From the NCBI GenBank assembly GCA_951406725.2, contig OX597817.1:98890001-98954000 (forward strand): 64,000 nt of DNA. Direction: 5' to 3'. Source of the stretch: Octopus vulgaris (Eukaryota). The notes under the pieces are model-generated. The model searched no databases and was not told where the DNA came from. It saw nothing but the letters and a program-made list of their open reading frames with translations. Position 1 is the stretch's first letter. Every line of letters starts with the position of its first letter. The translations under genes and the position numbers were made by a program. Below are positions 1-64,000 of this stretch, in pieces.

Positions 1-435
1 GGCCATAGCGGAAAGAGGGCACATTTCGCCGCTTGAAGCAGTTTTTTGGTACAACTTGTCTCCCCGATCCGGACAAGCTGAAGAATCTGTGCCGCAGAGA
101 GCTGTATTTAAATATGAATGGAGGCACCCGAGTAAAGCGCCGGAAGGCCACGAGGAAGAGAAGGGACCCGTTTGCGTGAAAATAGGGAAGGAAGTCTGGG
201 TTAAGCCACCAAAAGCGCGCTGTACGTCTCAATGGAGCAGAGGAACGGTGACGACGGTCAATTCCAGAAACAACGTCTCCGTGGATGGATGCCGCGACAC
301 GTCTTGGACCTTCGCAGGATTGTCGCTTCGACGGACAACGATTGTGGAGAGAGGGAGAACGAGGTGTGTAGCTTGAGAAGATCTCGACGCGCAAGGCGTC
401 CCCCCGGTTGGATGGTGGACTACGACATGGAGTAG
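1..435 (+). pseudogene. C-terminal integrase region of an LTR retrotransposon (same family as 61776-64000), one frameshift near 290
   Basis: Reads ...SPLEAVFWYNLSPRSG...VWVKPPKARCTSQWSRGTVTTVNSRNNVSVDG/MPRHVLDLRR...LRRSRRARRPPGWMVDY*. The RRSxRxRRPPxWxxDY tail is typical of integrase C-termini. It is followed by a purine-rich tract and an LTR. Confidence 0.8.
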
Positions 436-466
436 AGAGATTGTGATCTTTAAGATCAGGGTGGCG

Positions 467-713
467 TGTGGGATGACGTCAGCAGCTGGGGAGCTGACCA
501 GAGGGGCAGCAGTGACGCGCGCGCAGGTAGGGCAGGATTCTGCCTTTTCAAGCGAGTAAGACGAGGTCAGTACGTTGTTAAGGTTGGGAGAAGCAGCTGC
601 TATCTCTAGCGTTCGGGTCGGGCTGTGTTGAAGGATTCATTACCGTTGAAGGGTCTCCATCTGAGCGAAGAGAAGGTAGGTGCCTTTATTTCGAATCTCT
701 CGCATACACCACA
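467..713 (+). repeat. 3' LTR (247 bp)
   Basis: Termini are TGTGG...CCACA (5-bp inverted), preceded by a PPT-like AGGGTGGCG. Clearly homologous to 61776-62069 (shared TGTGGGATGACGTCAGCAGCTGG start and GAAGAGAAGGTAGGTGCCT near the end). Confidence 0.9.
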
Positions 714-1428
714 TTTTCCTCTGAGTCGCTTTCTGGCTCTGTGATAGCTGCTGTTTTAGGAAAGTTTTGTTTGTTTCTTGGTGACATTTTTGAGGGGAAG
801 ACTTTCTCCCAGGGCCTAAGCAAGTGGAATTTTTCGCCGGGCATTGATTTTTTCTTTTATGGATGTCTCCACCGCACCAAAAGCAGGCTGGTTTAGCGGC
901 TGCAAGATGGGGTCGTTGATCGATACCAGCTGAGCCTTGCGATAGGTTGCGATTGTTTTCAACGGCCACCTATATGGTTTGAGTAAGCTTATAGTGTTTC
1001 TAAGCTGTCGTCTGATGATTGGAGAAGCCTTTGTCTGATTGATGGTGATTGAAGCCCAGCCACAAAGACATCACCAATTAGAATTTCTCGGTAACGGTCC
1101 GCCGTTAGGGCTTGGATTTTACACTTCTTGGCCAGCACCTGAAGGCTTGACATAAATTCTTCCATAGACTCGTTTTCCTTTTGTTTTTGAGTTCGTAGCT
1201 TATGGCGCATCATTATGTTTGAATCTTTCTTTATGAACTTTGAGTCCAGGCGTTCTATTGCTGCTTCGAAGCTTTCGGATTCTTCGACGATGGGACTAAG
1301 AGTACCTCCAGTTTAGATTCATCTGGAACTTTTGCTGTTGCTATGTAGATGTGTAGCATCCATTTCCCGTAAATATAATCTTCCTCGGTTACGTCTTGTA
1401 GGGTCCTCTCGAACACTTTGACATCCAT
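714..1428 (-). pseudogene. Ty3/Gypsy-type gag fragment, interrupted by the LTR element at 1-713
   Basis: RHKLRTQKQKENESMEEF..L..LAKKC...DVFVAGLQSPSIRQRLL, then zinc knuckle CFWCGGDIHKRKNQCPAKNSTC. Frameshifted and truncated at the LTR end (713). Confidence 0.8.
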
Positions 1429-2089
1429 TTAAATGAAGTTCAAATAAAATTTGTCATAAACCGGTTCAAAGAAAGCCTTTATTCAAACTTTATTTCTGCT
1501 CGCCGTGTAATCTGTTTATCACTGCTGTTCAATGATTAAGACGTGTTATTTTAAATCAAGTAAAGACAGTATCCGTGTATCAACGTCATTCGACACTATG
1601 TCGCATTTTCGTACTCAGTACAAAACAATATATCTATATTTTTATCTATTATTTACTATTGTAGAAAGAAATTAATGATAGGATATCATAATTCATAACA
1701 CTGATATACAACAGGACCAGTTGGAATGTTGGTCAGAAGACGGTTCGACAAGGAATCGTCGGCTCCTCGTTTCCGAGCATTTCTTCATTTGTACTTCCTT
1801 ATTTATGCCGATACCGCTGATGGCTGACAAGACCTATTTTTGCGTAGAACAATAGTCCACAGATGTCACGTCCAATGGTCGGTAGCGCCTTTGGCCGGAG
1901 TTGGTTGGTCTTTCGTTGGAACGATAAGAATTATATGAACAAGCCTTACACACCCGATAGTGTTTAACATAAGGGAAATAACTCTACTAATCAAATTAAA
2001 TCTATATATAAGAATACCTACTTATCTACCTTCTGCTGCAAACTATGGAACAAAATCAGAACTATAATCTATTAAAGTAACAACTATAT

Positions 2090-2570
2090 TCGTCATCGTC
2101 CTCGTTTCATATCTGTCATCCACATCAGTTAACATCCACCTTAACATCTGTTGACACGATCCGACAATCTACGGGCTGCATTGTACTCCCAATGTCTGTT
2201 TTAGTAAAGTTTCTACAGCTATGCCCTTTCTGAGAGAGTATGCTGGATAATTTTTTCATGACACCAACACTAGTGAAGTCAGCATACAGCTCACAAGACT
2301 AAGATCCCCTCTGACTAAGTGGAGCTACAATAAAGAGGGGAGAACTTTATACAAAGATATGAGAGGTTAAGGTAAGAAATAAGTGGCCAAGACAAAACAG
2401 GTTTTTTGCTGTAAAGGAGCTTCATGGCTACCCAGATTACATAAGAATTGGTGGAAGTAATCAAGGTGAAGTTGGAAAGAGAGCTGAGAGATTAACTAGT
2501 GTGATGAAGTGTCAGGGTGAATCCTCAAGATACAATGAGAACAGAAGAGTGCAAGGACAGAGAAATGGCA
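2090..2570 (-). mobile_element. Decayed RTE-type 3' UTR/SINE tail
   Basis: Degenerate reverse complement of the (GAT)n-tailed repeat seen at 11780-12080 and 17400-17605. Confidence 0.45.
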
Positions 2571-4059
2571 AGTGTATATAAGTAGAGGCTACAAGAGTGT
2601 GCAGGGAACTTGTGCCTAGCAGAGTATGCATTCTTACAAGAAAATACACAGTACAATGTCGACTGTCAACATTTGATACCAGTAAATACACCAAATGCAG
2701 CAACAGGAGAACACTTCAAGGAAGCCAGCCATCAACTTCCAACCATTGTTCCCATCTACCGCCATGTTTGAATACCTCACATGTTAACACAGAAAATTAC
2801 CAGTTCACCTGCCGTTTTCTAACACCTTCTTAAACAAAAGAAAATAAGACGCAATTTTATTTTCAGTAGACCGCAACACAGGTTTGATGACTAAAAAAAA
2901 ATTTTTTTTCATTGCCGCACACAGTACACAAAAAAGAAAAAATCAAAAAAGTTTTAAGAAAATTTTTTTGGCACACGTGTTACTATTCCAACAACACTTT
3001 TGTTGGTTCTTTGGTCCTGTTCTTTTCTTTCCTCTGTACAAAATGAATCTTCCAGCTTACCCATGTACTGTGGTGATGTCACACTTTGGTTTGCTCAATT
3101 GGATGCATATTTTTCTGCCCATGCTGTGCCTCACCAACAGCAGTTAAACCTTTTGTACTGTGGGATGCCTTCACCTCTTGCATGCTCAGTGAAAGACCTC
3201 ATCAGTGACCCACATCTGGACGTGCCTTATGTGTCCGTCAAATCTGAGGTTCTCCGTCAGAACACACATTCCATGGAGAGTAAATTCTGGACACTGATGC
3301 AGGATGAACACCTGGAAGATAGGATATCATCTGAGTTTCTTCATCATTTGCGAGAACTGTGACACTCCACTTGAAGACAATTCTCTGCTTAGGAAATTGT
3401 TTTTCTCTCATCTGCCACTAAATGTCCAATGAGACTGGCCACAACGGCTGACTCCAATTTGCTCGATCAGATAGCCACCATGGCAGACAAGATCATAGAG
3501 TTTATTGTGCAGCTCGCACCTCACCATACCTGTTCAGACCATACCATAGTAGCTTCCTCTACTACCACAAAGTCTCCTACCTTGCCACATGACAACATTT
3601 TGGAGAGAGTTGATGCATTAAAACGTTGCATGGGCACACTGTGGTGAGAACATGCCAGCTCTCATCTTCCTCACAGCAGAAGCCGTTCTAAGTCACGGTC
3701 GTCTAGTTCTACTCCAATGGTTTTCAATCTCTGCTGGTACCATGCCATATTTAAGGACAAAGCCTGTTGATGCAACCAGCCCTATTTGTTCAAGCTGTCG
3801 GGAACCTAGTTGCAGAAGATTTGGGCATGTCAAATTCTTCCTGAAATTTTTCATCGCATTGTGCATTCTTTGTTAAGGATTGCGTGTCTAATGAATTGTT
3901 CATGGTTGACACTGAATCCAGCTGCTCTATTTGGCCTTTGCATCTTACTTCAAACAAGCCGAAGCAATCTGCCTATTAACCTATCCCTGATAAAAACTTA
4001 TGGTCAGGTCTCATTAAACCTAGATCTCAATCTTTGAAGGAATTTTAGGTGGGTTTTTG

Positions 4060-4672
4060 GGATCTTTACCTTTTGATCTACAGATTTAAAAAATAACTTT
4101 TTGTAACTAAACACTTTCAAACTTCGGACACTGGTAGAACACTGTATCATATAAAACATCTTTTACTCTTAGCATTTTTGAGAAAAACGTATATTTACGA
4201 GGTTATTTCATGTAAAAGTTCTCATATTTTGGTAATTTCAACCAATCAATGACGTGTATTCAGCTGAATGAAATTACTGCCATTGTTTGTCAGCAACAAC
4301 TATCGGCAGTGTATTTTTCGTTTGTCACTGTTATTTATGACATCGTTCGTGCGTTTGTACTGGTTTTAAGGTTAGGGTTTTAGGGTTAAGGTTGTCATAA
4401 ATAACAGTGACGAATGAAATATACACCACCGGAAGTTCTTGTTAACAAACAACAGCAGTAATTTTATTCAGCTGAATTCACATCATTGATTGGTTGAAAT
4501 TACCGAAATATGAGAACTTTAACATGAAATAACTTTGTAAATATAAGTTTTTCTCAAAAATGCTAAGAGTAAAAGATGTTTTATATGACACATTCTACCA
4601 GTGTCCGAAGTTTGAAAGTGCTTAGTTACAAAAAATTATTTTCAAAATCTGTAGGTCAAAAGGTAAAGATCC
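4060..4672. mobile_element. Palindromic MITE (Merlin-like: GG termini, 8-bp TSD) with a telomere-like core
   Basis: GGATCTTTACC...GGTAAAGATCC with ~285-bp inverted arms. TSD GGTTTTTG at 4052-4059 and 4673-4680. Core TTAAGG TTAGGG TTTTAGGG TTAAGG. It splits the Gypsy protease region. Confidence 0.9.
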
Positions 4673-7600
4673 GGTTTTTGTTATAAAAGATCACTCATAC
4701 CCCATTCTGGGTGTGGACTTCTTAAACCACTTTCACTTGTTAGTAGATATCAGGTGACAGAGACTCGCAGACAATTCTACATCTTTGTTTACACCTGCTC
4801 AGTTTACTACTAATGCTGTTTTCAGCCCATCATTTTTTGTCGCCACTGCTGGTCACCAGTTCCACTCCCTTTTGGCTTCTTTCCCAGAGCTGGTAGATCC
4901 AACTTTCAAATCAGTCAAAGTAACACACTCAACTTGCCTTTATATTACTATTTCTGGACAACCCGTCTTTTCACATCCACAGTGACTTGCCCCTGACTGG
5001 CTCAAAAAGGCTCAATCTGAGTTTGAGCACATGCTTCAACTCGACCTTATTTGCTTCTCCATCAGCCCTTGGGCATCTCCTCTACATTTGGCATGGAAAG
5101 GGGATTCAGATTTTCGCCCAGTGGGGGATTACAGAGGTTTGAATGCGATAACTGTTCCCATCGTTATCCAATGAGGAATCTCCTGGAATTTTCTTTAAAC
5201 TTGCATGGTTGTACTGTTTTTTCCAAGGTTGACCTCATCCAGGCTTATCATCAAATTCTGATGAACCCTGATGACATTCCCAAAACTGCTGTTACCACTC
5301 CCTTCGGAAGTTTTGAGTTCCTGTTTATGAGCTTCGGTTTGCAGAATGTAACAAGCGCATTCCAAAGGTTTATTTACAAAGTTGTCTGTGGATTTGACTT
5401 TGTGTTTGCTTATATTGATGATTTGCTCATAGCTAGCAACATGCATAAAACTCACCTCCAGCAGTTATCTCAACTTTTTCAGTGTCTTCGCTCCTACAAT
5501 GTGCAAATCAACCCCAATAAGTGTGTTTGCGGACAGACCTCTCAGAAATTCCTAGGTAATTATATTGATTCTAATGGTATCCAACCTCTCTCCTCCAAAG
5601 TCAATGCAATTCAATGCATCTCACCTCCCACTTCTTTGCGCCAACTGCGTCACTTCTTGGGAATTGTCAACTTCTACAGGAGATTCATACCTAAATGTGC
5701 AGACAAGTTACTTCCCTTGACTCAACTATTGAAATGAATACAAAAAAAAAATTCTATCACTTTATCTGCCGAGGCATTATCTTCTTTCGAGTCAATCAAG
5801 AAGGAAATAGTTTCTGTTCCTTTGCTTGCACATCCGGTTCCTGATGCTTGTCTCTCTTTAACAGTTGATGCATCAGATTCTGTACTTGGTGCCATTTTAT
5901 AACATACCATCAATAATCAGGCTCAACCTTTGGCATTTTTTGCTCATCAATTAAAGCCAGCTGAATGTTGTTACAGTACGTTTGATCGTAAACTCTCAGT
6001 GACCTACCTGTCGGTTCGTTGTTTTCAACATCAACTTGAAGGCCAAGCTTTCGTGATTTATACTGATCACAAGCCTCTTACATTTGCTCTGTCATCTAAA
6101 TTGGACAAACACTTGCCTCGTGCTTTTTGTCAACTGGACTACATTTCCCAGTTTTTGAGTGACATTCAGCATATACCTGCAACAGAGAATGTACCTCCTG
6201 ATGCACTCTCTCATCTCCCTGTTTGTTCTCTTTCATCTCCTGCTGCAATCGTTTTAACTGCAATTGAGCAGGATCAGCCAGCTCAGGACACATTGGATCT
6301 CACTTCTACCAAGTCGTCCTGTTGAAAGTTTGCCTGTCTTCCACTTTCGTTTGTAACATAGCTACTGGTTCTCTCAGGCTGTTTGTACCTGAGAACCTTG
6401 TATTCACTGTCACATCCTGGCATCCTTGCCTCAGTGAAGCTTATTACAGTTCAATTTTCTGGCCTAATATGCGCTGGATGATTACCGCTAGGGCATGCTC
6501 TTGTGTGAAATGCCAGTGTTCTAAAATCCACAAGCACATTCGCGCTCCTCTTGGACAGTTTTCTCCACCAGAGACTCGCTTTCACCATGTTCACATTTAT
6601 CTGGTTGGACCATAGCCTGTCAGTCACGGTTTCTCTTACATATTGACATGCATCGATCATTTCTCTTGTTGGCCTGAAGCTGTTCCAATAGTGGACATTT
6701 CCGCTGAGTCAGTTGCTCAAGCTTTCGTTACTAACTGGATTGCTTGCTTTGGTGTCCTTATTTCATGAATTATCATGAATCCTAGGCATTCATCACATTT
6801 GTATGACCAGCTACCACCCAGCTTCCAATGGGATGGTTGAATATTTTCACAGGCAACTGAGGGCCAATCTACACGCCACTCCTGATCTGCAGTCTTGGAC
6901 AGAATTCCTGCCTATCTTTCTTCTTGGTTGTTACCCTGCTGTTAAGACAGACTTGGGTTTCTCCTCAGCTGAACTCCTTTACGGTACCACCCTGACACCT
7001 CCTGGTACAATGTTAGCTCCAGACAATTCATCGCATCCTGATCCAACGTCGTATGTCACCAGACATCGCTTGTATTTTTTGAGTCTTCCACCCATGCATC
7101 CACATGACCAATCTATTCCCTCTCACGTCCCACCAGACATTGACATGTTTTGTTCGGGATGATTCTGTCAGAGGACCGCTCATTTCTCCCTATAAAGGAC
7201 CATTTCATGTGCTATCGTGCACACCCAAAACTTTTAGTCTCGACATCAGTGGTCGGGCAGAGACAATGTCAGTAAACAGACTTAAAAAGGCACATTCTGA
7301 GGTTTCCACACCTTTCAACAACACCCCAGCCACGCCCACTTTTGATCTTTTACAACCACCTGTACATCCACCTGCACGTGCACCTTTGATCACACCATCA
7401 CCTACACCTCCATCTTCATCACCACAACCTAACACAAACAAGCCTTATATCATCTGGACAGGCAGTACTGTGCATTGGCCCAAAAAACTTACCAGAACTA
7501 TTGATATCTGACATCTTTTGTGCTTTCTGTGACAGGCAATTGTTTTCTTGTGTTGTTGAACATTTCCAATGCTTTGCCATCGAACATTTTGTCAAAATTT

Positions 7601-7758
7601 TGTACATGGCCATTTATATTTCTTGTAATTATTTTCTTTTGACTTGTCTCATTTTGTACCATATCTTGTTGTTTGTCATCGGTTACCAACTTTGCTCTTT
7701 TTTTGTGCTGCTCCAGTTATTCTCTATTTTGGCACTAGCATTCTCAGGGGGAAGCCCC

Positions 7759-8171
7759 TGTAGTGAGGCACAAGAAGCCAGTGGCATTTTGAACGAGATC
7801 TCGCCAGTAGCCATTGCCATGTGCGAGACAAGAATGAGATCTCACCCGCAACCATTTGCCATGTGCAAGACAACAACAAGATTCTCGCCGGCAACCAGTA
7901 TTTAAGCAAGAAACTAATGACATTCACTCTCACATTCCTTCTAACACTTACGCTGAGAAATACTGCATAGTCAGTGGCTCACAATGGACTCTTGTCCCCA
8001 CTCTGACTCTACATGCTTATCTCCAGAGGTAATGAGCCTAACGTGTATGGAGTTAAAACAAATCATGCACTGCTATAAAGATGGTCACTGAGAGCGAACC
8101 ACATGAATGAGAACTCTGTAAATAAACGGCTATTGAATTGTACTCCACTTGTGAACTTCCTTGAAACTACA
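7759..8171 (+). repeat. 3' LTR of the Gypsy element (413 bp)
   Basis: TGTAG...CTACA termini just after the PPT, with TATAAA (~8074) and AATAAA (~8121) inside. Confidence 0.75.
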
Positions 8172-8199
8172 AAAATAATTATAATAGGAGAAGGAGATA

Positions 8200-9200
8200 C
8201 TCCACAGGTATCATAAACCTTCCATTCCATTATAAGGTTATTCCCCTTAAACAGGGGGATAAAGAAAAACCTTATATACTTGGAAAGACCTAATTATCAA
8301 ATGGGGAAATCCAATGTTCTAGTAAGTAGTGCTTGAAGTGGATACATTTAGAAAATACTTCTTTACGGCTGTTTAATGCACCAGGTTTCTTAAAATCCTA
8401 AAGAAATTTGGCTCTCTCCATGATACAGATCTTGCAATGGCCACTTCCATTAATATATGGGCCTTGCAATGGCCACTTCCATTAATATATGGGCCTGGAA
8501 AATCAATTAATTTTCACTTGACATCACACAAGATCCCTTGATCTTTGAGGTGCTATACATGGTAGGCCAGAGATGTGACAAACTGTCTTCATTGTACTCT
8601 GAAGGATGACTGGTAGTTAAGAAAACGTTTCTTGAACAAAGTACTCGCTGAAACAATATATTTATAAATATGGGATGTGGCCTTATTTGCACTCCTGGTA
8701 ACATATGGTGCATTACTGTTATTACGGATATTAGGTCTAGGTATCATTGTAGCCTCATATATGACACCTTCAGCCTCACATCAGCCTCCTACTGGACAGT
8801 TATATACCCTGCAAGAGAAACCTGCCTCATCCCTTGTATTGTGGGTACTTGTTAAAATGTTTTTTGTGTTAGGTGCACAACTAAAGGAAACTCTTAGGTT
8901 GTGCCTGTTAAACAAATACCTGTATCTATGTGTTTGTGTAAAATGTATGTCTATTTATCTAAGGAAAATCTTTCCCACACAAGTCTTGACAGTGAGTGAG
9001 AAGCGTGGGACAAACCAAACGACATTTCTGGGGCGCTTTCTTTTCCAGGTGCTAGGGCCAGGCATGTAGATGTGGTCCTTAAACACACTCAAAGCCAGTG
9101 CCCCATTGTAGTAGGGGCAGGGGTGTTGAAAATATCTTGGCTTGAGGATAGATTCGAGATCCTCTTGTTAACACCTTTCACAAGTCGAGAAGCTACCCAC
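8200..9200 (-). mobile_element. Penelope-like element, 3' part (RT C-terminus/linker), decayed
   Basis: Minus strand reads NKRISNLSSSQDIF and RNVVWFVPRFSLTVKTCVGKIFL...LFNRHNLRVSFSCAPN, matching the PLE linker motif (WFNPPFS...FNR..K.SYSC.PN). Homologous to 59660-59960. Confidence 0.7.
8431..8494. repeat. Exact 32-bp tandem duplication
   Basis: CTTGCAATGGCCACTTCCATTAATATATGGGC x2. Confidence 0.95.
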
Positions 9201-9309
9201 TTCTCTAAGCTTACACCCCACCCCAGCCTACTTAAGAACCAAGTCTAGCAGACTCCTATCTCACCCAGGTCACTGGTGAGATGGCTGGTGTAGAAGTTAG
9301 CTGCTAGAA

Positions 9310-11486
9310 AGGTAAAGATGATGCCTTAGATAGAAACAACTACAGAGGTATCAAACTGCTAGACCAGGTCATGAAAGTTACAGAGAGTTATAGCTCAATT
9401 GATTAAAAATAGAATTTAACTAGATGAGATGCAATTTGGTTTTGTACCTGAGAGGAGTACCACAGATGCCATCTTCTTAGTGAGACTGCTACAAGAAGAG
9501 TATTTGGCCAAAAGTAAGTCATTATACTTAGCTTTTGTTGACCTGCAGAAAGCTTTCAACAGAGTACCCCACCCAGTTATATGGTGATCTCTAAGGAAGC
9601 TCAGTGTTGAGGAATGGCTTGTTACAGTTGTACAAACCATATACAGAGGTACTGTCAGTAAGGCGAGCATCAGCCATGAATAAAGTGATGAATTTAGCAT
9701 ACAGGTAGGGGTTCACCAGGACTCAGTTGTTAGTCCATTCCTATTCATCATAGTCTTCCAAGCCATAACAGAGGAATTCAAAACTGGATGTCCATGGGAA
9801 TTGCTATACACTGATGCATCGCTCTTATTGCAGAATCTTTAGCAGAATTGGAGAAGAAATTCTGGGTATGGAAGCAAAACCTGGAATCAAAGGGCCTTAA
9901 AGTTAACCTAGCTAAAATCAAAGTTGTTGTTAGTAAGAAAACAGATAAGACTCTAATTCCATCAGGTGAATGGCCCCTGCTCAATCTGTAGCAAAGGAGT
10001 GGAAAGTAATTCCAATTGCTGCACCAAATGTAAGTTATGGACACATAAGAGATGCAATAGAATCACAGGTATATTAACAGATATGGTCACCTTTGTGTGT
10101 GGCAGATGTGCAAGAATAACAAGCACTAAGAGCACATGGGACTTAGACTCAAATGTTCAGGAGGCTCTCTCCAAGCAGTAGATAGTTTCTGTTACCTAGG
10201 AGACCAAATTAGCAATAGGGGTAGATGCTCTGAAAGTATTGCTTCTAGAATACAAATAGGATGGAGAAAGTTCAGAGAACTACTACCTCTGTTAGTAACA
10301 AAAGGACTCTCTCTCAGAGTGAAAGGTAGATTGTATGATGCTTATATACGAACAGCTATACTCCATGGTAATGAAACTTGGGCTCTGAATGCAGAGGATA
10401 TGCATAGATGAGAGTGAAATGAAGGCAGCATACTCCGCTGGATGTGCAACATCAATGTGCATGAATGACGAAGTGCAAATGTGTTGACAGAAAAGTTGGG
10501 CATAAGAGAAATCAAATGCAGCATGCAGAAGAGGAGATTATGTTAGTTTGGACATATGATATGCATGAATGAAAACAGCTGTATAAAGAAGTGCCAGTCA
10601 CTGAAAGTAGATGGCACCTATGGAAGAGGAAGACCCAAGAAGACATGGGATGAAGTGGTGAGGACTGATCTCAGAATGTTGGGACTCACGGAGGAAATGA
10701 CACTGGACTGAGATGTCTGGCGATATAAGGTTCCAGAGAAGACCCACCCACATCAGCAAACCTGAGTTCTAGAAGTGTTGTGTCCCACAATAAAACTTTT
10801 ACACACCCTACCACAACAAACCAAACTACATCACTCCCTTCCCTTCCCAAAGTATTTCTCTTCTTCTCCTCACATTTCCTCTTCATACACTATGATTATC
10901 TCCCACTCCCCAATCCAGTCCTTACTACCCTGCTCATTGAATCATTGCATTGCCTGTCCCCCTCCCCTACATACCCAGATTGTCACCAGTCAAAGCAATT
11001 TCTATGCCAACTCCCCAACCCAGTCCTCACTACCTTGCTCACTGCATCACTGCTTCTCCTCTGTACCCTCCCCCTCTATATATGCAGATTCTCTCCAGTC
11101 ACTGCATTCCCCACACCTATCTTGTCACTCCTTGGTGATACCCTGCCAACACCTGTCACAATTCATCTCCCTCTTCCTTACTCTACCATCCCATCTATGC
11201 CCTGATCCCCATTCCTTGCAAGTGTACCCTGGCACTTGCCACCATCCTTCTCCTACTCTTGCCGTCTCCTACTCTCTCTCTCTCTCTCTTTCCCTTGCTT
11301 TCCCCTCTGGCTGAGTAATCATATATCTCCTGTTTCTACCCTCATTCTTGATCACTCTTTCTTCCTCCTTCTTTTGCTCTTACTTCTGGCTAGGTAACCA
11401 TGTATCTCCTTTACAGCATTACATCTCTTCTTAACTCCAACTGTCTCTCCAGGTAACTGTTTCTGTCCTCGTTCTTGTTAACTTTT

Positions 11487-11550
<64 letters not shown>

Positions 11551-12080
11551 TCTCTCTCCCTTCATCTCTTCCTTCATCTCTCCCTTCATCTCTCCCTCTC
11601 TCTCCCTCTCCCCCTCTCTCTCTCCCTCTTTCTGGCTGTATAACCATGGACCTCCGCTACTGCAACACATCTGTTTCTGCCTCTCTATCATATTATAATT
11701 TTTCATCATCTGATACAAAATCATCTCTTCCAATGCCCCCTCCCTTCTCAAAGATTCCTTGTCTTTTCAAAGTCACTTGGTGACCCCACCAGTGCAGGTG
11801 CTAGTTGAAAAGCCCCCAGTCCATACTGTAATGTGGTTGACATTTTGAAGGGCATCCAGCTGTAAAAACCATGCCAAAACTGACCTCGCCTGTGTGAGTG
11901 CTACGTAAAAAGTACTCAGCCCACTCTACAGAGTGGTTGGTGTTAGGAAGTGCATCCAACCATAAAAGCCATGCCAAAACACACTTAGAAGCATGGCATA
12001 GGCTCCTGCCAAGCCAGCTCCTGTCAAACCATCCAACCCATGTCAGCAAGGAAAGAGGACATTAAACGATGATGATGATG
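9310..12080 (+). mobile_element. RTE-clade LINE, 5'-truncated: RT (9310-10745), CT-rich 3' UTR and (GAT)n tail
   Basis: NYRGIKLLDQVMKV, QFGFVP..STTDAIF, GVHQDSVVSP, FCYLGDQI, LHGNETWA, GRGRPKKTW. The tail ends ...TTAAACGATGATGATGATG. Confidence 0.85.
11487..11630. repeat. (CT)n microsatellite and CT-rich tract
   Basis: Seen directly in the sequence. Confidence 0.95.
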
Positions 12081-12227
12081 TACATATATATATATATATA
12101 TATATTAACATATACCAGTGACTTTCACATTACATCATAGAGATTAACCAGTAGAATATCTTAGATTATATAATCCCTAATGAGGATATAACTTCCTCGA
12201 ATTGGCTATATAAATATATATATATAT

Positions 12228-12775
12228 ATAAATGAAAGAATGGAGTCGAACGACGATTTAACAAAATTCCTTTATTCTCGACATATGTTTCGAAGACTGC
12301 ATATTCCTAATTCCGAAGGAATAAGGGGTGCAATATGCCGCCTTCTCATCAGGAAAGACAAGGAACTTATGTCAGCATCATGACAAACAAAAACTTTTAG
12401 ATGACTACCCACACGGAGTCCATAGTGATAATGATTATCACTATGGACTCCGTGTGGGCAGTCATCTAAAAGTTTTTGTTTGTCATGATGCTGACATAAG
12501 TTCCTTGTCTTTCCTGATGAGAAGGCACCCCTTATTCCTTCGGAATTAGGAATATGCAGTCTTCGAAACATATGTCGAGAATAAAGGAATTTTGTTAAAT
12601 CATCGTTTGACTCCATTGTTTCATTTATTTAGAGTAAAAAGAACACACAAATTTCCACACGAAAGCATGTGATCTCTGCCCTTGGCATGTAGCTTCAACC
12701 GTGTTTTCTGACGTGAATTTACTACCCGGGTATCGGTTAACCGATTTATCCATACTAGGATAATTCATTCAACTA

Positions 12776-12778
<3 letters not shown>
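12228..12778. mobile_element. Penelope-like pseudo-LTR fragment with an inverted duplication (400-bp palindrome), inserted in (TA)n
   Basis: 12228-12432 is the near-exact reverse complement of 12434-12628. Hammerhead motifs lie in both arms and (TA)n on both flanks. Confidence 0.75.
12510..12580 (+). ncRNA. Minimal type I hammerhead ribozyme (mirror copy on the minus strand at ~12276-12356)
   Basis: CTGATGA (12514-20); stem II GAAGGC/GTCTTC; GAAA (12565-68); palindromic stem III ACATATGT; cleavage triplet GTC; stem I TTTC/GAGA. Confidence 0.75.
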
Positions 12779-12834
<56 letters not shown>

Positions 12835-12835
12835 A

Positions 12836-13180
12836 AGGGTAAAGACCCCCTTCGGTCAGGCACTGACCATGGGTTTGCACCTAGAGAGATACCCTCTGAG
12901 GCACAAGTCTGGGCAAGGTTGTTTTTTATGGAAGACCAGCAGTCGCCCATGCATACCGGCCTCCCCTCTCCACGTCACCGATGTTGTCCAAGGGAAAGGC
13001 AAGGGCCGATACAGCTTGGCACCTGTGACGTCGCAACTCATTTCTACAGCTGAGTGAACTGGAGCAACGTGAAATAAAGTGCCTTGCTCAAGAACACAAC
13101 ACGCAGCCCCGTCCGGGATTCGAGCTCACAACCTCACGATCGTAAGCTCGACGCTCTAACCACTGAGCCATGCGCCTTCA
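12836..13180 (-). mobile_element. tRNA-derived CORE-type SINE (octopus OR-like)
   Basis: Minus strand has A box TGGCTCAGTGG, B-box-like GAGCTCGAATCC and CORE-like TGTGTTCTTGAGCAAGGCACTTTA. It sits between (TA)n tracts. Confidence 0.8.
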
Positions 13181-13181
13181 C

Positions 13182-13253
<72 letters not shown>

Positions 13254-13899
13254 TATATATACATATATATGTATGAATGTATATACATATACATAGGCAT
13301 ATATTATATATGGGAGGGGGCAAAATTAGTAACTGGGACAAAATGCGTAACTTCTGATTTTGCATTATTTTTCCCCAACCAGTTTGCGGCCATTGCATTT
13401 CAAGTATTGCATCATCGTTTTGTATTGCCGCATTATATTTAGGTGTAAAAATTGGCCAACATAGTTGTTGTTGAAGTTAAGGGGGTCTGGAACGTAGTCA
13501 CGTGGCAGGTCCGCTTTTTTCAAGAAATTTTTCCTCTATTTTGATCCAATTGTATTTGAGGTTGCTAATAGAATATTTGGATAATTTTTAGTGTTTAACA
13601 ATCAATATTCTCTTTTCTGATGAATTCCAAGTCAATTTTTTCCAGACAAATGTCAAAGTTGATAATTTTCAAGATTCAAAAAAATGATGTCTGAAACGGG
13701 GTAAAATGAGTAAGGACTAATTTCAATAGTTACTTCTCTTTAACTGGTGTGTAAATATATCACAAAGCGGACACTCCATCACATAGCAAAGAAGCTATAG
13801 AGAATATTTTATGGTAACTATCACACTGGGTCATGTCTTCTCTCTGATTATGTCTTGACTCTTCTTTCCAGTGATCATCGCCAGGTCAAATTTAATTAA

Positions 13900-15640
13900 C
13901 ACCATCATCATCGTTGTTGTTTAACGTCCGCTTTCTATGCTGGCATGGGTTGGATGGTTTGACTGAGGGCTGGCAAGTCAGAAGGCTGCACCAGGTTTCA
14001 ATCTGAGAGTATAGTGGGTGCTTTTTACGTGTGGCCGGCATGAGGGCCAGTCAGGTGGTGCTGGCATTGACCATTTTCAAATAGTGCCTGACTGGCATCG
14101 ACCACACTCAAATGGTGCTATTTATGTGCCACTGGCATGGGTACCAATCAGGCGATACTGTCATTGGCCACGCCAATAACATTACTTGACTCAACAGGTC
14201 TTCGCAAGCACTGTTTATTGCCCGATGATTGAAAGGTACTCTTAAATGGGCTGGTTAGGCTGTACTGGCATAGGCCACAGTTATGGTCTCACTTGGCTTG
14301 CCAGGTCTTCTCAAGTACAGCATATCTCCAAAGGTCTCAGTCACATGTCATCACTTCCGTGGGGCCTAACATTCGAAGGTCGTGCTTCACCACCTCATCC
14401 CAGGTCTTCTTGGGTATACTTCTTCCACAGGTTCTCTCTACTGCTAGGGTGTGACACTTTTCCACACAGCTGTCCTCATCCATACGCAACACATGATCAT
14501 ACCACCACAGTCATCTCTCTTGCACACCACAGCTGATGCTTCTTATGCCCAACTTTTCTCTCAGGGCACTTACACTTTGTCATGTATGCACACTGACATT
14601 ACAAATCCAGCAGAGCATACTAGCTTCATTCCTTGCAATCTTACATATGTCCTCAGCAGTCACGGCCCATGTTTCATTGCCATGTTGCATGGTTGTTTAC
14701 ACACATGCATCATAGAGTCTACCTTTTACTCTGAGTGAGAGGCCCTTTGTCACCAGCTGAGGTAGGAGCTCTCTGAACTTTGCCCAGGCTATTCTTATTC
14801 TAGCAGCTACACTCTCAGAGCATCCACCCCACTACTGACTAGCTGAGGTAGGAGCTCTCTGAACTTTGCCCAGGCTATTCTTATTCTAGCAGCTACACTC
14901 TCAGAGCATCCACCCCACTACTGACTCGGTCACCCAGGTACTGGAAGCTATCAACTACTTCTAGTTTTTCCCTCTGGTATGTGACGGAAGCTGTTTTATT
15001 CACATTTTCAGTGTTTATTGTGCCTGAGCATTTGCTGCACATAAAAACTATCTTCCCAGTTAGCCTTCCTTTGATACTGCTGCCCCTCTTATGTATCTAT
15101 AGTTTACACTGGGCACATCTTAAGGAGTTTCTACCAACACCTTTTCTACAGATCGAACAGAGCCATCTACCTGAAGGGATTTGTGATTTATCTGCCTTCC
15201 TACTTATCAAGACTTTGGGTTTTGCCAGATTGACTCTAAGGCTCTTTGATTCTAATCCTTGCTTCCACACCTGAAACTTCTCCTCTCGTTCTGATAGTGA
15301 CTCAGCTCTTAGAGTAAGGTCATCAGCATAGAGAAGCTCCCAGGGACATCCTGTTTTGAATTCCTTTGTTATTGCCAGGAGGACTATTATTAATAAGAGG
15401 AGGCTGAGGACTCATCAAAACTGACTCTCTCCCTAATTAGTTGGGCTATGACCCTCTCTGTGACTTTCATTACCTGATCCAACAACTTGATACCTCTGTA
15501 ATTATTCATATCTAATGCATCACCTTTACCTTTGTAGCAGTTGACTATGGTGCTACTACACCAGTCATTGGATATGACTCCTTCGTGTATCACCTGGTTG
15601 TCTATACAAGTGACTAGACTATAGCTGACACTGCCAGATT
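13900..15640 (-). mobile_element. RTE-clade LINE, 3' portion with an internal deletion
   Basis: Minus strand: CYKGKGDALDMNNYRGIKLLDQVMKV, GCPWELLYADDL, 3' UTR and (GAT)n tail at ~13905. Confidence 0.85.
14755..14926. repeat. Exact 86-bp tandem duplication inside the RTE LINE
   Basis: AGCTGAGGTAGGAGC...CCACTACTGACT at 14755-14840 and 14841-14926. Confidence 0.95.
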
Positions 15641-15954
15641 ACTTTTCTACCTTTTCAGTGGGTCCAAGGGTAACCTGAATAACATAGACAGAGAGTGGTA
15701 CAGGAGTTATTGAGACAACATGGTCATTGACCTGTTAGAAATTGCAACTAGATTGCCCTCAAATCACCACCTACTGTCTCTTAGAAAAGATGCATTTGAT
15801 GATGTATTTCTACATGTACTGTATCAGAAATACATAATGGCTGGTCATGCTGAAACAACTTTGATTGTAGTGTCTGCTAGCTCAGGAGTGATCTGGGGCT
15901 AAATAATCAGATATGTTTTATGTATAAAGTAACATATATATTTATATAACACAT

Positions 15955-17606
15955 ATTTGACAGGGTACCCCGATCCCTTATCTGGTGGGCAATGTGGAAA
16001 CTGGAGATTGACGAATGGTTGATAAGGGATGTACATGCCCTATACAGAGAGGCTGTTAGTAAGGTCAGAATTGGCAATGAGTATAGTGGAGAATTACGGG
16101 TAGAAGTAGGGGTTCACCAAGGCTCAGCCCTCAGTCCCCTTCTGTTCATCATAGTCCTCCAGGTAATAACAGAGGAATTCAAGACAGGTTGCCCCTGGGA
16201 GCTCCTCTATGCTGATGACCTGGCCCTCATAGCAGAATCACTACCAGAACTAGAAAAGAAATTTCGGGTGTGGAAGCTAGGTTTAGAATCAAAAGGCTTA
16301 GAGTCAATGTAGCAAAGACCAAAGTTATAGTAAGTAGGAAGGCGAACTCATCACACACTCCCTCAAGTAGGTGGCCCTACTCGATCTGTAGAAAAGATGT
16401 AGGTAGATGTACCCAGTGTAAGCTACGGATGCATAAGAGGTGCAGCAATATCAAAGGAAAATTAACTGAGAAGATAGCTTTCGTATGTGGTGGATGCACA
16501 GGGGCAATAGATACCACAGATACTCAGAAAACAGATTCCATCACACTCCAGGGGGAGAAACTAGAAGTAGTTGATAGTTTCCGTTACCTAGGTGACCAAG
16601 TTATTAGTGGAGGTGGATGCTCAGAGAATAAGAATAGCCTGGGCAAAGTTTAGAAAGCTTCTACCCCTACTGGTAACAAAGGGTCTCTTGCTCAGAGTGA
16701 AAGGTAGATTGTACGACGCATGTGTGTGAACTGCCATGCTTCACGGTAGTGAAACATGGGCTGTGACTGCAGAGGACATGCGTAGGCTTGAAAGAAATGA
16801 AGCTAGCATGATCTGCTGGATGTGTGATGTCAGTGTGCACACACGACAGAGTGTAAGTGCCCTGAGAGAAATGCTGGACATAAGAACCATTGGATATGGC
16901 ATGCAAGAGATTCGTCTGCGCTGGTATGGTCATGTACAACTGATGGATGAGAAGAGATGTGTGAAGAAGTGCCACTCCCAAACAGTTGAAGGAATCCGGG
17001 GTAGAGATAGACCCAGGAAGACATGGGATGAGGTGGTCAAGCATGACTTTCGAACGTTGGCTCTCACAGAGGCAATGACGAAAGACCGAGATCTCTGAGG
17101 ATATGCTGTGACTGCGAAGATCTGACAAATAACGTGAGTTCATGGCTGCTTCCTGCACCAGTTTCGTATAGCAGCCCCAGCCCATCCTTAGTACCTTAGA
17201 TCGCAGAACGACCTGCTGTGCTTGAGGAGACCTATTGAGTAAAGTACATCAACATCAAAATAAAAATCAAATGGAAATTGTAGTTGTGATATCTGTGCTG
17301 GTGGCTCATAAAAAGCACCATCCAAACGTGGCCAATGCCAGTGCTGCCTTGACTGGTTTCCGTGCCGGTGGCATGTAAAAAGCACCAACCGATTGTGGCC
17401 ACTGCCAGCGTCCCCTGACACCTGTGCCGGTGGCACGTAAAAAGCACTCACTACACTCTTGGAGTGGTTGGCATTAGGAAGGGCATCCAGCTGTAGAAAC
17501 ACCAGACTAGAGCCTGGTGCAGCCTCCTGGCTTTCCAGACCCCGGTCAAACCGTCCAACCTGTGCTAGCATGGAAAACGGACGCTAAACGATGATGATGA
17601 TGATGA
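15955..17606 (+). mobile_element. RTE-clade LINE, 5'-truncated, with 3' UTR and (GAT)n tail
   Basis: GVHQGSALSPLLF, WELLYADDLALI, FRYLGDQ, LHGSETWA, RLRWYGHV. Same family as 9310-12080. Confidence 0.9.
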
Positions 17607-17984
17607 TATTATACTCAAGTTAAACGAATATAGTGGTCAAGCACGTTTAGAGCTTTTGAGCATTATACTTGCATTGTGAAAAATTATGCTGACAAATGGA
17701 ATACTATTAGTGATACTAAAATCACTTCTTACAATGCCAATTTTCCTTCCAAAATGATGAACATTATGGCTTTTTTTTTTTTAAATGTAATTGAAATGAA
17801 ATAACAGGCCTAAATGATAATTATGAAATAAAAATTAAAAATCAGTGGTGGCCTTTCCCCCATAAAAACCAACAACCACCTCTATGTGATATAGGGGTGA
17901 ACCAGAAATTGGGCTAATGATGGTAATCTAAATAATAAATGACATAATATAATCTTAAAAAACAAAAAATTCAAATAGAAAAAA

Positions 17985-18782
17985 ATTCCTGTTTTACAGA
18001 GAAAGGGTTCAACAAAATTTTCAAGCTTTAAATTTTTCTAAAGAAAATTGTTTTACAAAAAAAGTTTTAATAAAATGTTGAGTTTTCAAAAGTTAGAAAC
18101 TAGAATCGAAAAAATAAAAAAAACTTAATTGGCATTTTGTTGCACTTTTTGAAATGCTCATCTCATTAGCAAACAAATCCTATTTTTAAGGTGGTGGGGA
18201 ATACCACCACTTCAATCCCTTTTATTAACAAATGAAGATTAAGTATATCATTTTTTTTAGAAGCACAAGTAGAAAAATTTGATGGGAGATTAAGGACGGA
18301 AGGAGACAAATAATGGAATGGAGGAGAGGAGAAGAGTAACACGAAACAAAGATAGGTCCAGGAAGAAGGATAATGAGCTATTGGATGAGGAAAGATGGAA
18401 GGAGTTGAATGCTAGAATGAAGAAGAGAAAAGGAAAAGAAGAGACAGAGAAGAAGCATGAAAGCAAGATAGATTTGGGAAGAAGGATGATGACCCAGATG
18501 AAGAGAAAGGATTGAAAAATGGAATGGCAGAGAGAAAAGGAAAAGAAAGAAGAGGAAGAGTTTATTATTAAAACTATTATTTTTTTCAAAAAGTGTGACA
18601 AAATGCCAATTAAAGTTTGTTTTTTTTTTCAATTGTTGTTTCTAACTTTTGAAGGCTTAACATTTTATTAAAACTTTTTCTGCAAAGTGATAATTTTTTT
18701 TAGAAAAATTTAAAGTCTGAACAATTTTGTTTAATCATTGTTGTATAGAAATTGTTTCTTTACATTGATAAACAGGAAAAAA
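17985..18782. mobile_element. Diverged fold-back/MITE-like element (~170-200-bp inverted arms, purine-rich spacer)
   Basis: AATTGGCATTTTGT (~18127) pairs with ACAAAATGCCAATT (~18598), and AAAGTTTTAATAAAATGTT with AACATTTTATTAAAACTTT. TSD not resolved. Confidence 0.6.
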
Positions 18783-18844
18783 CAGTGAAGTTTGGTTGGT
18801 GATGCCCCACACATCTTTCTATGTTTGCTTAATGGTATTTGTCT

Positions 18845-19079
18845 ATACCAGTGGCGAGCTGGCAGAAACGTTAGCACGTCGGGCGAAATGCTTAGCGGTA
18901 TTTCGTTTGACATTACGTTGTGAGTTCGAATTCCGCTGAGGTTGACTTTGTCTTTCATCCTTTCGGGGTCGATAAATTAAGTACCAGTTATGCACTGGGG
19001 TCGATGTAATCGACTTAATACCTATGTCTGTCCTTGTTTGTCCCTCTATGTTTAGCCCCTTGTGGGTAATAAAGAAATA
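18845..19079 (+). mobile_element. tRNA-derived SINE with an 11-bp TSD
   Basis: B box GAGTTCGAATTCC; conserved central CTTTCATCCTTTCGGGGTCGATAAATTAAGTACCAG; tail AATAAAGAAATA; TSD GGTATTTGTCT at 18834-18844 and 19080-19090. Confidence 0.85.
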
Positions 19080-19412
19080 GGTATTTGTCTTGGGAAATAG
19101 CTATGTTCCTTATGCAGTGTTATTCTCTGTTTGACCTATATAGTTGTATTCACATCCTGAACAAGATATCACACGTATTAAATTTTTGGATGCACAAATA
19201 AATCCTGTCTTAATAATGAATTGCTGTCCTTCTTTGAAGTAGAATTCTGAACCTTCCAGTATGTTGGTCTATGTACCACAGTATATTCTATTCAGTATTG
19301 TGGAGGTTTGAGTATATTTTTTATCTATGTATAGTATTATTCAGGAAATTCAGACTATGGTCACAAAAGTCATCAAGTGTTTTAGGTGGAATATAATTGC
19401 TTTTCGTTTTTG

Positions 19413-21179
19413 CATTTGGTTTGCAAGATTCTTTATGAGAACTCATGTGTTGAAGCATATTTTATTGTGTCCGGGGAGAGTCATTCTCTTTTAGTGCCTT
19501 ATTATTTAACACACTCACCAGTTCGATTTTCACTCATTTAGTTATTTTGAAGAACCACATAGTAAAGTTTAACAAGAAACTATACATGCAGGTTCAAGGT
19601 GCAGCCATTGGCATCGGCTGGAGATGTGGCCAGATTCTTCATGACCTGGTGGGACAGAAAACTTAAACAATCCTTAGCGGAACAATCCACAACTGTTTTG
19701 CTTTACTGTAAGTATGTAGATGACATTAATATTCTAGTTAGGACAAACTCTTGTAACTGTAATGTAGAAACCGAGAGGAGCATAATGGAGAGCATCCAGC
19801 ACATAGCTAACTCAATCCACCAAAGTATCAAGGTAACTATAGATTACTTCACTAGACACCCTAACAAGAGACTCCTGTCCTTGATACTGAACTTTGGTTA
19901 GAGACTGTGATCAACAGAGAGAAGCTCTTCCACTCCTATTTCATGAAACCCATAGCTTCTAAATATGTTATTCACAAGAACTCGGCTTTGTCACACAACA
20001 TGAAAATCAACATACTGATAGCAGACTTAGGATAATGAACAAAGTGTCCCCACTATGCAAACCCTATGAAATAAAGAAACATGTACAGAACTTCATGCAC
20101 TGCATGCAATTCTCTGGATATGATCAGAAAGAAAGGTTTGGGGTATACAGGGGAGCTAGGTAGAAGTTAACTAGCATTATATATAATGAAACAAATGGTA
20201 CTTGCCCTAGATATAAAAGTAAAGACTGGAATAGGATACAAAGAGTTTGTGACAAAGGAAACGGTGAAAAATATTCAGGAGTGATGTTTGTAGTGGCCAC
20301 AGCCCATGGAGAACTAGCCTGAAGATTTTGGAAAGCTCTGAAGGAGGCCAGGCTCAACATTAAGATCATTGAAAAGCCAGGGAGCTCCATCAGATCACAA
20401 CTATATAGGACATACCCCTTTGAGAATGCTACATGCACCAATGACAACTGCATGGTATATAAGATTAACCCTGGCATTAACTGTAAAACTAGAAATGTAG
20501 TCTACAGCATAAGGTGCATAAAGGGGGCTTGTAAAGACAAGAATATGATAGACATCTAGAAGCATTGCAGAGAGACAACATGATGGCGTAAACAGTCTTC
20601 CATACTTTATCAACATGCCAAAGACCAACATGGAGGCACACTGGGTCAACTTGACATCCACATTTTATCAAAGTACCCGAAGGACCCAACACTCAGACGA
20701 ATACAGGGGTACATCCTCATAAATGAAACATCCCCAGTACTAAATAGAAAATATTTTTAGACGGTAGTCATACCCCAATACCCACAGTTTAAATATACAC
20801 AGGCAGAATTGTTAGTAAGCTGTTATGTAGACGTGTGTGTGTGTGTGTCTGTAGGTAAATGGATATATAAGTAAACAGATAGATAAATAGATAGACAGAC
20901 ACATAAGTAACACGGACAGACAAGCACATACACATACACATATACATACACAAATGAAGACTGAAAACATGACCATATACACTTCATATGCACACTTCAC
21001 ACACACAAAGACACGTATGGAGACACACATCCATACATTACAGACGCATGTACATCGTCACACAAACCCATACAAATCGACACATTCAAACATGCACACA
21101 CAAGGAGACAGAGGTACACACCCAACTACACACAAGTTCTGTGATGCAAATGATCTCATGATCTACACACACACATATA

Positions 21180-21225
<46 letters not shown>

Positions 21226-21554
21226 TGAACACACAAGCACATGAATATGCAGACTACATACATACATACAAACATACACATACATATATATGCACACACA
21301 CACATATACATGCATACACATACATACATACATGCATACATACATATACACATACATATACGTATACACATGCACACAAACAAATAAAAAGAATGCAGCT
21401 CTGATAATGGACAGAGTCAATGACTATTGAAAAGGTTGCAAGATGCAACAAAAATTTTAGAAAAAATAAGTTACTAAATTAGTGGAAATCGAACCAGTGA
21501 GTGCGTTAAATAATAAGGCACTAAAAGAGAATGACTCTCCCTAAAGAGAATAAA
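19413..21554 (+). mobile_element. Penelope-like element (RT C-half + GIY-YIG) with an inverted 5' pseudo-LTR and ~19-bp TSD
   Basis: LYMQVQGAAIG, YCKYVDDINI, NCKTRNVVYSIRC. 19475-19545 is the reverse complement of 21470-21541. Flanking direct repeats ATAATTGC(T)TTTCGTTTTTG. Confidence 0.8.
21165..21380. repeat. (CA)n/(CATA)n microsatellite complex
   Basis: Seen directly in the sequence. Confidence 0.9.
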
Positions 21555-22404
21555 ATAATTGCTTTCGTTTTTGACCAGTGATTCGTCATCATTATTATAA
21601 TCAAGTAGTGCTTCTGTAAGTCACAATTGTTGGCAAAATTCTGTAATATTGTCTTCAATTTCATTAGTCCTTTCTCTAGCATGTTGATTTTTGTTAAGAA
21701 AGTTTTCTTTGCTAAGTTTATTACTTGGGATTTTCCTGTATGTTTTGTTTCAATGTATGACCCTGTTCCTCTGGACTAGGTCTAAAAACGTTTGTTTTAA
21801 TTACATTGTTGTGAATTATCAGTGTTACTAATTATATTTGAATTGTGAGGAGGCTGGTTTTTGCTGTCTGAGCATATTGGTTGTAATTATATGGTTTGAG
21901 TTAAGGGTTAAATGTATTCCCTGGAGTGTTTCTCATTTCTGGAAAGTTGTGTTCTTTTAGATTAATTGGTTTTTTTAATTGTTTGATTAATTGGTTGTTT
22001 AGTCATTGTTCTACAGGTTTTCTTTCTGGGTTTCTTCAGAAAAGGGTTATTGGAACTGTATTCTCTTTTGAACTGGGTTTCATATTAAAAATAAATGAGC
22101 AAATACACATTTTTTCTCTCTCTATATATTTTTCCTTCTCTCTCTGTTTTTTTCCTCTTAATCCTTTCTGTCAAAGAGCATAGGCTTGAAATGTAAAAAG
22201 CTTTTCCATTCTTCCCGAACTTTAAACTTATACACCTGCTTGTTGTTCCCACACCTGTCTTTGTCTTTTGTTTTCTGTAAATTGAACTCTGTGTGTGTGT
22301 GTGTTTGTATGAATATGTAAGATTCATACCATGCTGTGTAGTATCTGTATATGTAGACATATATGATGTATGTATATAAAAACATATAAAATTAATAAGG
22401 TGTA

Positions 22405-22455
<51 letters not shown>

Positions 22456-22464
22456 ATATATATT

Positions 22465-22585
22465 TCATTATTGCCCACAGGGGGCTAAACACAGAGGGGA
22501 CAAACAAGCGGAATTTGAATGTAATGGCAGACAAAATACTGCTAAGCATTTTGCCTGGCATGCTAACAATTCTGCCAGCTTGCCA
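22465..22585 (-). mobile_element. Internally deleted copy of the SINE family at 18845
   Basis: Reverse complement of the head (GCTGGCAGAATTGTTAGCA) and tail (TTTAGCCCC...GGGCAATAA). Confidence 0.7.
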
Positions 22586-22789
22586 GACATATAAGACTAC
22601 TTTTATGCCCTTTTTACCCATCTCTTTTCTGACCCTTAATTTGGATGATGTATGGGGATGAGGAAATTGTACTTCATTGACTTGAATACACAATGTACCA
22701 AGGTTCAACACTACCTAGCAGGCATTAACACACATCTTCTTTTCAAAAGCCCCACATCAACTACCTTCCCATTGTCCCTTCCATGTACT

Positions 22790-23332
22790 CAATCTCAAGG
22801 CCACTACCATCAATGTCAGTACAATGAAAGAAAGAAGTGGAGAAATTATTGAAATGTTAGAGCATTGCCATGTCAATGTGTTTGGTGTGCAAAATATGAG
22901 ATGGAAAGAGACTTCTGCTAGATTCTTCATGGGTAAGAAACAGAGGTTTAGATTCTTCTATGTAGGCAGGAGTGATGGAGTGGCTGGTATGGGTATACAC
23001 TTAGTAGAAAAGTGGGTAGATAAAGTAACTGAGGTAGTCAGAGTTATTAAGTTGAAACTTATCAAAGATAGATTAACAGCTACATTTATCTCTGTCTATG
23101 CTGTACAGGCTGGGCTGGCTGATAATCAGAAGGACTAATTCTACAAGGTCCTTCTGCAGACTACCTCAACTAGAGATTTAGTTATTGTGGTTGGCAACTT
23201 TAATGGACATGTTGGGCAGTATTCCCATGGGTTTCATGGCGTGCATGGTGGTTATGGCTTTGACCCCAGGAATGAGGAGGGAACAAGGCTACTGGAGTTC
23301 TGTGATGCAAATGATCTCATGATCTGCAACAC
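22790..23332 (+). mobile_element. RTE LINE 5' fragment (APE endonuclease)
   Basis: TINVSTMKERSGEII..., VQNMRWK, ISVYAVQAG, VGNFNGHVG, RNEEGTRLLEFCDANDL. Confidence 0.8.
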
Positions 23333-23349
23333 TTTTTTTATATATGCCT

Positions 23350-26300
23350 AGGCCTATTCTCTGTTTTTTAGGAGTGGGTAATCCATTCATTTCTTAGCTC
23401 ATAGAGTTGACCCCCGTTCTATGTTTGGGTCAAGGCATAGAACACAACCCCTAATATCAGTAGCGGGGCTTGACAGCATATGCTGGTTTACCACCACAGC
23501 ATCATGCTGGTTCTGCACTCCTTTGAGCAATATCAAATTCACTCATCCATCCACAAACACTCTACATTTATAAACTCTCTTGCTTCTCTAATTCCAACAC
23601 CTCTAACCACCAAAGCTTTCCTCACTTCATCCATCCATACAAACCGAGGTCTGCCTCTGGTTCTGCTGCCTACCACTTCTGTCTTCATCACCCTCCTTAC
23701 CATCTCCTCTTCATCCATCCTCTCTATGTGGCCAAACCACCTCAACATTTTCTATCCATTTTGGTTGCTAGTTTTTCTCTCATTCCTACTCACCTTCGCA
23801 TCTCCTGATTCCTCATCCTATCCATCCATGTCAAACCAACCATAGCCCTCAGACATCTCATCCCAAACACATCTAGTCACCTCCTTTCCGGCTCTCTCAA
23901 CCCCCATGTCTTTGCACCATATAACATTGTCAACACAATCACGTCCTCATACACCCTTCTTTTCACTTTCATACTCAACCTTTTATCTCTCAGCATACCT
24001 TTCACAACTCCAAGTATCTTACTCTCCTCCTTCATTCTATATCCCACCTCCTCAGCTAACCCCTCATCCGCCATCACATGTGATCCCAGATGCTTAAAAA
24101 CACTCACCTCTTCTAACATCTAACTATTTATACTCACATCCATCCTACCAGTCGTTCCATCTCTCAAACATCTTCTCACCTTACTTTTAGCTACATTCAC
24201 TTTCAGTTTCCTCCTCTCACACACTCTACCAAATTCTATCAACTGAGGAGACCCTCAGTTGCTCTTCCGGATCTGTGACCAGTGCTGTATCATCAGCAAA
24301 CAACTGACTCACCTGCTCTTTCTTTCCATTTGCTACCACCATTTGGACTCCCCCACCACACTATCTATATATAAATTAAACACCACTGAGATATCACACA
24401 ACCCTATCTTAACCCCACCTTCACATCAAGCTACTCACTTACTTCCCCACCCACCCTAACACATGTCCTACTTTCTCTACAAAAACTCTGAACAGCTTTC
24501 AACAATCTACCATCTACTCCATACAACTGCAACACCTGTCACATTGCATCCCTATCCACATGGTCATATGCCTTCTCTAGGTCCATAAAGGCCTAATACA
24601 CCTCCCTCCCTTTTGCCAAAAACTTCTCACACATCTGCCTTACTACAAATATTTAATCTGCATACACCCTTCCTCTCATAAAACCACACTGCTCCTCTCC
24701 TAGTACTCTCTCTCTCTGGTTCCTAACCCTAACAATCAGAATTCTTGCATATAGTTTACTAACCACACACAACAGACTTATACCCCTAAAATTTCCACAC
24801 TCATATTTATCCCCTTTCCCCTTGCACAGTAGCACTACATAGACACTGCACCAGTCCTTCAGTACTCTTCTAACCATATAACAAATATTCATGAGCTTCA
24901 CTAACCGTTCAATCACTGTCACTCTTCCTTTTTTTAGGCATTCCACTGTACACCCATCTATATCTGGCACCTTCCAGTTTGCCATCTTCCACAAGGATTC
25001 CCTCACCCCTTCTCTTCCAACTGTACTGCAGGTCCATTCCCCAACAACAGGCATTCTCCTCCTCTCCTCCTACAGCCACTATACTTGCCTCCCTAACATC
25101 CTCCATGTTTAACAGCCCACTAAAATACCTCACTCCCTTTCAACAAATTTCTATTTACATCCTTTACCCTTTCTTCCCTTCCTCTGTACCTCTTTCCAAA
25201 ACATTTTTTTATTTCTTATAAAATTTTCACTCAACTTTTTCCTGAACCTTTCCCTCACCTCCCATTTCATAACCCTCAGCACTTTCTTTCCTCCCCTCTT
25301 CACTTCTCTGTAGCAATCATAAGCCTCTCCATCCACTTTTTTGCAACAACTCTTCAAAGGCCCTTTTGTTCTCTGCTACCACATCCCTTACCTGCTCATT
25401 CCCCCACTTACTACCCTTCCTCACACCCATTTCAGCCACTTACCTCAGATGCACATCTCATTACTGCATCTCTAAAAGCCTCCCACTCCTCCTCCACATC
25501 TCCTACCTCCCGTTTCGTAACCTGTTCATACTCACTTCTCAGTTTCTCTGCATACTCCTGCTCCTTTCTCTCCTATCCAGTTCACTCACCTTCACAACCT
25601 CTCTCCTCCCTTTCACTCATCTAGCATTCCAATTTCAGCATACCGTCAGCATACTCTGCACTAAGAAGTGATCTGACACTCCTTCACCTTCACCTCTAAT
25701 TACTTGCACATCCACCAACCTTCCTACCACTCTCTTACCAATTAATATATAATCCATCCAGGCCCTATCAACTACTGTTCCTCCCTCCACCCTCCACCAT
25801 GTGAACTTATTCTTCTCCAACATTTTAAAAAGGCTATTTCCCACCACCAACTCCTGCTCCATATACATTCCCAACAACCTCCTTCCACTCTCATTCCAAC
25901 CAGGAACTCCATATTTTTCTACTACATTTTCTACTTCCTCATTTCCCACTGCATTCAAATCACCCAACACCACCACATAACCACTTTTCCCTACCCTATC
26001 CACACACGCTGTTAGTTCTCTCCAGAGCTCCACTACTTCTTCCTCACTCCTTTCACTCCCATATGCACTAAAAAATACCCACATTTCCCCACCTCACCTT
26101 AACCCACATTAATCTTGAAGACATTTCCCTCCACTCCACCACAATCTTCTTCACATGCTCACTCACTAGCAATGCCACTCCCTCACAAGCCCTACCCCTC
26201 TTACTCCTGACACTTGTCCAGTCATATTCTCAAACTGATATTCTCCTTTACCTTTCATCTTATTCTCGCTCAGTACCAGTACATCCATCCTTCTCCTCAT

Positions 26301-26350
26301 CATCACATTCCCTATCTCTCTCCTCTTTACCTCACTGTTAGTGACTTAGT
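23350..26350 (-). mobile_element. Near full-length decayed RTE-clade LINE (second family): APE + RT
   Basis: VVLGDLNA, NESGRRLL, WMDYILI, SDHFLV; KGKGDKYECGNFRGISLL, EEQCGF, FKHLGS, LYGAKTW, LRWFGHIERM, RGRPR. Confidence 0.88.
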
Positions 26351-26679
26351 CTTTGAGCTTCCTCATTCTTTTTTTCCAGCATGGTTTATTTCCCTGAGTC
26401 TCTCTAGCCCTAATTCTGAAATCACTAACTAGTAGCTTATGTTGGAGTGTACACTCTTCACTTGTAAAAGACTTCACATTTGTGAGCATCGGCCTATCTT
26501 GTTACCTGGTGAGGAGGTAATCAACCTGGCTTATGTTCCCACCAGACTGATAAGTGATTAGGTGATTGGCTGGTTTTCTGAAGTTAATGTTACAGATGTC
26601 TTTTTAGGAGTATGAATTTACTAAGCGAAGAGGATTCCCAGCCCCCTCACTCCTGCCCCTTTTAGTCGCTGCCCCTTTG

Positions 26680-26945
26680 TGTCGTTAAATTTTCCCATTG
26701 AGGAAAATGGAGAAGGCGCCAGCAGGCGGCCACAGCTATGCAGCCGCAACTGGAAGAGGAGCAGAGGAAAGAACACTAGAGACTTTTGAAATAAAAGTCG
26801 AAGCCAAGAGAATGAAAGCTTGAGAGAAGCTGCTGAAGAAGGAGGGTGAAACAATAAAGTTAACGCCACCCAAAGAGCTGACAAACAGTGTAATAAAGAA
26901 AACGGTGACCTACAAGACCATGAAGGTTGCCACAAGGAAATACAG
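26680..26945 (+). mobile_element. 5' fragment of a Tx1/L1-like ORF1 element (direct repeat of 27380-27645)
   Basis: About 260 bp highly similar to 27380-27645, with ATG at 26707. Confidence 0.75.
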
Positions 26946-27408
26946 CGACAACATTCTACCAACCACCCACCAGTCACAGCAGGGTTTGCTAGTTAACCCA
27001 TAGCTGGGATCCTTACAGGTGCTACCACTCTGGGCCTGAGTAGAACTGGGAACAATAGTGGCTAAGAGGTGATTCCATACTCCTCAAACCCTGGAACCAG
27101 GACCCCAGGGTTCCACTACAGGATGTAGATTATAGTCATGGTTGTAGTACAAGAACCATGGACAGTTATAATTGAATTAAATTTAAAAATCCAAAATTTT
27201 ATTTGGTATTTTTCAATTACAAAAATAAAAATATAAAAGAAATACTGTGACCAATTTATAATTTTACAAATTCACAGTGAGTTGAGTTATTGAAGCTGAG
27301 TTATATTTGTGAGTAGAACGTTAAAATTATTGTTGATTATTGCTGTTCGTTGATATCATTGTTAATATTGTTAAATTTTTGTGTTGTTAAATTTTCCCAT
27401 TGAGGAAA

Positions 27409-28835
27409 ATGGAGAAGGCGCCAGTGGGCGGCCACAGCTATGCAGCCGCAACTGGAAGAGGAGCAGAGGAAAGAACACTAGAGACTTTTGAAATAAAAGT
27501 CGAAGCCAAGAAAATGAAAGCTTGAGAGAAGCTGATAAAGAAGGAGGGTGAAACGATAAAGTTAACGACACCCAAAGAGCTGACGAACAGTGTAATGAAG
27601 AAAACGGCAACCTACAAGACCATGAAGGTCACTACAAGGAAAATAGAAATAGCAGCAGTAGAGGAAATTGAAAAAGTGTTGGAAGGCATTAAAAAGGTGA
27701 TAACCTTCAAAACAAGAGGCAGAAGGTATGCCACTGTGGATGTGCGATTCATATCGGAGGAGGAAGCAATAAGACATGCAACAGAGGCAATTCGTTCAGA
27801 CGAATGGATTCTTTTGCCATCGTATTGCGGAAAACGTGTGGCGAGAGTTCGGGTAGGTCAAGTGCGCCCTGAGCTGGAGGAGGCATGGCTAAACACAGCC
27901 ATTATGTATAACATGAAGGGGCCAGAATACTGAAGGCCACCAGAACAAATAGGCTGGACTACTGGGGCTATGGATCGGAATTAACAATCCAGGCAACAGT
28001 AGAAAACCTCAATAGAATAACCAAGGAGATAGTGTTGCCTGACGGTTTCTCACTAAGAATGAAGGTGGAGGGCAGACTGCCTGTGTGTTTTGAATGTGGC
28101 GAAAAGGGACACATGACGGTGAGATGCCCACAGAAACAACAGAGAGAGATTCAAGAAAATGTCGAACAGGCAGTGCTGGTCGAGAGTAGTGAAAAAACAG
28201 TGGAAGAAGGTTTCACGATAGTGGAAAGAAAAAGAAGGAGGAGCAGTAGGGTAAGCCCACCACCAACTAACCAGAAAAAGAAGAAAGAAGAGGTAGAAAG
28301 GAAAGATGTAACAAGAAAGAAAGATGATAAAAGTAAGACGGAGGAGGGAAGTGAAAAAATAATTAAGGTGTGTGACAATGAGCCAGAGAAGGAGGAAGCA
28401 AGGATGAGGACGACATATGATTTGGCAGAAGTTTCAGGAACTCAGCTACAAGAGGGTGAGATGGAGAAACTGTATACAGTGGAGATGGAGAAGAAGAAAG
28501 TTCCAGCCTCAGAGAAGAGTATAGGTTAACCTATATTGGGAGAGGAAGAAAGGAGAAAGCCTAGAGGAGGGAAGAAACAGTGGAATTTTTTTACTTATTC
28601 AAAAAACAAGGAAGTGGAGAAGGAAATCGTGAAGTTCAAGAACATCATAAGGGTAAAAATTCCCAGAGACACGTACCCTGAGAGAGTGAAGGACTTGGTG
28701 GTCGATAAGGTAGCCTACGAAAAATTTAAAGATAAGTGCAGGGATAGAATTGACCCAGGCATAGCGATAGTGGAGTTCAATGAACTGCCACCAGTAATCG
28801 ATCTGATAGAACTGGAGCAGTATATGAAGCGTTAA
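27409..28835 (+). pseudogene. Tx1/L1-like ORF1 (gag-like, CCHC zinc knuckle), disrupted
   Basis: MEKAP..SYAAA...; CFECGEKGHMTVRC; GFTIVERKRR. Homologous to the ORF1 at 35180-36213, which is attached to a Tx1 RT. Confidence 0.7.
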
Positions 28836-29020
28836 AAAAAAAGGGGGGGGGGAGAAAGGAAAATGTATTTTTGAAGAAACAATGATAATTAATGAAAAAG
28901 AACCAGATAAAATAACAAGACTGTAATAGCAGTGTGTAAAAACGTTCCAATGCATGAGGAGTGGGGCCCATGCAGCCATTTCATTTTTCATTATTGTATA
29001 ATATTCATTCTCATCCGTTT

Positions 29021-31480
29021 TAATAATAATGATAATAATAATGAAATTATTGTATACAGTGCTCAGGTGCACCACAACTTGTCAGAAAGTGCATATAAAG
29101 TACATGCAGTAATGTAGAAATGTCTGGAAAGTGAACATGCTTGTGTGTGTATGGAGGGGAGAAAATCAAGTGTAGTGTTGGCGAATCTCAGGAAGCATGG
29201 AAGTTTTGAAGGATGCAGTGCTCCGACAACTAACAACCGATGCCGGCAGTTTGTTCCACGCTTCAGCAACTCTCAGCGTGAAAAAATGTTTCCTGAAGTC
29301 ATGAGAGCTGTGCTGTTTTCTTACTTTGTAAATATGTCCACGGGTGTTAGATGGGTGGAGTTTGAAGAGGTGCTCAGAGTTATTGTTTGTGCGATGGTTG
29401 ATAATTTTATGGGTGTCTGCCAAGTCAGCTGCCAGACGTCGGAGTTTCAATGTGTCCATGCCCAGGGAAGTAAGGCGTTCAGGATATGGCAAATGCCTGA
29501 TGGAGGGTATTCTTTTGGTTGCACGTCGCTAAACAGCTTCCAGACGATTGATGTCCTGGGCAAGATAGGGGTTCCAGACCGGTGATGCAAATTCCAGGTG
29601 AGGTCTTACCATAGCTATATAAAGTCGCAGATAGATAGCTGGAGAGCGGCTCACAAAGGATTTGGTGAGTGATGCCAAGACACCCTCAGCCTTCTTGGCA
29701 ATTTTAGTAATGTGTTTTGTCCAACGCAAATCACTGTCGACAATAACACCCAGGTCACGTTCACTTGAAGACTTTTTGAGACTAGTGTTGTGGAGGGAGT
29801 AGGTGGACGCTGGGTTTCTCCTCCCAAAATGCATGGTGGTACCTTTGTCCACAGCCAGCTTGAGTTGCCAGTCCATGATCCACTGCTGCATTGTGTCCAG
29901 GTCTGCTTGCAATAGAGATCCATAGTGTACAGGATTTGACCTCTTTATTTCGAGGTACAGCTTGATGTCATCTGCATATTTCAGCACTGTGGCATTCTTT
30001 AAGTTGGCATCTATGTCATTAACATATGCAACAAATAAAAGGGAGCCAAGAACAGATCCCTGCGGCACACCAGATGTCATCTCATAGGGCGAAGAGTGCT
30101 GTCCTAGAACTGTGACAACCTCTTTTCGGCCGAAAATAAAGGACTTTAACCAGTTATAGAGTTCGTCTCTTACACCCAACGCAGAAAGCTTCACCATAAG
30201 TCTTTTGTGTGACACAGAGTTAAAAGCCTTAGCAAAGTCCAGGTAAACAACATCCACCCAGGATCCGCGATCAGTGATTTGGGTAACGTCCTCAAGAAAC
30301 TCGATGAGTTGATTACAGCAGCTGGAGTTAGGAATAAATCCGAATTGTGATGGCTGGATGAGGCTGTGAGACTTCCAGAAGTTCCAGAGGGTTTCTCTGA
30401 TACAGGATTCCATCAGTTTGGCGATGCAGCTAGTAAGACTGATGGGGCGATAGTTGACAGGCGATGTGCGGTCGCCTTTTTTGAACAGAGGCATGACACT
30501 GGCAGTTTTCCACTGTTCTGGAGTAACACCATTGTCAAGACAGAATTGGAAGAATAGAGAAAGTTGGCTTAGAAGAAAGTACCCACCGCGTTTGAGAAGT
30601 AAGTATGTAACACCATTGAGACCAGGAGAGGCATAATTGCGTTTATTCTTTAGGTGGCGTTGCAGCATTGCTGGTGTAAATTGCATAGAAGATATAGAGT
30701 CCGATGTCAGTGGTGATGATGATGGAACATTTTGGTCTTCGACAGTAAAGATGCCGGCATAGCATCCAGCAATGATTTCTGCACATTCTTCGGGATTGCC
30801 AGTAATCTGTCCTGTGTGGGGATTGCGAAGGGGACCAACAGGAGAGTGGGGTCTCTGCTTTGAGTGCACATACTTCCAGAACCCTTTGCTGTCAGGGTTA
30901 GCTGCAATGCGTTGTTCAAATTCAAGCACTGCCTTTTTTGTTACCTGCTTGAGGTGGTTGGCTGACCTATTGCGCTTTTTCCTGTTGCTCTCTGATTTGT
31001 GCAATTTGTATTCCCGTTCAGCATTACGGCATTCTTTCCTGGCAAGTCGGACTGCTGCAGTCTCCCAAATTGCACTATTGGGTGGTTTTTTGTGCTTGCA
31101 TGGTACTGATGCTGCACATGCTGCCCATATTGAATTCAGAATGTTCTGGAGTATAGTGTCCACATCTCCAGAGGCATAAAATTCACGCCAGTTTGGGCGT
31201 TGCAGCTCCGTACAATAAGAGCTCCAGTTTGCTTTATTCCAGTCAAAGCGGGCAATCTGAAGATGGTTGTGTTTTTTGTTACAACCAATCAGAGACAAGT
31301 CGGCCATGATCATGGAATGATCAGAGTCACCCAAAGGTTCTTCAGTAGCGACACTAATGATTGTTTCAGGAGAAGCAGTAAGTAGCAGATCCAAAGTGTT
31401 GTTACCCCTTGTGGGGGAGGTAACAACTTGGGACTAATTCGAATTCAGCACCAGTTCAAGGAAATCGTCTGCATTTTTAT
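29021..31480 (-). mobile_element. CR1-group LINE, 5'-truncated, with (ATT)n tail
   Basis: Endonuclease end (LDLLL, LGDSDH), RT and C-terminal RKHFFTLRVAEAWNKLP. TAA-repeat tail at 29021-29042. Confidence 0.92.
29529..31394 (-). CDS. CR1-group ORF2 fragment (APE C-terminus + reverse transcriptase), 621 aa open, frameshifted into 29166-29492
   Basis: NYRPISLTS, QFGF, VYLDFAKAFNSV, SGVPQGSVLG, KYADDIK, ERDLGVIVD, RPHLEFASPVWNP. Confidence 0.85.
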   Translation of the reverse strand: MDLLLTASPETIISVATEEPLGDSDHSMIMADLSLIGCNKKHNHLQIARFDWNKANWSSYCTELQRPNWREFYASGDVDTILQNILNSIWAACAASVPCKHKKPPNSAIWETAAVRLARKECRNAEREYKLHKSESNRKKRNRSANHLKQVTKKAVLEFEQRIAANPDSKGFWKYVHSKQRPHSPVGPLRNPHTGQITGNPEECAEIIAGCYAGIFTVEDQNVPSSSPLTSDSISSMQFTPAMLQRHLKNKRNYASPGLNGVTYLLLKRGGYFLLSQLSLFFQFCLDNGVTPEQWKTASVMPLFKKGDRTSPVNYRPISLTSCIAKLMESCIRETLWNFWKSHSLIQPSQFGFIPNSSCCNQLIEFLEDVTQITDRGSWVDVVYLDFAKAFNSVSHKRLMVKLSALGVRDELYNWLKSFIFGRKEVVTVLGQHSSPYEMTSGVPQGSVLGSLLFVAYVNDIDANLKNATVLKYADDIKLYLEIKRSNPVHYGSLLQADLDTMQQWIMDWQLKLAVDKGTTMHFGRRNPASTYSLHNTSLKKSSSERDLGVIVDSDLRWTKHITKIAKKAEGVLASLTKSFVSRSPAIYLRLYIAMVRPHLEFASPVWNPYLAQDINRLEAV

Positions 31481-32014
31481 GTTTACTGTCCCCACTGTGG
31501 TGTTGTGTCTGTCCTTGTAGTGTCCCCTCTATGTTGGTGCCCTGAGTGCCAAATAAAGAAATATTTACAAATTCATGGCTTCAAATATAATTTAAAATAT
31601 AGTTTGATTTTGTATTAAGAACTATATTTGGATTACCGTATAATGTAATGAATTTTATACAAAAGTGTCATGGATTGCTACAGAGGAATTACCAAGAAGA
31701 CATGTGAATTTCAAGACTCTCATACTATAGTATATGCACTTTTCACATTTCTCAACTAATCTACATGAACTATACTGGAATGCAAGATAATATGACAGAT
31801 ATTGAGTATGAATATTATGGATTTTTGCAGAAGAGTAACCAAGGAAATATATAGGGATTTAAAACTCTCATCAAAAGTAGTAATTTTTAATTTTTATTTT
31901 ACATTTCAAACAAACACTATTTTACAAACATCTTTCTACAAACACCATTTCACAATTTTAATTCAAATTTTAAAAAAAAATATCATTCAATACATTATAC
32001 AATATTCATATTTT

Positions 32015-32108
32015 ATATCTCTGAAGAGCAGATGGGTTGTCTATAAGTGCTTATCAATATAGGACTTCATTATAAGGACAACCCTTTTGCGAAACGATCG
32101 TAAAATGC
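32015..32108 (+). ncRNA. Minimal hammerhead ribozyme motif (Penelope pLTR type)
   Basis: CTGAAGA (32021-27); stem II GCAGATGGGTTGTC/GACAACCCTTTTGC; GAAA (32091-94); palindromic ACGATCGT; GTA triplet. Stem I is degenerate. Confidence 0.65.
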
Positions 32109-32293
32109 TTAAAAACTTAATTCAAAACTTTTAAACTTTCAAATTTATTTTATACATCATATTTAGATTTTTAATATTCATTTATTTATTTATATATATT
32201 TTTAATACATAAAATCTTTCATATGGGTATATCTTTGTGAAAAATTCGATATTGATTTCCTTATATTAGTAATAATAATATATTATTAAAAAA

Positions 32294-32657
32294 CTAGCAC
32301 TATGACCCGGCAGCACTGGGTCATAGTGCTAGTGCATGCATAGACAGCTGCGTGCATGCACACATACACACGAGTACTGTCCAAATCTCTGACCAATCAC
32401 ATATAGCTAGCTGGCATTCAATTGGCGTATCAAGTTTCGGGCATTTTGATTGGGTTTGGGATAAAAAATTCACAAAAAGTCACTTCTATTGATTTTTTTA
32501 ATGGCTTTGCAGGGTGACTGGGGAAATGTAAAGATGTGCACGACCACCCTTGGACGGTTTTGAATGACCATAGAAAGTGCAAGCCCTCTAACTGAAAAAT
32601 TGTGGATTTGTATAAAGGACACGCACACAGACATTTTGCCGTTTATATATATAGAGA
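32294..32657 (-). mobile_element. Non-autonomous Helitron
   Basis: Minus strand starts TC and ends CTAG with hairpin CTAGCACTATGACCC...GGGTCATAGTGCTAG. Inserted between A and T with no TSD. Confidence 0.75.
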
Positions 32658-32758
32658 TATATGTATATATTGCTCATATTAAATATATAAATACTTTAAT
32701 AGTATTAATATTATTTTATATAATGGAGCACTTAATATAAATTCAGTATATAATATTC

Positions 32759-32760
<2 letters not shown>

Positions 32761-32790
<30 letters not shown>

Positions 32791-33142
32791 TTAGCGTCCG
32801 TTCTCCATGCTAGCATGGGTTGGACGGTTCAACTGGGGTCTGTGAAGCTGGAAGGCTTCAACAGGCCCAGTCAGATCTGGCAGTGTTTCTACGGCTGGAT
32901 GCCCTTCCTAACGCCAACCACTCCGTGAGTGTAGTGGGTGCTTTTTACGTGCCACCTGCACAGGTGCCAGACAGAGCTGGCAAACGGCCACGAACGGATG
33001 GTGCTTTTACGTATCACCGGCATGGGGCCAGGCGAGGCTGGCAACGGACACGAACGGATGGTGCTTTTACGTGCCACCAACACGGGGGCCAGACAGAGCT
33101 GGCAAACGGCCACGAAACGGATGGTGCTTTTACGTGTCACTT
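32761..33142 (-). mobile_element. RTE-type 3' UTR/SINE tail with a ~61-bp minisatellite
   Basis: (CAT)n at 32761-32789; about 3.3 units of GGTGCTTTTACGT...CACGAACGGAT at 32937-33140. Confidence 0.8.
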
Positions 33143-33225
33143 ATTGAATATATTTGCCTAATGATTTATGTACAATATTATTAATATGTAATTCTTATTC
33201 ACACAGTGTACCTTTTTCATTTTTT

Positions 33226-33268
<43 letters not shown>

Positions 33269-34199
33269 TTTTACTTTTATATACATATATTTATTGCATA
33301 TCTTCTACTTTTTTATATTTATGTATAATTCTTATTTACATTTGCAAATCATATACCGTAACGTTTTTTTTAATGAGCCACTCCAAGTCGGTCACCAGAG
33401 TGATATTTGATCACTTTATAGAGTGTTTGAGTGTTGGTTTGGTGTCTGGAATGGGATAGCTTACCTCATAGGCAGCTAGAAGCTCTTTAACCTTGGTTGG
33501 TAATCTACCTGGAAGGAAATCTCCGAAATAAAACCCGAGGCCTTGGAAGTTCCTGGTTTTGTCAATTTCCATGTCACACCGGTGAAAGTCTTCTTAGGCC
33601 AATAGGTTGGGAGAAGTGCAGTGCGAGCTACACCCACTGAAAGTTATTCAGCTGCACAGGTACTTCCTGTACTCCAAATTTTGATAAAATCATTGAATTG
33701 GTTGGTTTGCATCTGATGCTATGATGGTGCTAAGATATAAGTACAAGAGGTGGTCAAACTCTGCATAAGGAACAGACAACCACCATACATACAGACACAC
33801 ACACACACATATACACATATAAAATATACTGCTTTATTTTGAGATACCCAATATTAACAATACTCGCAAAGAAAATACAGACTGGAGTTGTAGTGCTCCA
33901 AGTGAGCTATATTCTGTTTAATAATCTGAATGGAGGCAATGCAGGCGGAAACTAGAGGAACATAATTAATAGCCCCACACAAAATCAAATATATATATAT
34001 ATTCTTCTACATTTATAAAACTGATATAAAAATTCCAAATATAAAAATACATATAAATAGATAAATATTGCTATGATACATAAAACACAGTAAATTTTAG
34101 ATTTAAAAGTTACAATACATTGATGTAATAAAATTTGAGATGATAAAACATTAAAAGGATGTACTAAAATATCACAAAAATATTACAAACATTTAAAAA

Positions 34200-36215
34200 T
34201 TCCATCTACTGGTCGTATCAGAGACGTGCCTCAACCTCAGCGCATGCTTTCGCATAAACAGCTGAGGCATCCCTAATCCACCTTTTAATGGCTTTTGACA
34301 GCAAATAGAACGTCTTACAAGTGGAGTGGAGTTCTTCCACAAAAAGCAAAAGATTTACCTCTCCAACTTGCTCGACCACGAATTTGGACAAGGAACAACA
34401 GTTAGGTGGTAAATGATGACCAATGCGATAAACACATTATCCACCTCTGCCCTCCCTTTCAAGGATAGCCCCTGCCAAGACCAGGTCTTGACTAAGTAGG
34501 CCACCTTGCTCGATACCTTAGACCAGTTCTTTTCTATTTAGAGATCTGGACCAAACCAGATTCCTAGCAACTTATGCAGGCCCTCCATCCAGCATCCAAC
34601 GACGCTATTCGAAGGCATCGACTTGCCCCTCCAGGTGCTAAGTTGCAAGCTGACTGATTTTTCCCAATTAATTTTCACTCCTGCCACTGTCTTGTAAAAC
34701 TTGATGGTATTGCCTACTTTCCGTAGGAGGTCCATCTTGGTCAGGATGATAGGGATATCGTCCGCATACACTGTAACCAATCCTCCACCTCCTGAATTCG
34801 TCAGGAGGCCACTCAGCTTTCGCAGTAATGGCTCGAGAGCCAATACATATAAAAGCGGAGAGAGCGGACACCCTTGGTAAACCGACCCTTTGATGCAGAA
34901 TGACTTTGAAATGAAAGCCGTTCACCCGAACGATCAAGTCAATGTTGTTATACAACTGTATGATCCACCTGTGGAAACCAAGACCCAGTCCAAATTGTGC
35001 GAGAACAGAATCCAGGTAACGATGGTCCACCCTATCGAATGCTTTAGCCAGAATTATTACCATACCCTACTACGGTATAGTGTATAAGATGCAGATTATC
35101 CTGCCGGGAACCGCACAGGTTTGTGCTTTCCCGATCAGGCAATCCGCAACACGCATCAATCTTTTTGCTAGCACCGCTTTTCCTTTTTTTTCTGGGGAGG
35201 GTGGCTTCATCTTCCTCTTGTTCTGTACCAGAGACCACCCCTCCCCTTCTGTTTCTTCTGGCATTGGTGTTGCTTGCAGGACAACGTCGTTGGTTCTTTC
35301 TCTACCAGTTCCTTCTCCACATCTTCTTTCTTTCTCTCTGCTTCTTTGGGCTTACAGTCTGCCCTGAGGTGGCCCTTCTTGCCATACTGGAAGCATTGAG
35401 GCTGGTGACCCTCCACCATCACTACTAGATGGGTCTCACCAACCTCGATAATTTCTGTAATCTCTTCTAGTGTGATTTGTTCCACTTGTATGATAATTTG
35501 AATGCTTTGTCCATGCCAGTTGCGTGGTTCCATCACAGCAGCATCTAATATCATAATTTTATCCTCCAAGCCCAGTGTCACTGCTGCGACAAGCCACCCT
35601 GGGTCCACCTCAGGGGGGATATTTGTAATGCTAATTCACAATGATCTTCTACACATATATATGGGTAGAAGCATCACTTTTTCTGTTCTCACTGGGTCTA
35701 CAAAATGGAGCCAGGCTTCCTCTTCCGACACCATCCTGACCTCTACCATTGCGAATCGTCTTCCTCTTGATATGTATTTTATTTTCTTCCATATTGGTTT
35801 GAGGCATTTTTCAATTTCAGTCTCCACAACATAGTCAATCTTTTTTTTCTTTAACTTTATGTTTTGAAAATTAGAGTTGTCTTCTCCAACTCTTTCTGTA
35901 TACTCTTAGGAGGGACCACTATGGTTTCATGTCCCTCCCTTGTTAATAATTTTTTATGAACCTCCATGTTATTCAAGTTGATTTGTCTTACTTTTGCACC
36001 CACCACAGCAGTGAAGTCTGTTTCTTTTCTTTTTCTTTTTTTCTCTTCAATTTTTACCTTTGTTAGAAGGCTTGGTACATCAGTATTCTTTTTTGTGGTT
36101 GGCGACTTCATTATTTTTGGTTCCTGTTTTCTGTTTCTCTTTGTTAGCAGACTCTCTTCATCTGAATCTTCTTCCAGTTTCAATTCGACAATTTTTTCTA
36201 ATATTCCCTCCATCT
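34200..36215 (-). mobile_element. Tx1/L1-like non-LTR element with an internal deletion (ORF1 joined to mid-RT)
   Basis: ORF1 KYISRGRRFAMVEV...CFQYGKKGHLRADC; RT VLAKRL...KAQTCAVPGR, AKAFDRVDH, LEPLL, YADDI, KINWEKS, KLLGIWF. Confidence 0.8.
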
Positions 36216-36429
36216 AGACATCTTGTTTCTTTGGGCTAGCCATAATGCTGTACAAGTTGGCTCCAAGTCTCACCCAGAGACCTCAAGAGATAACAGGCTG
36301 GAAGTTCATGTTGTTGTTATGCCTAGTGTGCCATATATTTGGGGGGAGTTTTTGGTGTTGTACTAATGAATGTCTAAAAAAAAAAAATTAATTTTTTTTT
36401 TTAAACCGAAAATTATGTTTGTTTTAAAC

Positions 36430-37378
36430 CTTGAGATTACATAGAAAGTATTTTGCGTAGGCTATGAGCAGTTCCCATGAGCACTATCTTTTGAATTTCT
36501 GCCATTTTGGGGTTTCCTGGTATCTGAGTTAGGTAGCTATCAGCCCCTTTTGCTATCATTCCCAGGGCACCTATGACAACAGGTATTGTTTTAGTCTTCA
36601 GGTTCCACATTTTGCTGATTTCTATTTCAAGATCTTTATATTTGCTCAGTTTTTGGTAGGTCTTGACAGATACGTTTATATCGATTGGGACAGTCATATC
36701 AATGAGGAGGCATGTTCTTTGTTTGAAGTCTTTCAATATGATGTCTGGCCTATTTGCATCTATCTTTCTGTCAGTTTGAATGGTGAAGTTCCAGAGGAGT
36801 GAGATGTGGTCATTTTCAAGCACTGGGGGTGGTTTGTGTTCCCACCAGTTTTTTTCATGGGGCAAATCCAGGTTTTTGCAGATTACCCAGTGAATATATT
36901 GTGCAGCTCTATTGTGTCTGTTGAGATACTCTGTAGGCGCTAGAAGACTGCACTTGGAGATCACATGGTCAATGGTTTCATTTTGTTGCTGGCATACACG
37001 ACACGTTGGACTGCTTCTGATCTTTAATATGTTGGCCTGGTAGTTTCTTGTTGGTAGGCATTGATCTTGAGCTGCTATGATAAACCCCTCTGTTTCAGAT
37101 TTTAAGTCAGGGCTTTGTCAACATCTGCATTATTTGCTCTCTTTGGGTATTTGCCATAGAGAGGTTTTTCTTGCCATTTATCATTCAGAATATCTAAGGC
37201 CGCAGATTTAGCACGGGTTTTCATGTGCTTAGCTTTTTCTGTGCCTGTTTCTTGTATGTCTATCTCTAATTCTGAAATTTGTTGTATTCGGAATTCACTT
37301 AGACATTCCTTTGCCTGTTTTGTTACTGAGTATGATGCTTTCTTGTTTTCATGTTTTGAGACAAGTTTTAACATCCCG
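36430..37378 (-). mobile_element. R4/Dong-like non-LTR element, 3' part (CCHC + restriction-like endonuclease)
   Basis: CRVC...ETIDHVISKC, YLNRHN, ANRPDIIL, LIDMTVP, KLSKYKDL, PVVIGALG. Confidence 0.88.
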
Positions 37379-37559
37379 TCTCAAAACTTGTCTCAAAACA
37401 TGATAATATTATTATTATTATTATTGTTATTGTTATTATTATTATCATTTGTATTATCAATCATTCTTATACTCCTTTCACATTCAATTTCATAAGGTAT
37501 GCTATTTCTATTACTACTATCATCAGTGCCATTAATGAATTTCTCATTATCAGATTTAA

Positions 37560-38405
37560 TGTTCTTACCAAAATTATTATTATCATTTTTTATCATTACA
37601 GTATCTTATTGTATTCCTGTTCATTGAAGCAATAATAGACCCAAGATTGGGAGTGACCGAATAAGCTAGCTTTATTGAAGATTTATTGCATATTGAGTAA
37701 TATTTATAATGATTTGGGAAGTTTTCTTTCAATAATTTAAAGAATAATCTTCATAGACCTTTCACTCTTAGTGAAAAGGGAGGGGCAAACCAAATAACCT
37801 GACAAACCCTAGATTTGGTCGTATAAGTGAGCTTACAATATGTTGTTTGACTTAGTTTGCCATATGTAAAGCTATTCACGTTTTTATCTTTATTTATATT
37901 TTTATTTTTATTTTCCTACTTATCTCCACCATCATTTGATATAAACCTAACTTTATAATTCTGTTCATATATATAATTCTTATTACTACCAACTCTACAT
38001 CGGTTATTATCCCTATCATCCATGGTATCCACATCAGTACTATTTTTATTATTATTACCTTCATTTTCAACTTTATCTCCTTTATTCCTATCACTGTTAA
38101 ACTTCAGTTTATCGGCACAAACATTAGTCATCATCGATTTAACGTGAGCTTCTAGGGTATTGACTAGAGAGTTTCCATTATCCGAGATCTGTTTCTTATC
38201 ATCCATGATGCTGGCTAGTTTTGTTTTTAATTTTGTATTGTGTATATATTTAATATTATTAATAAATCCACTTAATTTTAAAGCATTATTATAGATAGGG
38301 GCATATTGATCAAAAATGTTTTCATTAGCTGATAGGTTTGAGACTCTAATGGATATTGCAGTCACTATGCTATTGATGGTTGATTTAGGATGATTGGAAG
38401 GTACA
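37560..38405 (-). mobile_element. Penelope-like element, 3' fragment with N/D-rich low-complexity inserts
   Basis: PSNHPKSTINSI, RVSNLSANENIFDQYAPIYNNALKLSGF, VIWFAPPFS. Confidence 0.75.
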
Positions 38406-38419
38406 TTGATGTATTCGAT

Positions 38420-38840
38420 GGTATTCGATGGTCTACCTTACAAGTTATATAGAAGTATGACAGACTTGTTCGGGCACGTACAGGCTAGCGTTTATGCGAA
38501 CTGGCAACAGAATGGGTGGATTCCCAGATCTGTGCGGTGGGGAGTGGTTATGCTAGTCAGGAAGGACCCAGACAAGGGGGATAGAATAGATAATTTTAGG
38601 CCCATCACTCTGCTGAACATAGAGATGAAGATTTTGGCCGAGGTGCTAGCAAAAAGATTGACACGAGTCACGGATGGCCTGATCGGGAAAGCACAAACCT
38701 GTGCAGTCCCTGGCAGTACCGTCCAGTATAATCTTCATCTTATACACTACACAGTAGAAGGGTATGGTAATAATTCTGGCAAAGGTGGGGCACTGGTCCA
38801 TTTAGGCCAAGCTAAAGCATTTGATAGCATGGACCATTCC
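38420..38840 (+). mobile_element. Tx1-like RT fragment
   Basis: DGLPYKLY, NFRPITLLNIEMKILAEVLAKRL, QAKAFDSMDH. Confidence 0.85.
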
Positions 38841-39364
38841 TTACCTTACCCTATTTCCTACAACTAACTTGAATTCCTTTTATGGTATTCTGAAACCCCC
38901 TTACCCTCACTCCTACAACTAGTTAAACACAACCATAGTTTTGGTCAGTTAGTGGCTGGACTTCACAACCTAATGTTCTTAAAATTTAATGCTACATCTT
39001 TATCTGTATATCTACCTTCTCTAAAATGTTACTACTTGATTTAAAAGCTTTTGTATTATTGGAAAACCTACCTTTTTGGCTGAGGAGCACTCAACATCTT
39101 AAATCTGCTGTAATAATTACAACTTTTAATAAAATGTTGTAGTGCGAAACAATTGTACCAAATTACTGGAGTCATTCTTGTTGCTTATTTTTGATTATAT
39201 ATATATATATATATACATATACATACAGGTATAAGTTAGCAGTGTTTAAACCCTCTAAGGGATAGATATATCCAAAGGCACTCCTGGTAATTACCTCAGT
39301 AGGTATAGTCCTTTGTAAAAGGTATACGGCAGCAGGTAATTTAGCGGGTAAACTGTAGTTTAAT

Positions 39365-39532
39365 TTATATAGATGATAAGAAAATGGAAGAAAAATAATA
39401 AGTGTGTCTTTAGCGCTAGGAAGCCATTATTTAATTAGTTAAGAAAGGTGAGAGTAAGAGTGAGTTTACGAGGAAAATGTATATTTATATATATATTATT
39501 ATATATCATGAGGAAACTCAAAGAAATCCATC

Positions 39533-39564
<32 letters not shown>

Positions 39565-40147
39565 ATGTGTCTTTGTGTCTGTGTTTGTTCCCCACTATCA
39601 CATGATAACTGGTCGTTGTCCAAGTTGTTTGAAGGCGCGTCATTAGGGATGAAATTTATTCTATTTGCCGGTTGGCTGTTATGTTTTATGTTGCTATTTT
39701 TCCTAGTTTCACAGAAGGTATCTAGCTTATTATTATTTATTGAGGCTATGATGGTAGCTAAGTTACTAGTCAGGCTATGGCTCTAATTTTATTCTTAAAT
39801 ATTGCTGCAGATTCAACTAACTTCTATTCCTTTACCTCACAATGGATTTAACAAACTGTGAACCTAACTATAATGTAAGACTTTCAAACCTTTGAACACT
39901 ATCTTTTCCGATGTATCCCTCTATCATTCGCTCTTTTCTCTACCTCTGACTTCTTCGTTCTGATGATGTCTACCATTGACAATGAGGCAAAAATATAAAT
40001 ATATATTTTCCTCACCATAGTACACAGAAACAATCATAAACTCAGTCTTACTCTCACCTTTCTTAACTAATTAAATAATGGCTTCCTAGTACAAAAGACA
40101 AACTTCGTTTTGTTATTTTTCTTCCATTTTCTTATCATCTATAAAAT
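39365..40147. mobile_element. Penelope-like pseudo-LTR pair in inverted orientation
   Basis: 39365-39470 is the reverse complement of 40037-40147. Contains a hammerhead motif and has (TA)n flanks. Confidence 0.65.
39957..40041 (+). ncRNA. Degenerate minimal hammerhead ribozyme
   Basis: GTT-CTGATGA-TGT...ACA-GAAA-CAATCA-TA-AAC. Stem III looks like ACGATCGT altered by CpG decay. Confidence 0.5.
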
Positions 40148-40399
40148 ATATATATATATAAATAAATATAGGGATGGTATTATTATAACACCATCACAAG
40201 TGGTAAGCAAATTATCAGCTGTACAGGCAAATTAATAAAATATATGCGTACAATATTAGATATGTACATATATATACAAGGGTACTACATGAGTACCTAT
40301 ATCACTAATGAAAGAAGTCAAAAAATACTTCTGTACCACCAAATAGTCACAAATCCATTACAGAGAAGATAGGAAAAAATATATATACATACACATTTA

Positions 40400-41565
40400 T
40401 GTATTTGCTTTGCAAGATTCTTGAAGTGAAAATGTGTGTTGAAATATTTGGGGATGGACATATTTTGCCAATTAAACATACACACTATTCATTTGATCTT
40501 TGCTTTAGTTTATTATTATTACTTTTAGCTTATTTGTTGATCAAAGTTCTTTTGTCACACATTCTATGATATCTTCAGTGACTCACTGTCTCATGTGTCT
40601 CCTCTTGTCCTACCTATTCCATTTTATTCTTTTATGATATTTATCACTATCTGCACATGTGTTTACATTTGTATGTGGCGAGTGTGTATGTGTCTGTGTT
40701 TAGTATATGTGCTTAATGTGTGTTTATATGCATTTGTATATACACACACATGTACCCATGTTTTTTATTTATTTATTTTTCTCTTTCTCATTCTGTCTTT
40801 AGTCACCAGGTTGCATAGTGTGATGGAGTAAGGTAGTGGTGTTATTATTCCATTCACATTCTCTTTTGAGACTCAGTCTATCTTCCATGATGTGTGTAGC
40901 CTCCATACTCTGTCTGTCATACCTGTTCTATGTGTCAATAAGATCCTAACACCAATGTTGTCAATCCAACTTCCATGTTCTAATTCAGCATGTTGGTAGA
41001 GCACTGATGAACTTTTCTCCTCCTTGAGCTCCCACCAATTGTCACTTATCCACTCACCTATGCTACATGCTGTCTCTCCAATGTATGTTGTTGTCCTATT
41101 TCTGCACCATCCCTCTCTATACTTTATACTATAGACTATGTTCCTAGTTTTACAGTTTATCTGCACACTGAATAGGAGGTTCTTTCAAATGGGTATGTTC
41201 TACAGATCAGGGATTTTATGGGGATCCCTGATCTTTCTACTACTTTAATCCATAGATTCATCTTACCTAAATTTTGCCTAAAAAGATATGCTAGTTTGCC
41301 TCCAGGGTAGCATTGATGAAGAGGTATTCTGGTATTTATGGTTGTTATACCATGAGTTGGCCTCACCTATCTTCTTAGTTCTTTCTAGCTATTCCAGGAT
41401 TTACTCCTGTATAGCAGATAGATCCCATTTGCCTCATTCTCTATGATGGTCCCATATTTTGCCCTGGCTCCTTCATACACTTTGATCCTGTCTCTTTGGC
41501 TGTACCCAGAGAACTGCATGGGGTAAATGAAGTGTTGTATGTATCTTCTCAATTCACTTGTGTGT
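40400..41565 (-). mobile_element. Penelope-like element 3' part (GIY-YIG + pLTR), same family as 19413-21554
   Basis: MQFSGYSQ, KVVERSG, INCKTRNIVYSIK...TYIGETA. The pLTR motif ATTTG.TTTGCAAGATTC is shared with 19414 and 51358. Confidence 0.8.
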
Positions 41566-42600
41566 TGATAAGTTAACCTTAAGGCCCTTCAATTCCAGGT
41601 TTTGCTTCCACTACAGGAATTTCTTTTTTAGTTCTGCTATAGAACCTGCTATAAGAGCAATATCATCAGTACATAGTAGTTTCTAGGGACAGCCAGTCTT
41701 GAATTCCTCTGTTATGGCCTGGAAGATAACGATGAATAAGTGGAGACTGAGAACCGAGTATTGATGAACGCCCACCTGTACACTAAATTCATCATTGTAC
41801 CCATAATTAATTCTTACATTACTGATAGAAACTCTGTGTATGACTTGTACAGCTTTCACAACCACTTGTCTACCCTTAGTTTCCTCAGATCCACCATATC
41901 ACACCAACACCTTCCCTACATACATAGGATAGCCATTTACCTGATGAAAAGAAAACTGTATCTGTATTCTTGCTAACAACTTTGATTCCAGGTTTTGCTT
42001 CTATAGCTGAAATTATTCTCCAAGTTTGCAACAGATTCTGCTATAAAAGTGAGGTCATCAGCATATAATACTTCCCACAGGTAGCCAATTTAAAATTCCT
42101 CTGTTATGGTCTGGAGGGCTATGATGAATAAGAGTGGACTAAGAACTGGGCCTTGATGAGCCCTTAGTTGTGCACAAAACCTGTACCTGTCCTCATGGCT
42201 GACCCTCACCCTGCTGACAGCACTGCTATATAGGGCTTTTATGGCTCTAACAAGTTGCTTGTCTACTCCTAACCTCCTTAGAGACCATCAGATAACAGAG
42301 CAAGAGACTCTGTCAAAAGTTTTCTCCAGGTCGATAAAAGCCAAGCACAATGGTTTATATTTTGCCAGATACTTCTCCTGCAGCTGTCTCACTAGAAAGA
42401 TGGCATCTGTGGTACTCTTCCCAGGCACAAAACCAAATTGCCCTACATCTAGTTTAATTCTATTCCTAATCAATTGAGAAATAAATCTCTATAACTTTCA
42501 TGACATGGTCCAGCAGTTTGATACATCTGTAGTTGTCTCTATCTAAGGCATCACCTTTACCCTTGTAGCAGCTAGTAATACTACTAAACCAGTCACTTCC
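41565..42600 (-). mobile_element. Two adjacent RTE RT fragments
   Basis: QVGVHQYSVLS, QFGFVPGKSTTDAIFLVRQLQEKYL, AFIDLEKTFDRV. Confidence 0.85.
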
Positions 42601-44149
42601 ATGCATCTTTCTTTTCCATATTCACACATATTTGACATTTGTAATGACTATGTATAACAATCAATGAATGTTGTAGTCATTAATTTGTAACGGATAAGAG
42701 TAAAATCCAATTTTAACACTTTATAAGCATTGGATGTCACCAATTATGATGATCATGTTTAACGATAATATGCGCTGAATAAATGAGAGAAGAACAATAT
42801 TAATTGATTGCCGAGATGGTCTTTTATCTATATCGTTGTTACTGTCATTACAACATAAGTTACAACTACCCTGAGTTGTTTGTGTACACAAATTATTTGT
42901 TGTTCTATTGTCCATTCTGTATGGTAGTTAGCTTCATCTGTCTGTGACTCCTAGAGAGAGAAAGGGAGAGAGCAAGTAAAAGAGTCTACACAAGCAGAGA
43001 GAGTAAAAGCTGTGTAGTCCCTAGAATAAAGTTGCTTCCTCTATCCGTGCCAGAAAGAAGAAGGAAGAAAAGACAGATCTCCCTGATCAGAGGCCAAGTG
43101 ACCAAAAAAAACCCGAAAGAACTGATTTTGGTTGTGTATTTATATTTTCTTTAACTCGATTAGGTCAGACAGAACAAAGGATTTTACCTTCTCTAATCAG
43201 CTCTGATCTATGTTTGACTCAAAAAAAGGCTAAGTGGTCAGGTCACTCTCATAAATTTCCTAATGCAACAAGTGCAACAGGTGAGAACAATATGTAGAGG
43301 ACTTATAGGAAATTGTGAATTTGGTTTCAAATCTTAACTTAGAAATTTGGTAGCTATTCACAACACATTTCTCACCCATGACATCTTTATTCTCTCAGAC
43401 ACTATGGAATTCTTGAGCATGCTACCCAACATGTCCATTGGAGTCATCAGCCACAATAACCAAGTCTTTGTCATTGAGTTAGTATCCAAAAGGACCTCCT
43501 AAAATTGGTCCTTCTGATCATTAGCCAGCCCAGACTGTGGAGCAATTTATCTACAATTAGTCTCACCTTAACTACACTATTACATATTCTGACTACCTCA
43601 ATTACCTTATCTAACCACTTTTATTCCAAAGATATACCTCCACCACCCACCCCATCACTCCTGCCTACCCAGAAGAATTTGTACTTGTTTCTTACCCACA
43701 AGGAATCTAGCAGAAGCTCCCCACCATCTTACTTCTTGCACACCACACACATTTACATGCCATCAGCCCAGCATTTCAATAATCTCACCAGTCCTTCTTT
43801 TCATTGTGTCAACATTGATTATGGACCTGGAAGGAAAAGTGGGAAGACAGTTGTTGAGTAACTTTTGTTAGCATCTGAAAGAAAGTTTGTGCAGATACTT
43901 GCCAGCTGGCAAAAGGCTTTAGCACATAGTTGATTTACTCAATGAATAGCAATTTTCTCAACCCTATACACCATCATCTAGAGTGAGCACAAAGAAGCAG
44001 GGAGAGCAAGGGAGTATGGGCTAGGGCTTCAGATTGAGTAGAGATAAGGATATGATGGCTACATAGTAAGGTTAGAATATGTATATATGTAGTCCATGTA
44101 TATACATCTCAGTTGTATACAACTCAGAGAGTTGTGGTGTAAAGGTGAA

Positions 44150-46150
44150 CTGGTTGATGACTGGTGCAAAGCAGAAGGAGCTTACTTACCAAAAGAAGCT
44201 GAAGCAGAACTGATTGGCTGGTTCAGTTTTGATCCTGAATATAGATGGCAAGATTTACATGGGTGTACTTGTTAAGAGAGCAGCTATGTACTTATCTACA
44301 AGATGAAAATTTTCTGGGTGTGTGGAACATACATTTTCAATCTGAGATGGAATGCAAGATGTGAATAAGAATAAGAGGGATCTGAATATTGTGTGGCTGG
44401 ATTTGGCTAATGCTTATGGTTCTGTACCACACAAATTGTTGATAAAAGCAATGGACTTCTTATACATGCTGGAGAAGATTAAGGTTCTGATGAGGAACTA
44501 CTATAACAACTTCAAAATGCAGTTCATGACAGAATTTTATAATGGACTGGCATAATCTAGAAATTGGAACTACTGCAGGTTGTACTATATTGGTCATCTG
44601 GTTTGTCTCTGATTTGTCTGATAAGAGTAGGAGCGTTGAGATTGTGACAAAAGCTGAGGATAGGCTGAAGGCCATAGACAAGTCAAAACTGCAGGGAAAA
44701 TACAAGATCTGATGCTTGCAGTTTGACCTATAACCCTATATTGCTTGAACCCCTGCTTATAGTAGCACTGTCAAAAGTGGAGACCCTAGAGCAAATGTGC
44801 AATGTTTATATCAGGAGATGGCTTGTTCTACCTCGAACAACAGTTCAGTACTATATCAGAAAATAGGTCTCTTCGGCTACCTATAACATCAGTTGTTGAG
44901 ATCTACAAAGCTGGAGAGGTGTGAACAGTTATGATTCTGGGGGAGTCCAAAGATGTAGCAATATGTGACAATCCACCAGGTGTCAAAACTGTTTGAAAAT
45001 GGTACACAGAGAAAGAAGCAGATGACGTAATAACATCACTGAAACATCAAGAAATAGTGGGAACAATTCAAAGTAATTGGAAGGAGATTGGTTGCAATCC
45101 ATTTAAACCATTTTCAACAATAACTCAGAGGGACCACAGAGCTACCGTTAGTGGCTATGTTAAAGTGAGAGAAGCAGAAAAGGGGAACTGCATTTGAGTT
45201 GATGTCTTCAGCAAGGTTAGATGACCAACTGAAAAGAAAAGGTTATTGAAAGGAAGGTAGGTTGGCATGAGATCTGGAGATGGAACACATGGCTGAGTTT
45301 AATTTTTCAAGCCATCTATGATGTACTGCCATCCCCGTGCAATCTGCAGAGGTGGAAAATAGTGAACGATGACAAATGTAGACATGGAAAAGTTGGTATA
45401 TTAAAGCATATTCTATGTAACTGTTCAATGGTGTAGGAAAGGTACACACACAGGCACATTGAGATCCTCAAAATTCTCTATAATACCACTAAGAAGCAGA
45501 TGGAAGCAATCAATGGTGACAAGAAATCATAGAAGGATGGCAGTAAACAGTTTACCATGTTTGTCTGTCAAGGTCAAGATAGCTACCCAAAACAAAAAAC
45601 TGTGAATGACAAGAACTGGGAAGGAGTATGAGAGTTAGAAGTAGATCTTGTAGAACATGAATACCACTTTTCAGTACCAACAAGGAGGAAACCAGATATG
45701 ACAATATCATGTGAGGAATTCAAGATAATACATCTTGTTTGACTAACTGTTCCACATGAAAACAATTTAGATGCAGCCCAGGTTAGGAAAGACAAGCTTT
45801 ATGGGGTGCTACTGGTCAGAGTGCAGTACACTTTCCTGTTGAAGTTGGATGTAGGTGTTTATTGGGACCTGACTGAGATGGCTATTGGTAAGCACATGTC
45901 ATCTTGAAGGAAATCCAGGCAACAGTTGAGAGGGCCAGCCATTGAATATGGCTGAAAAGGAATGACAAAAACTGGCTAAAGAGTTGATGATTCCAAAACA
46001 GACATGAGATCAAATACTAGTCAGTCAAACAATAGGTGGGACCTTACATTAGTGAAGGGGACTGGGGTGCTGTAAAATCATTGACAGGAAGGCCCTAAAA
46101 TGGTGCACATTCTCTCCTGATGACCTCCTGAAACCTTCTGGCATCTGGTA
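44150..46150 (+). mobile_element. HERO/R2-group (restriction-like endonuclease) non-LTR element, decayed
   Basis: VWLDLANAYGSVPH, RKPDM, LTVPHENN, FPVEVGCR, ERASH*IWLKR. Confidence 0.78.
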
Positions 46151-46260
46151 TGTGGAGTTTTCAACTGGCTGCACTTGCACTGGTAAGCTATTTTCAAGAA
46201 TACATATATAAATGCACACACACACACACTCAGAGGAACGCATGCGCCCGCGCACACACA

Positions 46261-47876
46261 CGTGGAGAGTTCATTAAAAATTTCCTTTGGCTCACTTCCA
46301 GTTATTATTATTTTATTCTTTTACTTGTTTCAGTCATTTGACTGCAGCCATGCTGGAGCACCATCTTTAGTCAAACAAATTTACCCCAGGACTTATTCTT
46401 TATAAGCCTAGTACTCACTCTATTGTTTTCTTTTGCTGAACCACTAAGTTACGGGGACATAAACACACCAACATCGGTTGTCAAGCAATGGTGGGGGGGG
46501 ATAAACAGATACACATATATATATACTACGGGCTTCTTTCAGTTTCCATCTACCAAATCCACTCACAAGGCTGTAGTCAGCCTGAGGCTATAGCAGAAGA
46601 CACTTGCCCAAGGTGCCATGCAGTGGGACTGAAACCGGAACCATGTGGTTGGTAAGCAGGCATCTTTCCACACAGCCACTGTAAAGGCATAATTATAGAT
46701 GTCTCTACATGTCACATTGTAAATTGCAGCTTTCCACTAGTATTTGTTTATCTTTTATGGCTACTGAGGTGTTATAATGGAGGCAGTTGAATGCAGATCA
46801 GTGATCAGGTTCTTACACCTGAAAGGTTGTACACCATAAAAGATTTTCGATGAGATGAAGAAGAAGTTTATGGTGATGATGTACCATCATATGATGTAGT
46901 CAAACACTGGCATCGTCAATTTAAATGTGGTCAGACATCGGTGGAAACTGCTCCTATTCCCAGATGACTGCATTCTGCCATTGATGATGACACCATCCAT
47001 AAAGTGGAAGTCACCATTTTAGAGGATCGCTGCATAACTGTTCAGCAATTAGCTCAAGAAATGATGATAAGTGTAGGGTCCACGGAAAAAAATCATTGAT
47101 AACCATTTGTACATGCAGAAGTTGTCTGCATGATGGATTCCCTGGATGCTCACATCTTTTCAGAAGCAGGAATGAGTCAATTGCTCCCAGGCTCTTTTGG
47201 CAAAGTGCCCAGAAAACAAGGAGGACATTTTCAGCAGACTTATTACACAGGATGAAACATGGGTCTATTACTATGATCCTGAGACAAAAGTCCAGTTAAA
47301 GCAATGGAAGTATGATAACTCACTTGTCTCCAAAGAAGGCTTGTGTCCAACCCTCAACAGGCAAGGTGGGACCAGCATGGTACAGTGATGATGGATTTTT
47401 AAGCAAAGGGCACCATAATTAATGGGGCATATGCTTCTCTGCTGCAGAAATTGTAGGACACCATAAAAGCAGAGAGGCAGGGCATGCTGACCAAAGGAGT
47501 TTACTTCCTCCAAGACAGTGCCCCAGTTCACAATGCACATGTTACCCTGATGAAAGCACATTCCTGTGAAATCCTTCCTGATCCCACTTACTCTTACTCA
47601 CACCATCTCATTTCCACCTCTTTTAAACCATGAAGTCTTTTTTGAAGAAGAAGCACTTTTTAGATGATAATGAACTTATTTCCGAGGTAAAGTCTTGGCT
47701 TCAGATTCAACTTACTGACTTCTACAGACATGGTCTTCATAGCTGCATAAAATGATAGGAAAAGTGTGTCATCATTAGTGGTGGCTATGTAGAAAAGGAC
47801 TAATAATTATGCCAAGTTTCATTTATCCTAGTCTTTTGGAAGTAGGTGAGAGGAAATCTTTAATGAACACCCCTTG
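46261..47876 (+). mobile_element. mariner (DD34D-type) DNA transposon, decayed, with a nested SINE
   Basis: TIRs CGTGGAGAGTTCATTAAAAATTTCCT and AGGAAATCTTTAATGAACACCCCTTG-TA; transposase RSVIRFL, YGDDVPSY, ITQDETWVYYYDPETK, LQDSAPVH. Confidence 0.88.
46318..46680 (-). mobile_element. Abundant tRNA-derived SINE (same family as 61119-61380)
   Basis: Minus strand GTGGCTGTGTGG...GGTTCCGGTTTCAGTCCCACTGC...CCTTGGGCAAGTGTCTTCT... Confidence 0.8.
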
Positions 47877-47906
47877 TATGTATATATATATATATATATA
47901 TATATA

Positions 47907-49670
47907 CTAGCAGTATAGCCCAGCGCTGCTCGGGTTTGTTTTTTAGTTGCGCTTAAAATGGCAGACTTTGATGTCATGTTAACAAAGTTTTGACATAGTT
48001 TCAATCTTTGAATAAAAGTATAGTGTGGCGATGCTTGAGTTTGTTCTGAATGTGCTGCAAATGTGTAATGCCAACTTAAATTGTTGATATTGTTGGTTAA
48101 TATTCCTTCTATTAACATTATGGAGAAAAAAATTACCTGTAGATTTAAAGCAAAATGAAGCTCAAGTTTCGAACTGCACTGAAAATCTATTAAGAAGTTA
48201 ACACTGCAACAGTGTTCATTAAGAAAAAGTACTGGAAAATCCAAAACGTTAGTAAGAACAGTTTGTGGTTACAAAAAAAGAAATGTTATTTTGAAGCCAA
48301 ACAGGTGGGCAACATGAATCGCGTTTGTACCTATAAAATGAATAAAATCGACTATTTTACATCACGTATAACTAAAAAAATCTGTAAAATCAAAACATTC
48401 CTATTCAAGGTTTGACTTGAACATCGTAGATAGTAACAGCATGTAGATAGCACTTTTCTGGTTGAAATACACCGAAAAATGGCGACACAGCAGTAAAAAA
48501 ATCATAAAATATAGTGATTTTCTTAGAAAAAAGCACCTTTTTGATGTAAATAATTGGATCTTTTCGCTTTGACTGGCAGATTTTTAAAATAATTTCTTTG
48601 TAACTAAACACTTTTAAACTTCATATACTGGTAGAATGTGTTACATAAAACATCTTTTTCTCTTGGCTTTCTTGAGAAAATTCTGTAGTTTGTAAGCTAT
48701 TTGTTGTTTAATTTCTTGCATTTCGGCAATTTCAACCAATCAATGACGTCTATTGAGGTGAATATAATTTCTTTGGTTTTTTGTCAACAACATTTTCTGG
48801 CGGTGTCATATCAATTTGTCACTGTTATTTATGAGAAAAAAGATACCCTGTGGCCATAAACTGAGGGGTCACTCGTAAACAGAGCTGGATAACAAAACCG
48901 TTCCCTCTTTAGTGTTCACCCATAATTATGACCCTAGTATCAATCTATTGCATTTCAATCTGTTTTAGGGTTAGGGTTAGGGTTAGGGGTTATGATTAGG
49001 GGTGGGGGAGGGGTATCTTTTTTTCTTCAGAAATGTAAGTAAACCCAATCTGTTTCTTAAACGAATATATAATATGTAATGTGTGTATCTGTGCAACAGA
49101 GAGGGAAATTAAAACTGCATATGTTGTAAACTTACAATATGTGTTTATTAATAAAAGTTTAATAACAATAATCTTTTATTGATACGAACGTAACTGATAT
49201 GAAATATGTCATAAATAACAGTAAAAAATTGATATGACACCGCCAGAAAATGTTGTTGACAAAAAACCGGAGAAATTGTATTCACCTCAATAGATATCAT
49301 TGATTGGTTGAAATTGCCGAAATGCAAGAAATTAAACAACAAATAGCTCACAAACTACAGAATTTTCTCAAGCAAGCCAAGAGAAAAAGATGTTTTATGT
49401 AACACATTCGACCAGTCTACGAAGTTTAAAAGTGTTTAATTACAAAGAAATTATTTTAAAAATCTGCCGGTCAAAAGGAAAAGATCCAAATAATTTTTGG
49501 TCTTAAAATGGTCCGATTTGAATTTTTTCTTCTACAGAATGAAGAGCAAGCCTTCTATCATACTCTCAATTTTGGTCAACTTGCGCTGCAGGGTCTCGGA
49601 GGAGATAGTGTTAGTTGAAGGCTACCAAATCTACCATACACACACAGACAACTTGAGCTTTATATATATA
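47907..49670 (-). mobile_element. Non-autonomous Helitron (copy A) with a nested MITE
   Basis: 3' end is CTAG with subterminal hairpin (CCCAGCG...GCTCGGG), in (TA)n. Partly homologous to copy B. Confidence 0.7.
48556..49487. mobile_element. Palindromic MITE, same family as 4060-4672, with an 8-bp TSD and (TTAGGG)n core
   Basis: GGATCTTTT...AAAAGATCC; TSD AAATAATT at 48548-48555 and 49488-49495; (TTAGGG)4 at 48965-48988. Confidence 0.92.
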
Positions 49671-50757
49671 CTAGCAGTATCGCCCGACGTTGCTCGGGTT
49701 TGTTTCGACCCGCTGGAATTGTAATTTTGAAAAGTAAAAATTTTGTGAACATTTTTCTGGTCGAAATACACCGAAAAGTGGCGACACAGCAGTGAAAAAA
49801 TCGTAAAAAATAGGGATTTTCATAGAAAAAAGCATCTTTTTGATGTAAATAATTTTTGGTGTTAACATGGTCCGATTTGAATTTTATGTTCTACGGAAGG
49901 AAGAGCAACCCTTCTTCTACCATACTCTCAATTTTGGTCAACTTGCGCCGCAGGGTCTCGGAGGAGATAGTGTTAGTTGAAGGTTACCATTGTAGGTGCC
50001 TGAGTAACAACCTCGCGGATTTACAGATAAATGAATTAATTACTATTTTACAGAATAAAATTAAATAATTCTTGAAAATTAATTAATATTAATATTTTTT
50101 GAACAAAGTAAATAATTTTTAAAACCTAAATAATGATTTTTTTTACACAAATGCGAACGGGGAAAAGGGGGTGGCGAATTCGATTTACATACCTAAATTT
50201 TTTCTTTTTCATGACATTGTAGCAAAATAGTAGTGAATTATATAAATACCAGCAGTACATTTTTTTTTCTGGGGTATTTTTTTTCAACCTCGTCACATAT
50301 TTGCCCCTTTCAATTTAAACAAAGTTTTAATTAAGCAATTACGGCAGCTTAGCAATGGTTTCAATACAGGCGTGACATCTGTATCTCAATTGTTCAAAAC
50401 CCTTCGAATTTTTTCGCACGTGATGATATCATAGTGAAAACTTTCAATTATGCGCGCTTAGAAGTACGCTCGCAAATTAATACTACCAAAATTTTGAAGT
50501 TCGCGCTCCGCTTGTGTGTGTGTGTGTGCGTGCTTTAGGTGTACGTAGGTATGTGTTTTTGTGTGTGTGTGTCACTGAAGCCATACATACATATATACAT
50601 ACATAACCTCTCTCTCTCTTTTCTCTCTCAGTCACTCACTACAAAAAGTGAATAAAAAAAGTTCAGTTATTTCTGTCTTTCACTCTGTCTGTCTCTTTAC
50701 ACACACTAACAAAAGCACTTCACTTACACACCACACTTTCTGTGTTGCACAACCCAT

Positions 50758-50794
<37 letters not shown>

Positions 50795-51341
50795 GCACGC
50801 ACACATGTACATCAATGCTTTCGGAGTGAAATGTTAAAATATTGAGTTTTCTCGAATTTTGTCTTAATTGGGGGTGAAATTGAAAGAAATATATTATGGC
50901 ATGACCGAATGGATTACTTTGAAAAATCTTAGGTAAACTCTAATTGAAGAAATTGTGTGAGGAGTAAATCGTTATGTATTTATTTGTTTCTGTTTGCTGT
51001 GTTTTTTTATTTTTTGAGTAGTGGTTTAAATACTTTCAGTTTAGTCTTCCTCAAATCACTCTGTCGCTATTTACTTTCATTTTATTCGTTGCACACTCTG
51101 TGTGTGCGTGTGCGTGTGGTGTAAACCACATTAAGAAAAGCATTTGACATACACACCAGAATGTGAGTTTTCTGTAAATTTTGCTTAATTGGAGTTTAAA
51201 TTTTAAAAACTGGACCTGGCATGACCCGATGCATTCTACTCTTAAAAATGCTAGATAAATTGTAATTGAAGAAATCCTATATTGTAGATTTCTATAAGTT
51301 ACAAAGGGAGGCAGATAAAATCTGCCTTTTATAATAAGAGA
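49671..51341 (-). mobile_element. Non-autonomous Helitron (copy B), head-to-tail with copy A
   Basis: Minus strand starts TC (51341) and ends hairpin + CTAG (49671). Contains the empty site for the MITE at ~49847. Confidence 0.7.
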
Positions 51342-52343
51342 TATATATATAGTTCATATTTGGTTTGCAAAATTCTTGATGTGAATTCATGTGTAGAAAG
51401 AAATACTATTGAGCATTGGGAGGGGCATTATGCCGGATGGTGTAGCAAAAGATGTCGTTCAGGTAGCAGATGAAATAGGCATGTGGACGACAGCAAAGTA
51501 AAACAATGGGAAAGCATTGGATTGTGGTTTAAATCGTTTATTTAATTGACACTTGCATTTACGTGTTGTAGACACAAGGAAATCTGCTACATGACATTAC
51601 CAACTTACTTCGAGTTGGCGAAGAAGAAAATAAACAGGGGAAATACAGTGTCAATGTGATGAGGTAGAACATGTTTTGTGCCTGTGTGTGCACTGGTCAT
51701 TCAGTCGTCTCTGTTTACATTCAACGACTGCAACTGTGTTGAGTTGTTCATGCTGAATATGTGGTTATATGTTGGCTGCTTGACTGGCACAAGTTACTAG
51801 CTGGCTGTCTGCTTGTCTCACAAACAGGAGTGAGAGAATAGGAAAAGGTAATTTCCCTAGGATTTGAGCTGTAACTAAACACTTTTAAACTTCATATACT
51901 GGTAGAATGTGTACAGCAAAAAATAACATAATTCATACAGAACTTTAACTGTGTGTGTGTATGTTGATGTAGGGGCTCGAAAATCCAGGCCCCTACATCA
52001 ATGGGACGAAACGCAGCAAGCTATGCATAGCCAAAGACATGAGAATCGTTAAAACTCATTCAAACCAGGGCCAGGGGCTATACTTAACTCCAGAACAGAG
52101 ATTTTCGAGCCATGTTTGCACTTTAGGAAATTTCTGCTGGCATTTTGGGAACCGCGAAATGATGGCGCAGCTGTAAGTTGATAGCTCACGGGAGTGGGAC
52201 ATAAACCCTTATTGTTTACCCTCATAGCTAAACGATGGCAGTACGGCTGGAAGTCAATAGCCATTAGCAAAGGGAGATAACACCCCTTGTTTATAACTGC
52301 CTTTCTACCAAGACTTTTCCCCTCCATATTCTAAACAGGTCTT

Positions 52344-52404
52344 GGGGTCTGATGATACGTCATAAAGTTAAACCCTTTATGTATGGGAAACCCAGGGTAA
52401 TCCC
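52344..52404 (+). ncRNA. Minimal hammerhead ribozyme motif in a probable Penelope pLTR fragment (51962-52422)
   Basis: Stem I GGGGT/ATCCC; CTGATGA (52349-55); stem II CATAAAG/CTTTATG; GAAA; stem III ACCCAGGGT; GTA triplet; abuts (TA)n. Confidence 0.6.
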
Positions 52405-52420
52405 ATAAACCGGCCTTCAG

Positions 52421-52422
<2 letters not shown>

Positions 52423-52500
<78 letters not shown>
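52423..52500. repeat. (TA)n microsatellite
   Basis: Seen directly. Similar tracts at 12779-12827, 13186-13245, 57630-57688 and 58497-58592. Confidence 0.95.
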
Positions 52501-52507
<7 letters not shown>

Positions 52508-52539
52508 TAAATTATGCAAAAATGAAAATAACACTGACA

Positions 52540-53225
52540 TCTCAATTAACATATATTTAGCAAAATTACATAAAGATATCTTGAAATACTAAAGAATAAA
52601 TTTATTCAATAAAATCGCCATTGGCTTCAACCAGATGACTGAAATCTCCTGCAACTCTTCTGGATGGTCTCCTTGTTTAAGTAGGTGAATGCTGCCATAA
52701 TCCTTGCCTTAGGTTCATCTTTGGTGTTACAAGGAGTTTTGTTGGTCTCTCACTCAACTGCACCCCATACATAATAATCAAGGGGGTTGCAGTCTAAGGA
52801 GTTAGGTGGCCAGGTGTTAGGGGTGATGTGGTTGCAGAAATTGTTTGACAACCTTGACTAGGTTTTCCTGCTTGTGTGGCATGGTGCACAGTCCTGTTGT
52901 CAGACACAGGATCTTCCAGCAGCCACCCTCTTGACCCAGGGTAGCACTACCTCCTCTAGGCACTTGATGTAGGCCTCCACATTGAGTCTGAGGCCATGTG
53001 GGAAGATGAATGGAGGCATAACATCACCATCACTAGTGATCACTCCAAACATCATGATGTTGACTTGTTGTTTGATTTTTATCACTCTCAATATGTGTTT
53101 TGGTGATACGACAAGCCAACATTTGTTCTGTGTTCACCATCTCTTCATATTGGAGCTTCCTGCATGAATGCCAAGCAGTACAACCTGTTGTTTCCAAATT
53201 TATAGCAGAATTGTGTCGTGGTGTT
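52540..53225 (-). mobile_element. maT/DD37D transposon, 3' fragment
   Basis: MMFGVITSDGDVMPPFIFPHGLRLN, QQDCAPCH, WPPNSLDCNPLDY. Confidence 0.8.
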
Positions 53226-54240
53226 GTTAGCAACAGCATCAAAGCAAGGGAAACAGAGAGAAGTGAGCTTCATTTGATCCAATACCCTCAAACAGGACAG
53301 ATGATGAAATGGGAGGAACATGTTGTTGAGAGAAAAATAAGTTGGAATGAAATATGGAGGTTGACTACATCACAGCTAAGTTTTCTGATTCATTCATCCT
53401 ATGTTTTGCCATTGTCGACAAATCTAGTAAGCTGGAACATCTCAGAAAATGATATATGCAGATGAGGGACAGTTGGAACACTGAAATATATTCTTTCTAA
53501 CTGTTCACTGGCATTGAATAGATATACATGGAGACACAATCCAGTTCTTAAGGTTATCTTCAATGCTATAAAGAACCTAATTGCAACAGTGGCAAAAAAC
53601 ATTGAAAGAATCAACCAGAGATTTCATTATCTTCATGTGCTCAGGACAGCAGATCCATTTCAAGAAGAAGAAGAAGAAACTTCCTGTGAGTGATGAGAAG
53701 TGGAATGGCTATTGGGAGGTGGCTGCAGATTTACCAAGGTGCCAAGGATTTACTGGGTCGCATCCCAGTTACAAAGAAACTAAATATCATAATATGGTGT
53801 GACAAAAAGTGGTAAATCGAGTTAACAGTGGTAGTCAAGTTAAGTTCCTTATGAAGGTAACATGGATACCGCTTGAGGAATATGAAAATGCAGGCTGGAA
53901 AGTGGAGCATTTTCCATTTGAAGTTGGATGTAGAGGATTTGTTGGACACAGTATGAGGTTACTGTTGTTATCGTTAGGCATAACACATCGTAAAGTAAAT
54001 ACCACCATGAGTGATATCCAAACAACAGTAGAAAAGGCAAGCCACTGGATTTGGTTAAAAAGAGATGATGAGTGATGGCTAGAAGAATATTGAGCTATAT
54101 CTGATAACCAGTTGATCTTGCAGGTGGGGCTGGTGTGCAATGATACCGTCAAGAGGTAGGCCCCGAAATGGCATGCATTCTCTGATGGCCTCATACACTT
54201 GCTGTCTTCCAGGATGCAAAGCTTCTGTTTGGTAGCACTT
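53226..54240 (+). mobile_element. HERO/R2-group element, 3' fragment (family of 44150-46150)
   Basis: SFLIHSSY, RYTWRHN, FPFEVGCRGFVG, EKASHWIWLKR. Confidence 0.8.
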
Positions 54241-54719
54241 GCATGTGCAAGTTGTTTGCAAAACATATAATATGATAAAATACACACCTTTTTATTATAT
54301 TATATTATTAGACAGGTAAATTAAATGTCCTTGTCAATCATACTAAGTTGTTTGCTTCTTTGTTTCTGTTTTAATCTATACACACCTACTCAAGGTGAAG
54401 CCATTTCTAGCTGCTTTAGAAAGGTAGTCGCAAATTGCACATTCAACTGCAGTTTATACTAGAATTTTAGTGGCATACCAAATTGAGCACTCTGAGTACA
54501 AAGCTGTTAGTTAGAGTCACCCTGACAAAAATGCCTCATACATTATATATATATATATCTAACATGTAATAAAGTGTAATGAGGGTCCTGTCAATCATGC
54601 TGGTAAAGGGAAACTAAAATAACAAACAGAATGGGAGTGGCAGTCAGAGACACTTAATGCAGGTTAACTATGGTGAGAGATTTTGCTCTTAGTCACTGGT
54701 CTCATCTGTGAAGGTGCTA

Positions 54720-54906
54720 TGCAAAAAGCATTCAGTCCACTCTGCAGTGTGGTTGATGTTAGGAAGGGCATCCAGCTGTACAAACTATGCCAAAATAGAC
54801 AAAGAAGCCTGGTGCAGTCTTCTTCCTATCCAGCTCCTGTCAAACCATCCAATCCATGCCAGCATGGAAAGCAGACGTTAAATGATGATAATGATGATGA
54901 TGATGA
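54720..54906 (+). mobile_element. RTE-type 3' tail/SINE fragment
   Basis: AGGAAGGGCATCCAGCTGTA...CCATGCCAGCATGGAAAGCAGACGTTAAATGATGAT. Confidence 0.75.
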
Positions 54907-55012
54907 AAACTGCAAATTTTTATTGTAAATTGTATTTCTTATATCAATTTCATACACACATACACACATACACAAATGTGTGTGTGTGTGTGTGTGTGTG
55001 TATACATACATA

Positions 55013-56269
55013 CAGGGTGCGTAAATTATTTGAGAACATATCTTTTTTGGGGTCATTGCTGCATTTTTTGCTAACTCTGTATAATCTTTGTTTTAGAAAA
55101 TAACAATTGGAAGACTCTCAGCTTATTCAAGAAATGAAGAGGCATGCTGTTAATGTGGTTATAAAGGCTGAGCATAGCGATTTAGAAATATCTCAATTTT
55201 TAAAAGTTGCCAGATCTTTCGTCTACAAAGTTTGTAAGGAGCTAGAGACTGAAGATAGAAATGTATCACCAGTATGAAAGCATAAAAAGCATTCTAAACA
55301 CTCTGAAACCATCAGAACACCTGAATTTATCCAGCAAGTTCAACAGACCATTGATTACAATCCCAGAAAATCCATGAGGTCAATTGGAAAAGATCTCCAT
55401 GTGTAAGAAAGAACAGTCAGAAATGTTATCCACAAAGACATCAGATATAAGTCTTATATGATGAGGAAAGGTCAATTTGTCAGAAAAAGCAAAAGAAAAT
55501 CACTACATCAACTCTAAAAGGCTCTTGAACAAACTGAAAAATCCAGCAGAAAAAGATTTGATTTGATTTTTCTCAAATGAGAAAAACTTCAACCAAGATC
55601 AAAAAGTTAACTGAAAAAATGACTGATGGTTATGTGCAGACTCTTCTGAAGTTCCAAATGTTATGCATATAAAATTTCCTGTAGCTGTTATGGTTTCAGG
55701 GGTTGTCAGCAATGAAGAATATGTAATGCCTCCTTACTTCTTTCCACAAGGCCTTAGAGTTTACGCTGCCACCTACATTGGGGTTCTGGAAATAATTATT
55801 AAGCTATGGATAGACAGTGTATACAATGGACGGCCACATGTATTTCAGTAAGACTCTGCACTATCACACATGGCTCTAGTAACACAGGAATGGATGGCTG
55901 AAAATTTTCATGTTCACATAACCCTTAACATTTGGCCTCCTAATTCTCCAGATCTCAATCTATTGGACTATTACATGTGGAGTGTTGTTGAGAGAGAGGT
56001 CAATGAACACACCCATAACACCAAAGATTCTTTGAAAGCTGCCATAGTTAGAGTAATGTCCAAAATGAACCAGGACCACTTGATTCAAGCATGTAGATGA
56101 TTTAGATCTCATATAGTAGCAGTTGTTGAAGCTGAAGGTGGCTTTATTGGATAATAAGGTTTATTTTTATCCTCAAAGCATTTTTTTATAAATAAAGTTA
56201 TTATTTGTTATTATATATCTGGGTTTTTTTATAAACATAAATCTATCCTCAAATATCTTAGACACCCTA
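55013..56269 (+). mobile_element. Full-length decayed maT (DD37D) Tc1/mariner transposon
   Basis: TA-CAGGGTG...CACCCTA-TA termini; FSNEKNF; exactly 37 residues between the D of Q*DS and the D of SPDLNLLDY. Confidence 0.9.
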
Positions 56270-56283
56270 TATTTATATATATA

Positions 56284-56885
56284 CTAGCTTAAGGTGACCT
56301 GCTCTATGCATGGGTAAGAGTGTGGTTGTTACTTTCTGCTTTTTATCACCACATTTTCCCTCTTTGTTTCTCTCTCCTTTCTCTCTCACTTTCCCACTCT
56401 CTTACTCTTCATTTCTCTCAGACTCTCCCTTGCTTTCTCTTACTCTCTATCTTTCTCTATCTATCTCTCTCCCATTTATAAACAACAAAAGATCTTGAGT
56501 AAGTTGAGAAAGAAAGTAGTTTGAAAGATCAATCATAAATATCAGGCAGTGACAATAGAAAGGTCTGCTTCAAGGCAGACAGCAAAACACTAACATTTAA
56601 AAGGGACAGACGAACTTGCGAGCTGAAAGTGAAGAGAAGGGAGGAAAGAGAGAGAAACAGAGGAAGACAGATACATAAAAGAATGAGAGGAGACTTGGCA
56701 AAGTGTGCGTTTTTCACCCTAGTAACCACACCTTTTAAGATAGGTATTTCTAACCTAGCCCACTCCCATCCTCACCTCAATTTACATTGTCCCTGTAAAT
56801 TTTGGAGTCAATCTGACGGGATCTAGTGGCCCATTCCAATCAAAACCAGACAAACTTTTTGCATTTCAGAATTATAATATAGAGA
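56284..56885 (-). mobile_element. Non-autonomous Helitron (second family, copy A)
   Basis: Minus strand 5' TC and 3' hairpin + CTAG; homologous to the adjacent copy. Confidence 0.75.
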
Positions 56886-57623
56886 CTAGCTTAAGGTGAC
56901 CCGCTCTATGCGCAGGTGAGGTTGTGGTTGTTACTTTCTGTTGCTTCCTTTCTGTTTCTTATCACCACATTCTCCCCCTTTGTTTCTCTCTCTTTTCTCT
57001 CTCACTTTCCCACTCTCTTACTCTTCATTTCTCTCGGACTTTCCCTCGCTTTCTCTTACTCTCTATCTTTCTCTATCTATCTCTCTCCCATTTATAAACA
57101 ACAAAAGATCTTGAGTAAGTTGAGAAAGAAAGTAGTTTGAAAGATCAATCATAAATATCAGGCAGTGACAACGGAAAGGTCTGCTTCAAAGCAGACAGCA
57201 AAACACTAACATTTAAAAGGGACAGAGGAACTTGCAAGCTGAAAATAAAATATTGGAAACCAAAGTTTGAAGGGATAAAGTCTGAGGATAGTAGAGCCAC
57301 CATGGCTGTTATTTCTTAATGACGGGCAGCAACGTAGTGGCAGTTTAACGGCTGGCGTAAAATTTTGAACTTGATGTAAAAGAAAATTCCTAAACACCCA
57401 CTCCTGTAAATTTTAATCCCTTTCCAGCCCCATTTAGACCCCTTTTCACATTTTGGTTAATATAACCCGATTTCATTCGGGTCTACTCGGGCCACATTTT
57501 ATAAGATGAGGAATTTTGTCCTAGAGGTCATTTGAGGAAAAAAATAGTTGTCATGTAAACTCGCCAGCACTTTTAACATAGGTGTGCATATTTTTAGCTC
57601 AACCGATCACATAATGCACACAT

Positions 57624-57693
<70 letters not shown>

Positions 57694-57756
57694 TATATAC
57701 GCATTATATATATGTGTGTGTGTGTGTGTATGCATTATATATACAAATGTATACAA

Positions 57757-57809
<53 letters not shown>

Positions 57810-58484
57810 CGAAGAGCTCCGCTCGAAACGTCATACCTTCCTGCTTCCATCTTTTCCTGAGCGCCTATTAATAATAATACTGTAATTGTTCCACGTGTTG
57901 TTGTTTTTTCTGTTTTCCCGTTTGGATTAAAATTATACATATATAATATATAAATACAGATATATACACTTTGTATATATACATTATATATATATATATT
58001 TATATATAGAACACACACACACACACACACATATATAAATTAACCCAATAAATATCTGATTCATAATATTTGTTCTCATGATTGTGTGGTGGTTGTGGCG
58101 ATGATAATTCTCTCTATGAATGCAGACAGACGTAGAGAGAGAGAGAGAGTGACAGCACTGGCGAAGGTGACGGGGGAAAGATAGTAGATGCTGTCAAGCG
58201 ACGTTATAGAGAGAAGGTGATGGGAAGGGAGGAAACAGAGAGAGACAGAGGAAGACATGCAGATAAGAGAATGAAAGAGGACTTGTCAAAGTGTGCGTTC
58301 TTTGCCCTGGTAACCACATCTTTTAAGATAGGGATTTCTAACCTAGCCCACTTACATCCTCACCTCATTTTACATGTCCCTGTAAATTTTGGAGTCAATC
58401 CAACGGGATCTAGTTCCCTTTAACCCGTTCCAATGCCAAAACCAGACAAACAAACTTTTCGCCTTTCAAATTTATAGATATTGA
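56886..58484 (-). mobile_element. Non-autonomous Helitron (second family, copy B) with ~950 bp of extra internal sequence
   Basis: 56886-57244 and ~58215-58484 align to copy A; the junction with copy A is GA|CTAG. Confidence 0.75.
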
Positions 58485-58505
58485 TAATAAATAATGTATA
58501 TATAT

Positions 58506-58594
<89 letters not shown>

Positions 58595-58699
58595 CAAAAA
58601 GAAGCACACTCTAAAGCATAAAGCAGTAATGTAGTTATATGCAGTTAAGTCTATGTCCAGTCATAGAGTGATCAATGGTTTCATATCCATAAAGGGCCT

Positions 58700-60245
58700 A
58701 GCCCCATGGATGGCTTGTCAGACTCTAAAGCTGAAGACATATAACTCTTCAACTCCAGGAAGCAGGAATCTGTTATGGTTAGTCGGTTAGTAAGTGAACA
58801 AAGAATAAACAATATGGGTTGGTGAGGAGGGGTTAATATCCTTAGACCAGTTCATATGGGCCAAAAGAGGGGTGAACAGGGAATTACACCCTTAGGCTGC
58901 TTTTAGTTCATAAGGACCTTTCTGGATCTAATCAATAAATAGGAAATCCCATGCTTGCAGCAGGTAATGCTTGAAACGGAGGAAGGGACTGTAAATTTCT
59001 TGGTGAGAGTTCAGTAATCCTGGTTTCAGGGAGTCATTGAGGATCCTTGCTTGCTCAGCTATGCAAAGCTTGCAAGTGTCCACTCCCATTAATATCGGAT
59101 ACCAGTCACTCTATGATCCTGTACTTGATATCATATGAGGTTCCTTCATCTTTGAGGCTTGCCAGGGATATGACAAACTGTCTTTTCAGAAACCTGAAAG
59201 AGGACCTGTTGTTGCACAGGTGCCACTTGAAGGCAGTCCCAACTGGCCTGATATATTTTCAGGCTTGAGTGTTCACATTTCTTGCATATTTTCAGTTGGT
59301 TCTTGGTCAGATGTTGTTGCCACTGGTATTGCTGGAGCTGCCATTGATGCTGTTATCATTACAAGGTATGGGTCTGGCAATATTGCTGCAGCTTTTGTCA
59401 TTGTAGTGGTCATCCCGGGCCATAGTGTTCACACTGCTATTACCGATGGTTATGTGGCGTTTCTGCCACTGTCATTGCTGCCATTGCCGTCACTGTTGTT
59501 GGATGATCCACAGCTTCTATTACTATGATCGCTAGGTCCGGGTATTACCACAGCCTCATAAATGACTCCATTACCCTTGCATTACCCCACCTCCACAAGT
59601 CGGTCATTGTAATCCCTGTGAGAGCAACCAGCCTCATCCCACATTTTATAGGTGTTTGCTAAAATACTTTTCATGTTGAGTGCACTAAAGGAGAGCCTTA
59701 GGTTGTGCCTACTGAACAAAAGTCTGTACCAGTGTGTCTATGTGAAGTATTTGTCTACTAACCTGAGGAATATACTTACCACACAAATTTTGACGTTGAA
59801 TGAGAAGGGTGGGCAAACCAAATGACATTCAAGCAATGCTTCCTTTTGTGAGTCCTTAAACCCACTGGACACCAGTGCCTCATTGTAGTAGGGGGCTGCA
59901 GCATTGAAATTTTTTTGTCTTGAGGATAGATTTGTGATCCTCTTGCTGACAACCCTCTCTGGGTTCTTGAATATGATAGAGGTGAAGCAGAAAGCTGTGT
60001 TGATGTAGGACAGCCTTGTGGTAGGGCCTGTATGTACCAGAGCCCAAGTCTAGAGTGACATCATGGACGTCTATAGTGGTAAGGTTAATCTTGATAGTAA
60101 TTTTGAGTCACATGAAACCTAGGGCACAAATTCAAGTCTATCAAGTGTGGGCCTGTTGGCTCCTCTAGAGATGGCCAGAGCGTCATCTCTGTAGAGACCA
60201 AAGAGGACTGAAGGGAACTTCTTCCCAAAGGTGTCTCGGCAGTGG
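58700..60245 (-). mobile_element. Penelope-like element, 3' half (RT C-terminus + GIY-YIG), decayed
   Basis: Minus strand FGLYRDDALA, VIWFAHPSH, LFSRHNLRLSFSA, AFKWHLCNNRSSF...LKDEGTSYDIKYRII. Confidence 0.75.
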
Positions 60246-61118
60246 GATGGTAAAAATTTCTTAATATAAATAAATTAGGGACATATATAAACTGTTAAAT
60301 TAAGATGTGTATTCATAATATACCTTTCAACTGCAGCCATCTTATGTTCTTGATACACTAAGGCAATAATTATTTTCTCTAATGAGTTTGTATATGTATA
60401 TGTTTGTGTAAGTATGTGTGATTGTAATAATTATCTTTAACAAAACAGATAGAATATGGATGGTAAATCAAATTAATATACTTGTCAATATTATCTGGCA
60501 GTTGTCTTTTGAGATGTTACATTGATCATCATTTGTGACTTAAAGATCGCTGGTTCACACATACAAACATTCAAATAATTCCCTTGTACATGCACATACA
60601 TACACACATATACTCACACAAAGTTGAAATGCTGTTTGATTTTTCTTTTCAGTGTTGAATGTTCACCATCCCACTTCCATTGCACACACACACACACACA
60701 CACACACACAGGCAAACGCACACACACACACGCACATACACACACACAAAGCACACATAAACATTCACATACCTCCGTTTCACACACACAAACATATACT
60801 CACACAGAGTTGAAACGCTGTCTGATTATTTGCTGTCTGATTATGTTGTGATGGAGAAAACCACAAAAGTATTATAGTAGATATTTATATTTTTCGATTT
60901 TTTTCCTTTCTTTCATTTTAGTCCATTTTTCTATGGTTGCCCTTCCTGACACCTTTATTTCTTTTTCCAAGTGAAGGATAACATATTCACATGCACTCAC
61001 ATTCACACAGACATGCATACACACACATATGTATATGTATACAGATGCATAGATGATTATATAACTATGTGTGTGTATGTATGAGTGCAGGTGTTTATAA
61101 TATGTGTTTATGTGGTTA

Positions 61119-61545
61119 TGTGGCTGTGTGGTAAGAAGTATGCTGTTCAACCACATGGTTCCTTATTCAGTCCTACTGCATGACACATTGGGCATCTTCT
61201 ACTATAGCTCCAAGCTGACCAAAGCTATGTAAGTGGATTTGATTGATGGAAACTGAAAGAACTCTGTTGTATGCATATCTATTTGTGTGTGTGTCTTTGT
61301 GTCTTTGTACTCCACCACTGTTTTACATCCCTGTAACCAGCAAAAGTGATCAATAGGCTTAAAAAAAGTACTGGGGTTGATTCATCATCATCATCATCAT
61401 CATCATTTAACGTCCGTTCTCCATGCTAGCATGGGTTGGATGGTTCGACCGGGGATCTGGGAAGCCAGAAGGCTGCACCAGGCTCCAGTCTTATCTGGCA
61501 ATGTTTCTACAGCTGGATGCCCTTCCTAACGCCAACCTTTTGAGG
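61119..61545. mobile_element. tRNA-derived SINE (+, 61119-61380) with an RTE-type tail (-, 61383-61540)
   Basis: GTGGCTGTGTGGTAAGAAG head; (CAT)n followed by TTTAACGTCCGTTCTCCATGCTAGCATGGG. Confidence 0.75.
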
Positions 61546-61590
61546 TAGTATCGCCACAATCTAATGACTAAAATAAGTGAAGGATAAAAG

Positions 61591-61632
<42 letters not shown>

Positions 61633-61775
61633 GGCACTTTGAGCAAGTGTCTTCTACTGTAGGTCAGGGCTGACCAATATTTTCAACAATGATGTTACAA
61701 CCATATCTCATTGTTCAAGTGCTTCAATTCTGTGTATGAATATTTATTCAACTACTGACATTTATCAGTGGTTTC

Positions 61776-62069
61776 TGTGGGATGACGTCAGCAGCTGGAC
61801 GTCAGCAGCCGGGTGCGTTGACCGGAAGCTGGGGCAACAGGAAGGGGTTAGCCGTCAGGCGTGCGCAGGGAGCGGGGAATTGCGCCCTTTCCAACATGAG
61901 TCATGCAGGTGACAAGACATGTGAGGATGTCGCTAAAGGTTTGGGCTAGCAGCTGCTATCGTTAGTGTTTGGGTCGGGGCTGTGTGGAAGGACTAGTCAC
62001 CATTGGAGGGTTTCCGTCACTAAGAAGAGAAGGTAGGTGCCTCTATATTCAAATCGCGCACACACTACA
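61776..62069 (+). repeat. 5' LTR (294 bp)
   Basis: TGTGG...CTACA termini; homologous to 467-713. Confidence 0.9.
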
Positions 62070-62081
62070 AGCTATTTCGGC
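62070..62081 (+). promoter_or_regulatory. Non-canonical primer-binding site complementary to the 5' end of tRNA-Phe(GAA)
   Basis: AGCTATTTCGGC lies directly after the LTR. Its reverse complement GCCGAAATAGCT is nt 1-12 of the conserved metazoan cytosolic tRNA-Phe (from recall). Confidence 0.75.
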
Positions 62082-62113
62082 TGTTCTTAAACATTTACAT
62101 TTTTTTCAACACG

Positions 62114-63865
62114 ATGTCTGCAAAAATTAGGATCGCCAGTGACGTCGTCAGACCTTTTAATGGCGAAGGCGATGTAGTGGCCTGGATTCGCAAAATCAGG
62201 CTGGTGGCAAGGCTGCAGGCAATTGTGGCCGAACGCGTGATAGATGGAGTTGATGTGGTGATGGGGATGGATGCCATCAACTGCCTCGGTGGCGTCAGTG
62301 TTGTGGGAAATGAGGTCATGTTCGGAAGCATGGGGGTGTCGTGCACTGCGAGTCAGGATCGCCAGAGAGAGCAGAGCCCCGCGAGGGACTGCGCCACTTA
62401 CACCATCGAGGACAAAGACTTTCAGGCGGCGTTCGATGGTCAGCGGTGGACGATAGAGAGGCGATGGAAGGATGAGCCCCCTACACTGGAGAACAGGGTG
62501 AGCTGTTACCAGCATACCCTGAAAGGCCACGCCAGGGTCGAGTTTGAAGACGAGGTGGAGAGGTGGATCGAGGAAGGGGTCCTTGTCCCTTGGAAGGAGG
62601 AGGTAGCGGGCAGAGTGCTACCCCTGATGGGGGTGGTGCAGCCTACGAAGGGAAAAGTCAGACCGGTGCTGGACTTCAGGGAGCTAAACCAGCACATATC
62701 GTGTCACACGGTAGGTGAGGCGACAAACGTTTGTGGCGAGGCATTACGTAAGTGGAGACAGTCGACTGAGGCAGTGACGATTGTCGACTTGAGATCGGCA
62801 TACTTGCAGCTCCATGTGAGCGACAAACTGTGGCGATATCAGCTGGTGCGGTATAAGGGCCGGACGTACTGTCTAACCAGGCTGGGTTTCGGGCTGAATT
62901 CCGCTCCGAAGATCATGGCGGCAGTGCTTAGGTCCGTCCTAGGGAAAGACGGCAAGATTAGAAAGGCCACCAGCTCCTACATTGACGACATTTTGGTGGA
63001 CGAAACTGTAGTGCCAGCCGACGAGGTAGTTAGACATCTGGAGAAGTTCGGACTGATTGCTAAGCCACCGGACTCGATTGAAGGGGGAGCCGCGCTGGGG
63101 CTGAAGCTGCGAAGAGATGGATCAGGTGAATTGGTGTTCCGGAGAGGAAATGAAATCCCAGAGCTGAGTTCCAGCGTCAGCAGGAGAGAGCTGTTCTCGG
63201 TGTGTGGGAAGTTGGTCGGTCACTATCCGATCGCTGGATGGCTGCGCACGGCGTGTAGTTACACCAAGAGACGAGCAGAAGGAGAGAGGTGGGGCGACAA
63301 GGTGGGAGAAGGGACGGTGGCGATGATGCAGGAAATCCTAGAGAGGACAAGAGCGGAAGACCCGGTCAGGGGGAACTGGTACGTGCCCAAGACAAAATGC
63401 TGGACCGTCTGGTGTGATGCTAGCAGTATAGCGATAGGGGTGGTGTTGGCAATCGAAGGCACTGCGGTGGAGGACGCGGCCTGGCTTCGGAAAGCAGATG
63501 ATTTCAACCACATCAATGTTGCCGAATTAGACGCGCTGCTGAAAGGGGTGAACTTGGCCTTGAAATGGGGACTGCGCACGATTGAAATCCGGACGGATTC
63601 GGCCACTGTGCTTGGCTGGGTAGGATCGGTGATCACCGGTGACAGGAGAGTGCGGACGAAAGGTGCTGCGGAGATGTTAGTGAAGCGCCGTCTAGGAGTT
63701 CTAGGTGAATTGATCGCCGAGTTTGGACTGAAGCTGAACGTGGTTTTCGAGCCTTCGGAGAAAAACAGGGCGGACGTACTAACCAGGGTGAAAAGAGCGT
63801 GGTTGGAAGAACCGGAGGCCCGGAAAGGGATAGCTGCGCGTGTCGGTTGGATGACTCTGAACTGA
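62114..63865 (+). CDS. LTR-retrotransposon polyprotein: gag N-terminus fused to protease C-terminus, RT and RNase H (583 aa)
   Basis: PFNGEGDVVAW (gag start); VVMGMD (protease end); VRPVLDFRELN, VDLRSAYLQ, LGFGLNSAP, SYIDDILV (RT); WCDASS, HINVAELDA, IRTDS, NRADVLTR (RNase H). Confidence 0.88.
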   Translation: MSAKIRIASDVVRPFNGEGDVVAWIRKIRLVARLQAIVAERVIDGVDVVMGMDAINCLGGVSVVGNEVMFGSMGVSCTASQDRQREQSPARDCATYTIEDKDFQAAFDGQRWTIERRWKDEPPTLENRVSCYQHTLKGHARVEFEDEVERWIEEGVLVPWKEEVAGRVLPLMGVVQPTKGKVRPVLDFRELNQHISCHTVGEATNVCGEALRKWRQSTEAVTIVDLRSAYLQLHVSDKLWRYQLVRYKGRTYCLTRLGFGLNSAPKIMAAVLRSVLGKDGKIRKATSSYIDDILVDETVVPADEVVRHLEKFGLIAKPPDSIEGGAALGLKLRRDGSGELVFRRGNEIPELSSSVSRRELFSVCGKLVGHYPIAGWLRTACSYTKRRAEGERWGDKVGEGTVAMMQEILERTRAEDPVRGNWYVPKTKCWTVWCDASSIAIGVVLAIEGTAVEDAAWLRKADDFNHINVAELDALLKGVNLALKWGLRTIEIRTDSATVLGWVGSVITGDRRVRTKGAAEMLVKRRLGVLGELIAEFGLKLNVVFEPSEKNRADVLTRVKRAWLEEPEARKGIAARVGWMTLN

Positions 63866-64000
63866 AGAAACTGCATGCTATGCATTACCTGGGTGTGGAC
63901 AGGACCCTGTTACTGCCGAAAAAAATTGATGCTGACATCACTAGGAGAAGCGTCCGAAAGGTGGTCGGGAGCTGCGACAGGTGTCAGTCCATCGACCCTT
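63860..64000 (+). pseudogene. Integrase N-terminal zinc-binding domain (frameshifted continuation, runs off the window)
   Basis: ELKKLHAMHYLGVDRT...VRKVVGSCDRCQSIDP is HHCC-like. Confidence 0.75.

Follow-up and report, generated by a model that had tools for sequence, protein, structure and literature searches.

Immediately after the 5' LTR of a retrotransposon in the Octopus vulgaris genome lies a 12-nt sequence, AGCTATTTCGGC, that is the exact complement of nucleotides (nt) 1-12 of the host tRNA-Phe(GAA), and comparison with its relatives indicates that the feature is real and lineage-wide. It is probable that this 12-mer is the primer-binding site of the element and that a 12-nt fragment from the 5' end of a tRNA primes minus-strand synthesis. 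The same comparisons give good support to regarding the site as a new form of cut-tRNA priming. Positions below are those of the window, by which we mean the whole 64,000-nt stretch of DNA that was analysed.

467..713, + strand: 3' LTR belonging to another, more diverged element of this lineage; the 5' LTR of that element is upstream of the window (L045) and has an identical 12-mer directly after it
61771..61775, + strand: 5' target-site duplication (TSD) GTTTC, the same 5 bp standing past the element's 3' LTR, ~800-1100 bases beyond the window end
61776..62069, + strand: 5' LTR of 294 bp, TG...CA (TGTG...TACA), 95% identical to the element's own 3' LTR
62070..62081, + strand: putative 12-nt primer-binding site AGCTATTTCGGC, exact complement of host tRNA-Phe(GAA) nt 1-12, with zero spacer after the LTR
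62082..62082, + strand: +13 base, the first past the 12-mer, hypervariable and homoplastic in close copies; candidate untemplated base from plus-strand run-off
62114..63865, + strand: gag start in frame with the protease end, then RT and RNase H; integrase out of frame near the ORF end
62978..62989, + strand: RT catalytic motif YIDD
63413..63781, + strand: RNase H domain with four acidic catalytic-type residues (motifs CDASS, VAELD, TDSAT, RADVL)

The element and its site in the octopus genome

The initial annotation had fixed the end of the 5' LTR by homology with the LTR at 467-713. We agree with this placement, for which firmer proof comes from the 3' LTR of the same element, a little beyond the window (G000:C4:98954822-98955115; 95% identical to the 5' LTR), and from the GTTTC/GTTTC TSD. 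As annotated, the 12-mer is flush with the LTR and no TGG follows; it is also the sole match in the window at no more than one mismatch (shuffle mean 0.11). The window copy lacks ~800 nt of gag and protease at ~62209-62219 relative to fuller copies, which measure ~4.2 kb and carry a gag with two zinc knuckles overlapping pol (PR-RT-RH-IN). All five full copies checked have termini TGTG..TACA, and the TSD is a perfect 5 bp in four of them and matches at 4 of 5 bases in the fifth.

Other features of these copies can be recorded here. In the host family, pyrimidines break up the polypurine tract before the 3' LTR (447-466 in the window), AAGATCAGGGTGGCG, whereas in L230 and similar relatives the tract closes with a run of G. 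A GGGAAAC slippery heptamer lies in the gag/pol overlap of five of six host copies (L040:1384, L042:1061, L045:4675, and on the minus strand in L043 and L044) and of 11 of 22 metagenome loci, some XXXYYYZ heptamer being found nearby in 19 of the 22; by their sequence, these heptamers point to a -1 frameshift conserved in the lineage.

The proposed 12/12 match to the 5' end of tRNA-Phe was borne out in the host itself, where tRNA-Phe(GAA) genes have the reverse complement of the site, unchanged, as their first 12 nt: a 25-nt pattern of the tRNA-Phe 5' end gave 77 matches in the genome (2.8 Gb) versus 0 for the control, and ARAGORN started tRNA-Phe(GAA) at the predicted base in 8 of 8 loci checked. 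The possibility, raised at the outset, that host tRNA-Phe lacks this 5' sequence thus falls away. Within a partial set of 122 host tRNA genes, which spans 15 anticodon labels without Gly, Leu, Pro, Val, His, Tyr, Asp, Gln, Trp and initiator Met, the complement of the site was found solely at the tRNA-Phe 5' end. Matches to this 5' end also form a tandem array of ~40 copies with a 200-bp period (G000:C18:30148722-30157146) and a second dense cluster at C6:130.88-131.01 Mb.

Conservation within the host genome is extensive. The 12-mer preceded by the CA of the LTR, CAAGCTATTTCGGC, has 287 genome matches versus 14 for a reversed control. In a sample of 31 of these loci (the 30 that head the list, and L045), 30 have gag or pol of this lineage behind them. 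Families with 45-90% Gag identity have the 12-mer in common amid unrelated flanks; where Gag identity is ~45-50%, the LTRs are unalignable and similarity ends directly after the 12-mer. Against circularity, copies were also anchored by Gag, and 90 of 150 scored matches were examined. The best 30 comprised 26 exact sites, three with one mismatch and one with two. A further 60, more distant and picked by hand down the list while skipping a number already among the CA+12-mer loci, comprised 29 exact sites, 17 with one mismatch, six with two, three with three, and five copies without the site. Taken together, the 90 Gag-anchored copies include 55 exact sites and 82 with zero to two mismatches. This is the pattern that the initial annotation had suggested looking for, a 12-mer kept while its flanks diverge, with an edge that is sharp after nt 12; the opposite outcome that it had envisaged, a standard TGG site in other copies, did not occur in any of the 85 Gag-anchored copies whose site could be recognised. 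The site variants of non-host relatives occur at background in the host genome (3 vs 3, 1 vs 4 and 1 vs 0).

Relatives beyond the host and the choice of tRNA

A search with Pol returned 688 proteins, the named ones being hypothetical proteins of porcelain crab, argonaut and mantis shrimp; clustering of the RT region at 50% identity gave 295 clusters at E <= 1e-30 and 1047 at 1e-10. From this wider lineage, 76 metagenome and 2 MAG loci were fetched by Pol alignment, blind to the site. A gag start was present in 42 of the 78 loci; two of these lacked upstream DNA, and the site was found in all the other 40, after an LTR-like ..CA end (ACA in most) and in nearly all cases within ~30 nt of gag. 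The edge of the LTR is set by a second LTR in a single metagenome locus, L230, where the site is flush with the LTR end, and is inferred elsewhere. Many of the metagenome contigs (L198, L200, L201, L202, L210, L222, L224, L236 and L245) are circularly permuted with terminal overlaps, as one-LTR circles or multi-copy assembly would be, and the lineage contigs inside two bacterial MAGs (L272 and L273) are probably contamination.

Seven more sites brought the total to 47, of which 44 are distinct. These sites were chosen by an AGCT anchor, by similarity or by eye, and the invariance of tRNA positions 8-11 across all 44 is partly built in by that anchor. Positions 1-4 lie outside the anchor and are conserved in 41, 41, 43 and 38 of the 44 sites respectively; positions 5-6 are variable, and the columns past the site are mixed.

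Twelve of the 44 distinct sites equal the complement of host tRNA-Phe. The L241 site complements nt 1-12 of tRNA-Lys(CTT) without mismatch, and the sites of L205 and L238 are exact to one host Lys gene (L448) with one mismatch to the main Lys types. In a tree of RT-RH (39 rows, four having been dropped for short matches), L238, L240 and L241 form one clade (99/95) and L205 falls apart from it; Lys-type sites therefore arose at least twice. In L248 all 12 nt of the site are complementary to nt 1-12 of a tRNA-Met(CAT) that has an intron (44 genome matches vs 0), and the first base of the site has changed in step with tRNA position 12. The host tRNA-Met(CAT) genes that start GCCTCGG (L457, L461 and L462) carry their intron after the anticodon loop.

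For the remaining 28 distinct sites there is no exact match among host tRNAs. Named by their ends, the common variants are TCGCGGC (10 sites), TCACGGC (9) and TCCCGGC (2). Against host Phe they show changes at positions 5-6, and we predict that they match the tRNA-Phe of their own hosts. A search of viral contigs for eukaryotic tRNA-Phe variants with such starts gave only prokaryote-type tRNA-Thr, Met or Val; no tRNA genes were found in the 78 metagenome and MAG loci; three Phe/His rows in the accessible part of a supplementary table of tRNA 3' ends (PMC13524379) equal none of the variants; and the literature gave nothing usable on eukaryotic tRNA-Phe that would match them. In the viral contigs the CA+12-mer occurred at 120 loci, which we take as chance level, and a Pol search found no relative there. 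The sites of L216, L260 and L273 stand 2-3 mismatches from any tRNA start in the partial host set. Those of L260, L273 and L226 begin AGCTA, without an exact tRNA start in that set, and may represent further tRNA types or decayed sites.

The base directly after the site, +13, shows all four letters among close copies and behaves differently from its surroundings when scored on trees. On a tree of 45 copies it underwent 7 changes versus a column mean of 1.42, with 5 of 489 columns as high; on a tree of 31 copies it underwent 9 versus a mean of 2.31, with 2 of 486 columns as high. Both trees were built from LTR and gag parts with +13 left out and the other columns in, which introduces some bias, and +13 is singled out by tree scoring only, other columns being as variable in raw counts. 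Contigs from four public runs showed C>A at +13, while in the 40 rows listed, out of 177, the site itself was unchanged. Reverse transcriptases add untemplated bases at template ends, and we infer that the variability of +13 may be the trace of such addition when plus-strand DNA runs off the 5' end of the primer.

Priming mechanism and alternative readings

Minus-strand DNA begins at the LTR edge from a paired 3'-OH. Pairing beyond tRNA nt 12 would need ACTG at the LTR end to accommodate nt 13-16, and this is present in 0 of 44 sites. With nt 12 against the LTR edge and no pairing available to nt 13-16, the primer has to stop at tRNA nt 12. The core inference of the initial annotation, priming by a 5' tRNA piece that ends at nt 12, gains weight from family-wide conservation, the sharp edge, the switches to Lys and Met and the lack of a self-complement, all of them properties of the sequences compared.

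A four-step model can be envisaged. Its starting point is what has been described above: throughout the lineage, a site of exactly 12 nt that complements the 5' end of a tRNA follows the LTR without a gap. The last 7 nt of the site equal the 3' acceptor strand of tRNA-Phe itself (nt 66-72), and the site could for that reason replace this strand. It would then displace the acceptor strand and open the 5' side of the D stem to yield a 12-bp RNA duplex. Cofolding favours this site-tRNA duplex by ~9 kcal/mol, in a model that omits tRNA modifications and did not return the cloverleaf. The tRNA would next be cut between nt 12 and 13, leaving a 3'-OH. As nuclease we favour the RT-RNase H of the element, to which we give about half of the weight and which by analogy with Tf1 would cut the RNA duplex at a fixed distance from the RNA 5' end; the remainder goes to a host nuclease or to the trimming of a longer 5' tRF. 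Finally, plus-strand strong-stop DNA would copy the primer to G1 and run off, such that the 12-mer is renewed from host tRNA in each cycle, and the run-off would often add one untemplated base at +13. The acidic motifs of RNase H are complete in 92 of 104 long Pol relatives.

The confidence that we place in a 12-nt 5' fragment as primer thus divides about evenly between the RNase H of the element and a host route, and these readings differ in the cut step only. In the latter case the same primer would be wholly host-made, with the element's RNase H taking no part, either from a pre-existing 5' tRF (cut in the D loop) that is trimmed to the duplex edge, or through a host enzyme such as tRNase Z that cuts the 12-bp hybrid. 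This is a serious contender that falls only somewhat short of probable: 5' tRFs are common, 12 bp is the acceptor-plus-T-stem length measured by tRNA-processing enzymes, and Copia and Ty5 use a tRNA cut in the anticodon region. However, the 12-nt register is the same for Phe, Lys and Met despite their differing position 12, which fits a ruler that the element itself brings along; its RNase H motifs are retained as well, although replication would need them anyway. It is also conceivable that the site serves to bind a whole, uncut tRNA, with a role in packaging, dimerisation or translation control, and that the real primer is another, for example a freed CCA end as in bipartite Ty3-type sites. 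Binding of nt 1-12 would free the tRNA 3' strand, and no cut product has been seen; nevertheless, minus-strand DNA must start at the LTR edge, exactly where the site lies flush and where copies examined have no TGG, the hypervariable +13 fits plus-strand run-off at tRNA G1, and the L248 site tracks tRNA position 12. We regard docking as unlikely.

Self-priming of the Tf1 type, from the 5' end of the element's own transcript either directly or after splicing within the LTR, would render the tRNA match incidental, and we judge it very unlikely. Zero spacer, no TGG and a short site are indeed what Tf1/sushi elements have, and the upstream duplex beats nearly all shuffles in 3 of 48 elements (16 from the host genome and 32 metagenome loci with >=150 nt upstream). 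Yet 3 of 48 is about the chance expectation, and the site stays constant while LTRs become unalignable and switches between tRNA types. Contiguous self-priming was rejected on these 48 elements, across which the best upstream complement is no better than shuffles (3 at p <= 0.03); in the window copy the self-complement has p = 0.80, with -9.5 vs -18.7 kcal/mol for the tRNA duplex. A spliced self-primer was likewise rejected, no GT..AG-split complement being found in the window LTR (one LTR). That the likeness is due to chance, or to an integrase or nucleocapsid binding motif that resembles tRNA, is barely credible: the invariance of the motif in relatives does come partly from search anchoring, but three tRNA types are matched 12/12 over their nt 1-12, always in one register, and elements in the host specifically use the host Phe sequence.

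Returning to cleavage by the element itself, its fullest form is a tentative proposal that we consider possible and would not call probable: that the RT-RNase H of a previously unrecognised, superfamily-level LTR lineage bearing DUF7047 cuts any annealed host tRNA exactly 12 nt from its 5' end, as a fourth way of priming. If true, such cutting would be the trans-acting counterpart of Tf1 self-priming, the CCA end would not be needed, and priming from the 5' 12 nt would escape silencing by 3' tRNA fragments.

Placement of the lineage and significance

The element belongs to a deeply diverged DUF7047-bearing Gag-PR-RT-RH-IN lineage. DUF7047 was found in 28 of 28 members searched against Pfam and PF17917 (RT_RNaseH) in 0 of 28; DUF7047 maps between RT and RNase H and is likely the thumb. 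The RT lies far from five host Gypsy RTs (branch 5.06) on a tree in which one row was mis-extracted, which holds no Troyka, DIRS, Copia or retroviral references, and for which 15 of 20 Gypsy loci and both BEL loci yielded no RT. Among 19 PDB matches, the best RTs were MLV and foamy at E ~1e-5 and none was named Ty3, and Foldseek on a model (pLDDT 80.6) returned the RTs of foamy virus, CaMV, HIV and MLV, all 13-17% identical and none standing out as the nearest. In the ESM Atlas, its own kin are unnamed DUF7047 clusters only. No matching peptide of the mollusc and annelid Gypsy clades MolGy, PolGy, Tor2 and Cigr-1 was found in the portions of the published supplements searched. The lineage RT is shorter after YxDD than Gypsy RTs and is without the K..KC.F motif (window 62978-63110).

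The comparison with Ty3/Gypsy (Metaviridae) is two-sided. LTRs, the order of gag and PR-RT-RH-IN, TG..CA ends, a 5-bp TSD and a gag/pol overlap are all alike. According to the part of the ICTV profile available to us, the Metaviridae site is 18 nt and complementary to a tRNA 3' end (PMC7879559), whereas that of the window lineage matches tRNA nt 1-12; known members such as Tf1 deviate too, so this difference is compatible with membership. The GPY/F integrase motif, which is common and not universal in Ty3/Gypsy, was found in 0 of 104 long Pol relatives (last 150 aa). The lineage may merit a superfamily of its own.

The initial annotation had mentioned 5'-tRNA-type sites as proposed for Troyka, a link that did not survive comparison; the main text of the Troyka paper is without PBS, primer or tRNA. 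Troyka/Kuafuorterviruses resemble the window lineage in being deeply diverged LTR elements from aquatic animals whose domains run PR-RT-RH-IN and which have neither a tether domain nor GPY/F. As far as the accessible parts of their descriptions go, their ends are CG..CG (PMC12440569) and their RT motif is IADD/VADD/LADD (PMC11673190). Here, in contrast, the five full copies all have TG..CA termini against 5'-CG..CG-3', the TSD is 5 bp against 3 bp, and 104 relatives have YIDD (76), YVDD (15), FIDD (7) or other motifs (6), with xADD in none. The Gag knuckles, CX2CX3HX4C and CX2CX4HX4C (Pfam zf-CCHC), differ from CX2CX8-10HX4C, and gag and pol are separate in an element of ~4.2 kb.

Two known systems are closer in their priming. 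Tf1, Tj1 and sushi elements likewise pair the extreme 5' end of an RNA, which must be cut for a 3'-OH, with a short site adjacent to the LTR; the Tf1/sushi primer is 11 nt long. In Tf1, by the sections of the source seen, RNase H cuts the RNA duplex to form the primer (PMC4600332). Unlike these elements, the window lineage would use a host tRNA in trans and not its own transcript, it has no self-complement, and no chromodomain is among its Pfam matches. The half-tRNA elements of Copia (Drosophila copia, Ty5, Osser, Bryco, Bianca and fungal Copia/Helenus) are alike in using the 5' piece of a cut tRNA as primer and in lacking TGG, on the parts of PMC6317226 and PMC10886601 that were available. 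Their cut lies in the anticodon stem or loop and their site pairs with the middle of the tRNA, whereas the window lineage matches nt 1-12 with a predicted primer of 12 nt; furthermore, their order (Hemivirus type) is PR-IN-RT-RH, and here integrase follows RNase H.

A plant-wide survey, as far as its accessible text goes, recognises three types of LTR primer, namely the whole tRNA, a half tRNA cut in the anticodon stem, and a self primer (PMC6317226); a later paper citing it, again in the text available, restricts 3'-truncated tRNA primers to some Copia lineages, with a cut in the anticodon loop (PMC10886601). A lineage-wide primer made of the 12-nt 5' tip of a tRNA, with switches among Phe, Lys and Met, would be a further type, bridging half-tRNA and Tf1 priming. 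No description of a priming site for tRNA nt 1-12 was found in the literature; Repbase Reports, GyDB, subscription journals or the Troyka figshare data could hold one. The site motif and four variants, sought as literal text, occur in 10 papers of the indexed text, and none of the eight listed is, by title and opening of the abstract, on retrotransposons. The searchable parts of PMC6238403 and PMC8556966 contain no 'primer' text for invertebrate clades, and those of PMC6934838, PMC12859917 and PMC13524379 nothing on a 12-nt site.

Pipelines that scan tRNA 3' ends only, as the available part of PMC13524379 describes, would score this lineage as being without a PBS. The site offers a simple in vitro test of host tRNA processing by RT-RNase H, and it is tempting to speculate that 5', and not 3', tRNA fragments may play a role in the control of such retrotransposons.

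The window holds further repeats beside the element. Long inverted-repeat pairs, 89-99% complementary and MITE- or foldback-like, lie at 4143-4592, 12225-12631 and 48548-49495, and two other reading frames encode RT: one at 29529-31433 on the minus strand (RVT_1, 115 bits), which is LINE-like with a YADD motif, and one at 5027-5737 on the plus strand (RVT_1, 84 bits).
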